Shown here one piece after another: positions 1 to 64,000 of a DNA stretch of 64,000 bases; the first letter of the stretch is position 1; the number at the start of each line of letters is the position of its first letter. The notes under the pieces are model-generated. The model saw nothing but the letters and a program-made list of their open reading frames with translations. It made no database searches and had not been told where the DNA came from. Source of the stretch: Octopus vulgaris. Taxonomy: Eukaryota. Made by a program: the position numbers and the translations under genes. The DNA is taken from NCBI GenBank assembly GCA_951406725.2, contig OX597818.1:64914001-64978000 (forward strand), read 5' to 3'.

Positions 1-559
1 AAGATTATTGAAATGGTTGCAAGACGCAACAAAAATTTTAGGAAAATAAAAATAAGCAATAAGTGGAAATTTTACCGGTGAGTGTGTTAAATCATAAGGC
101 ACAAAAAGAAAATGACGCTCCCCAGACACAACAGAATATGCTTCAAGACACAAACTCACATAAAGAATCTTGCTAACCAAACCCCAAAACGAAATAATTC
201 ATAAAACGTTTCATTGAAACTAAAATTGCAACGGAATTTTTATTAAGATTTGTGCTATACTTCTGTTAGATCCATATAACTTAATAAGTAAAAGAACTGC
301 TTCAGGCCCTGAAGCAGACCTAGCGTAGGGAGATATGTAGTTGATGAGGTCACGAAAAAGCAACGAAAGATCATTCATAAACCTTATTGGTAGGTCCACC
401 GGGGTATTATTCCCAGTATCGATTATTTCATTGGTCAAGCAGCTCACCAAGTAACAAACAGAAATTGCAGAAGTGAAGCCGAACAAGTGCGTAATGCATC
501 CCTCGAGACCTAAAACGCTTGAAGATAAGGGTTTACATCAAGAATCTTGCAAATGAAAT

Positions 560-1013
560 ACACAATTTCCAATCTCTCCAACGCCGCCGGGGTTGCTACA
601 TCATTTGTGTTATGTGAAAAATATTCCATCAATTTTGAACAAATGATGTTTTCATCAATTTTAAAATCCATCCAAGATTTGGCCCCCGTGCTATCCGCCC
701 ACTACAAAAATCGAACACGGTACACATAGCACCATTACGTCACAATTACTTTACCTCAACCGGTCCAGCTCACTTTAATACCCATTACAAAATACGTCAA
801 AACGGAAACGGATTCCATAAAATTCAAACGTTCACTGGACAAATTTCTTCAAAAAACCCCGGATCAACCTTCTACACCTGGATATGTCTCCAACAATAAT
901 AACTCTTTGCTAGAGTGAGCAATTGTGCCTCATATATGACTAAAAGGCTTCACCGGGTGGTGCTATTAAGTTAGACATGGCCTGGACCTATACTTATCGA
1001 AACCTATCAAAGT
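560..1013 (+). mobile_element. 5'-truncated, decayed 3' end of the same CR1-group LINE family as the full-length copy at 32.6-37.2 kb
   Basis: Frames give SLQRRR, LGPRAIRP and DQPSTPGYVSNNNNSLLE*AIVP, matching the ORF2 C-terminus at 32704. The 3' UTR cttcaccgggtggtgctattaagttagacatggcctgg...gaaacctatcaaagt matches the reverse complement of 32628-32695. Confidence 0.9.
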
Positions 1014-2540
1014 TATAAACATAATGCCTAAAACTGATTCGCAGCAAAATATGGGTAATCTGTGGAATTATTCTGTTACACAGGCTGTACGAGGAATTCA
1101 TTGATGTCATAATGAAATTTAAGTTGATTCACATTCGATGTTCAGGATTCGCTATATTTCAGACATTTTACTTCGCAACAAGCAACAGCACTAAATAGTG
1201 TTTGAACGTGTGTGACATACACAGGGAAATTCTATTAGTGAAATACCGACAAACATGATGAGGGCATCGTAGATAAATGCGAAACTTATGACAGAAAAAT
1301 CAACGATTTGATTCTTGGATGGTATAATGCGTTATGTTAATTTCACTCAGTGCATTCAACTGTAAATGAACCGTAAATAGTTGGGCAGTTAAATCTGAAA
1401 TGGATGGCCTTCCGGTCCAGGTTTAAACGGTCCGGCAGCAAATTTGAAAAGCTATTTACTTATGATTGAAATTTCGTTTTGATATATAAGCATTTTGACT
1501 ACGAATGATGCTGACCATGTGATATGAAACTGCGCCATTTTCGACTGTATTGAAAGATTATACAGTATATTGGTTTTATATCAAATTTTAGGCAAAGTTT
1601 CAAACTTATAAAACAAAAAATATAAAATGCAAGCTTCTAAATATTTTATTGCTTAAAAACTTTAATGCTGGTAGATGATGAATTACTCTGCAAATAAGTG
1701 GGGAAATATGTAACATTCACATCATATTTCTCAAATGCATTGCAGACTAATATATAATCACATTCACATTCTCTTCGTTTTGTAGTTTAGAATCGAAATT
1801 TCAGATGGTGACTGTTATTATTTAAAGGTCAATCCATTCTATTTCTTCGACTACTCCTCCTGAGACTTTCGTGGACGAAGTCAGCGAACAGCTCCTACAA
1901 AGTCACATGAAAAGCAAACATTTTAAAACTTTTCTGCTGCATTTCCAAGTATGATTAACAGAGAGTATGGATATTGTCCAACTCCCTCATTTTTCGACTC
2001 TCCCTGAGTTTCATGTCGGTTGACTGGGTTACAAGAACTCATGTTCCAGTTTCCTTTTTCTGCCCTAGATATTTAATTTTTGTTCACTGCAAGAATATTG
2101 GTGGAAGAAGGAGAGAGAGAGAGAGACAGAGAGAGAGACAGAGAGAGAGACAGAGAGAGAGACAGAGAGAGAGACAGAGAGAGAGAGAAATTGAAAGAAT
2201 CTACTCTTCAGGGCTGACAAGTATATGGGGTGACGTTGAATTCTCTGACGATGGCAAGCTATAATTCAAAGTAGAGAAATAGAAGCTCTTCTGCTAGGCA
2301 ACAAATAACCAAAGAAACAGAACCAATTCTTGGCTGGAGAAAGCATTTTTCCTCTGTAACCAGCCTTCACCCAGATCTGACTTGAAAACTACGGCCTACC
2401 GCTCATAGATTTTATTATCTCAAAAGAGGAGAACGACAGGAAATGAACTTGTAGTAAAATGAAGATTCGGTTTCAAATCCTGGGGGGATCTATTCGTTAC
2501 ACACACATACGCCCTCCCGTGTGTGTGTGTGTGTGTGTGA

Positions 2541-2673
2541 TATAATATTTGACATTTATTCGGTTGCCATAATGAAACTCCAAGTTTCGGATGTCGGGGT
2601 GGAAATCTGCTCTCGCCTCGAATCCGAAACTCGGAATTTTATTATGGCAACCGAATAATTGTCATACATTATA
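2541..2673. repeat. Imperfect foldback / inverted repeat with arms of about 52 bp
   Basis: 2541-2592 is an approximate reverse complement of 2622-2673 (ttattcggttgccataat / attatggcaaccgaataa), and the spacer can also partly pair. Confidence 0.85.
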
Positions 2674-2748
2674 TTACAGATAAATTCCTCTATTTACATA
2701 TTATCGAGGTCTCATTCATTCTCTTGTTGTCATACTGTTACAATTAAC

Positions 2749-2827
<79 letters not shown>

Positions 2828-3164
2828 GTATACATATATATATATTGATTCATTCATTGTCTGTTTATTTAGATTTGTTACCTGTAATTTGTTAGATGTA
2901 TATGAATCCATATTAAATACAATGTGATTAATCCCATGAGAAACCGAATTTATATAATTCTAATTAAACAACGCCAAAGTGAATATTGCTTCCATGAACA
3001 GACCAGGATGAAATGAACGTGACCATTCATAAAGGTGTTTTGCGCAGTATATAATGGAGAACGATTCAGATCGAATTAAAAATGTGATTGGCAGATGATA
3101 ATAATGGAGGTTATTTTAATTGTTAATTAAGTCAACTTTGAGATATGGAGAATCTTAACTCTCA

Positions 3165-3600
3165 CAATATAGAAATATTTCCCATGACACAATGAAACAA
3201 AATGGAAAGGTGGTTGCCCCGAATGATAGCAAGAGAGATGCACTGGAACAGCCATGCTGAGTCATGGAGCTGACACTTGCGGACAGCAATCTCTACACCG
3301 ATAGAGGTGAGCAGGGATATCGCCTCTGGAACCAAGAACACCTTAGGTCTCAAACACCTCATGCTCATCCATAAACTTGTCAGAGAGCGACCGGTACCTT
3401 GACAGATTATTTTTCTCTCATCCTAACAAGCAACTGATACCTAGCTTGTAGATGACATCACCAAGTTGCCTCTAAGAGTGTCACAGCATGAGGCATCCGA
3501 TGAGATGTCTTCCACCACGGAACGGTAAAATTGACGTACCACTCGGTCTCCAACACTCCTCTAGGTCTACTCTGGTTTCTGCTGCAAAGGGAGCATAGTG
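3165..3600 (-). pseudogene. Decayed CRE-like non-LTR retrotransposon C-terminus (restriction-like endonuclease domain)
   Basis: Minus-strand frames give WRPSGTSILPFRGGRHLI, RYRSLSDKF, FET*GVLG and EAISLLTSIG...WLFQCISLAIIRGNHLSIL. This matches the RPDG..PW..G..L.WD / KY..L / ETLG / WLFQRISLAI.RGNA pattern of CRE-clade RLE domains, with frameshifts. Confidence 0.75.
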
Positions 3601-4311
3601 TATCTAGGCCATTATGCATGGAATATATTTGAAAATGCTTTATTTAAAAGTAGAGCCTCATTTCAGTAGACTGCTAAAATATTGCCAATATTATTCAGTG
3701 GAAAACTTTTGCAATTGTATATATATACTGTCCAAGTGTTTCGCTAGCGAAAGCTACAAATTATACGGTAGTAGTTACGTGAATTGTTGCACAATGAGAC
3801 TCAAATGTCTGATCTTCAGAAGAAAATAGTAATTCAGTTACATGTTACATAATCGTTTTTCAGTGTTACTAGTGTATTGTCGAACATTACTTAATATGTG
3901 TATTACTACAATTGGACAAGCGCCCAAATTATTGTGGCACATATGCAGAATGATAGTGGAAATAAATATGCTCTTTCTATTATAATATTTTCTTATATCT
4001 ACCATAGTGAGTCTATCAATAAGATTTATAACGTCACTTCATCTGAGAATACATTCAGATACGTTAATATGAGACGTTCAGACATCTCATCCTCCCTTCA
4101 TGAAATAGTTCCTGGTAGGGTGAATCAGAAACGACTGGAATTTTTCATCTATAAAATATTAATAAATTTGGTTTCCTACATGAACTCACTCCCACACAAT
4201 TATACTCGTAGACGCAAGTCTGAATGAACCTACTGTGGATAGGGCCACAGCAATATACCCTTATACTTATAAACCACCACCCGCGCACACAGACGCATAC
4301 AAATAAACATA

Positions 4312-4352
<41 letters not shown>

Positions 4353-4910
4353 GCTCATATTTATATATAAATATGAATATTATGATGCATTTTTATGTAT
4401 ATAAAAAGGTGTTTCTTTGCGCGTGCTATTCTATGGAAATACCTAGGCACAGGTGTGCCAGGTGCATTTTGAAGCGTAGGTTTTTTGTATGATCAGACAC
4501 AAAAGTTCAGAGCCTATACACGCAAATATTGAAGAAGTAATTTTAATGTACCTGAGTTGAAAGCCCCATCATAAATTGATTGCACTGTTATAAATTATGT
4601 GTCTATGGCAGTGCTGACAGCTGAGCAGAATATTCCATTGCAGTAATACATCATATTATTAAAGCTGGTGAGCTGTTCGCAAAGACTAATTGACAGCTAT
4701 ATCTCTGGTGGTGTCTCAAGGGCAACTTGTTTTGTTGTAGATCGGTATAGTAGTAGCTGCCTGTCCTACGTTTCCAATTTACGCTTATTTTCAAAATTTG
4801 CGCTAAAGAAAGTAAAAGACGAATGCATGTGTGTGCGGGGCGGGTATATGAATACAATATGTATATGCATATACATGTGTGTGAGTGTGTCTACACGCAC
4901 AAATACACAC

Positions 4911-4962
<52 letters not shown>

Positions 4963-5046
4963 GCATACGGATATTTATATAAGGAACGTGTATATGTAGT
5001 ACATATATATATATGCATGTGTGTGTGTTTGTGTATTTGTGTCAAC

Positions 5047-5078
<32 letters not shown>

Positions 5079-5157
5079 CTGTGTATATATATATATGTCT
5101 ACACAAATGAACTCATGCATACTCACACGGACATATTATATTGGGTTTTATTTATTA

Positions 5158-5550
5158 CTAGCAGTATCGCCCGGCGTTGCTCAGGTTTGTAAGGGAAATA
5201 ACTATAAAGCATTTTTAGAGAGTTATAGCCAAAAAATAGCAAAAAAAATGGAAAACAAATTATGGTAAATTTTTTTTTTGAGAGTTAAAAAAGGTGGAGT
5301 TGCGTCCCCTAGACAGTCTATGGTTTGGGTTTCTGATTCTCGACCCCATGTCGAATTTATCGATTTTTTTCAGAACTGGGGGAACTTTTTCAAAATTTTC
5401 GCTGCGTTAGTTTTGAATTATGACATTGGGCTATGTGTGTGTGTCAAGTTTCATCAGAATCGGTTGAAAGCCGTGGTCAGAGTGAGGGTACGAGAAAACA
5501 GACACACAGAAACACGCACAGACAAACTGCCGTTTATATATAGAGAGAGA
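5158..5550 (-). mobile_element. Non-autonomous Helitron
   Basis: On the minus strand it reads A|TCTCTCTCTATATATAAA...CCTGAGCAACGCCGGGCGATACTGCTAG|T: 5' TC, subterminal GC hairpin, 3' CTAG, AT insertion site and no TSD. The same 3' end occurs in four other copies in this window. Confidence 0.8.
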
Positions 5551-6413
5551 TTTTTGTTAGTTGTTATTAACGATATATCTATATATTCTTTAAACGAATA
5601 TATATTTCTTCTATACATAGCAAAACTACATTTGGCGCATAATTGTATATAACGCTGTTGAATATTTAAGGCGATGCACTTTTCTCCTTAAGCTGTTAAA
5701 TAAACGTTAGAAACACATAAAAAAAAATTGTACATCATAAATAATTTTGTAGCATTGCAAGTATTAACTTTCAGCTCTAATGGAGATGAGAAAATTATTT
5801 CATGCATGAAGTTACTGATTGTGTATTTAGATGTACAAAATGCTTAATCCAGTCTCTTTTTTAAAAGTTAACAGTTAATTACTACGCGAAAAATGTTACA
5901 CTTAAAGAAATCTGATGAGGAAAACAGAAATTGGTTCACAATCGGCTCCTGCAAAATGTTCAAGAACACATCGTAGCACAGTGCCTCAGCAAAGTTATCC
6001 TCCGTGGGGCACTGACACAACTGTCGCAGCACCCGATTAAATAATCAAAGTACCTTAGATTGGCCAGCAGCATGTATTTGGGTAATATTGCCAAATACAC
6101 ATACACACAGTTCCCTGAAAAATCGAATCAAATTATTTCTAGAGGTATCACTATAACCGTATGAAAATAAATGCCAGCTCAACTTGTGAAGGGGAGATAA
6201 CTTGAATGATCCTGTATTTTGTAGCCTTGTTGCGCCATCAATATACACATTTCTGTGTTTGTTTCGGTATTTGGATACTTATGAAATCATAATTAATTAT
6301 TACATATCTTCACCAGTTTTAATAATATCATGCAGAGAATTATATATTTTCAACTTATAAATAATATTCCTTCTAAAAACTCGCATTATATATAGACATA
6401 TAGATTGATACAC

Positions 6414-6506
<93 letters not shown>
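6414..6506. repeat. (GATA)n/(GA)n microsatellite
   Basis: Seen directly in the sequence. Confidence 0.95.
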
Positions 6507-6508
<2 letters not shown>

Positions 6509-6509
6509 T

Positions 6510-6775
6510 GCTTCTTTATTAGCCACACAGAGCCGAACACAGAGGGGACAAAATACAAGGTAGTGCTTTTCTATTGACGAAAGAAAAAGGAGAAAAATAT
6601 AATTTCGATCAAAAGGGATCGTGAAAAAGAAAGAAAAGAAGCACCGTTCGAAAGGAATTGTGTATCATAGATTAGGTTTATTCGTGGAAAGAAAAGACTA
6701 AGGAATTCCTTGTTCATAGGATTATGCACAAGGTGGATCCGTCATTCACAAGTGCCACCCTTGCTACATTCACCA
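6510..6775 (-). mobile_element. Short 3' remnant of a LINE (possibly L1/Tx1-like) inserted between microsatellites
   Basis: The minus strand has an ORF end VNVARVALVNDGSTLCIIL*, then a T-rich 3' UTR ending ttgtcccctctgtgttcggctctgtgtggctaataaagaa (AATAAA). The clade assignment is inferred. Confidence 0.5.
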
Positions 6776-7133
6776 TACATACATACATACATACATACAT
6801 ACATACATACATACATACATACATACATACATACATACATAAAGTTACTGCATTCGGATTTTGTGATATCGATCTAAATGAATTAATTCTTGTCAGGAAG
6901 ATTGGCACTAAAACTAAAATCTGTTTTTATGCATTTAAAATTATTGAGGATAAATAACAAAATGAATTAAGTTTTGCGATTAACGACGTTGCCATTTATA
7001 TTTCATACGTCATCTGTTACTTGTTTAGAATTCTATAACAATTAATCATTGTGACTAAGATAAAAATGTGTCACATTGTCTGCCATGTACCATCCAAATA
7101 TTTTATATGCAGCTGCGTTGTATGTTGTATATA

Positions 7134-7164
<31 letters not shown>

Positions 7165-7281
7165 TTGAATGACGTAACCTGGATTAGTGATCAGGGTATT
7201 TAACTCGCGATGGTAAGTGCCTGATTTGTATACCCGGCGTCGCATTTTATCTTTGAGTAAGACAGTATATTTAATGATGCA

Positions 7282-7705
7282 AGGCGTTGAGCTGGCAGAA
7301 TTGTTAGCACGCTGGACGAAATACTTAGCAGTATTTCGCCTGCTGCTACCTTCTAAGTTCTAAACTCCGCCGAGGCCGACTTTGTCTTTCTTCATTTTGG
7401 GGTCGATAAAAAAAGTGTCAGTTGCGTACTAGAGTCGATCTAATGGACTGGACACCACCTCAAAAATTCCGGCATTTGTGCCTAGAGTATAGAAAAAGTG
7501 GGGAGCTGGAAGAATTTTTAGTACGCCCGACAAAATGCTTAGCAGTGATTTCTCTTACCGCTACATTCTGAGTTCGAATTCCAACAAGGTCGACTTTGCT
7601 TTTCATCATTTAGGGGTCGATAAAATAAGTTCCAGTTACGTAATAGAGTCGTACTGACCCCGTCCACAAACATTTCAGGCCTTGAGCCAATAGCAGAAAG
7701 GACTA
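7282..7705 (+). mobile_element. Two adjacent decayed copies of tRNA-derived SINE family A (Nin-domain-like core)
   Basis: Each copy has a gagctgg(c/a)agaa head and the core cgactttg..tttc.tcattt.ggggtcgataaa, as in the copies at 8111, 23461, 27454 and 44257. Confidence 0.8.
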
Positions 7706-7779
7706 TATTTAATGATATTCCAGTCTACCCATCTGGCACAATGAGTGACAGCGCTAATTCAAAGTGCCAGCGATGTCAC

Positions 7780-7918
7780 ATCTTGTGTCACGCTGAACCT
7801 CCCTGAGGACTCCGTTAAGAACACGTGTGTGCATCGGGTGGTCACTTATTTGCAAGTTAATAATTGCAGAAGGCTGTTTCGTTGATCAGATCATCGGTGT
7901 CACTCGTCGTAGTAATCG
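7780..7918 (+). mobile_element. 3' fragment of SINE family B
   Basis: tgtgtcacgctgaacctccctgaggactccgttaag...cgtcgtagtaatcg aligns to 8936-9072. Confidence 0.7.
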
Positions 7919-8110
7919 GCGAATTGCCAATTATATTTGTACTCCTCGCCCAGAAACACACTCTCTCTTACACACACACACACATGCACAAGCTCACACA
8001 CACACACACACACATACGACGTGTTTTATTTTTTTCAGTTTCCGTCAGCAAAATCCACTCACAAGTTTTTGATCGACCCGCGGTTATAGTAGAAAATACT
8101 CAAAATGCCA

Positions 8111-8528
8111 TTAAGGCGGCGAACTGGCAGAAACGTTAGCAGGCCGGGCGAAATGCTAAGCGGTATTTCGTCTGCCGTTACGTTCTGAGTTCAAATTCTG
8201 CCGAGGGCGACTTTGCCTTTCATCCTTTAGGGGTCGATAAATAAAGTACCACTTACGCACTGGGGTCGATGTAATCGACTTAATACCTATGTCTGTCCTT
8301 GTTTGTCCCCTCTGTGTTTAGCCCCTTGTGGGTTATAAAGAAATAGGTATTTCGTCTGCCGTTACGTTCTGAGTTCAAATTCTGCCGAGGTCGACTTTGC
8401 CTTTCATCCTTTAGGGGTCGATAAATAAAGTACCACTTACGCACTGGGGTCGATGTAATCGACTTAATTCGTTTGTCTGTCCTTGTTTGTCCCCTCTATG
8501 TTTAGCCCTTTGTTGGTAATAAAGAAAT
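8111..8528 (+). mobile_element. SINE family A with an internal tandem duplication of about 184 bp, nested in an older family C SINE
   Basis: Head ggcggcgaactggcagaaacgttagc. The unit ggtatttcgtctgccgttacg...taaagaaata starts at 8162 and again at 8346. A 17-bp TSD aaatactcaaaatgcca lies at 8094-8110 and 8529-8545. Confidence 0.9.
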
Positions 8529-8701
8529 AAATACTCAAAATGCCACGCTGGTGGACCTAAGCCAAATCGGCTGAGAAGCAAAGTGCTTTACCTGTCAAAT
8601 CCTTATGGAAACATTACACTCTTTCAAAGAGACTGCACCTCGCTCTCTCTTGAGCTGTGATAAGGAACGGAGAGCAACATCCAACAGTTACATTGGATAA
8701 G

Positions 8702-9089
8702 TGGAGGCGCAATGGCACAGTGGTTAGGGCAGCGGACTCGCGGTCATAGGATCGCGGTTTCGATTCCCAGACCGGGCGTTGTGAGTGTTTATTGAGCGAA
8801 AACACCTAAAAGCTCCACGAGTTTCCGGCAGGGGATGGTGGTGATCCCTGCTGTACTCTTTCACCACAACTTTCTCTACTCTTACTTCCTGTTTCTGTTG
8901 TACCTGTATTTCAAAGGGCCGGCCTTGTCACTCTCTGTGTCACGCTGAATATCCCCGAGAACTACGTTAAGGGTACACGTGTCTGTGGAGTGCTCAGCCA
9001 CTTACACGTTAATTTCACGAGCGGGCTGTTCCGTTGATTCGGATCAACTGGAACCCTCATCGTCGTAACCGACGGAGTGCTTCCATTCC
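8702..9089 (+). mobile_element. Full-length tRNA-derived SINE family B
   Basis: A-box TGGCACAGTGG and B-box-like GTTTCGATTCCC. A 12-bp TSD acattggataag lies at 8690-8701 and 9090-9101. Confidence 0.9.
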
Positions 9090-9918
9090 ACATTGGATAA
9101 GGCATTCGTCAATGCATCGTGTTCATAATTTCGTAATATATACCTTGCACCTGAGAATAATGTTTGGCTTATGATAGCAGGTGATTATTTAAGGATTCCT
9201 TATAAATTTGTTTAAATTTACCTCCTCAATCAGATATAGGTTAAACTCTTCAGTTGTCACGATTTTATATGGAAACTATATTTTACAATGCCATGTGTGA
9301 ACCATACAGATTTTGGAACTAACATCTACACCGCATTTTCTTCAATTTATTTCGGCTTAAGCTCTCTTTTCAGTTAAATCTATGACAGTAAAATAAATAT
9401 TTTTTACATTATTAGAATTAAATGCCGTGTTTTGACAAGTAACACAGTGTGAAAAAGATAAATTCCTATTAAATAAACGAGATCAACGTCAAAACTGACA
9501 TATTCTTATATTTATGTTCATTTAAATTGTATACGCAGAGCATTAATTGTCTCAGTGTCTATAAAAACATATTGTTGGTAACCATATGTTCGAAATATAT
9601 GTGTTCTCACAAAATGGAATGATCTGCCTGATATTTATATCAAATCTGTCCTTTAATATTTTATAAATGTTCATTTTAAAGAATATATCGAAGACATTTC
9701 AAAGAATAGTATCTTCCTCAAATAATTATGCATTTATGAGTCGAAAATCCTAATTTCATTTGTAAGAACATATAATAGCTAGTGTTTCGTATATAACTGA
9801 CTTACGCAGTCGAAATCCACAGAATTTCTGAACTCAGTGACTCATGTTATTCACAAACGTAAAATGTTTGAAAAAAATCTGACACATTAAAACATTCTAT
9901 CACTATGTCCGGAGTAAC

Positions 9919-9959
<41 letters not shown>

Positions 9960-10009
9960 GCGTGTCTTGAAAGAAGTGAGACACCAACGCAAAGTATATG
10001 TGGAATTTT

Positions 10010-10815
10010 CAGGAACTTTAAAAAGAGAATGTATATACGGTGTGGGGAAGAAAGGGTTCGTGATGTGAGGACTGATATGAACAACGGTACCTCGTTTTAC
10101 AAGTATATCACCAAGATGGTGGTAGCGTGTAACCGAAAGGCCGGATGGATTCTGAGGACCTCCAAAACAAGGGACCAGGAAACTATTTTGGTGTTATGGA
10201 GGATATTTGTTCTCAGCCGTCTCAACTATGCTGTTAAATGTGATCACCCTAGAGTGTCAACTTAATACAGAACTTGAGGCAGATAAAAAGTGTTACATCA
10301 GGGAAATTGCATCGATGGAACCACTGAGCTACTGGGAGAGACTCAAAGAGCTACGACTCTAGTCCCTGGAGCGAATACGTGACACGTGTGCAGTGATATA
10401 TGTATGGAAAATCTGGTGTGGGCTGGAACCAAACTTTGGTATCGATATCTATACCAGTCCCCGGACTGGACGTCACCGTCTTGTTCCAAAAGTCCCAGCT
10501 ATTCGATCTAAAGTGAAGATCATGAACAGCATTAGCTTGGGATTCAATGGCCCACAGCTATTTAACGCCATGCAAGACATCTGGGGGATCTTCATGGAGT
10601 AGGGGTAGATGTTTTCGAGATACATTTTGACATTATATCGACGGTCCCACATGAAACTACATCAAGGAAAAAGACTCAAAACAGTGAAGTAGTGTTGGAA
10701 TCCCTCTTTCACCGAAAGCAAATAACATAAAATTGGCCATTCGAAGGGTGATTACACGGGTGGTGCTCCAGCATGGCCAATGCCTTAGGGATGAAACATG
10801 TAGAAAAATAAATGA
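10010..10815 (+). pseudogene. Decayed CR1-group LINE ORF2 C-terminus and 3' tail (older subfamily)
   Basis: VRDV...RKAGWILRTSKTRD...LWRIFVLSRLNY, SYWERLKELRL*SLE and IYVWKI...SPRTGR...SLGFNGPQLFN are collinear with the ORF2 at 32704-33400. It has stops and frameshifts, and the tail reads ggtggtgctccagcatggcc. Confidence 0.85.
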
Positions 10816-11054
10816 ATACACACGCTCGCACACGTACACACACGCGCGCACGCACGCAATTATCATCTTATGCTCTCTCTCTTATCCCACCTCTCATTGC
10901 ATATAAATTGTTTTGTACTTTTACTTGCTTCAGTATTCTGACGGCGACCACGCTATTTCTTTGTGAGCCAAGTACTTATTCTATCGGTCCCTTTTTTGCC
11001 GAATCTCTAGTGATGGAAAAGTAAACAAATCAACATTGGTTGTCAATAGACGGT

Positions 11055-11254
11055 CATTATGTCAGAAGAATGTTATAAATTTTTTTTCATACAATGACAT
11101 AGTTTTTGAAGAAATGACCGGTTTCGCGTTCAGCTTTTCAAATTTCTTACATATATATTTTTTAACCTTTTAAAACAAGCCTTCTGTAGTTTTTTTCACT
11201 TTTTACTATTTTCTATATATTCAACCACGTGCTTTCAACACACCAACTTTCTCA

Positions 11255-11257
<3 letters not shown>
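11055..11257 (-). mobile_element. Short Penelope-pLTR-like repeat carrying a hammerhead-like motif
   Basis: cattatgtcagaagaatgttataaatt...gaagaaat.accggtttc recurs at 29242-29331. The motif is at 11111-11146 and the repeat abuts (TA)n. Confidence 0.65.
11111..11146 (-). ncRNA. Minimal type I hammerhead ribozyme-like motif, U3-A8 variant
   Basis: GAAAU UUGAAAA GC-UGAAC-GC GAAA C-CG-GUC AUUUC: 5-bp stem I, palindromic stem III (ACCGGU) and a GUC cleavage triplet. Confidence 0.65.
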
Positions 11258-11309
<52 letters not shown>

Positions 11310-11465
11310 GATGGGCTTCTTTCAGTTTCCGTCTAAAAATCTACCCACAAGTCTTTGGCCGGCCCGAGGCTATAGTAGAAGACACTTGCCTAAGTTGCCA
11401 AAGCAATGTGACTGAACACCGAACTGTGTAGTTGGGAAGCATGCTTCTTCCTACACAGTCACTCG

Positions 11466-11880
11466 TCTTTTGATCTTTCGTCTTTTCTCTATTTCAGTCA
11501 TTAGATTGCGGTCGTGACTGAGCGCCACCTCTAAGATTCGTTAGTCGAATAAATCGACCCCACTATTATAGTCTTTTATTCTCGATAATTATACAATCGG
11601 GGTTTAGTGTTTAATTGCTAACGCTTTCGGAGACGTAAACACACAAACATCGGTAGTCAAGCGGTGGTGAGGATAAACATAATGACGTACAAACACACAC
11701 GCACATACACACACACATATGACGGGCTTCTTTCAGTTTCCCGCTACCAACTCCACTAACAAGGTTTTGGTCTGCCTGAGGGTTTCTGTAGAAGCCATTT
11801 GCCTAAAGTGCTATGCAGAGGTTCTAGACCCAGTATTATGTGGCTGGGAAACAAACTTCTTACGATGCAACCACACTGCT
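11466..11880 (-). mobile_element. Decayed SINE family C
   Basis: Contains tttcagtcatt, aatcgacccc, gacgggcttctttcagtttcc and the reverse complement of the tRNA-like head. Confidence 0.75.
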
Positions 11881-14800
11881 CTTACAGTCTACTTTAATTC
11901 CATAATTACTTTAATTTCCATAAGATATTAATTACAGCGTGATTGTTAAAACTAATCCTAAACGAGAAGTATTTTTGAAAGTCATAAATTATAAACAAAT
12001 TCAAAGGCACAAAAATTGGTTTTATAATTCTCAGTGTTTTCGCCATTTTCATCAATGGAATGTCGCAAGTTCCCATTTGTGTAATTGTCAGCCGCCTCCA
12101 CTAATTTTCCCATTCCCAATCGTTAATTAATCACATTTTATCTAATAACATTTACACTTGGAATAAAACCATGCTACCACAAATCGTTTACACCAACGCA
12201 TTAGAAAATTTATTAAGAACAGATAACAACTTTTGAACATATTACAAACCATAATCTTAATCCTGACATACAAACAAAATATATTCATCTTGTTTTTCAT
12301 CTGTTGACTCCATGGCCGGCTCCAAGATTTTTATGGAATTTGCGAAAAGTGTTATGACTAACATTGCATTCTTAGAAACTTTATAAGATAATAGTGTGAT
12401 GCGATATCTCCAACCCACTAGAATTCTGTTCCAGAGGGGCACCAAAATAATAGTTATAACAGGATATAATTTATTTCCAAACCTTTTCTAAGCATTTAGT
12501 AAAGTTACTCCGTCATATTTTTGCTGATACCGTTCCAAGCAAGCGTTACCAATTGAGGTTCGATGTTACTGAGAAACCTTCCGAGATACAAGTAAAAACA
12601 TTAAGGATGGATTCCTTTGCAAGGAAAAACTTGAAACAACATGAGATAACATTTGTTTGGTTCAAATTGGAAATGGAAAATGATCAAGAATGATTCACTC
12701 GTTCATTGATCTATTGGAATTTTTGATCATCACGGCAAGAAAATCTTTTTCGTTTTCGGCTGATTTTCTCTAGATTACATTTAATCTCATGCTGTTTTTT
12801 TTATGTTTTGTTTATTTCTTTAGTGAATTCAGAGATTACAACGTTCAAATGAGAAGATTTATGTTCATAATTCTCGTAGAGTGTTTTGAACGGTCGCAAA
12901 AGCTCCTCTAAATTATTCTATTTTACATATCACATGACAAAAATATAGCCAAACTAATCCATCAATATTTTATACATTCTCCGTCATTGTATATTACCAG
13001 AACATATGAACATCCTACATTTACTTCACATAATTCCGTGTAAATTTCTGCCATGCAACTTAGGCGCGTATTACCTTTGTCTGAAAATGTACTATTCTGT
13101 ATTGGAATAGCTGGACTTCGTCTAACTTGAATAATTCAAAGAGAACTTTGAATGACATTATGCATTGAAGTTTGTTTCATTTGCTAAGCCATAGTTGGTA
13201 ACTATTTTCTATTTATATTGGCATTCATATTGTTTGCAAATAATCTCACCTTTGACTAAATTTCTGTGTATTCTGGTGGGAATTTCTTTCTATTCATTCA
13301 CATAAAGACTCTGCCTGGTAAATTTAATCGTTTATCGGAGACATATCACAAACATGTTGCTGGCATATAACGCAAAGTAATTTTATTTCATCTGAAATGC
13401 AAAAGTTCCACTTGTCTGGAATCAGATTTCCATAACGCATGGCAAGAATAATGCTCTGACTACAAATTCTGTTTGCTGATAACAAAGTGTTGAAATAGTC
13501 AGTGAGCTCGGCAATCGAGTTCAATAATATAGTCCCATCGTAAAATATTTATCGGTGAATAGACACTTACACGTCGTCATTTCCTTTCGAAATACATATT
13601 CAAATAGACAGAATTTCTCTTACATAACCGAGAGAGCAGCATTAGGCTCATCCTCGCATATTGAGGAAAATGTTATTCTTATCATCGCCTGTAACAGAAC
13701 ATTATTATCAAAATAATGAGATCTCATCTCCCTTGGTCGATTTTGTTTAATTACTTATACTTTCCACGTTCAAATGAAACTTATTTTGCTGTGTTGTTTC
13801 CACCTCGAGTAACAAAACATGTTTCGAAACTAAATCTTCAATCTGTAACTTTTGAATCAGATATGACAATTTATTCTCTATGAATTTTTTTTTTCTTTAT
13901 CCGAATGAATCCAGAAACCAGTTTCTCTGGGGACTTTAGCACCGCTGTAAACAAATACGTGCTTTATTGTGCAACAAAAACGTGTGCGTTTCACACATAT
14001 GTAAATAAAATCCTTTATTGAAGAAAAGCTTTCAACTACACTTTTGCAGCAACCAATCTTATAAATAAACTCTGTTTCCTTTTGTTACGACACTGATTTC
14101 ACAAGATGACATTCGATGATAAGGTATTTACATAGGTCCTCATGTATATGAGAGTGTTTGTTAGATTATTTTCCCAGAAAAATGTTTTTCCAAATCAGAA
14201 TTGTTAATAACTGTCTTGGAATAAAAAGATTCACTTCTCGATTTACTTTTTCCCTCTAAAACCACTCGCGGCAAATAGTATTCCTTTAAATTATTCACAT
14301 TAACTTTACCAGAATCAGGAAAACACAAAATATGTTCTTTCTTTTCTTAATAGCTTCTACTTGAGAAATAGCTGCTGCATTATTCGAACTCATTATAGAG
14401 ATATTTTCTATCATTGAACTTTTGCACAAAACCATAACCACGACGCTGCCAATCTCAATATATTCCTTGTCACTAAATTGCCCTAATGCACATTATGAAC
14501 GGCATTCGTAATATTCTCAAACAGGTGGGTGGAATAATTAATTTGTAGAATGTTTCTCGCCTTACAGAGAATTAAATTATTTCTTAATGACTTAAACGAC
14601 CTTTCGGCATCAGAAAATTTTTTTCCAATTATAATTATCAAAAATAATTTTATTATACCAAATAACACATTGACATTAGTAAATTATAATTCGATATTTC
14701 TTCACGTTTTAAGACATTATTTTCGATATTTCTGAAGAAATCACCAAAATCGTCATGACCATTACTAAGGCTTGTTTGTTTTTTAAAAAATTATATCGGA

Positions 14801-16424
14801 TACAATTTACAATAAATCATAATTCTTACTATAAATAATATAGCAGGATTTATAACCTGAGAGCAAGCGAAATTGTCTGATATGAACTTAGTATATACTA
14901 TAAACTTGATGCGGCCTTTCGCCCGATATTTATCGTAACTTACAATTTTGTTAATGTCTTGACGAAATATACTGAATGATGGCAGTGCTCTGATTAGTTG
15001 TTTAGTCAAATCTACTCATTTACATTAGGCTTTAAGTCCACTGCATTTTCAAATTATTAATTCGTATCCCTGGATTTCATATAAACATCGGATTGATATC
15101 TTCAAATAAATGAATTTTGGTCCTGGACTCCTCAAACCAAGACGACGTTTAAGACGTTAAAACATCAGCAATTTGGTGCCTTACAATTATTTCGTTATTT
15201 TATGGCCAAGATTACTTTGCAAGTTTTAATAAAAATGGAACTTATATGATCCATATTTCTAGGAAAGATCTGAATATCTATCGGTACGAAGACAGTTATG
15301 CGCAGCTGTTTTCCTTCTTCGAAATAATTATTCAAACATCAAATCTCTTCCACATTAAAAGGAAACACAATCTAGTCTCGGTCACGTGTACTTAGCCGCA
15401 TCATATTATTATGATAACGGAAGCAAACAACACTTTATTTATTGTTACGCATTCAACAGTTCAGAATATCTGAAAATGATGTCATTTCTAGACGTGATAC
15501 TGTTTCCAAACCCGTGTTTAATTACTCTTTGTGCTGCTGGCTGTTTGATTACAAATGAAATATTGGGTTATTTACATATATCATTCCTGCAATTCTCTCT
15601 CTATTATGTTATGTGTTTTAGAATTCCAAACATTCTGACGTTTACGATTGAAGTTAATGTTCTCCATGTAATTTGGCGATTTCCTACCCGAGGTATTCGC
15701 AACACTGCAAATATGGCTAAATGCCATCTTGTATAGAAAAGCACTTAGCATCAAATTCTTTATTTGTTCCCGACTTTAGTGATATAAAAATAATTATTTG
15801 TTGCCATCAGTGGGAGCGAGAGAGCATTATACATACCACTCGTGACCAACAAAACAACGAGAGAAATTTAATATTTAACTGAAGAAATATATCGTGGGTA
15901 AATATCTGCGTACAACAATTTTAAGTCAGTTTACCAGAGCATTTATCCAGTAAAGACAATGATATATTGGGCAATACATTATAATCTCACAAATTTCATC
16001 CATTTGAATATCTGATATATATATATATATTATATATATATATATAGCCCCCACTCTGACATCATCAACGTTTATAGATGAGAGTATTCAGTTTGTTTCA
16101 ACCAGTGGGGACTTTCTTGAACACACTAACTCAACTTTTATCACGTTTGGTTTCAGAGTTTTCACCACATTAAGAATAATTTTTATACACGAAGTAATGT
16201 AACCTGATAATTCCTTCCAGGAAAATATTCAGACTTGGGACTATTTAATCCACAAACAATAATACATCAAATGCGAAAATAAACCTACAAGAAATACGCG
16301 AAGAAGAAAAAAAAACAAAATCCCTTAACATGTATCACTTGAGAGAAGACCTTCGAAGATAATACTATCCTCCTGTTTGCACGTATGAATTTGCGTTTCA
16401 TTCTCTGCACATAGACTCAACTAT

Positions 16425-16578
16425 GTTTTTTTTCTCTCTGTGTATCTTTCTGTTGAAGAGCGTAGGCTCGAAACGTTAAAGACTTGTTTTATTTATATTT
16501 CCTGAGCGCCATACTAATACAATTGTTCGTTTGTTTTCCACCTGCCTTCGTCTTTTGTCTATTTTCATAAAGCTTCCC

Positions 16579-16580
<2 letters not shown>
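16425..16580 (+). mobile_element. Short Penelope-pLTR-like repeat with a hammerhead-like motif at 16445-16482
   Basis: UCUUU CUGUUGA A GAGC-GUAG-GCUC GAAA C GUU AAAGA. A near-identical reverse copy lies at 57507-57690 and a diverged one at 17100-17235. It abuts (TA)n. Confidence 0.7.
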
Positions 16581-16634
<54 letters not shown>

Positions 16635-16635
<1 letters not shown>

Positions 16636-16945
16636 AATTATAAACAAGGGCAAAAGAAAAGTTATTTCCATGCCAATATGCTGATAACAGACTTTAAATC
16701 GTCAATTTCCACATATTATTATACACTTACTAGAAATACACGTCGTGCCGAAATCGGGAAGCTAGTCAGCAGAATTTTATTTCTAAACAAATTTTAAGAG
16801 AAAATTATGTCGACTAGCTTCCCGATTTCGGCACGACGTGTATTTATAGTGAGTGTATAATAATACGTGGAAATTGACGACTTAAAGTCTGTTATCAGCA
16901 TATTGGCATGGAAGTAATTTTTCTTTTGCCCTTGTTTTATAATTT
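16635..16945. repeat. Long near-perfect inverted repeat (arms about 133 bp, 44-bp spacer)
   Basis: 16635-16767 is the reverse complement of 16812-16945 with few mismatches (acacgtcgtgccgaaatcgggaagctagtc / gactagcttcccgatttcggcacgacgtgt). Confidence 0.95.
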
Positions 16946-17238
16946 TAACCTTTAATGGTATTTTAATATGCTGCCATTTTTGATGAAATTTATTCTGAAA
17001 AGAATTTCATCCTATATTAATAGTATATATATATTTACATATGTGTGTGTATGCGTGTGTGTGTGTGTGTGTGTGTGTATGTCTGTCTGTTTGTCTGGAA
17101 TTTACAGAAAAACAAGAGACGAAGACCGGTCTATAAACAACAAGGAGGTGTATTAGTTTGACGCTCTAGTATTTTACGTTTCGAAACAACGTTCTCCAAC
17201 AGAAAGGAACACGAGGAAATAGAGAGAGAATAAGACAA

Positions 17239-17760
17239 TATATATATAAAACTGTAGTTGTGTGAGTGTCTGTCCCCTTCGATTTAGATTCCTAACTACT
17301 CCCACATTTTGCGGTGCAGTTTAACCAAATTCGGGTATCTTATAGTCGTGATACATATCGAGCGCGTCTGGGTATTAGCACCCATCTACGATGAGTCTAC
17401 GATTTTTAAAATAATTTAACATAATTTTTTATTCCATTTTAATGCATATTTTTTCGTGTGTCGATGGCGGCGGAGTTGGCGTCCATGGTCACACCTGCAT
17501 GTGTGTTGCTTCCACGCTTTCTTCCTTCCCTCGTGAAGCTGTGGGGAAGGGAGTGTAAGGAAATCAACGTCGTAAAGCGTTGTCAAGGAGACCAGCGTTC
17601 TTTTAGAACAACGACTTCATGGCTTGAAGACACCAAAATAACCATCATTTTTTATTCCATTTTTAATATATTTTTTTGCTATTTTTTGCTATAACTCACT
17701 AAAAATGCTTATATAGTTATTTCCCTTACAAATCCGAGGAACGCCGGGCGATACTGCTAG
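17239..17760 (+). mobile_element. Non-autonomous Helitron, first of a tandem pair
   Basis: Begins tatatataaaactgtagttgtg and ends ccgaggaacgccgggcgatactgCTAG. Confidence 0.8.
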
Positions 17761-18280
17761 TCTATATATAAAACTGTAGTTGTGTGAGTGTCTGTCTCCT
17801 ACGATTTAGATTCCTAACTACTCCTACATTTTGCGGTGCAGTTTAACCAAATTCGGATATCTTATAGTCGTGATTCATATGAATCCCGTCTGGGTATTAG
17901 CGCGCGTCTACGATGAGTCTACGATTTTAAAAATAATTTAACATCATTTATTTCCATTTTAACGCATATTTTTTCGTGTGTCGATGGCGGCGGAGTTGGC
18001 GTCCATGGTCACACCTGCACCTGTTTGCTTCTCCCCCTTCTTCCCTCCCTCGTGAAGCTGTGGGGAAGGGAGTGTAAGGAAGTCAACGTCGTAAAGCGTT
18101 GTCAAGGAGACCAGCGTTCTTTTAGAACAACGACTTCATGGCTTGAAGACACCAGAATTACCATCATTTATTATTCCATTTTTAATGCATTTTTTTGCTA
18201 TTTTTTTGCTATAACTCACTAAAAATGCTTATATAGTTATTTCCCTTACATACCCGAGCAACGCCGGGCGACACTGCTAG
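17761..18280 (+). mobile_element. Non-autonomous Helitron, second of a tandem pair
   Basis: Begins TCtatatataaaactgtag directly after the CTAG of the first copy and ends cccgagcaacgccgggcgacactgCTAG|t. Confidence 0.85.
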
Positions 18281-18533
18281 TATATATATATATATATAAA
18301 TATATATAAACACATGCACATGCGTATAACAGAGACATTTAGTGTGAGTGTGTGTATGTATTCATGTGTATGTATAATTTGTATAAGGTGGTTTACGGAT
18401 TTTATACATATCATTTATTTAGTGCTTTCGTTCCTTTCGGGTATCCGAATCTCTGGAAGGGACGAACTCGTTAAGTTAATAGCTTTTTATCCAATTCCTA
18501 GATTCAGCAACTGTGTTGACAGTATCTTGGAAG

Positions 18534-18623
18534 TTTGTTGTTGTTGTTGTTGTTGCTGTTATTATCATTATTATTATTAATAATAATAATATTAATAATA
18601 ATAATAATAATAACAACAACAAC

Positions 18624-18721
<98 letters not shown>

Positions 18722-18906
18722 TAATAATAATAATAATAACGATAACAATAATAACATCGGAAAATACCTTAGGAATGAGAACCGGGGTTAGAAATTTCCC
18801 CAAGACACCTGATGAAGGCTGGAGAGGGTTTATCAGCCGAAATGTTGTGATAACAACAAACAAGATGAGGACAAATATCCGTCGAATGTAAATAATGTCT
18901 GTAATG

Positions 18907-18989
<83 letters not shown>

Positions 18990-18997
18990 CATTATTA

Positions 18998-19044
<47 letters not shown>

Positions 19045-19051
19045 GTTGTTG

Positions 19052-19101
<50 letters not shown>

Positions 19102-19159
19102 GTTATTATTATTGTTATTATTATTATTATTATCATTATTATTATTATTACTGTTGTTG

Positions 19160-19209
<50 letters not shown>
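18534..19209. repeat. Compound (TTG)n/(AAT)n and (ATT)n microsatellites of opposite orientation around a 150-bp unique module
   Basis: Seen directly in the sequence. This is the source of the poly-I/L/N ORFs. Confidence 0.95.
18804..18851 (+). ncRNA. Minimal type I hammerhead ribozyme-like motif inside a repeat module of about 150 bp (18752-18900)
   Basis: GACAC CUGAUGA A GGCUG...CAGCC GAAA U GUU GUG. The module also occurs at 26830-26972 (-) and 51657-51790 (+). Confidence 0.7.
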
Positions 19210-19834
19210 GAGAAGAAGAAGAAAAAGAAGAATTTAATTTCCTAATTAACATACTTTCAAGTATATCAATATTTTCATTTTATCTGTTGTTGTTTTAAGT
19301 GATTATATTTTAAGATTCTAGTATTTCTTCAAGTACCTCAAGTATATAGATTGTAAAACAGCTGATGTTATGTATGTATTCATAGGTCAATGAACGCCTA
19401 TTCAAGTGTCTGAGAGGCTACATATACTAACACAGATAGTACAATCCTCGGGAAAACATTAAGCTATTTGTACATATGTATAAATCGAATACATATGTAT
19501 ATATTTACAAACATATGCAATAAGAATTGATGTTCTTAAATGTACACAAGCGCAAAGGTGTGTGTGTGTGTGTGTAGGAAAATTTCTTCCATGATATATC
19601 GTATTGGATATAAGCCATTTCGTTAGATGTTTCCTGCTATATACCCGGGGCAATCAAAGCATTCTTAGCGGATTTAGTCGAGAAGACTATATATTAGTTA
19701 TATGATCGTGTATATTTATACACATAAGGAATCCACACTTAGGGTGAAATTCAACACATTAGAGGACCACAAAAATAACAGATAAAATTCGACAGGGATA
19801 AAATTTGGAAATGAAAAATATTTACCATTTAATA

Positions 19835-19910
19835 CCCCGGACCAAATTGGTTTCTGATCTTCTTTTAGCAAGTCAGGGGAACTCAGAAGGTCTGATCTTC
19901 TTCGGCGAGG
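19835..19910 (-). ncRNA. Degenerate type I hammerhead-like motif
   Basis: CCUCG CCGAAGA AGAUC...GAUCA GAAA CCA-AUU-UG GUC CGGGG. Stems I and III pair, but the core has U4C and stem II closes with an A.A mismatch. Confidence 0.5.
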
Positions 19911-20118
19911 GCCAGCCTGGGGTTAAAACATATAAGACAAAAGACAACGACTGCTACCTGTCTACTGTTTATACGAAGTAACTTTTCAAATTTTTCTGCG
20001 CAATCGCAGTCCTATCGTTGGCTACAATAAACCGCCAACTTTAACCGAAAATTATCCAAAAAGTTATAAACAGTAGAGAGGGTGAGTTGTAATATATATA
20101 AGAAATTAAAACATGAAT

Positions 20119-20410
20119 TGTCGAACTGCCCCATCAGTGACCCTGAATTGTGCTAGAGGACCTATGTCGTATATGAGATCATCTGTGGCAAAGGTGGTGC
20201 ATCCTGCATCAGAAGCACGACGCGAAAACTGCATCTACGCATTAAGGAACACGTGCAGGCAGATATTTCCATGAAGAAACATGTACGGAAATGCGAAACC
20301 TGAAAATTCCCAATGCACATCAAGGCAACACATTGAAATATGGGCAATCTTAGAATCTCTGAGTCCATCCTCATAGACGAAGGGAAACTCAAGATCAAAA
20401 ATAGAAGGCT
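20119..20410 (+). pseudogene. Decayed GIY-YIG endonuclease domain of a Penelope-like element
   Basis: The plus frame reads NCPISDPELC*RTYVVYEIICGKGGASCIRSTTRKLHLRIKEH...LRISESILI, matching VVY.I.C..C.A.YIG.T.R.L..RI.EH, with in-frame stops. Confidence 0.8.
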
Positions 20411-20644
20411 GTTACAGGAGGCTAGCTGGTTGCTATAGCAGCACTCCTCTGCGAATATCCACTCCACACACGCTCTCACACACGCACGCATATCGGCAAC
20501 ATTGGTCAATTTCTTGAAAATGGGATATTAACACCGAAATATTGAATACAAAGTAACCCTACATCAATTCACATATTTGTTTTCATGTGATTTATCTTGC
20601 ATTTACTTCGCAATATTTTGGCCTTACCCACGATCTTTTCTGCA

Positions 20645-20709
<65 letters not shown>

Positions 20710-20754
20710 TGTCTGTCTGTCTGTGTACGAGTGTGTTTGTGTGTATGTATGCAG

Positions 20755-21115
20755 GTAGTGTAGACGCAATAGACCAGTGGTCGTAGGATCGCTGTTTCGA
20801 TTTCCAGATCGGGCGTTGTAATTGTTTATTGAGCGAAGACGCCTAAAGCTCCACGAGGCTCCGGCAGGAGGTTGTGGTGAACCCTGCTGTTCTTTTCATC
20901 ACATATCTCACTTACTATTTCTTCCTGTTTCTGTTTTACCGGTATTTCAAAGAACCAGCCTTGCTACACTCTGTGTCACACTGAATCTCGCCGAGAACTA
21001 CGCTAAGTGTACACTTTTCTGTGGTGTTGCTCATCCGCTTGCACCTTAATTTAAACGAACTGGCTGTTCCGTTGATCAGATCATTGGAACCCTCGTCGTC
21101 GTAAGCGACGGAGCA
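20755..21115 (+). mobile_element. Diverged SINE family B
   Basis: Collinear with 8702-9089 (gtttattgagcgaa, aaagctccacgag, ctctgtgtcac, cgtcgtaa). Confidence 0.85.
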
Positions 21116-23460
21116 CCCCGGTATATGGGGAAATGCCTATAATACTGTAACTCTCGTCAGAGGAATTCATTTAACAGGTAATCTTTGCACAAAACTGCTC
21201 GCCACTGGTCAATGCAAGGCAAAATCTGAGAGCAGGATGTGTGTTTATCATCACCGGAATCCATCTTTCACGGACACTAAGAACGTCATTTCTTGTACCC
21301 AAGTGGTACGCAATTGATTTGCTAAGGCGTTCAAAGCTCTCTGAAGCTGGAATTACAGTTGTCTTAAAATTGCTTTGAATTGTTTAATCACATCATTTTG
21401 ATTGATATGGTAGTGTATTACACGCCGAGTTCCTATATGGGGACAATATTAAGGACTTGACATGTTTTTCTATGTACATGGCATCTCCAGAGTAATTTCA
21501 TTATTTCGTCTCTCTCAGAAACGCAATCTACATTTTTGTGTGTATCTAAGCATCTACTGTTTTAGAGTTTTGTTTTTATCTCCGTTTTATGGTTGCAAAA
21601 TATCTTTCAGAAAAGGGTTTCTCTCCTGCGTTTGAGTTGTGGAAAATGGCACTTGTGCTTAATTATTAGTTTTGCAAATCTTTTTTCTAAGTTTCTGTTA
21701 TAACCAAAACAGTTTACTTGACCCACTTACGATACTTTTTGTGTTGCTGCTGCAGTTGGCACCAGAGCTGTATACTGCCTCCTGGCGTGTGCAGATCGTA
21801 TAATCTGTAACACCTTGAGGCTTTATTGCTGGTGCTCTCCTTCATGTAGATATCTTCAAGTGCATACATTCCTAAGCCCTTTTATTCAGTAGTTAAAAAT
21901 TAATAACTCGATTATGGGTCTTCTTGGTGCTAGGATGGGCAAAGCTGCAAAGTGTTTCCAATTTTCTATGGAAGTAAAGAACTTTCATGGAGACGCTTAA
22001 GGAAGACTGCGTTGTGATCGTTGCTTATATTTCTATTATCATCGTTTCCAACAGCATTTTTATGCTGATATTCTTTCCTTCTAGTCTTCTTTTCGCTGTG
22101 TATTTCTTGTCATTTGCACCTCCCTCACATGTTATTCCAATCTTGTCGCTGTTACAGTAACAACGTCTCTTCAGCTATTTCTATTAAAACCTCCAATATC
22201 CTTTGAGAGGTATGTCGGTCAATGTCATTTGTGATTCCTCGATATCGAATTTAGAGTTTCTCTTCCGATGAATTATGACTCCTTTTCTGCTCTTGCTTCA
22301 ATTTCATGCTTCCTGAATCTATGTAATAGGTTCATATATTGCGTCTCAAGGACAAAAACCAAAAGATTCGTTCTTTTTTCGCTTAACATGTTCTTAATCT
22401 ATAACAAACCAGATGTTTCTAATGCCTTTACAATTACGTTCTTCGTTTGAGCGTCCTCAGCTAATATCCATGACATTTTAATCAAAAGGTGTTTTTTTTC
22501 TGCCAGTTTTGATTACTGCCGAATATTGTGCTTTTTTTATTGTTTCCAGTTTAATAGACAAGCATCAGCTCATTCGACAAGAGATTGTTTACCTTAGAGG
22601 TAAAATACCTGGAACCTATAAGAATCTTGAACAAATAAATTCATGTACCATATCGGAAGTCCATTGTCTAATGATAATAATAATCTATCTGTCCTCCTGG
22701 TGCTACAAACTACAGTAGCATCCACCCTTACGGGTTAGCCACATTTCAGTGGCAAAAATACTTCACGATTTGTTGCAGCTACTGTTTATACCTCGCTCAG
22801 AGATTTAGTATGGCTCAATCATCTATCTATCTATCAATTTATAAATTCTTCGTATCCCTTCATGTTATTGTCATTTCACTTTACATGAGGTCAGCTTATA
22901 GAGTGCCTGTATACTATGATTGTCAATGTAACGTAACTAATCTTAAATCTATTCAGTCGTAATGCATAGGAAAGTACACTACACCATGTTATCCCCCGAG
23001 CCTTTGTGCTATTCAGTACAGATTAAATATATCTACACAATTAGCAGTGTACATGCTGTTTTTTCCAATCTCATGATCGTATAAACACCGCCAAAATCTC
23101 TTACTTGTCATTCTCCCTCTACAGATTCTCATGTTCCCTTAGGCAAATTTGTACTCACATATTTGGCTTGCTCTCTTTTTTTAATACTGGTGTAGGTATC
23201 TGTGTTGGACATACTAACAATAAAGGAAATTTCATGCTACATGAAGTTCATGACTTCAATTCTGCTATTGTAATTTTGAAACGACAGTGGACATGAAATC
23301 AGGACGTCAGATGAGGGACACTAAACCTGGTCTGGTTTCATTTGTAATACTTTTGATAAATGCCTGAGACTATTTTGAACGTATTACCTCTACAGCATCC
23401 CTTTTCTTTTAGGACTGGTCCTTTAGCGAGTTATATATCTAAAGCAACCTAAATACTACC

Positions 23461-23693
23461 TATTTCTTTACTACTCACAAGGGGCTTAACATAAAGGGGA
23501 CAAACAAGGACAGGCACACGGACGAAGTCGATTACATCGACCCCAGTGCGTAACTGGTACTTAATTTATCGACCCCGAAAGGATAAAAGGCAAAGTTCTC
23601 GGCGGAATTTGAACTCAGAACGTAACAGCAGGCGAAATGCCGCTAAGCATTTCGCCCGGTGTCCTAACGATTCTGCGAGCTCGCCGCCTAAAT
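23461..23693 (-). mobile_element. SINE family A
   Basis: Reverse complement of 8111-8345. A 12-bp TSD ctaaatactacc lies at 23449-23460 and 23694-23705. Confidence 0.9.
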
Positions 23694-23912
23694 CTAAATA
23701 CTACCCACTGCCAAGTTTATGATACTCGTTGGATCAAAGTCAGTTCATTACGTAGTTTACCATGGAACCAGTGAAGTTTTTACTGTTCTCGATTAGAGCT
23801 GACCTGATGGTATTGTCAGTGAAAACGTAAAAACTAATAGGAACACTGTCGCCGGATCCTGTTTAAAGCCATAAAGATTCAATAACATTGCAACGACGCT
23901 TATTGCATATAT

Positions 23913-24223
23913 CACCGTGATCACCGTGACCGACCAGGCTATCAGATGTTGCTACACATCGCTGGTCACAATGTGTTTCGCATTGTTTTAGCCTTTAAAT
24001 GACGCCACCCCGCTGGCTAAGCAAGCAGGCCAACAGAAGAAAGCGTGAGAGAAAATTGCGGCGAAAGAGTACAGCAGGGATTGCCACCACCCCCTGCCGG
24101 AGCCTCGTAGATCTGTAGGTGTTTTCGCTCAATAAACACTCACAATGCCTAGTCTAGGAATCGAAACCGTGATCCTATGACCGCGAGTCCGCTGCCCTAA
24201 CCACTGGGCCATTGCGCCTCCAC
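23913..24223 (-). mobile_element. tRNA-derived SINE with a family B head and a different tail
   Basis: 24060-24222 is the reverse complement of 8702-8870, while 23913-24050 is unrelated to the family B tail. Near-TSD tattgcatatat / tatttcatatat (11 of 12 identical). Confidence 0.8.
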
Positions 24224-24724
24224 TATTTCATATATAAAGAGATAAGATGCTGCATGATAAGTTCAGTACAGTAACAAATTTAGCCAATATGTCAAATTGA
24301 TTACCGTTTGTATATTCTGTTGTGTGATATTAAATTCAAGCAGGCTAGTATAATATGCTGAGTAAAATTCCAACCCTGAAAATATTTTCGAAATAAAATG
24401 AAATGCTGCACGCCATGTTGAGAGAAATGGACAAATGATTTTAGATAGACTTACGTGTCCCATGTGAAAGAAAAGCTGCTGTAATATTGCATAACACAAG
24501 TGTAGCTTAGGTGCGATTAAGCCATGTTCTCTTCAAATTCACCGATTGAAAAACTACATAGATATATTGATTTTAGTGCAACTTATTTCAAAATTGGTAG
24601 ATTCGGTTTTAGGTGATGTGTAATTACATATTATATTACTTTACGTTATACATAATTAATTTAGATATCAGGACTGGACAAGTCAATGAGTCCATTGATG
24701 TAACTGACCATCACACTAGTTGTA

Positions 24725-24775
<51 letters not shown>

Positions 24776-24960
24776 TATACATATAGGAATGTCAATGAAA
24801 AAATATCAAATGAAGAAAAGGTTATTATGGTTAATGTGACAGCGGGTGTCGATATAATCGTTACCACAATATTCGTTTTTCTTATGACTATAAAAAAAAA
24901 AAAAATGATTTCTTCTTCACTATCATATTCAAAACCATCATCAGTATCATCATCAACATT

Positions 24961-24997
<37 letters not shown>

Positions 24998-25715
24998 CCA
25001 TCATCATCAGTGGCAGCAGCAGCGTTACCACCTCTGATCGGGTTCGTTGTTATCAAACAGAACAACACGTAAGTTTGAAATTCTCGTTATTATGTTTTAG
25101 TTTGTTTTTATTTGTTTTGTTGTTGTTGTTGTTTTTTTTGCTAATACGTAAATGGCCTTAATTCTGTCTTGTATCAAAACTTAGAAATATTAAAAAAAAA
25201 AGAAAAATGAAAAAAGAAAAAAAAACAGAAAATTCTTTTTCAGTTTTCTGACATTTCTTTTCACCACAATCGCTCCTTATCACAATTTCATCAATAAGAA
25301 TCGATAAAAATTCAATGCATCGTATGAACAAAAGAAACAGAATAATTTTAGACTAAACGAAAACATAAAAACAAAATACTGTACATGAAAAACGAAATAT
25401 TTTTTTATGATCTTAGAAACGTTATGTGCTACATCAGATAACGAAATATGAAGATTGAAAACGAAATGGAACCAAAGATACAAATGCTAAATACTTCCTT
25501 TAACTTTGGTTAGATATCTGAGTCTGTATATGAATGTGGGTGTTTATATGCAGTCACATGCGTACTCACATCTATATTTAATACCTCACACGCACATGCA
25601 CATATATGTATACGGGCACACAGATATATATATACTTGTATATATATGTACATACATACACAGACACACATGTGTATCTATATCTGTATGTATATACGTG
25701 TGTGTGTTTGTGTGT

Positions 25716-25774
<59 letters not shown>

Positions 25775-26817
25775 GTATGTGTATATTCTATATATGTTGG
25801 TATTATTAAATATAATAGTTACAATATCGATTAAGACATTCAAGTGTTCGTGCATATAACCATAGGTAATCGGAGATTTCAAATATATACGTGTGTGTGT
25901 GCGCGCCTTTAATCATAATAATATTCCTATTTGGAGGCGCCTATGTCTATAAGCCGCCAGGAAATAGCGAGTCATCAAGCAGGGAATGAAACATACCAGA
26001 AAGTGAACGTACAATTATTAATTAAATATACAATATACAAACGAAAGCAGAGAGTTTGCTGTGACATGAAAATATGAATTCATTCAGTGTAAATAAAATA
26101 AGGACTGTAGGGTTTTTTTCTCTTTCTTTCTGTTCCATTCACTCCGTTTGTCTCTCTCTCTCTCTCTTTCCCTTAAGCTCGTTCCTCCGTGCTGTTCTCA
26201 ATCTCTCCTCTCTCCCTGATTTCTGTGTCACTTTCTGTCCCCAACAACTTTTCACATACTTACTACTGACGCGTGACCAGTGGTCCTCATGACTCCCTCA
26301 TCCCCATTTCCTTTCTTACAAAGATCCCCGTCGCGACAGCTCGTCTTTCTTTCGTTCCACACTTCGAACACGTTTCTCTGTCTCTCTGCTCTCCTCTTGG
26401 ATAACTTTCATGAATTTCCTCTTCGCGTTAACAATATCTTCGTCTCTTAACAATATCCTCGCCCAAGGCCTAATTCTGTTTATTTGTCTTATATTGAGCT
26501 TAAGTTTACATTCCTCCTTCTTCTGTTTTCGTCTTTACCCCGTGTCCATTTACTACTTGTATTCAATATTATTTCTTTTCTATATTGTATATTACATGTA
26601 TTTTTGTCATGCTTAGTCCCTTGTTCCGTTGTTCCTGGTAGCTTTTCGCCGCTGTCATCGCCAAACAGCGCAAAATTGAGGAGCCCATTGACCGATAACT
26701 GATGAGCATTTGCTGACCTTTTCTATCTGTTTCCCATTTCCTTGGGTTTATATTATACATTATATTTTTTAAGGTATATATATGCGCACATATACATAAT
26801 ATAGTTCTAAGAGGTGA

Positions 26818-27312
<495 letters not shown>

Positions 27313-27453
27313 TTTTTTTCTCTCAAGTTTTAGCTCAGAGCTGCGACCATGCTGATGCACCACCGTTTGTGGCCTTGCTGAGCAATAATAATAATACCAC
27401 CATCATCAGCATGTCCTTTACTATTGTTGTTGTTAGTAGTAATGATGGTAGTA

Positions 27454-27688
27454 AAGGTGGTGAGCTGGCAGAAATTTTAGCACGCCGGGCGATATATTTA
27501 GCGTTATTTCATCTGCCGTTACGTTCTTAGTTCAAAATCCGCCGAGGTCAACTTTTCCTTCCATCCTTTCGGGGTCGATAAATTAAGAACCAGTATCACA
27601 CTGTAGTCGACGTAATCGACTTCATCCGTTTGTCTGTCCTTGTTTGTCCCTTCTGTGTGTAGCTCCTTGTGGGCAGTAACGAAATAAA
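27454..27688 (+). mobile_element. SINE family A
   Basis: ggtggtgagctggcagaa head, ccatcctttcggggtcgataaa core and tttgtccc...gtgggcagtaacgaaata tail. Confidence 0.85.
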
Positions 27689-27701
27689 TAATGGTGATAG
27701 C

Positions 27702-27774
<73 letters not shown>

Positions 27775-27854
27775 ATAGCAGTAATATTTAAAAGTAGCAT
27801 TATTATCATCATTACAACTATCACTGTTACAATCCCTACTATTATTGTCCATTT

Positions 27855-28800
27855 CAAACGGGTTTGAATTTATCAAAACCATTTCTGTCTCTGACTTCTC
27901 TCTCGATTTCATTTGTGTTGGTCAGTTTGTAGAATGCGAATATTATAGGCAGTTTCTTACTGCATGTTACCACGTGTTTGCTTAATGGGATTTGACGGAC
28001 ATAACGGTGCGTAACATGCGTCGGTACACAGGTAAACACTCCAATGATTCATACCCAGTCTGACCAACGTATATCTCTTCACATTTCGGGCACCTGAGGT
28101 AAATTATATTTCTACTTTTGCAGTTCATATTTGCATTTGCAAATATTCTTCTGATTTTCGTGCTAATATATTGATCGGCATGCATGCACTGACATTATAA
28201 CATCGATTATCATTGAATTTCAATACGATGAATGATTCTACATTGTTGCTTAGGTCAAATTTTGCCTTTGTTAATAATTATTTCAAGTTCTTCGACCGTC
28301 TTTTACTGAGAAACATAGCTCGCTCCGTGATTATATCATTTTATTCATTACTTTGAGCAATGATCAGCAGGTTTGCTTTGGCAGCGCTAAAGATATTTTG
28401 ATGACACAGATTGTGTGTCATTAAAATTGGTATGACCGATTCGTGGTTACCTCTTTCTTGGGATACCTTAATTTGTTTTATGAGTATTTCTATTGCACGC
28501 TGTATACCATTTCCTATGAGTAAAGATGGACGTTTTTGTTTGAGTAGAAATTCTTTGAGTTCTGTTAAGCGTTTGCCTCTGGTATTCACATCTTCAGCAA
28601 TGCTACATATTTTTTCCGGTTAGACAATATGGGATAATGTATTTTTTCAGACTTCGATTGCACGATATAAATTTCAGGAATTGATACATGCCTGTGTGAT
28701 TTAATATATATCAGTGTTGATGGTGTTGTTTCTTTTAATTACCATTATGACTAGAAATGGTAATCTGAAAACTACTCATCTCCTTTGAAAATTGGAGATT
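27855..28800 (-). pseudogene. Decayed Penelope-like retroelement (RT C-terminal region, linker and GIY-YIG endonuclease)
   Basis: Minus frames give LPFLVIMVIKRNNTINTDIY, KICSIAEDVNTRGKRLTELKEFLLKQKRPSLLI, NMNCKSRNIIYLRCPKCEEIYVGQTG and RQIPLSKHV...KFKP. Several stops and frameshifts are present. Confidence 0.9.
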
Positions 28801-29070
28801 GTTCAGTTAATAATTTTCATCCTTCTGGAGCCTATCGGAAGTTACTCAAAGGACAAATTTAATAATTTCCCTTCAGTTGTCAACTGTAGAACACGACTTT
28901 CATCATTGCTATATAAAGTTGATGATTACGTAAGGCAGGAAAATACTAGTATTATCACAACAAATAGATGATACATGAGGCAGACATATATATAAATATG
29001 TATTTATATATATATGTATGGAAAAAGTCAAGGGAGAAAATGCCAAAATAATTTTATAAAAACATTTCAG

Positions 29071-29175
<105 letters not shown>

Positions 29176-29295
29176 AAAATAGTAAAAAGTGAAAGAACTA
29201 CAGAAGGCTTGTTTTAAAGGGTTTAAAAAATATATTTCAGTCATTATGTCAGAAGAATGTTATAAATTTTTTCATACAGTGACATAGTTTTTGAA

Positions 29296-29330
29296 GAAAT
29301 TACCGGTTTCGTGTTGACTTTTCAAATTTC
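29296..29330 (-). ncRNA. Minimal hammerhead-like motif, U3-A8 variant (second copy)
   Basis: GAAAU UUGAAAA GU-CAAC-AC GAAA C-CG-GUA AUUUC. Confidence 0.65.
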
Positions 29331-29444
29331 TCAAAACCTCGTGTTATGTCTTGGTTATGAAGACATAACGAAGGAGATGTGCCGGGAATTTAAACACACA
29401 GACACACACACAGATACACACACAGGCACACAAGTTGAGTTTTA

Positions 29445-29599
<155 letters not shown>

Positions 29600-30097
29600 T
29601 CTGGCGACCAGGTGCTCGCAACTAAAGATGAGCGAACCCGCTAGAAACTGAATCAGTCACGTGATTCTGTTGTCTGCTAGAAGGTGGCAGGGTTTCGCTC
29701 CCCTGATTGCAACATATATATACAGACTGCAGGCTGCACCGATAACCACATGGTGGAAGATATATCTAGGTTTAAACTAGTAGTAACATGGAACAGTCAC
29801 TTTGATTTGGCGATTAACTTTACGAGTTAGTATAGTTACTACTCTGATCTCTTCATGAGATTATGCAAATAGTTATTGTGCATACATGTCCAAACACACA
29901 CACATAGTGAAAATTTCGATAAGAGAATTTTTCCAGGTGTAATGATAAATATGAGAAGAAGCGAAATGTACAGAAAATTCATGTTCGCGAATATATATAT
30001 ATATGAGTACAAAGTGAGATAGGGGTTATGAGTGTAACCCACTATGGGATATCAGTTATACAATATACTGCTGGTGAAGTTCCCATTGTACTTTATA

Positions 30098-30114
30098 ATC
30101 TCTGACGAGGCCTT

Positions 30115-30194
<80 letters not shown>

Positions 30195-30287
30195 TAACTC
30201 GTTTTTAACTGCATATTACCTCAATACATCTGACTAATACAGGCACAATGAGATACCTTTATCTACAGGCTGAAACAGCTGTAAGAT
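30098..30287 (+). ncRNA. Type I hammerhead-like motif with an intact core and a loop II of about 140 nt containing (TA)n
   Basis: AUCU CUGACGA GGCCUUGAGAUA [loop] UAUCUACAGGCU GAAA C-AGCU-GUA AGAU. Confidence 0.7.
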
Positions 30288-30443
30288 CCATTTTATGTGT
30301 ATTATTTTTATGGTTTTATCTTACTTATTGATGTATATTGTTTTATTCTGTTTGTTTTGGATGTTCCTATTTAAGTAGTTAATAAATAATATGAATTGGT
30401 AATATCTGTAAGTCGATGATTGAAAGGAATCTGTTCCTCCATT

Positions 30444-30511
<68 letters not shown>

Positions 30512-32567
30512 AAATATGTATATATATATCATGGAAAGCAATATTTACATACTTGCCCTCTGTGGTCTGTGCTCTCCATGAGTAAGTGGGTAGAGATAAT
30601 GTTCTAATTTAATGCTATCGTATGAACTTGTCTTTTTTATAGAGTTCTACTTATTAGAAGTGTAACGTTTCAGCGTCACATTTCAAATTTCGTATATGTG
30701 ATTTTTCTCCTTCTTGTATATTTCCTATCATTGTAGAATGAAGTGGAATCCACTTTGATCGACCAGTAATCTTTACAAATATCCTGTTGTATGAAGTTAA
30801 AAAGAAAAACCGCTTCCAGAAACAGCGATTGCGCTGTGCTCTGGTAAATTATAGTGAAAGATGCTTTACAAATCAGCCGAAGCAGGTAATGCATATGCGT
30901 AAATTTAAACTGAACTGGCATCAATATCCTTGTAATATATCTAGCGGCCTGCTACCTGAATGTACAAATACTGTTGAATGAGAAATCATCCGGGAAACCA
31001 AAGCGTCCTACTGTTCATACTGCCGCAGGCCTTGCCATATTCAGTAAAGATATAGCTGACTCTTATGAAACACAATCACTAAACAAAGGTTACCAAAGTT
31101 TAAATGCCTGAGGCAATGCAGATTTGGTTTTGCGTTCAAGGAGAACGCAGGCGATATTCCCGTTCCTTTAGGAATCAATCGAATAAAAATATTAGACACA
31201 GCTAGTGTATATATTTGCCCGTCCTTTTATAAAGGGGGGCTCACATTGGATAAAGGACACTAAGAAATGCAAAGCGCGTGTGAATGATGATATGGGATGT
31301 ATATTATACTTGATTAATCTCAGTGAGGGCAGCACTGAGGTGAAATAATATTATAAACATAAAACACATCAATGATTCATTGATTTGAAAAGTCAAACTA
31401 CTTCTAATGTATTCAGTAGTTGAATATAATAATAAATATTTCACAGATAATGGCTGGCATATGCCGATAAAATTGTAATTACATCCTAACCTATTATATG
31501 AAATCTGGTAGCGCAAGATAACTAGTAAAACAATGAGCAATGAAATTTGTTTTCCTTTATATGTTTCTAATTGCAAATGTATATTTAATGTTTTGGCACA
31601 CACAAAACAAAAATATAAAAAAAAAAATATATATATGTATTCATACTCAAAGCCATTGTCCAATTTCAGAAATGTTGTAAACATTTGAAAGAGAAAGATG
31701 CTTTTAATTGTTTTCCAGAATTATGGCTATTAAATATTGTATCGTATCAGATGAAAGGAAATAATACAAAAAGATTCGCACATTTCGTATGATTAGCATT
31801 CAAATATCGAGTGCACCGAGAATTTTACCCTCGTTAATGTATAATAGTAACTATAAGGAATGCGTAACTGTAAAAGTGGGAATCCGTATGCATACCACTG
31901 ATAATATACATATAAACATGCATGGGATACTGCAAACAAACATACATACATAAAAACATATATACATACGAACATACATACGTACATATATATTAATACA
32001 CACACCCACAAACATACATGTACATGTAAAGATTATGAATAACGCAAATTGGTTTGAAAATATACTACAGCCGTTTCGGTTGATTTTATTGATGCATTGA
32101 CAGATTACATCATAGTATAATTTCACTATCATCAAGTAAACATTGAAACCTCTATGAACATTGACGGTGACCTATTCAAGAGCTGATATGGTAAATTAGT
32201 TATCATGTACCACATATGTGATAGAAATCGCATGGGGTGTTAGAATGGGAATGAGAATTTGCGGAAACAAAGGGAGATAAGTCGTATCGAGAGGTTCAGC
32301 TGGTGGAAGGCAGAGTAACATTAATTCAAACTTACATATCATCTTGTTACTGAGTGATCAAATGTTTAAGCAAGGGTTCATGCCTATTAAAGCAGGAAAT
32401 ATATGAAATAATTCAATATTTATATGCCAATCGCATGCATGAGCATATTAGCAGTAGTATGAGACTTCTCTTCCCTGCTACCATACGAATGTTTACGCTT
32501 CTTTCCTGCTACAGTGCATGTTTCTACAGATTCTGTCTCTCAATACGTATAAATGTTGAGATACGCT

Positions 32568-32602
<35 letters not shown>

Positions 32603-32606
<4 letters not shown>

Positions 32607-32634
32607 TTTGATACTTTGATACTTTGATACTTTG
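32603..32634 (-). repeat. LINE 3'-terminal tandem octamer (CAAAGTAT)x4
   Basis: atactttg repeated four times on the plus strand. Confidence 0.95.
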
Positions 32635-32703
32635 ATAGGTTTCAGCCATTATTGGCCCAGGCCATGTCTAACTTAATAGCACCACCTGGTGAAGTCTTTC
32701 AAG

Positions 32704-35700
32704 TCAGAATTTGGGCACTATGGCCCACTCAAGTAGAGAGTTATTGTTTACAGAGACATATCCGGGTGTAGGGGGTTTATCCGGGATTTCTTGAAGGAAT
32801 CTGTCCAAAGACTTCTTGAACCCTATAGGGTCAGTTTCTGTTTTAATGTGTTTTGGTGTAATGTTAAAGAGAGCGGGGCCAATTGAGGTGAAATAATTGT
32901 GCCGTATTGTTGTTATGAGATGAGAGTGCGATTTTTGTTTTGGGCGGATGGCACGGGGCCCAAGCCTTGGATGTACCTTAAAGGTGATGCCAACATCATT
33001 TGGGCAATGCTGATGGAATATTTTCCACATCATGCAGATGATGTAGCGCTCACGACGACGTTGGAGAGAATAGAGTTTTAGCTTTTCTAGTCGACCCCAA
33101 TAGTCGAGGCCTGTCATGCCATCTATCTTTTTTGTGATTGCCCTTTGAGGTGCTTCGACTTTTTTGATACCTTGTATTGTGTGGGGAGACCACAGTGGAC
33201 AACAGTATTCAAGGTGGGGTCGGGCAAAAGTGGAGAAGAGAAGGATAATGGTGTGGATATCTCTCGACTGGAAAGTTCTGAGAATCCAGGAACACATTCT
33301 GCGGGCCATGTCAACTTTGGTGTTTATATGAGTGGCCCAGCTTACGTTGTTGTCCACAATTACTCCCAAGTCTCTGATGTTGTTGGACGCCGCGAGAGTT
33401 TCACCTGAAGGAAGGGAGTATGGGAGTTTCAGGGCATCCTCTTTTCCAAAGTGGATTAGCTCAAATTTATCCTCGTTCAGCAGCATATTGTTTTTTTCTG
33501 CCCATTGGATAACAGCCAGTAGATCTGACTGAAGGCATGTCCGGTCACTCGCCTCATTTATGACCTTCTGTAGCTTGGAGTCATCTGCAAAGATTTTTAT
33601 GTTGCTGTGCTTGATGATGTCATTAATGTCATTAATGTAAATGATGAAAAGAAGTGGGCCCAGCACAGTGCCTTGCGGAACGCCACTACTGACTTTGGCT
33701 GGGCTTGATTTTACCCCTTCAACTACAACATGTTGAGATCTGTCTGTCAGGAAACACTTAATCCATTTCAGTAACTTTCCAGAGACACCAATGTTGGATA
33801 GTTTTTTCAATAGGATCTTGTGATCGACCCTGTCGAAGGCCTTACTGAAATCAAGGTAGATGACATCGGTGTTGGAGCCCTCTCCCAAAGCTCTCAAAAT
33901 GTCCTCAAAGTGATGCAGGAGCTGCGTTAGGCAGTCCCTTCCATTACGGAACCCATGTTGGTTGGAGATCAGCCGTCTGTTGCTTTCCAGAAATTGGGTT
34001 ATTTGAGATCTCACCACCCTCTCAAATACCTTGATGATATGAGAGGTGAGTGAGATCGGACGGTAATTCACTGCAAGGGACTTGTTTCCCTTTTTGAAAA
34101 CTGGGACAACAGACTGGGACAGAAGGTTTTTTGGAATATAGCCAGCATCCAGTGAGTTTCTCCACAGATTAGCAAGGGGAGATGCAAGTTGGTGTCGACA
34201 CACCTTCAGGACACAAGCAGGGAACCTATCGGGGCCTACTGCTGAATTGTGTTTTATTTCGTTTATCGCCGCTAAGACATCAGGGGCACTAAACGTTATG
34301 TCCGATATAGTGTGTTGGGGGTTGACATCATTGATACAGCCCAGATCGGCCATATCAGGATTGCTGAAAACAGAGCAGTATTGTTTCTGCAGTATCTCGG
34401 CCATGGATTTGGCATTATCTTGGAGAGTGCCAGTTTCGTCAATTAGAGGGCCTACAGTGGAGACAGTGACCCTGCGTTTCCTCGCAAATGAAAAGAACAC
34501 TTTGGGGTTGAGTTTGATTTTTTCAATGGCCCACTTCTCCTCAGCTGATCTTTGGTTATTGATGAGGGACTTCATGCATTGTTGGAGGTTATATTTTTTG
34601 GATTCAAGCAGTGCGATAGCCGTCGAATGTGTGTGTTGCTGTTGGCAGTACTTTAGTTTGTTAATTTTTTTGTTTGTTCTTTTTATTTTTCTGATAATGG
34701 TTTTTCTGTTTTGGGGGATTCTGCACTTTTTGTTCACAGGTCTTGGTGGGGAGTGTTTTGCACATATGTCTGTGACGGTGTCTACAAAGATCTGCCAAGA
34801 TGTTTTATGGTTGGTGGAGATGTGTGTATGTGTAAAGGACCAGTCAACATTTGATAGCTCGTTCCTGATTGCATCCCAGTTGGCTTTATGGAGATCCATG
34901 TTGTCAAATGGGTGGGCTGGAGGAAGGTCACTAGGATTAGCTTTCGGCTGGTGGAATTTCATGTTACAGAGAACCATGTCATGGTCTGAAAGAAGGGTTT
35001 TTTCCACTGTAACGTTATGTATAGTGTTAGTGTGGTTACTAAACACTAGGTCCAAAATGTTCTGATGTCTTGTTGGTGCAAGGACAAGTTGGGACAAGAA
35101 AAACTCATTCGTAAAGTCGAAAAGTGACTCTGCTGCTTCTTTGTCAGCGGTTGAGGCGGGAGTGCTTGGTTTCAAACAGTTTGTAGTCCAGTCAACACAG
35201 GGTAGATTGAAGTCTCCCATCATGAGTATGTTGCTAGAATGGCACTGTTGAATAAAGCACTTAATGCTGTTGAGGCATTCTTTAAAGCACAGTATGGGTG
35301 TTTGGGGCGGCCTATAGAGCCCAATTACTGTCAGATCATTGGCTTTGTTGTGCACGGTGACTGATTCACAGTAGCCGTTGGAGAATATACTATTTCCATC
35401 TGCCGTAAATGAATCATGCAGGAAAATGGCAGTTCCACCCTTCCTCCTGCCGATACGATCCGCGCGGATGGTTGTGAAATTCTTCACTCTCACTTCGGCT
35501 TCCAAGTGGGAGTTGTCAAGGTGGGTCTCAGTGAGAATGAAGAAAGGGATGTGGTGTGAATGGTTACCAACCCAGTCTTCAATGAATTGGACCTTCCATT
35601 TTTGTGCATTGATGGAAGGGCTGACACCTTGTGCATTGAGTAGGAATGTGGAGGTTAGTGTAGTGGCTGGTTTTGACTGTTGCAGGGGGCTTGGATTTTT

Positions 35701-35943
35701 TGTGTGTGTTAGTGGCAGCAATGTGGGGAATTGGTGCACTGGGGTAATAGCATAGGATGGTGTTGAGTGATGGCTAGAATGTTTTTGTGTATCTCTTTTG
35801 CCATGTTCAACATGGCTAAAAAGAATTTTCCTGCTTAGGGAGCAGTTTTTGGCTGGAGGTGTGGTTGCACTGTTGGATAGGGTTGTAGTTTCCACTTTTG
35901 TTGTTGTTGTTTTTGTGTCTTCCTGAAAAGACTGGACCAGCAT
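32704..35943 (-). CDS. LINE ORF2: apurinic-like endonuclease plus reverse transcriptase (1079 aa)
   Basis: APE motifs LLNAQG, ILTETHL, GGTAIF, GLYRPP, MGDFN, LDLVF and SDH. RT motifs NYRPISLTS, QHGFR, YLDFSKAFDRV, GVPQGTVLGPLLF, FADD and RDLGV. CR1-like C-terminus SLQRRRER. Confidence 0.97.
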   Translation of the reverse strand: MLVQSFQEDTKTTTTKVETTTLSNSATTPPAKNCSLSRKILFSHVEHGKRDTQKHSSHHSTPSYAITPVHQFPTLLPLTHTKNPSPLQQSKPATTLTSTFLLNAQGVSPSINAQKWKVQFIEDWVGNHSHHIPFFILTETHLDNSHLEAEVRVKNFTTIRADRIGRRKGGTAIFLHDSFTADGNSIFSNGYCESVTVHNKANDLTVIGLYRPPQTPILCFKECLNSIKCFIQQCHSSNILMMGDFNLPCVDWTTNCLKPSTPASTADKEAAESLFDFTNEFFLSQLVLAPTRHQNILDLVFSNHTNTIHNVTVEKTLLSDHDMVLCNMKFHQPKANPSDLPPAHPFDNMDLHKANWDAIRNELSNVDWSFTHTHISTNHKTSWQIFVDTVTDICAKHSPPRPVNKKCRIPQNRKTIIRKIKRTNKKINKLKYCQQQHTHSTAIALLESKKYNLQQCMKSLINNQRSAEEKWAIEKIKLNPKVFFSFARKRRVTVSTVGPLIDETGTLQDNAKSMAEILQKQYCSVFSNPDMADLGCINDVNPQHTISDITFSAPDVLAAINEIKHNSAVGPDRFPACVLKVCRHQLASPLANLWRNSLDAGYIPKNLLSQSVVPVFKKGNKSLAVNYRPISLTSHIIKVFERVVRSQITQFLESNRRLISNQHGFRNGRDCLTQLLHHFEDILRALGEGSNTDVIYLDFSKAFDRVDHKILLKKLSNIGVSGKLLKWIKCFLTDRSQHVVVEGVKSSPAKVSSGVPQGTVLGPLLFIIYINDINDIIKHSNIKIFADDSKLQKVINEASDRTCLQSDLLAVIQWAEKNNMLLNEDKFELIHFGKEDALKLPYSLPSGETLAASNNIRDLGVIVDNNVSWATHINTKVDMARRMCSWILRTFQSRDIHTIILLFSTFARPHLEYCCPLWSPHTIQGIKKVEAPQRAITKKIDGMTGLDYWGRLEKLKLYSLQRRRERYIICMMWKIFHQHCPNDVGITFKVHPRLGPRAIRPKQKSHSHLITTIRHNYFTSIGPALFNITPKHIKTETDPIGFKKSLDRFLQEIPDKPPTPGYVSVNNNSLLEWAIVPKF

Positions 35944-36928
35944 TACTGCAGCATGGTGTGTTTCTATTTTTATTGTTATTCAGGTTTGTGTGTTGGCTTG
36001 AGGCCCCGTTTCTGTTTGTGCGTCGGGTCCCTGGAAGATGAGTGAAGGGACAGTCACTCAGTAGACATGTTCTCTCACGTTGGGAATACCGGCAGATTTT
36101 GGGACTCCGAGTTGTGTGTGTTTTGAATTTCGATTTACTATTTGGTGGTGTTGATGTTATTGTGGGATGCGTGCTTTGGCCTTGGCCAGTAGTGCGTCTA
36201 GTGCCGGGTAGATGCGTGAAGATGCAGTCACTATTTGTGCAGAGTCTCTGGCGCAGTGAATAGCGGCATATTTGGGGATTTCTTGTTTGTGCCGTGGGGG
36301 GTGCATTCTGCTTCCTATGTTTCTTTAAGTTTTTGTTACTGCAGTAGTATTGAGGTGGTGATGTGGGGGAAGAGGGCAGTGGTTTCTTATTTGGTTTTCT
36401 GTTGGTATTTTTGGTGATAGAAGACGATGGTGGCAGCGGTGGTGATGATGATGATGATAATTGTGGTGGTTGCTGTGAGAGCGGTGAAAAGATACTGGCA
36501 TTTAGTGAATCGTCTAGTAAGCTAGAGTTGAGGAGTGGCTGTTGTTGTTCTTGTTGCTGTGGCTGTTGTTGTTGTGCCTGACCGATGTCAGGGTCAGCCA
36601 TTGTGTTGGGAACCAGGAGTGGCTCATTCTGTTGTTGTTGTTGTGGCTGCTGATTTTCTAGCTGTTGTTGTTCTTGAACTGTGAAAATATGTAGAAGCTT
36701 TTCATAATGGCCTCTTATCAGTTTGAAAGATACTTCGATATGTTTCAACTTGCTACGAATCTGTTTGACGGATCGTGTGTTGACCACTTGTGATGTTTTT
36801 TCGGCAATCTCATTCAAACACAAGACATTTAGATTTTCTGTTTGGGAAAGAGAGAGCCATGTGTTTATTAAAACATCAATTTCGTTATCAGACCAATTTC
36901 GTCTGTTGCAGGCCTGCAAGTTAGTCAT
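35816..36928 (-). CDS. LINE ORF1 (370 aa): Myb/SANT-like N-terminus, Q/P/S-rich linker, two C-x8-C-x4-C-x3-H zinc fingers
   Basis: Lies directly upstream of ORF2. Contains RRNWSDNEIDVLINTW...RSVKQIRSKLK and the duplicated units ICRYSLRQRLCTNSDCIFTHLPGTRR and ICRYSQRERTCLLSDCPFTHLPGTRR. Confidence 0.88.
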   Translation of the reverse strand: MTNLQACNRRNWSDNEIDVLINTWLSLSQTENLNVLCLNEIAEKTSQVVNTRSVKQIRSKLKHIEVSFKLIRGHYEKLLHIFTVQEQQQLENQQPQQQQQNEPLLVPNTMADPDIGQAQQQQPQQQEQQQPLLNSSLLDDSLNASIFSPLSQQPPQLSSSSSPPLPPSSSITKNTNRKPNKKPLPSSPTSPPQYYCSNKNLKKHRKQNAPPTAQTRNPQICRYSLRQRLCTNSDCIFTHLPGTRRTTGQGQSTHPTITSTPPNSKSKFKTHTTRSPKICRYSQRERTCLLSDCPFTHLPGTRRTNRNGASSQHTNLNNNKNRNTPCCSNAGPVFSGRHKNNNNKSGNYNPIQQCNHTSSQKLLPKQENSF

Positions 36929-37262
36929 GTTTGTTTTTCTTTTGTTTGTTTTCCTTTTGATTTTTGAAAATATATATATTCTTTCTTGGGAGTTAAAGAA
37001 GTGTATATATATATAAATGTTCTCTCTTAAGGGTGTGAGTTTTTGATTATTTGGTTGTTTGAGGATATTAAAAGAAAAACAGGTGTATATAACAATTTGT
37101 AGTTAAATGAAAACGTACTTACGGGTTTGTAGGCAAACACGTGGTTACAAATATATATATATTTAAGGTCAGTTAGTTTTGAAGCTGTGTAGCTTGCTAC
37201 TGACTCGGGAGAGAAACAAATAGACGTCCGTCCAGTTCAACAGTTAATCCAAATATCCAAAT

Positions 37263-37317
<55 letters not shown>

Positions 37318-37337
37318 GTTAATCCAAATATCCAAAT

Positions 37338-37372
<35 letters not shown>

Positions 37373-37517
37373 GTCATCTCCGTTTTCGTTCTGTTGATTT
37401 TTTCGTCTTCTTGTGATGTCCTGTACGTATATATATATTTATATATGCATGTATATATACATGTAGATGTCGGTACGTACATATATGTTTGTATGTATGC
37501 ATATATTTTATTTATTA

Positions 37518-37577
<60 letters not shown>

Positions 37578-37843
37578 ATGCACGCTCTATAACCGTAACA
37601 GTACAGGGCTCAGTAAATTAATTTGATATATAAAAGACCACAATAAGCTGTTTAATTTAGAATGGTTGATACTCTCAATCTCGATACCTTATGACAAAGG
37701 CAAGGAATTCTGTCTTCTCTGTAGTTCTGAAATATCTGTCATTATTTTTCTAAAAATCCCCTAGTAAACACGGTTATAGAGCGAGCATACCGATGTAAAC
37801 ATTGGCAAAACACACCTTTAGTTCATATAAGTAATCTCTATCA

Positions 37844-39016
37844 TCTCTTATTATAAAAGGCAGATTTTATCGGCCTCCCTTTGTCAGTTATAGAAATCTA
37901 CAATATAGGATTTCTTCAATTACAATTTACCTAGCATTTTTAAGAGTAGAATGCATCGGGTTTTGCCAGGTCCAGTTTTTAAAATTTAAACTCCAATTAA
38001 GCAAAATTTACAGAAAACTCACATTCTGGTGTGTATGTCAAGTGCTTTTCTTAGTCTGGTTTACAGCACACGCAAACGCACACACACAGTGTGCAACGAA
38101 TAAAGTGAAACTAGATGTAATATTTGTTTCTGTCTATCACGCTGATAGATACATGAGTAAAATGTATGGCAAGCTAACAGATAAGAGTGACTGAAAATGT
38201 TCTTGGAAGAGAGTAAATAGCGACAGAGTGATTTGAGGAAGACTAAACTGAAAGTATGAAACAGTGTTTATGTATAAACAGACGACACTTATATAAACCC
38301 TTTCGTTACCAAACCGCCCGAATTTACCTATTCATATTTAAATAAGAATATCAGAGTAAATCTCTTTAGTACATTCGTGAAAACACGTATTATACTTCGT
38401 AAACACTTCAAATACAGTTTTGTACAAAAATCGAAGTGTAATTTTAATTCCGTGAATTATGGGAGATTTTTTTCCGAAATTTGTTCCTATTGTGTTTTCA
38501 AAATTTGTAATTCTGACAAAAAATGGATACGAATTTCATTATATCAAGCAGCGAGTCAGAATTCGAAGGACTTTCTACTGAAGACCTTCATAAATCTAAC
38601 TCTATGACTGAAAAAAAAGCATATTTATATAAGAGTGAAGTTGTTTGTCTGTCTCCTACGATTTAGATTCGTAACTACTCCCACATTTTGCGGTGCAGTT
38701 TAACCAAAAGCGGGTATCTTATAGTCGTGATTCATATCGAGACCTTCTGGGTATTAGCGCGCGTCTACGATGAGTCTACGATTAAAAAAAATTTACCATC
38801 ATATTTTTCCATTTTAATGCATTTTTTTCGCTTTTATATAAGGGAAGTAACTCTCTAAAAATATCTACGATGTGTCAACGATTTAAAAAAGAAATTTACC
38901 TTAATTTTTTTTCAATTTTTAATGCATTTTTTGCTACTTTTTGGCTATAACTGTCTAAAAATGCTTATATAGTTATTTCCCTTACAAACCCGAGCAACGC
39001 CGGGCGATACTGCTAG
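37844..39016 (+). mobile_element. Composite non-autonomous Helitron
   Basis: Starts a|TCtcttattataaaaggcag and ends cccgagcaacgccgggcgatactgCTAG|t. A second 5'-like head at about 38621 is followed by the body shared with the 17761 and 53160 copies. Confidence 0.75.
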
Positions 39017-39289
39017 TTATATATATTTTAAACATTAATTTTCTTTTTATAGTTTACATTCACTAAATATATATTTTCCTAGTACATAAGGTTTTATTTA
39101 ATATACATATAGTCATATACTCCCCATTTATTTAGATTTTGTTTAATTTATCCCTCCTCTTTCTATAGAGTACCTCAGACGTTATATCATATAACGTTTA
39201 TTCAAACAATATTAATAGCGTTCTGTTAATCATTATACATATCCATCATTTTCTGTTAAAATGTCTTATTGACGACTTTCATATCTTCT

Positions 39290-39376
39290 CTTCCCTGAAA
39301 AGAAAGTGACAATGTTTTACACTATGTTATTCCTTTGGAATAATATCAGAGATATCTTCGAAACATGTGTCGGAAG
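39290..39376 (+). ncRNA. Degenerate type I hammerhead-like motif
   Basis: CUUCC CUGAAAA GAA...UUC GAAA C-AUGU-GUC GGAAG. Stem I is a perfect 5 bp, the core has G8A, and (TA)n is adjacent. Confidence 0.6.
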
Positions 39377-39403
39377 TAAAGGAATTTGAACTACACCTGC
39401 GTT

Positions 39404-39485
<82 letters not shown>

Positions 39486-39520
39486 CTATATCTATATAAT
39501 TATATCTACATATATATAGT

Positions 39521-39571
<51 letters not shown>

Positions 39572-39580
39572 GTGTGTATG

Positions 39581-39612
<32 letters not shown>

Positions 39613-40299
39613 TGTGTGTATGTATATGTATGTATGTATGTGTGTACGTACGTATATGTATGTGCATATATAACTTTACGTATGTGCTGGAAGGTAGATA
39701 TATGATTAACATAGCTATTGTGGAAGTTGATTTCGCATAAACCGATGTAACAATTCTTTTCGGTTATGCTATCATGACGCGTTGGAGTAAATTCTGCCCC
39801 ATAAATGGTGGATGTTTTCATGAAGCCCTCGTCGAATATTCAGGTTCCTGGGTCTCGACTGTTACAACTACGGGTATAACTTTAGTGGTGTTAGCGTGCA
39901 AGGATGCAAACCGCTTGAATGAACAAAGTATTGGAAATCCCTGCTTGAAAACCACGCTGTTAGAGATTTAGATTATCGGACGGTTCAAAAGAATTTTCCT
40001 TACACCTTTGGAGCACTGGCAAATGAAGAATCTACCGGAGGCTGTGACACATCAATAGTAACCAAGGTGTTTTTAAATGCTTGCATTGGCAATCCTGAAG
40101 ATGTAATGAAGGTTGTAGATTGGCTAGACACAAATCAGTTGCTAACAATAATGCTTTCCCTGTAATCATTCTCAAATCATTCATGCGTCCCCCGCAAAGC
40201 ACTGCACCTTTCAGAGTTTCCTTGGAATTGGTAAAATCCCAGACAAACTAAACTAAGGAGGAAGCAGAGTAGATGCGGAAAATCATTTTTTTATCTATC

Positions 40300-40855
40300 T
40301 GATATCACACATCAGCAAAGTCACTTAACGGAAAGACCACAGGAACATAATTGCGTTCCAGTTGCAGTGTTCTACCATGTCACAGCTGTCTAGCAGAGCT
40401 CTTACACCACTACGACTGGGTGTTGAAGCGGTCGCTGAACAACTTAAATATCGGAGGGATTTCTATACATCAGGAAAGTCATGTTTGTGTAACTTTTGCA
40501 TCGAAAGTTACACAAACAACAAAACGGAGGGAGCGCCAGAGCATAGTAGCAAAGATCTCAAGATCACCGTCGGCAGACGGGAATTGAAACTGCAACGGAG
40601 AGGGAGTCAAGGAACCACAACTTTTCAGTATCTTTCCAAAAGACTGGGTGATCTGCATGTTGTGAAGGTACGTGTCTTGAAAAAGGAAGTGCATCTCGTC
40701 CTATCACAAAATCCGGATCAAACTACATTACGGCAGAGAACGCAGATGAGAGCATGAGCATCTCATTCCACCATTCACTAAATGCCACATGAGAGGAGGT
40801 TTCGAAGAGTGAAGGTGTAGCGGTACCACAGCATGGACACTGCGCTCAAACTAAA
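40300..40855 (+). pseudogene. Highly decayed CR1-group LINE 3' end
   Basis: GVKEPQLFSIFP / KRLGDLHVVKVRVLKKEVHLVLSQNPDQ parallels GPALFNITP...FKKSLDRFLQEIPDKP. The tail cggtaccacagcatggacac resembles ggtgctccagcatggcc. Confidence 0.65.
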
Positions 40856-40885
40856 ATTAGTTAATGAGAGTAAAGAGGTGGACTG

Positions 40886-40964
<79 letters not shown>

Positions 40965-40971
40965 CACACAT

Positions 40972-41400
40972 TCATTTTTATTGCATCAGTCGTTCCAGTC
41001 ATTTGACTGTGGCCATGCTGCAGCAGCACATCAGTGATTTATTCCAAGACATTGGCCCCTGGACTTATTCTTTGTGAGCCTAGGGATTATTTGATTATTC
41101 TATCGGTTTCTTTGTCGAACGGCTAAGTTACATCAATATATATATGTGTGTGTGTGTGAGTGTATGTGTGCATTTGCGTTTGTCACATCTTCCCCGGCGT
41201 CCCTTGACAAGCGTTGCTAACGTGTTTATGTCCCCGAAACTTAGCGGTTCGGCAAACTGGCCAATTATATAAGTCCTGGGCTTAAAAAAGATAAGTCCTG
41301 GGATCGATTTCTTCGAATAACAGCTCTTTTATTCGGTGTTCCAGCATGGCCGCAGTCAAATGAGCAAAACAAGTGAAAATAATAAAAATAAAAAGAAAGA
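40972..41400. mobile_element. Two partial SINE family C copies in opposite orientation (40972-41135 minus; 41150-41400 plus)
   Basis: cagtcatttgactgtggccatgctg and ggtgttccagcatggccgcagtcaaatga; both contain the cttagcggttcg block. Confidence 0.75.
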
Positions 41401-41448
41401 ATAGACATCCTCGAGCGCGCGAATGATTTCCTACAGTTTCCGATTAAC

Positions 41449-42553
41449 AAATGAATATTGTATATTTCTCAATTTGAGCTTGATGATAAATTACTCTATT
41501 CATTTGGCCTGGAGCCATTAAAATTATACTAAATTAATGCATTTAGTAAAAACATTTCCTAACAAATGCAAAAGAATTCATTCGAATATTTATGGCTTTT
41601 TTCATCTTCCAGTAATATAGAGTTTTGGATGCAAATTATATTAATATGATCTAAGCAATACTCATTGTGATGTATGAAGTAGACATATATGATATATATG
41701 TCCTTTTTATAAATTCTTTGAACGGAATATGGTTGTAGTAGAAGATAGTCACCAAGCTGCCTACTCCCCAGTGTGACTAAATTCTGAAAAATTTGGCTTG
41801 GAATCAACTTTCTTACCACGTAGCCATATAAGCGCCTTCACACGTCTTTCAGTTTGCATTCAAATGTCAAGTCTCCACTAATGTAATTTCAGAAGATTCC
41901 TTCTCACTTCTTTCTCAGACATCTCATATTTATTCTTCTACATTTTGTTTTTACTTCTTGAATCGTAGTCGAATTTGTACTTTGACAATGCACTGCCACT
42001 TCCCATGTTTTAGTCTTCAATATACGGTAAGTTTTCATTCGGGGCTCATTTACCCGTTCATCAACTAACCCTGAAATATACAGCAACAATTGTGTATAGA
42101 TTTAACAAAAATTAAATATATAAGCTCATCTCCGCATGTATCTATATAAGGCGTCTGCACCTCTTTGTGTGTGCGCGTGAATATCTATGTATGTCTATAT
42201 TTATTTGATAGTGCGTCGCGTGTATGTACGAATTTCTACACATATGTTCATTTATATTCTCCAGCGTTTCCTGTATGAGTGATATACATTCAAATGTAAG
42301 TGAAACTATTAAATATATTATATATGTCTTCTTTATACATCACAATGAGTATTGCTTAGATCATATTAATATAATTTGCATTCAAAACTCTATATTACTG
42401 CAAGATGAAAAAAGTCATATATATTCGAATTAATTCTGTTGCATTTTTTAAGAAATGTTATGCATTAATTTAGTATAATTTTAATAGCTCCAGGCCAAAT
42501 GAATACAGTAATTTATCATCAAACTCAAATTGAGAGATATACAATATTCATTT
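41449..42553. mobile_element. Segment bounded by inverted repeats of about 250 bp (foldback/MITE-like or local inverted duplication)
   Basis: 41449-41698 is an approximate reverse complement of 42314-42553. This is also visible as near-identical peptides in ORFs 41559(-) and 42224(+). Confidence 0.7.
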
Positions 42554-42737
42554 AGATTAAATTTACATTATGCATCACTGATTTAAGTTTAGAAATCACA
42601 CGCAAACATCCACATAGGCATACACACGTGCGCGCAAGCATCTGCATGTGTGTGAGATTCGGATGATTTTTAGGCCTGTATTTCCGTTTCTTTCAACTCA
42701 GTAATACATATTCGTATCTGTTTCCACTTTGTGTTTA

Positions 42738-42834
<97 letters not shown>

Positions 42835-44020
42835 ATGTGTGTGTGTGTGTGTGTGTGCATATACATATATACTCATGAACAAATATGGTTATGTATCAGT
42901 ATATGTATGCTTCCAAATATTTATGTGTGTATCTGTCTGTGTGCATGCGTGTGTGTGTGTGTGTGTGTGTGTTTATCTCACACTTCTCGAAATTGTCGTT
43001 CGCAATAGATTGGCTTCTGATAGATGTCAGAATATAACAGAAAAAGACGCCATTTTCTTATAAATATTATGTATGTTATATTTATAAAATAATGCATCAC
43101 ATTATTTGATATGAAAAGGTTATCTCATTAATGATAACATAAACCGAAATTTCACATTAGTTAATATTCTCATGCATTTTAAATATGTTTCACTAATGTT
43201 TCGTATATGCAAATATGATTAAAGGTGGGAAAATATATATAAATTATATATCAAATTGATTTCCAATAGCATTAAACATCCATGTCTACACTGTATTATT
43301 AATTCCTTCAGTTATTTACCTATTTATTTATTCACTGCTGTGTTTTAAGACAGATAAGAAACATTTTATAATCTTCATAATTCGACTTCATTTACATAAA
43401 TATTGATTTATCTTATAAGTTCTAAATTTATTATTTCGCTTGTTAAGTACCAAATTATTGCTAGCTTTAGCAATGTAATATATCTTTCTCAATTCAGTGT
43501 AGTATGCGGCATAAAACAATTGCGTCGCTCTAATATTAAGTATAAATAACATTATGAAAACGGACGCAGAATCATTATGGGAATATAAATGCCAATTTTT
43601 CAAATATATTTTATATGTATTCGAATATAGTTTCTGCTTTCCGAATCTGGGAATTCAATGTACATCATAAAATTGAAATGTCGAAGTGTAGGTAATTTTA
43701 TATAACAAAATGTTATTTTATATTTAGAAACCGGATTTAAGCAAGTTCAAATGTGTTAAGTATTATTGTTTCAAAGTTATTTACAGGAGTTAAATTACTG
43801 CAAATATTAGGAGTAAAATTTAACGGAAATTTAATCACATGTTACATTTAAATTTAATAATACTAAATGTAGAATCTTCAATCATACTGAACAATTTATT
43901 ATCAATAAAAGCAGCAAACTATGGAAAAATATTTTCAGAATATTTTATATCTTGAGACAAAGCAACCATACCGAAATATAAAAGCAACAAAAACAAACGA
44001 CAAACGCTTACACACGCAAG

Positions 44021-44093
<73 letters not shown>

Positions 44094-44256
44094 GTGTGTG
44101 ATTGCCTTCGTGTATGTATGTTTGCGTATGTGTGTGTCTGTCTGTGTGACTGTGTGTATGTGTGTGCTTGGGTGTATTTATACCTGTAGGAATGTACGTA
44201 AGTTATTGTTCAGTTTATTTCAAGATTTCTTGCCAATAGAGAGACAGTAGATTTCT

Positions 44257-44490
44257 TATTTCTTTACTGCCTATAAGGGGCTAAACACAGAGGGAACAAA
44301 CAAGGACAAGCAAAGAGATTAAGTCGATTATATCGACCCCAGAACGTAACTAGTACTTATTTAATCGACTCCGAAAGGATGAAAGGCAAAGTCGACCTCG
44401 GTGGAATTTGAACTCAGAACGTAAATACAGACGAAATACCTCTAAGCATCTCACCCGACGTCCTGACGTTTCTGCCAGCTCTCCACCTTC
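44257..44490 (-). mobile_element. SINE family A
   Basis: Reverse complement of the family consensus. Diverged TSD acagtagatttct / acagtatgtttct. Confidence 0.85.
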
Positions 44491-44901
44491 TAACAGTATG
44501 TTTCTAACCTATATCCAAGGCTCTTTCGTTGCAATTGCACCATGTACAACATGGTATCTTTATTTCTGTATGTATGTATGTTGTTACGATCAGGTAAATT
44601 CTTATGTATAAAAGGGATGAACTTCTGAACGCAACAACAGAAATTGCACAATCAGTGAATTAATATTCAAAGATGAAATTATGTAACAAAAGGTATAATA
44701 CCCAAAGAAGTTCATGTCCAGTCATCGATTGTAGAAAAGTAGGTGGTAAACGGTATGAAGATCCGTATGAAGCTCACTCTCGTATTTTGTTCGATCTACG
44801 CAATGCCTTTGTTGTATTCTGAACTCTACCCCGTTCGATTTTCCTTTTCTCCTTTTAACAGGAAGTAAACGATATTACCTGTCTCGCTTCTTGCTCACTT
44901 C

Positions 44902-44955
<54 letters not shown>

Positions 44956-44978
44956 TTTCCTCTCTCTTCCTTCTTTAT

Positions 44979-45013
44979 GTTTCCGACGAAGAGCTCCGCT
45001 CGAAACGTCATAC
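44979..45013 (+). ncRNA. Minimal hammerhead-like motif related to the 16445 family
   Basis: GUUU CCGACGA A GAGC-UCC-GCUC GAAA C GUC AUAC. Confidence 0.6.
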
Positions 45014-45155
45014 CTTCCTGCTTCCATATTTCCTGAGCGCCTATTAATAATAATACTGTAATTGTTCCACTGTTGTTGTTTTTTTGTTTTCCCGTTTGGA
45101 TGAAAAAAAAAAATATATATATATATATATATACATATATATATGTATGTATATA

Positions 45156-45225
<70 letters not shown>

Positions 45226-45400
45226 TAATAAATATTAGAGAATAAATCCAGACTTACAGGGAAAAATCAGATTTAGGAGTGAATCCAATTTTATAGTTCT
45301 AGAAGGTACTGGAATATCCTTCAATGATGAATTCCAAAATAGCGGTTCTATCTTACCTGTAAATTCCATAATTAAACCTCGCCAAGATAAATATTTAAAC

Positions 45401-45464
45401 CACCTGATAAATGACTGCGACTCAAAAGTTTGAAGAAGTTAGCAGGCATGAAACGATCGTAGTG
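45401..45464 (+). ncRNA. Minimal hammerhead-like motif (G8A)
   Basis: CAC CUGAUAA AUGACUGC...GCAGGCAU GAAA C-GAUC-GUA GUG, with palindromic stem III ACGAUCGU. Confidence 0.6.
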
Positions 45465-45588
45465 TGATATTAATTAGATTTTTTAAATAATTTTGTTATA
45501 TATTTAAATAATAATATGAATTAATAATCTTATTATTGGTAAGTTTTTCATTGTTTGATTTGCCTAATAGTGGTTTTGTCTCAAATTT

Positions 45589-45631
<43 letters not shown>

Positions 45632-45723
45632 CAGGAATTTAGATTCAGATGAAAATAGTACTTAAGATAAAGACACTAGAATTTAGTTTGGTATTATCCA
45701 TATAAATCAAATGGGATTCCATA

Positions 45724-45812
45724 TGTGGCTGAAGATTGCCCTACATTTTTAAAACTAATGCAATGCTAACATTGTCTAATTAAATGAAGTAGCAAGAAAC
45801 GTTTGTACTACA
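45724..45812 (+). ncRNA. Type I hammerhead-like motif with an intact core
   Basis: UGUGG CUGAAGA UUGC...GCAA GAAA C-GUUU-GUA CUACA. Confidence 0.7.
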
Positions 45813-45835
45813 CGACATTTAGATATCCTTGTTGC

Positions 45836-45922
<87 letters not shown>

Positions 45923-46776
45923 TAGATACCTACGTCATTTCAACTCTGCCCAAATATCGCTATATATCTCTCATCACAAACGTTTAGCTGTCCTCATTCA
46001 GCCCAATGTTTGGTTTAGTTCAGATGAACGACAAAGTGTAAAATTACTTAAAGTTATTCGTCATCATGACTAAACATTTTAAGCTGAATGGGTAATTACT
46101 TTTGGGAAATAAATGGAAGCTGTTGGATGAAAACGACTGAGCATAACGGAAAAAAAGTCTCGAACCAATGAAGTGAGTTGAATTAAAATTAACTTGTGGG
46201 CGAGTTAAATCATACATACTTGCATAACTGGGTATAAACGTAGGAAAGAAAATCAGTCTTTACCAAATGTAAAATCTTGGAAGAGATCGAAATTAAAATT
46301 TAAACGCAATGACGATTGAAAATAACAAAATAAAATAAAAAGAAGCACAGACATACAAATATCACAGAAAATCAATAAGAACGTATAAATAGATTTACAA
46401 AGAGGTTCCAAAATGTTGCGTCTATGGAATAAAAAATGAGAGAAACGCCTGGAACTTAAATAAGCAAAAGGAAAAGTAGAATTGAAAAGAAAGTGAAAGG
46501 TAAATGTGAGTAAAAAAATGAGGATGTGATGTAACTTCATGCCATGTTTATATCAGGAAATGTTTATATCCTACATGTGTAAAGAGGAAATATTTATATT
46601 ACAGACGACGTAAGTAGTCAATAGGAAAATATGAAGTTCTCTCATTTTTCTTTATACAAACCTGGCATAGCAAAAAAATCACATCTATAGACGCAGAGTC
46701 TGTACATAAATACAAACTTATATGCGCATATAGATGTGTGTATCTACGTATATATATGTATGTAAATGATGATGAT

Positions 46777-46811
<35 letters not shown>

Positions 46812-46883
46812 CAACAACACCAGCAATAACAACAACAACTACAAAAATAATAATAATGAATAATAATATTAATAATAATAAGG

Positions 46884-46975
<92 letters not shown>

Positions 46976-46987
46976 TATAATTATAAT

Positions 46988-47177
46988 AAAACACCAGGAC
47001 TTACAAACACATATAACATACAGAAAATTGCACTAGTAGGCACTGCACACATCCTACGCAGAACACTTTCCATACAATAACCATCAGAGCATCACAACAA
47101 ATCACAGCACATACCCAAGGCACACAGAGCTGCGCTCGGTAATGAAGTCAAAGCACGCTATAAAAATAAAACTACTG
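46988..47177 (+). mobile_element. Severely 5'-truncated R4/Dong-like LINE 3' end within (AAT)n
   Basis: KTPGLTNTYNIQKIALVGTAHILRRTLSIQ* matches the R4/Dong C-terminal QK.ALLGTA.ILR motif. It has a short 3' UTR and TAA arrays on both sides. Confidence 0.8.
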
Positions 47178-47399
47178 AATAATAATAATAATAATAACAA
47201 TAATAATAATAGGGACCTTTTGAACGTGATGGGTTACTCGACCAGAACAAAATTCTAATGAGATCACCATGTGGCGCACATATGGTTGTGATGCATGTGC
47301 CTAGTGTACCCTTATCAGACGGGTAGTCATGATGGGTATACTGGGCTTCGTATATTTTACCCCAGTGTCACTTTGATGGCATGCACTGCCCTCTCACTC

Positions 47400-47628
<229 letters not shown>

Positions 47629-50600
47629 CATGTGAAAGAAGATGAAAAGTAAACAATTACGACGATTTAATATGTAGAAATACGAAGTTCATTGTCAATG
47701 AAGACAGTAGACGTGATACCCATAGCATTTGGTGCACTTGGAATTAGTACGATATTATAGTTACATGTGAGATTTGTGTAACATGTTGTCTAACCCAAGA
47801 GACTAATGTAATCTCTGCTTATACACGAACAGAAAAACAATCATTAATATGTATTTACGAATGGATGGTCGACGGATGTATGGATAGGTGGATGGTTTAT
47901 ATGATTACGTATTAACTGCGGGAAACACTGCACAGAAATTATATTCAGTGTATACGAATACTAAATGGCCCCTGTGATCACATTACCTTTAATAAAATTA
48001 CATATTGAAAAATGCACTGCATAGTTTGTCTAAGTGATATTGGACTGATTAAATGCATCGTGGCGTAAGGTATAAATTTCTAGGAATAAGGTACAATTCT
48101 ATAATTAAACTTGTCCTTTTAAATCTAAACTATAGTTCTTCCTTAAATCTGATGAAGGAGAAAATGATAAAATGAGTTAAGCTGTGTAGGTTTATAAGAG
48201 ATTGCATACCATGCCTTGGCCAGAATATATTATTCACTTGAAGATATCGCTGTGGTTAGTGAGTGGTTTTGATAGATTGATAAATTCTAGGTTTTATAAT
48301 AGTTAATTGAATTGGCAGGTTATTTGAGATGAGCAAATGCTACCTGTCTTGTGGGATATCAACAATAAATAACGATTGAATAGTGATGCATTCATTGCAA
48401 TTGTATGAGTCTTAAAGGAAAATTCCATTTGGATTCGGTAAATTGATAATATCAGTGATTAACTATTTTAGGGAGAGTTTGTTATGAAATTTTGCAAAAT
48501 TTGCTCATTTTTTTTATATGGTTTCCGGGTAACGTGTTCATAATCGAAGAAAATAAACACACAAAAAATATTTACGCGTGCTTTCTTTTAATTGAATATC
48601 CTCTTTTTCTCCCGAAATGTCATATATTCTAATGGGTATTGTGATGTGAAAACCTGCTGTCTAAAGAAATTTTTGTTAACAAAGATCTGTATTCATTTTG
48701 TATAATCAAAACAAAATCTCATTAAACAGAATAGAATGTTTGAAAACGATATCAATTTTAATGCAGATTACATTCGATAAAGTATGTGTAAAATAATTGA
48801 ACGCTTTTTATTTAAAAAAAAAAAGAATGATACATGAAATGCACGCTAAATATTAACAGAAATGCAGTTACGTCATACGAATCACCGGTTCAAAGGCACT
48901 TGTGACTTGGCCATTAGGAAAACTCTCGCCATTACCTACTTTCGGTTTCTTCATTCTTAGAAAACATTATTTGAGAAACAATAGTAAATTCAAATACAGT
49001 TTGAATGCCAACATTTAACAAATTCTTAGGAATGTACGCACAGAATCGCGCGCAATTCCTTTATATATTCTATGTAATCACTCCTCATAATCCAATATAA
49101 TATTTACGAGAATAGTTAAATGGTTGAAAACTTATTCAATTTTAAGGTGTAAATTTGTTTTTAAATCCCGAGATATGATGTTACACATAGTACGATATAA
49201 ATGCGAAGTAAATTCACAAATATATCCAAATGCTAAGAGGAAATGCAACAAGGCCCAGCCTGCATTTTACACTTGTTCAGTTCAACAGTACTAGTAATAA
49301 AACAAGCCTTCAAATTAATTTCAGAATACTCCGCGATTGTTAGTGTTGCAGTTTCTATCTTCATTTCTAAAGGAAAACCCTTATATAGATATTACAACCA
49401 TTCATGTTCCTTTTGAGATCTGTCCCGAAACGGCTTTTCCTCTCACATTCACTCCACAGAACAATTCTTGTGTATTTTTTTTTTATTTCTGTTATGAATC
49501 GCCATTTAAGATGCATACCGTCTGCATGTCTTTAGTAATTAGTTAAACACTCTACATCCGCTTTCGTGTGTCACAATAGTGAGGCAGTGGTCAACAGCCA
49601 CTTGTTTTTTTTATGTTATGGACCAAAAATTTCCAATGTTTTTTCCCCGAAATTCCCCATGCCATAGAACAGACAATATCAAGTGACCATTTCTTTGACG
49701 CATTATCAGTATTTGCTTTATCGTCTCGTATTCAGTATTGACAACAAAATAAGTCGCATAACGGCCAATAAACATGTGAACAATCAACTGTTAATTTCAG
49801 TGTTTCATGGAAATCGTTTGTGTAGATGCTGAAAAGTGTTTTCTACAATTCTGGATTTAAAAATGTCGGTAAACACTTCAGTTTTCTTTGGGCTTTTTTG
49901 ACTAAAACATAAACAATTTTCTTTTCAAGTATAGTGACTTTTTGCGTCTTATGTCACTTACAACCCTAATAACAATAATCGTATTAGATAGTCCTGTACC
50001 AGTCAAATCAAAATTGTCCTATATTGAAAGATGCTTGCGTTCTCTACTCAGAAAAAAAAAACGTTAGTGAGTGTGAGAGTTATTACTACAGCAAATGATA
50101 ATGGTTAACTTAGCTTTTGAAATTGTATAAGTGAGTGTATGGTAATTAATTTTACAATATCAATTATTTTCGGGTTCTGGTGGCTTGAATTTGAAATCAT
50201 TTTGGTTGTTTGCTTTTATTTGGTGGTTTTCTTTTCTCTTTGTGTTGAGTAGTACCGAAATAAGTTCCACTGTTTCTAGTCCCTATTTAACAATTAGAAA
50301 ACCAAGGCTTTTCAAGAGAGTATTTAATGAAAATTGTCTACTATGCTGCAGACTTGCTCCAAGGTCAGTAATTCAATTGAGTAAATGAGATCCTTCTAAG
50401 CAGGAGATATTCAGTCGGCCTCTAGATAATGGAGCGTTCGACGAATACGGAAATTGAAGTGGCTGGACTTTAGCAGAGTGCAGCACTTAACTAACCCGGC
50501 CTATAGGAAAGGACGCCATAGAAAGACGCAAAATATTTTGTCTTCATTTGTGATCATAATATATCTCTTATTGATCTAATAGCAAGTGTAACAGATTTCG

Positions 50601-51224
50601 GGAATTTATTTAATGCTCCATCTACAATACCGGCGATAATAGATGTCATGATAGTGTCAGAAATAAATTAAAGAAATGTGCTGACAGACGTTAAACTGGT
50701 TGTGCGATCAGGCATGGTAAAGGCTACGTTCGAATTTAGGGTTCAAATAATGCATCCCATAAATAACTTCTCACACACAACCGGCTTTCTTAAAGAGTTG
50801 ATGTTAGGCCCTTAATAGACACATAGTTTTTCCAAACATAGCAGTAAATGCACGATATAACAAGGCAGGCAAATTCTGTAAGTAGTATTCAATGTCTCAT
50901 TCACGAGAGGATAACATAAGAGAGACATAGAAAGAGAGAGAGAGAGAGAGGGGGGGTAGATCAGGAAGGCAAAAACGAAAAGCGTAGAAGTGTCATTTCT
51001 GGTGGGAAGTAAGACAGACAGTTAATACACACACTTACTCACACACTCACACATATTTACACCAACATAAACACAGACACAGCGGCACAAGGGCAAACAC
51101 AAACACGCATACTTATATTTATGTGTATGTGTGTATATACATATACATTCATGCGCATATACACATTTATGTGTGTGTATGTACACGCGTACAAACACAC
51201 ACATAGATATGTATAAATATATAT

Positions 51225-51430
51225 ATGCTTTCATTCTTTTAGTTGCTTCAGTGATTTGGCAGTGGCCATGATGGAGCACCACCTTTAGTCGAACAAATCA
51301 ATTCCAAAACTCAATGGTTGTAGGCGTAGTACTTAACCTATCGGGTACTTTTGCTGAACCACTAAGTTACGGAGATATAAACACACCAAAATCAGTTGTC
51401 GAGCTATGGTGGTAGGACAAACACAGACAC
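51225..51430 (-). mobile_element. 3' half of SINE family C
   Basis: gtggccatgatggagcaccacc and ttgctgaaccactaagttacgg. Confidence 0.75.
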
Positions 51431-51455
51431 ACATATCACACATATACATACATAA

Positions 51456-51501
<46 letters not shown>

Positions 51502-51512
51502 GCCTTATGCAA

Positions 51513-51790
51513 CACTACGCCATATGCCCGTGGGCATATGGCGTAGTGGGTAAGAGTGCGGGCTACTAACACCAAGATTCCGAGTTCGATTCCAGGCAGT
51601 GACCATATTAATAAGAATAAGAATAATAATAATAATAACAACAACAACAACAACATCTAAAAATACCTTAAAAATGAGAACTCAGGTTCAAAATTTACCC
51701 GTGACACTTGAAGGCTGGAGAGTATATCAGCCGAAACTTTGTTAACAACAAGATGAGGACAAATATCTATCCAATGTAAATAATATAAAT
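51513..51790 (+). mobile_element. Composite element: 5' inverted segment, tRNA-like head, (AAT)n, decayed hammerhead module
   Basis: 17-bp palindrome at 51513-51548, A-box TGGCGTAGTGG at 51539-51549 and B-box GTTCGATTCC at 51584-51593. The module aaatacctta...ggctggagagtatatcagccgaaac...gatgaggacaaatatc follows. Confidence 0.75.
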
Positions 51791-51796
51791 AATGAA

Positions 51797-52180
51797 CATC
51801 ATAGTGTTCGAGGTGATCACTAGTGATGCAGATATTATCCCTCCATTCATCCTGCCACATGGCCTCAGAGTCAACACGGAGTCCTACTTCAAGTTCCTGG
51901 TGCTGGTACTGCTGCTCTGGATCAAAAGGATGGCTGCTGGAAGACCCTATGTCTGGCAGGAATCTGCACCATACCACTCAAACAGGAAACCGCTGACATG
52001 GCTGTCTGTCAATTACTACGACCACATCACCCCTAAAACTGGTCAACAAACAAATCAGTCTGCAACCCCCTTGATTATAAATTGTGGTGTGCTGGTGAAT
52101 GAGTGACCAACAAAAGTCCTTGTAACAGCAAATATAAACTCAAGGCAAGGATTATGGCAGCGTACACCAACTTAAACAAG
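51797..52180 (+). pseudogene. Decayed Tc1/mariner-superfamily transposase fragment (catalytic domain)
   Basis: IIVFEVITSDADIIPPFILPHGLRVNTESY...RPYVWQ-ESAPYH...WLSVN, then a frameshifted (WPPNSPD)CNPLDY.LWC and LKARIMAA. Confidence 0.85.
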
Positions 52181-53159
52181 TCCAAAAGAGTCTTAAAAAA
52201 AGAACGCATGTATTTTGAAGGTTCGTATTAGTCCAAAGATGTAACACTCGATGTTATGATGGATGATCTGTTTTAGATATTCACGCGATATTTAATAGCT
52301 TGTTTTGAGGATGCTTTGGTGAAATTTCAGAGTCCAGTGAGTTGTTTAAACCTTCGTAATTAGATCAGTTCCTTTAGGTGAGTCAGCTACATACATACAT
52401 ACATACATACATACATACATACATACATACACACATACATACATGCATACATACATACATACATAAATACATACATACATAGAATAATTGAGCCCCAAAT
52501 CGTCTACAGAGAGTCCATAATGGTAAGAATGAAACAAGTGAAGAAGTAAAATAAAATAATAAAATTTTAAAAAATTGTAAAAGAATAGTAAAACAAAGTA
52601 TCATAGGTTATGAGATTACATCTTATGGTAAAAAGTAACTTCCATAAGTAATCTCCATAGGTTACGAGAATTACATCTTATTTCATTTTACTGGGGAATG
52701 TAGCAAGGGTAAGACGTTGTTAATGGGATGATCCATATCTCAGGGGTCAAAAGTTAGAAGCTAACGGCTTTGTAATCATCCCATTACCCCTATGGAGAGT
52801 AGGGTGAGGCCAAAGTTTATCCTACAAATTAATTGTTCCGCTTGTATTTGAAAACAATGGCGTCGTTCAGATCCGTTATATCTATCAATAAAATACAAAA
52901 CAAATAAAAGAAAAAAAGAAAAGAAAATATTCGAGGAAGGGATTGTCTAAGGGGTTTTACATACTAAAAAGGTGGTGAATAAGAAATGTTGTTAGGGATT
53001 TGTTAATATATTTGAATAAACCTGAGATACAAATCGATTTACAAATATTTGACTGAATGAGAAAAGAAAAGACGAAGAATGCATGGAATTCTATATATAT
53101 TTATGGACTATAGCTAAGGGAGATAATCGAGTAATGCATTATAATATTATAATATTATA

Positions 53160-53541
53160 TTATATATAAAAGTGAGGTTGTGTGCTGTCTGTCTCCTACG
53201 ATTTAGACTCCTAACTACTCCCATATTTTGCGGTGCAGTTTAGCCAAAACCGGGTATCTTATAGTCGTGATTCATATCGAGCCCTTCTGGGTACTAGCGC
53301 GCGTCTACGATGAGTCTACGATTTAAAAAAAATTACCATCAATCTTTCCCATTTTTAATGCATTTTTGGCATATATAAGGGAAGTAACTCTCTAAAAATT
53401 TATTATTAAATTTCAGAACGTAAAAAGCTACAGTAACACCAGTAACACCATATTGAGATGGCTATTATACTTTACATCTCTAAAAATGCTTATATAGTTA
53501 TTTCCCTTACAAACCCGAGCAACGCCGAGCGATACTGCTAG
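53160..53541 (+). mobile_element. Non-autonomous Helitron
   Basis: tatatataaaagtgaggttgtg...cccgagcaacgccgagcgatactgCTAG|t, with the body shared with the 17761 and 38621 copies. Confidence 0.8.
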
Positions 53542-53972
53542 TAATATTATAATATTATAATAGTAGACTGCAGAGAAATATTTAGGCAGTAAAATAAGGT
53601 TCAGGGGTGGTAAATATATATTTGCAGTCAGGGATATGTTATATGTTACGAATAGATCTGAGCTACATTTCCAAATGACAAGTAATAGTGTGAACGAGAA
53701 AAGAAATGTTGAAAAGAAATTAATGAAAATACATTCATAATTCTAGACTATAACTAAAGGGAAGTTACCGCGTAATACATTATAATACCGATGTGGTATT
53801 ATAATTGCATATGGCTGTAAAGTTGTAAAATTAAGTACAAATATAATTCCACATATAAAGAGAATTATTCGGGCTAGGATAGAGATGAAAGAAAGGACAT
53901 TTTGTGGGATGGTTTGTCATGGGATGTATATGAATACACCTACTTATTCAAATATTGGTCTGTATATGAATC

Positions 53973-54051
<79 letters not shown>

Positions 54052-54381
54052 AAATTAGAAAATGGAGAAACATACTTAAATCAATCAAACATCAACCATC
54101 AGATAATACCCAATCATCAGATATATATATATATATATAAATTTGTAAATAAGGATAATATCGATATTTAAAAATCGATATTATCAAGTGGCCAGCATGG
54201 CAAAAAATACCGTACAAAGGTAATAATTTTTTTACAACTAAAAATAAGGGTGTCTGAGAGCAACCACCATGCCGAAATAGCAGTCAAAAACCCTGACTTT
54301 AAAAACCACGTTAAATGTTCATATCCTACCATGAGATAAGACAGAGGGACAAAATAGACTAGCAAAAAAAAATATTTTAGT

Positions 54382-54428
<47 letters not shown>

Positions 54429-54680
54429 ATAGGTATATATACTAATTAAGCATATATTTATAAATAAAATAATATATATAAGGTATATAGAGGTTATCTT
54501 TAAAATATGGTAGAAAAGGATGGCATTCGATATATAGCGCTCAGATTCAGATAAAGGGTTCAGGAAGAGAGTAAAAATTAAGTCATATTTCCTACAACAT
54601 GTGTAGGGGTATAATGCAAATGGTAATGCTCATGGGTTTATATGTTTGAAATTCTATGTATGTATGTATGTATGTATGCA

Positions 54681-55085
54681 TAGGCGCAGCAATGGCTTTG
54701 TGGTAAGAAGTTTGCTTCTCAAATCCATGCTTCCGTCTTTTGCCCTACTGCATCTGCTTTCCAGTATAACTTCGAGCCGACCAATACCTTGTGAATGAAT
54801 ATCTTAGACGGAGACCAAATGAACCTCGTCGTATATGTGTGTGTGTGTGGATGTGTGTGTGTGTTTGTGTTTGTCTGCCTGTGTGTTTGCCTCCACACGA
54901 CCGCTTGACAATCAATGCTGGTGTGTTTACATCCCCGTGACATAGCGGTTCGGAAACAGTTACTGATAGAATAGGTAAGAATGTGTAAAAAAATATGAAC
55001 TGGAGTCGGTATATTCGACTAGTAATTCATCAAGCCGATGCTCTAGCATGGCCGCAATAGAATGACTCAGACAAGTAAAAAAGAA
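54681..55085 (+). mobile_element. Full-length decayed SINE family C
   Basis: Head taggcgcagcaatggctttgtggtaagaag, internal (TG)n, and tail gatgctctagcatggccgcaatagaatgactcagacaagtaaaa. Confidence 0.8.
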
Positions 55086-57019
55086 CAGTTAAAAAACTAC
55101 ATACCTATATACATACTTGTTATATGGGTTTATACGTATAAATGTGATACATACACACATATACAAATACATACACACACATATTCATACCTACACACAC
55201 ATACAAATATACATACATACACACAGATATGTGTATATACTCATTTGCTAGCACACACATACACGAACATATATATATTTATACATACATGAATATCACC
55301 TGAATTGTGTATATATGCGTGTTATTTAAATACGGTTAATTTTAAATCGAGGCTGATATTGACGAAATTACTTTCCATTTCAAGAGAATTCGTTTCGTTT
55401 TAGATAGACAAATCTGTGATGAAGCTTTTTTTCTTTTCTTTACTTTTGTTTTATATAGTTGTGATGAATCTATTTGCAGGCTACGTATTATCCAGATATA
55501 TCCACATATATATATTTATGTAACCAAGCTGTTATATTTGAAATATGCTTACTCAAGTGGTAAATCGTTTGAAAATATTCCTGATGGATTTCTATATTAA
55601 TCTTCAGGATTATTAATATAAAATTTTATTATTGCTAGACTTATTTTGTCTGCCGGTTTCAATTATATGATATTACCGGCAAAAATCTCACAAAATTCCT
55701 GAATCCTTGGATATGTCCTATCACTATTATTATAAATAAACTGATTAAGTTAGTATTCAAACTAGACACTCTTTATTTGAGAATCACATTTTGTGGAAGT
55801 GAAGTAATTGTTGTGTCGTGAATATAGAATTTTAATAATGGCGATACGTAGAATGGTTTAGGCTAAGGAACTAATTTTGGAACAGAATTGCAAAACAATT
55901 TTCATTCTGCAAATATCAATCATATATATTGTATATATCTTAACACATGCGTGTGTGTATGTATGTGTGTGTGTGTATGTGTGTGAGTGCGCGTGTGTGT
56001 CTGTATGTCGGTGCGTATGTGTGTGTGTGTTTAAGATGGGGGAATTTACATGCGTATTCGTTAACAATTATACATGAGTGGAAACGAAGATTTCTTTCGT
56101 TGAGTGTAGCATTTTACGTGTATTACTCGTGTTTTGAAATCCCTACCATTTAAATCGTCCTAAACAAGAGAACAAACTATATACACATATATAGATCTAT
56201 ACATGCAACTATTAATCTCTCTATCTATATACATTTTCTTGTGTGTTAGTATGTATGCATGTGTGTGTTCGTATGCGTATGTGTGTGTATACGTGTGTGT
56301 ATGCTCGTGTATATGTACGTGCGTAAAGAGAAGTGGCATGAAAGCTGAGTTGAACAGCTGTTATGAAATGTAATTTCCTCTCTGTATTATGTCGCAGTTT
56401 GCTCTCTATTATGCATAAATCTGCTTTCCAAATTGCATTAGCACTCGCGACACGTCCTGTAGCTTTTGCTAGAGAAGAATTCTCAAAGATATTTCCATTA
56501 ATACATTAACAATAATTTTGCTCTACTAATTTCTTTTGCTGTTACCAAACTGTTCAAGATAGGTTATTTCTATCTCATGATCTTATTTCACCTTTGTGCA
56601 CTCGTCTTAATAAAAAAGAAGCGCCACTAAGTGCTGTAACATTTTCCGATAGAACATATATAAGATCGATATTAGGAGAGGTCAGTGCATAATTATATAG
56701 ACCTAGGTTTACTTTGAGTAAAACATCACAAAACTTGATATTATCGAAAATATTGCATACCGCTTTCAATTTTCATCATAATTTAACCCCAACACATTTC
56801 ATGTTATCTATCGAATTAATATTCATTGTTTTAGTAAACTAGCAAATGTCAACGTTAGATGATTGAACGTCTGTTTTTTTAATATATATTATGCTTAAAA
56901 ACACAAGGAAATGATAAAAAAGTTTTGAAAATATTCAACGAAAGTAGCGATCACAAGGAATTGTCTCCAAAATCTATGACCGTTGGCTGTCATTAATTAA
57001 CAGGGAGGAACTCCTAATT

Positions 57020-57270
57020 GCCTGCCTCACCGGAACAACATTGCTGCGCACAAATACTGTTCTTTGCCACGCAAGCCACACTACTGGGCCATCCTAGTTC
57101 TGTTTGAGTTGTAATGCTCGTTTTTGTAGATTTGTCTCTCTTCTGCTTCCATACATGCCATCCCTCACATGGTATTCGATACGATGCTAACTTGGGAGGT
57201 TTGGCATAGAGAACAGAATGCTTCTCATGCAAGTCATTGATAGGTCCAAAGGAGTAGTACGACCGTTAGA
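57020..57270 (-). pseudogene. Possible highly decayed RTE-clade LINE fragment
   Basis: Minus frames give CMRSIL and TQTELGWPSSVACVAKNSICAQQCCSGE, resembling CLRSIL...QLRWAGHV.RM...RIP.Q.L.GE. Confidence 0.45.
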
Positions 57271-57473
57271 ATTTTGTACCAGCGACGTCAAATAAGTTGA
57301 TACATCAAGATCGTGCGCAACTTTGAGCTACTTCGGAGTGTCCAGCTCCCAATCTTTCGTCAGGTAATTCTTTAACTTAGCTGGCTTCCACCACCAAATA
57401 TAGAGAGCATATATATGTGTGCGTGCGTATATGCATATATATATATATATATGTATTTATATATAATTCTGTT

Positions 57474-57506
<33 letters not shown>

Positions 57507-57507
<1 letters not shown>

Positions 57508-57690
57508 ACGGGAAGCTTTATGAAAATAAACAAAAGACGAAGGCAGGTGGAATACAAACAAACAATTGTATTAGTATGGCGCTCAGGAATATAAATAAAA
57601 CAAGTCTTTTACGTTTCGAGTTTCGAGCCTACGCTCTTCAACAGAAAGATACACAGAAAAGAAACACGGAGAGAAACAAAGAGAGAAAAA
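57507..57690 (-). mobile_element. Short Penelope-pLTR-like repeat with a hammerhead-like motif (57605-57649; 7-bp TCGAAAC duplication)
   Basis: Near-identical reverse complement of 16425-16580; abuts (TA)n. Confidence 0.75.
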
Positions 57691-58380
57691 ATGCGTGCAG
57701 AGGTTAGCGAATCAACATGGCGATATATATATACACACACATAAATTGAATATACACGTGTGTGCGTGTGCACATTTGTCAATGATGTAGAATCGAGACG
57801 AAACAACCAGCATAATTATTAGAGTAATTTTATGAAACCCATTTCGTTTCCGCCGGACGTTTCACCAACGCACGGAGAACTCTATATTCTTTCGTCTTCT
57901 GATTGTTTCTATTGAAATAAAGCGTTACATTTACTTGCTACCATCCGATTTTACAAATACCATCAGATGACGACATCAGAAATATGCACACCGACAGAAA
58001 AACGTATATGTCCTAGGAAAACTCATTTATACGATTGCTTTGTGTTTGAATACTATTGACGGTATTTATTTATTCTTAAACTCGAGTTCGACGTTTCCAC
58101 AAGATGTACAAAGGCACACACACACTCACAAATATATATAATGTGCAGTGTAATATGTAAATTCATGCTTCATGACTTTTTGTACTTTTAAAAATATATA
58201 TGTGGAGCCGGTAACAAGACACAATGAATGTTAGTAACAAATAAATGCATTAGATGTATGTACCGAGAGAAGTAATATCATGTGTGTATAATGTAGAGAA
58301 AATGGTGCTTAATAACCAAAACATCTATCTATATATCTACCTATCTATATATCTACCTACCTATCTATCTATCTACCTAT

Positions 58381-58420
<40 letters not shown>

Positions 58421-59049
58421 ATATATATATATCAGTCAATTTATCTATCTAACTATCTAGCTCTTTATCTATCAAATCTATCAATCTATGTGTGTGTATG
58501 CATATATGCCTATATATACATTTATATATATGCAAATATCTATGTAGATAGATAGATTGAGAGAGAGAGAAAGAAAGAGAGAGAGAGAGAAAGAAAGAGA
58601 TATATATATATATATATACTGAAACTGAATTGAGATTTTTGGGTAAATAAATATTTATAGATTTGAAATATCATTCAAAGTTTCAAATCAATAAAATATA
58701 GTGTACTTCACAATGAAATAGGCAAATTGTAAAGCTATTTATTCACTTAAAATTGTGTATGCTTTCACATACACGCGCACACACACACATACACATACAC
58801 ACACACATATATATATATATATATATTTATATACACAAACACACACACATACATATGTATATCATTATCTACGTACTTATCCAATACATAACTTGTTCTG
58901 AATGGCATTCATTAGACTTGACCTACATTCAACTTAAACATATTTTTGTATTCCTCTCTTCGTACGCTGACCTCCAAAGCCTGCATAAAATATATTAAAA
59001 CATTTTACAGGATAATCAATGCTGTTGGTCTTAATAAATGTTCGTGTCT

Positions 59050-59345
59050 TAATGGATAGGGTATTCGGCTCGAGCTCTTAAGATCGTGATTTCCATTCGT
59101 GGCAGAATGCCGTGTCCTTGAGCAAGGCACTTAATTTGACGGCGCTTCAGTTAGCAAAAACGAGTTGCACGCGTAAGTCAAGAGGTTAACCCTGTAATAT
59201 TCTGTGTCACGCTGTATATTCCTGAGGGCTACGCTTAGAGCAGGCTTGCTTCAGGAATACTCAACCACTTGCATGTTAATTTCCTGTTCAGTTTGTTTCA
59301 TTGGTCGCATCAACGGAAAACTATATCGTCAAAAGAGATGGAGTA
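59050..59345 (+). mobile_element. Old SINE related to family B
   Basis: Decayed tRNA head, gtgtccttgagcaaggcactt, and the family B tail tctgtgtcacgctg...ccacttgcatgttaattt. Confidence 0.6.
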
Positions 59346-61043
59346 ACAGTTTAAGGCTGAGAAATAGTCCATTCTAAGATTAATACAATTCGAGCCTTGA
59401 CCAGGTCCTCAGTGTTATAGCCGTACACACTTGCCCAGGCACCGGAACTGAACCTAAAACCTTGTGATTGGGAAGCTTTCTTCTTACACATCCATGCCTG
59501 ATGAATATAGACGTGTACATGCGCATAATAATTTTGGGTTTCTATATACATTGGAGAATATATTCTACATCTAAGGCGTCTAATATAACTTAAAGGTTAT
59601 TCGATAACAATTTCCGTCACTCTTGAATCATTCTCTCTTTGTCTTTCGTTTCAACTTATGTTTTGACATAATGTAATTGATTTTAGATATTTTATGGACG
59701 TCTGTTATGTATGAAATATGAGCCGAGATATTTCTCTGAAATACCACTTGAGAGTAAAAATAAGAATGGTTTAAAAATATGATTTACTGTGCGTGAGAGC
59801 GTGTGCCTTCATTTGTGTATATAGGTTTTTACTTAGATACATACAAATTCATACATATACGCACACACACGTACACGTACACGCACATTCATACACGTAC
59901 ACTCATATATGCATATATATATATATAGAGAGAGAGACAGATAGATGGATAGATAGATAGATAGACAGACAGACATATAGACACACAGAGAATATGATAG
60001 ACAGTTTAGAAATTATATAGTTGCTACATCTTACGTACATTTCATTCACATAAAGTTAGTTAAATAATGCAAATTTCATAACCAAATCTTATTTTCAAAT
60101 CGTTAGTGACATGAATATTTTTGTACTTCGTATCAACACATTTAAATATCACTGAATAGTAAGAAGCATTTATTTCGTATATTTTCATTTGTCTTGCTTA
60201 TTTTTACATCTTGGCTTTTTGCTGATATCTTTCTTGAGAACACATTCTTCGTGGTAATGGCGATTTGACGTCTATGTTTAGCATATAGACTGTCCACTTT
60301 TAGTGGTCAGTCCTCTAAATTTTGTATCTAAAACAATTTTTAATCTTCGAATTTTCTTCAAATATGCTAAGCCACTAGTTTAATTGATTAATATCAATTT
60401 CTACCCTTATTTAATTTTCAATAAAAAATGTTCTCTAACCGGTAAATTGACTGCTGTAGTTTATTAACTGCAGAGTAGTCTCCAATCTCAGCGCGCCAAA
60501 GTGTAGACATTTGAAAGATACACTTATATATATAAAATGTGGAAAATTATACATGCTGGATTTCGGTTGAGCATTCTGTATCTAGTTCTAGAAATTGTGT
60601 TTTGTAAACGACAGACTATGCTGATGATCTTGCAGATGTTCGTGTGTTCATATACGTAAATATTAACAAGTGAAACCAATGGTACATAGGTAATAATTTT
60701 TTATTTCGTATATTTTCATTCGTCTTGCTTATTTTTACATTTTGGTTTTTTGCTGAGATGCTAAACTTCCCTTCCTTCCAAAATATAAGGCCACTTAGAT
60801 ACGAGATATATTCCTCATTAGTGACACAACGCGGAATATAGTTTGAATCCTTTCACAAGTTATTTTGTCGCCTCTGTCATACTATTCACTTTGGTTCATT
60901 TGGTATTTTGAAGTCTGACTTATATATATATATATGTAGGTATGTGTGCATCATGTATGCATATACATATACGTACATATATATGTATCTATCTATATAT
61001 ATATATATATGCATATGTATATATGTATATCTGGATATATCTA

Positions 61044-61086
<43 letters not shown>

Positions 61087-63329
61087 TATATGTATATCTA
61101 TATATACTTATGTATATATGTATATATCTATCTATATATATATGTATATATGTATATATATATTTGCATCAATATATATACATATATATTTATATATGTA
61201 TATGCACCTCTGAGTGTGTGTGTGTGTGTGACTGTATTTCTTTTTACTTTCACGTGTATATACTAAGAGTTAACTATATATATATAATTACACTGGAGAA
61301 ATATTTTTTTACCAAACTATAATTATTTTCTTGCACATGTGTCTAAATGTGATTATGCATACAGCCACATACCATGTACAAAACCAAACCTCATATGTTA
61401 TATATTTATATATAATATGAGGTGTATAAAATATTAAGTAGGAAATTTGCATTCAATAACATATTACGAATTTTTTCTGAACTTCACTTAAGTTTATGTT
61501 CGCGAAAAATTAGTTACATTCTAAGTTTCGACTACTTTTGTTTTCTTTGGCTTATTATATTTGTAAACACGATATTTCAAAAGGAGGCAATCATCTCAAT
61601 CAGGCTTTACTTAATGAATATTTAATTTTGGTTACCAAATATTTGCAGAGGTAGACTTTGATATTAATTTCAAAGAGACTCATAAAATTGCATTTCTTTC
61701 AATGAATCCATTAATTGCAATTCAAATATGTTTAATGTGAGAAAATCTGTTATGCCGTTCCAATCTCATCCATAGCGTTTCAAAGTTTTCAAACTTACTG
61801 AAGTGTCTGAGCAGACACACTATATATTTTAATGCTTCAATAAACAGACTTATCGTTCTCTTTTTCCATAATTACCGCCATATATTTTCATCGTTTTCAG
61901 ATAGCTTTTGATAATCCACTTAACTGCCAGACGGTTGACGTACGTAATCTTTTATAGCAGACGACAGTCACCTCCTCTACAATTTAAATCATGCTAACTT
62001 TTGAACTAACCATTTCACAAAATATCTCTGCTAACTTATTTGATTTTAATTATCTACTCTCGATACATCCAGATTATTTCATCACCCGCAGGGAAACTTT
62101 CATGTCTCATCTAATTATATCTCCCAACCACTTGCATACTTCAATTAAACTCAACGCATTCAAACTCTATCCGCCTAATTCATTTCCATTTTATTTTAAT
62201 TTTATAGATATCATCTTCCTTGCAGTTAGATATATTTTTATACATACGTTCAATAATCGTAATGTGATCATATACATGCTTTTGCACAGATATAAGAACA
62301 TATATACATATACATATATTTACGTATCACACACACACACACATACATATATATATACATTGTTAGGTGCGTGTATGTATCCATGTAGGTATACCCTTGA
62401 ATGAATACGTTTTGTCTGTCACATTCTGTGTGTATGTATATATGCGTGTAGAAATATATACGTGTGTGTGTGTATATATATAGGTGTGTATATATATAGG
62501 TGTGTATGTGTGAGTGTGTATGTATACATATGAAAACAATTATACATGCATACACACATTCGCATAAATACATTATACATGACACACGGTTTGCACAACA
62601 CTGCCTAGAACCAAATTAACTATTATCTCAACGGAAGGTATGATAAGACAAATATGAAATTATTCTTAAAGTATACTTTAAATGCCTTCTGATATTCCTT
62701 TGAATCATTATGTACAGTTTCAGTTAAACTTATGGAGCATTTCTGCAAAAGAGTCATCACCAAATTTTAAGGTTAGAAGAGATTGCCTGAGAAATGATAA
62801 GGTGTTTATCGACACCTGACCAACTCATAAGTTTACTGAAGTCCTTCACAAGTTAGTAGTTTTGGAAATATCTTGTAGCAAGCTATGATATAGAATCAAT
62901 GTATTTCCTACTAAAGATGAAATTGTTCCAAAATATCTACGTGATGACCTATCTTAAGAAAAATTATAGTGACGAAAGAATTTTGAAATATTAGGTTAGC
63001 ATGAATTTATATGTGAAGTAAAGCACATTTATGGGAAATGTTATAGATTAAACGCAAATATGAAGGCGTCGTCCGGATAAAATATACTCTTAATGTATCA
63101 ATGACCTTTTTAAAAATGTCTTAAATAAACACCCTAAATTAAAGAGCGACGCAAAATGCTTAGCGCTCGCGGCCCTTAATATAAATTCTGTTATTCAAAG
63201 AATGAAATACTAAAGAATTATTTTTGAATATTTTTTTTATCCACTTAACTGACGACATTAGATCTTAAATTGTTTCTTGGAGAAGTAAATGGTTATTAAG
63301 TAAAAGAAAACAGAAACAAATGTATTTCC

Positions 63330-63425
63330 GGGGGCGAGGTGGGGCGAGGGGGGGCGAGGGGGGGGCGAGGGGGGGCGAGGGGGGGAGAGGGGGGAGAGGG
63401 GGGCGAGGTGGGGCGAGGGGGGGCG
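63330..63425 (+). repeat. G-rich minisatellite (GGGGCGAGG-like units), potential G-quadruplex
   Basis: About ten runs of four or more G separated by short CGA/AGA linkers. Confidence 0.85.
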
Positions 63426-63479
63426 TGTCCATACGACCGATTAATACAGTTGTTTTATATTTCGTTTAGGAAGGAATTT

Positions 63480-63690
63480 TCTTTTATCCGTTACTTCTTT
63501 CCCTCTGTGAACTACGACCATGCTGGAGCACTACTTTTAAGTGATTTAATCGAACAAATCGACAGCAATAGTTTTTTTTTGTCCTTAAGTGTGGGATTTA
63601 GTCTATGGGGTTCTCTTGCCGAATCGTTAAATTACAGGGGCGTATATAGAAAGGAAACCTGTTTGTGGGGAGAAAGACAAACGCAAATTC
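63480..63690 (-). mobile_element. Decayed 3' half of SINE family C
   Basis: cgaccatgctggagcactac, gaacaaatcgac and ttgccgaatcgttaaattacaggggcgta. Confidence 0.65.
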
Positions 63691-64000
63691 GAAGAGGAAA
63701 TACATTGAAACTCGTGCGCGCACACACACACACAGAGACTCTCACATACACATGCACCACTCAAACACACATACACGCAGACACATGCGCTCACACACGC
63801 TCCCGTACACACTCACACACACTCGCGTACACGCTCACACATACACACACATGCATGCGCACGTCACTCACTTACGCATAGACACTCTCACACATATCCA
63901 CGCGCGCACACACACATCACACACATACACGCACATACACTCACACATACACACACATACACCCAAACACAAACATACACGTACACACATATACACCCAC

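Follow-up and report, generated by a model that had tools for sequence, protein, structure and literature searches.

The repeat at 51532–51799 on the plus strand of the window (the whole 64,000-nucleotide stretch of Octopus vulgaris DNA analyzed here) consists of a tRNA-like head, an (AAT)n spacer, and a module containing a hammerhead motif. This unit is almost certainly the pseudo-LTR of an autonomous retrotransposon of the Penelope/Poseidon type. The parent is a 2.9-kb coding element with the layout head-spacer-module-tail-ORF-head-spacer-module, in which the ORF encodes a reverse transcriptase (RT) with a C-terminal GIY-YIG endonuclease (EN). A sequence-only reading of the same DNA had proposed a stand-alone SINE resembling the schistosome Sm-alpha repeats. 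That proposal does not survive, since the unit is the pseudo-LTR and ORF start of a Penelope-like element (PLE). Also absent from that reading were the coding element to which the whole unit belongs and an inverted 17-nt piece of the head at 51513–51529. Other parts of it held: head, trinucleotide spacer, and module lie in one order both in the focal copy and at about 26803–27310 on the minus strand, the spacers put at about 50 and 250 bp measure 50 and 250 bp, and a module reported to stand alone after (AAT)n near 18752 was found at 18755–18899 (+). The features of the three copies are as follows.

51513–51531, minus strand: inverted arm of the focal copy, made of the 17-nt inverted 5′ end of the head and a 2-nt centre (from the sequence and its self-match)
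51532–51604, plus strand: focal tRNA-like head, equivalent to the 3′ UTR and the 5′ part of the pseudo-LTR; predicted Pol III promoter
51539–51549, plus strand: focal A box (motif match)
51584–51593, plus strand: focal B box (motif match), 45 nt from the start of the A box
51605–51654, plus strand: focal spacer, (AAT/AAC)n, 50 bp
51655–51799, plus strand: focal module, the start of the PLE ORF including the hammerhead region; ATG at 51674–51676
51703–51744, plus strand: focal hammerhead, a decayed minimal type I (from alignment and fold)
27230–27310, minus strand: head of the second copy, with changes in the A box and in the B box
26980–27229, minus strand: spacer of the second copy, (AAT/ACT/AAC)n, 250 bp
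26803–26979, minus strand: module and decayed tail of the second copy, with CUGAUGA at 26915–26921 and a 3-nt deletion at the cleavage site
18578–18899, plus strand: third copy, 5′-truncated within the spacer; (AAT)n at 18578–18754, module at 18755–18899

Both focal boxes match the A- and B-box consensus sequences, and an A-to-B distance of 45 nt is that of tRNA genes, which bears out the A/B-box head described earlier. ARAGORN called no tRNA genes in the window, the head included, and an Rfam scan of the window and two better copies gave only chance microRNA-type matches, with no tRNA or hammerhead family. The core CUGAUGA, previously ascribed to the modules generally, is present in the second copy (26915–26921, −) and in the third (18809–18815, +, with two weakening changes); from the focal copy it is gone, a 3-nt deletion having left TTGA. 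The cleavage triplet and the 3′ strand of stem I are damaged there as well, and stem II, which is intact, is the only stem that folds. The focal ribozyme is dead, as is the copy that contains it, which is of the short form. Its arm stops without the ~33-nt tail described below and no target duplication was seen around it. The palindromic junction at 51513–51531 is typical of two-arm insertions in the family and recurs at many loci. Judging from its letters, a (GTT/ATT)n tract at about 18535–18577 may be an inverted spacer arm of the third copy.

The window holds other repeats. Another abundant tRNA-type SINE-like repeat occurs at 7281–7651, 8110–8533 (with a 184-bp tandem duplication at 8162–8529), 23457–23693, 27449–27690, and 44256–44489; one of its copies lies just upstream of the second head. 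A decayed fragment of a Neptune-type PLE occupies 28263–28763 (−). Overlapping long stop-free minus-strand frames of 428 and 1,091 aa at about 34900–38200, with a plus-strand frame of 307 aa near 34140, were also seen; the long frames are probably a host exon or a mobile element.

We searched the genome (G000; 2.8 Gb in 227 contigs) with exact 21-mers. Words from the hammerhead and the head occurred 7,194 and 4,006 times, a word from 45–65 nt upstream of the head 1,036 times, and a word from the ORF start 75 times. Since the reversed controls all gave 0, the repeat is not a product of chance. Unanchored copies kept these words in 56/155 (hammerhead), 23/102 (head), and 8/24 (upstream of head) cases, and dividing counts by retention gives estimates of ~20,000 for module arms, ~17,000 for heads, and ~3,000 for arms extending as far as the ORF end. 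Most copies are short, with about five short head-bearing arms for each ORF-linked arm. Forty arbitrary 10-kb stretches contained 4 insertions. The copies are decayed, with a median divergence of 6.7% from the column majority (55 pieces). The copy samples used below were anchored on the element's own words and partly overlap.

The parent was found with a pattern for an RT motif that we take to be the Poseidon-type motif. It returned 117 matches, nearly all from one family among the matches listed. Head and/or module lay 0.5–1.4 kb downstream on the same strand at 22 of 30 RT-motif loci, and both were present at 14. Two full-length copies (L211 and L212) carry a module at each end of a ~2.3-kb body, and in long copies the head begins about 30 nt past the stop codon of the GIY-YIG domain (motif read by eye). 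A 5′ module was present in 48/70 ORF-start arms, indicating that the pseudo-LTR derives from a partial tandem. Assembled contigs from sequencing runs also contain the element and bridge the ORF end and the head in two organisms (A and B); run X18 yielded no such match. The ORF matched RVT_1 (E 4e-9), and its homologues carry PF00078, PF28514, and PF26215. Natural translations aligned with homologues have a CCHH motif in the endonuclease and an RT-EN linker without a zinc finger, judged against the available part of PMC8557442. In a tree that included no named Poseidon reference and in which some rows were badly cut, the ORF groups away from Neptune-type ORFs.

The module itself is coding. An open frame runs from the module ATG through the hammerhead and tail into the RT-EN ORF in L336 (93 aa) and L206, and in L336 it is open without splicing; some Penelope/Poseidon members have a spliceosomal intron in the pseudo-LTR. 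A database protein, P0006, begins with the same hammerhead-encoded N-terminal peptide (46% identity, E 4e-21), and because it shares this peptide the module is an ancestral PLE sequence, as in the anole element PAc. Searches for DNA of relatives gave none in viral contigs and one chance-level match in prokaryote genomes, and the head was absent from the short flanks available around 8 metagenome relatives (38–49% identity).

Other candidate partners were rejected. A GIY-YIG search (148 matches listed, 30 loci and 20 longer stretches viewed) led almost entirely to Neptune-type families, which have other pseudo-LTRs and lack the module, and a weak match at L141 (E 0.02) was dismissed as chance. 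One Neptune-type family (L131 406–4090, on C16) is young: at many loci its 781-aa frame for RT plus GIY-YIG is intact, and a second frame of 359 aa lies apart from it, upstream. Several other Neptune-type families carry hammerhead-like motifs of their own. A GC-rich Neptune-type remnant at L121 6400–7900 includes a motif like a minimal hammerhead, and the strand opposite is open for 1,146 aa in a frame that by eye resembles a LINE endonuclease/RT protein. Within the family of the focal element, five loci (L331, L343, L345, L346, and L355) have the 3′ module joined to the ORF start with about 2 kb deleted, which we read as frequent internal template jumps.

How copies insert was examined in 95 clusters from the sampled loci, after seven duplicate views were dropped. 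Arms on both strands were present in 48, and these were oriented head to head in 47; the one exception (L179) was flagged convergent, is by eye divergent with an extra tandem fragment, and was counted as the 1/48. The 3′ ends fall into two groups, at module positions of about 141–157 and 178–182, which is about 50–70 nt or about 90 nt past the hammerhead cut site. In the 43 clusters with two long arms, the ~33-nt tail that separates these groups was on exactly one arm in 37, on neither in 4, and on both in 2 (p 1.6e-6). Direct repeats of at least 9 bp flanked 18/43 clusters, compared with 2.5% of 3,000 shuffled pairs; insertions often have target duplications of 7–15 bp. Of about 21 junctions inspected by eye, just 2 show pairing along the whole palindrome, and the others connect partners of whatever length through 2–4 nt of microhomology. 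In one two-arm insertion (L038 1340–2000), set within a Neptune-type remnant, each arm has the tail and the flanking DNA is inverted. An inverted, 5′-truncated arm and a 30–40 bp tail at one end are PLE hallmarks in the available text of PMC8557442, and PAc cuts and extends both strands in vitro, with reverse transcription beginning at two points that bracket the tail (PMC11167929). The octopus insertion structures match fig. 2 of PMC8557442, as far as that source was available, and the findings of PMC11167929.

The sequence-only reading had also proposed a hammerhead, and in the family this is a genuine minimal type, by alignment and fold, even though the focal ribozyme is dead. Minimal hammerheads of the PLE type are weak cleavers that act as dimers or with protein. 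The fold of an intact natural copy is that of a minimal hammerhead of type I, with a 5-bp stem I and a 6-bp stem II around the core, and the copy has an inserted base after A9, a G10.1–C11.1 pair, and a palindromic stem III; these are all four features given in the accessible part of PMC4209133. At the family level, though not in the focal copy, we found the core CUGANGA, GAAA, and NUH together with stems I and II, and the hammerhead was intact in 48/223 arms of a sample partly anchored on the core. Across 54 columns around it, common non-CpG substitutions occur only at N7 and in loop II. Since the reading frame also tolerates these changes, constraint on the ribozyme and on coding cannot be separated. 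The copies come from few masters, and only the P0006 peptide hints at a different stem II. PAc insertion did not need hammerhead cleavage (PMC11167929). The family hammerhead probably needs to dimerize, or to be assisted by protein, in order to cleave, and is likely dispensable for the formation of copy ends.

Taking the evidence as a whole, we think it probable that this is a PLE in which Pol III starts at the pseudo-LTR head, insertion is primed at two sites, and short and long forms differ in the module used for priming. In such a scheme, TFIIIC and Pol III would start an RNA about 13 nt ahead of the A box. The PLE protein would nick both DNA strands and prime reverse transcription at two sites flanking the tail, as PAc does in vitro, and the two cDNAs would be joined by 2–4 nt of microhomology or via the head palindrome. 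The short form would arise when synthesis is primed in the first (5′) module and runs off the RNA 5′ end, and the long form, usually truncated, when it is primed in the 3′ module.

The distribution of 5′ ends argues for a start at the head. In 30 head arms, the 5′ end lay at −7 to +3 of the tRNA-like +1 in 19, clearly upstream in 3, inside the head in 6, and was ambiguous in 2; the tRNA-like head likely marks the start of transcription, in line with the earlier suggestion of a self-transcribing element. Thirty copies chosen because they pass the head (about four of them duplicate views) had ends spread from about −50 to about −1,500. Only 5 of 70 ORF-start arms reach the 5′ head, ending at −8, −2, +4, +13, and +32, and none of the 70 runs on continuously into an upstream ORF. 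In two of them (L354 and L382), a jump connects to ORF-end sequence lying upstream, a possible sign of tandem read-through that began farther upstream. On the simplest reading, Pol III would start at the head to make the short RNA, and perhaps the full-length RNA as well. We regard such a start as a fairly likely source of the short copies. As to its origin, the best of 30 genomic tRNAs (Arg) aligns only loosely with the head, in a set that is without Ile, Asn, and Ser tRNAs and from which most isotypes are missing.

The same ends might instead be ordinary 5′ truncations of a PLE transcribed by Pol II, with a hairpin stopping the RT or annealing the cDNAs and the A and B boxes a relic of a captured tRNA or SINE. 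The head does overlap a hairpin of about −9 kcal/mol at exactly the boundary where ends pile up, and the hairpin could itself bias the junctions; perfect inverted junctions also occur, including that of the focal copy. However, equal or stronger hairpins near −340 in L236 and L252 (−11.8 to −14.9 kcal/mol) have no such pile-up, the ends map to the head hairpin's loop and 5′ side rather than to its 3′ base, and pairing through the full palindrome is as rare as the junction counts indicate. Truncation would agree with the alleles common to long and short copies and with the heavy 5′ truncation known for PLEs in the portion of PMC8557442 available. Against a Pol III start, the only mapped PLE promoter, that of D. 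virilis Penelope, is described in the available text of PMC2377424 as internal, TATA-less, LINE-like, and accompanied by an intron. What truncation leaves unexplained is a lack of TTTT. Sense strands of the copies contain 19 T4 runs in 62.8 kb, compared with 132 in shuffles, while A4 runs number 859 compared with 746. Because the copies are not independent, we retested T4 on the column majority, which has 0 on the sense strand; a codon simulation gave P(0) of 0.04–0.055, a borderline value from what is effectively one master sequence. For comparison, T4 runs number 9 and 8 in Neptune ORFs from the octopus genome and 2–12 in each of the 8 metagenome relatives; a Dong-like ORF (L290) is likewise T4-poor (0.41/kb). 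All told, we consider Pol II transcription with truncation unlikely.

A bolder version of the Pol III reading can be offered only tentatively, and we hold it to be possible but doubtful: the whole 2.9-kb RNA would be made by Pol III from the tRNA-derived pseudo-LTR promoter and translated without a cap, and the same promoter would produce a SINE-like family copied by the enzymes of Penelope, not those of LINEs. If true, this would explain the avoidance of TTTT in the ORF.

A further possibility would make the short copies a SINE in their own right, one that propagates itself with borrowed PLE enzymes and excises its own RNA with the hammerhead. They share with SINE2 elements the A and B boxes at tRNA spacing and a discrete 5′ end at the head; a separate non-autonomous family with a LINE-type A-rich or simple-repeat 3′ tail was not found. 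The five-to-one excess of short head-bearing arms, the predicted internal promoter kept in each of them, the intact hammerheads in the anchored sample, and the precedent of Sm-alpha, which the available part of PMC6765202 gives as combining Pol III with a hammerhead, would all suit such a SINE. Its alleles do not. Long and short copies share them: T/A at N7 stands at 38/6 in long and 78/19 in short head-bearing copies, G/A in the head at 14/13 and 59/32, and a fourth scored column is invariant, so that no short-only allele exists at the three polymorphic sites scored. Moreover, copies end at the two tail boundaries and not at the ribozyme cut, the common variants appear to preserve the ORF frame (one D/E change and one silent), and the RNA of PAc must include ORF sequence past the RT start (PMC11167929), a stretch missing from the short copies. 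An independent SINE is thus improbable. On the evidence of the shared alleles, we see no separate SINE lineage; the short copies are SINE-like, in that they have a tRNA-like promoter start and no coding capacity, yet they are not a separate family.

That head and module are separate elements inserting independently into (AAT)n arrays is practically impossible: the headless module at 18755 and the headless clusters (10/30 of those anchored on the module) are 5′ truncations, consecutive head matches on one contig (C1) have the module downstream on the same strand in 23/30 cases and on the opposite strand in 0/30, head and module occupy the same place in ORF-bearing copies, and neither part occurs at any of 45 arbitrary long AAT arrays. 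We rejected it on the ORF-linked co-location and the fixed strand. The earlier reading had held that independent or randomly oriented occurrence would speak against a joint element; neither was seen, and head and module have been co-mobilized as one unit of fixed order and orientation. In the same 30 copies, an inverted piece lies upstream of the head in 22.

The microsatellite was said to be carried and spread by the repeat. It is indeed carried in each copy: trinucleotide-rich spacers make up 100 of the 108, and spacer length ranges from 11 to 608 bp, with a median of 38 bp. As a source of long (AAT)n arrays, however, the element is minor, because none of 45 pure (AAT)8+ runs in an arbitrary 400 kb lies near a copy; in the window, 7 of 11 do. 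At two loci (L009 and L003), (AAT)n tracts on the module side abut the ends of other elements, presumably of the Dong/R4 kind, which indicates that other elements also feed or target such arrays.

Set against known systems, the octopus element resembles Penelope/Poseidon PLEs such as D. virilis Penelope and anole PAc in its single ORF for RT plus a GIY-YIG endonuclease at the C terminus, with CCHH and no linker zinc finger; in its pseudo-LTRs, inverted 5′-truncated arm, and optional 30–40 bp tail at one end; and in a hammerhead at the junction of pseudo-LTR and ORF that overlaps the ORF start. Unlike them, it combines an (AAT)n tract with a tRNA-like A/B box in its pseudo-LTR, has a sharp start at the head in most copies, and is without TTTT on the sense strand. 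A predicted tRNA-like A/B box within a PLE pseudo-LTR is new; no PLE with a tRNA-derived promoter was found in the literature searched, and since the sequences in Repbase, Dfam, and SINEBase lay outside the comparison, the family may already be catalogued. Ohshima and Okada reportedly described the tRNA-derived high-copy Octopus SINEs OK, OR1, and OR2 in 1994, and the octopus unit, likened to these by class and not by sequence, may be one of them. OR2 is mentioned only as a CORE SINE in the available text of PMC4758252. An annotation of octopus repeats lists Penelope-like elements and many unclassified SINE families, with no mention of a hammerhead in the portion available (PMC13282606).

The ribozyme itself does not differ from the metazoan PLE minimal type I hammerheads of PMC4209133, as far as that source was available: a stem I of 5 bp, a stem II of 5–6 bp, an extra nucleotide after A9, G10.1–C11.1, a palindromic stem III, and mostly solo occurrence with some opposite-strand pairs. 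Its predicted cut triplet is GUU. Like the schistosome repeats Sm-alpha and Sj-alpha, as described in the accessible parts of PMC2770079 and PMC6765202, the octopus unit is a short high-copy repeat with a tRNA-related, Pol III-type head followed by a hammerhead. The analogy goes no further: in those sources Sm-alpha is tandem and its hammerhead cuts multimeric transcripts into units, whereas octopus copies are not tandem monomers; they occur singly or as inverted arms, extend past the cut, and belong to a coding PLE. No head-to-tail monomer arrays were met, a same-strand module lying upstream of the head in 0/30 copies.

The TRIMp3 elements Cassandra, Helenus, and Ajax likewise have a Pol III-type promoter derived from a small RNA in their terminal repeat, but they are non-coding LTR elements in the available text of PMC10886601, whereas the octopus repeat is part of a PLE that is autonomous and of non-LTR type. 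Short hammerhead pieces related to PLE pseudo-LTRs are also found among non-LTR retrozymes and non-autonomous derivatives of PLEs (PMC7229834; bioRxiv 10.64898/2026.07.22.740005; MRC1 in PMC8557442, each as far as available). Retrozymes, however, form head-to-tail arrays, and the accessible parts of PMC7229834 and bioRxiv 10.64898/2026.07.22.740005 describe no tRNA head. An array of this other kind does occur in the octopus: at L091 2740–4780 and about 2300–2730 (C1, near 20.00 Mb), near-identical tandem units of ~359 bp each contain a type I hammerhead, with an inverted copy ahead and (TA)n at the end. This array is young, and is either a non-LTR retrozyme or a PLE of the non-autonomous kind.

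The thousands of short two-arm insertions amount to a genome-scale test of a mechanism, two nicks with two starts of reverse transcription, that was proposed from a single in vitro system. If the Pol III reading is true, a tRNA promoter has been captured by an element of the Penelope type, which turns out SINE-like copies of its own terminus, part of what is annotated as 'SINE' in such genomes would be PLE output, and a Pol III-driven start would be an unusual mode of transcription for such an element. If the whole element were transcribed in this way, its RNA would be a natural protein-coding Pol III transcript, and the SINE-like family made from its end would suggest an origin for repeats of the Sm-alpha type.
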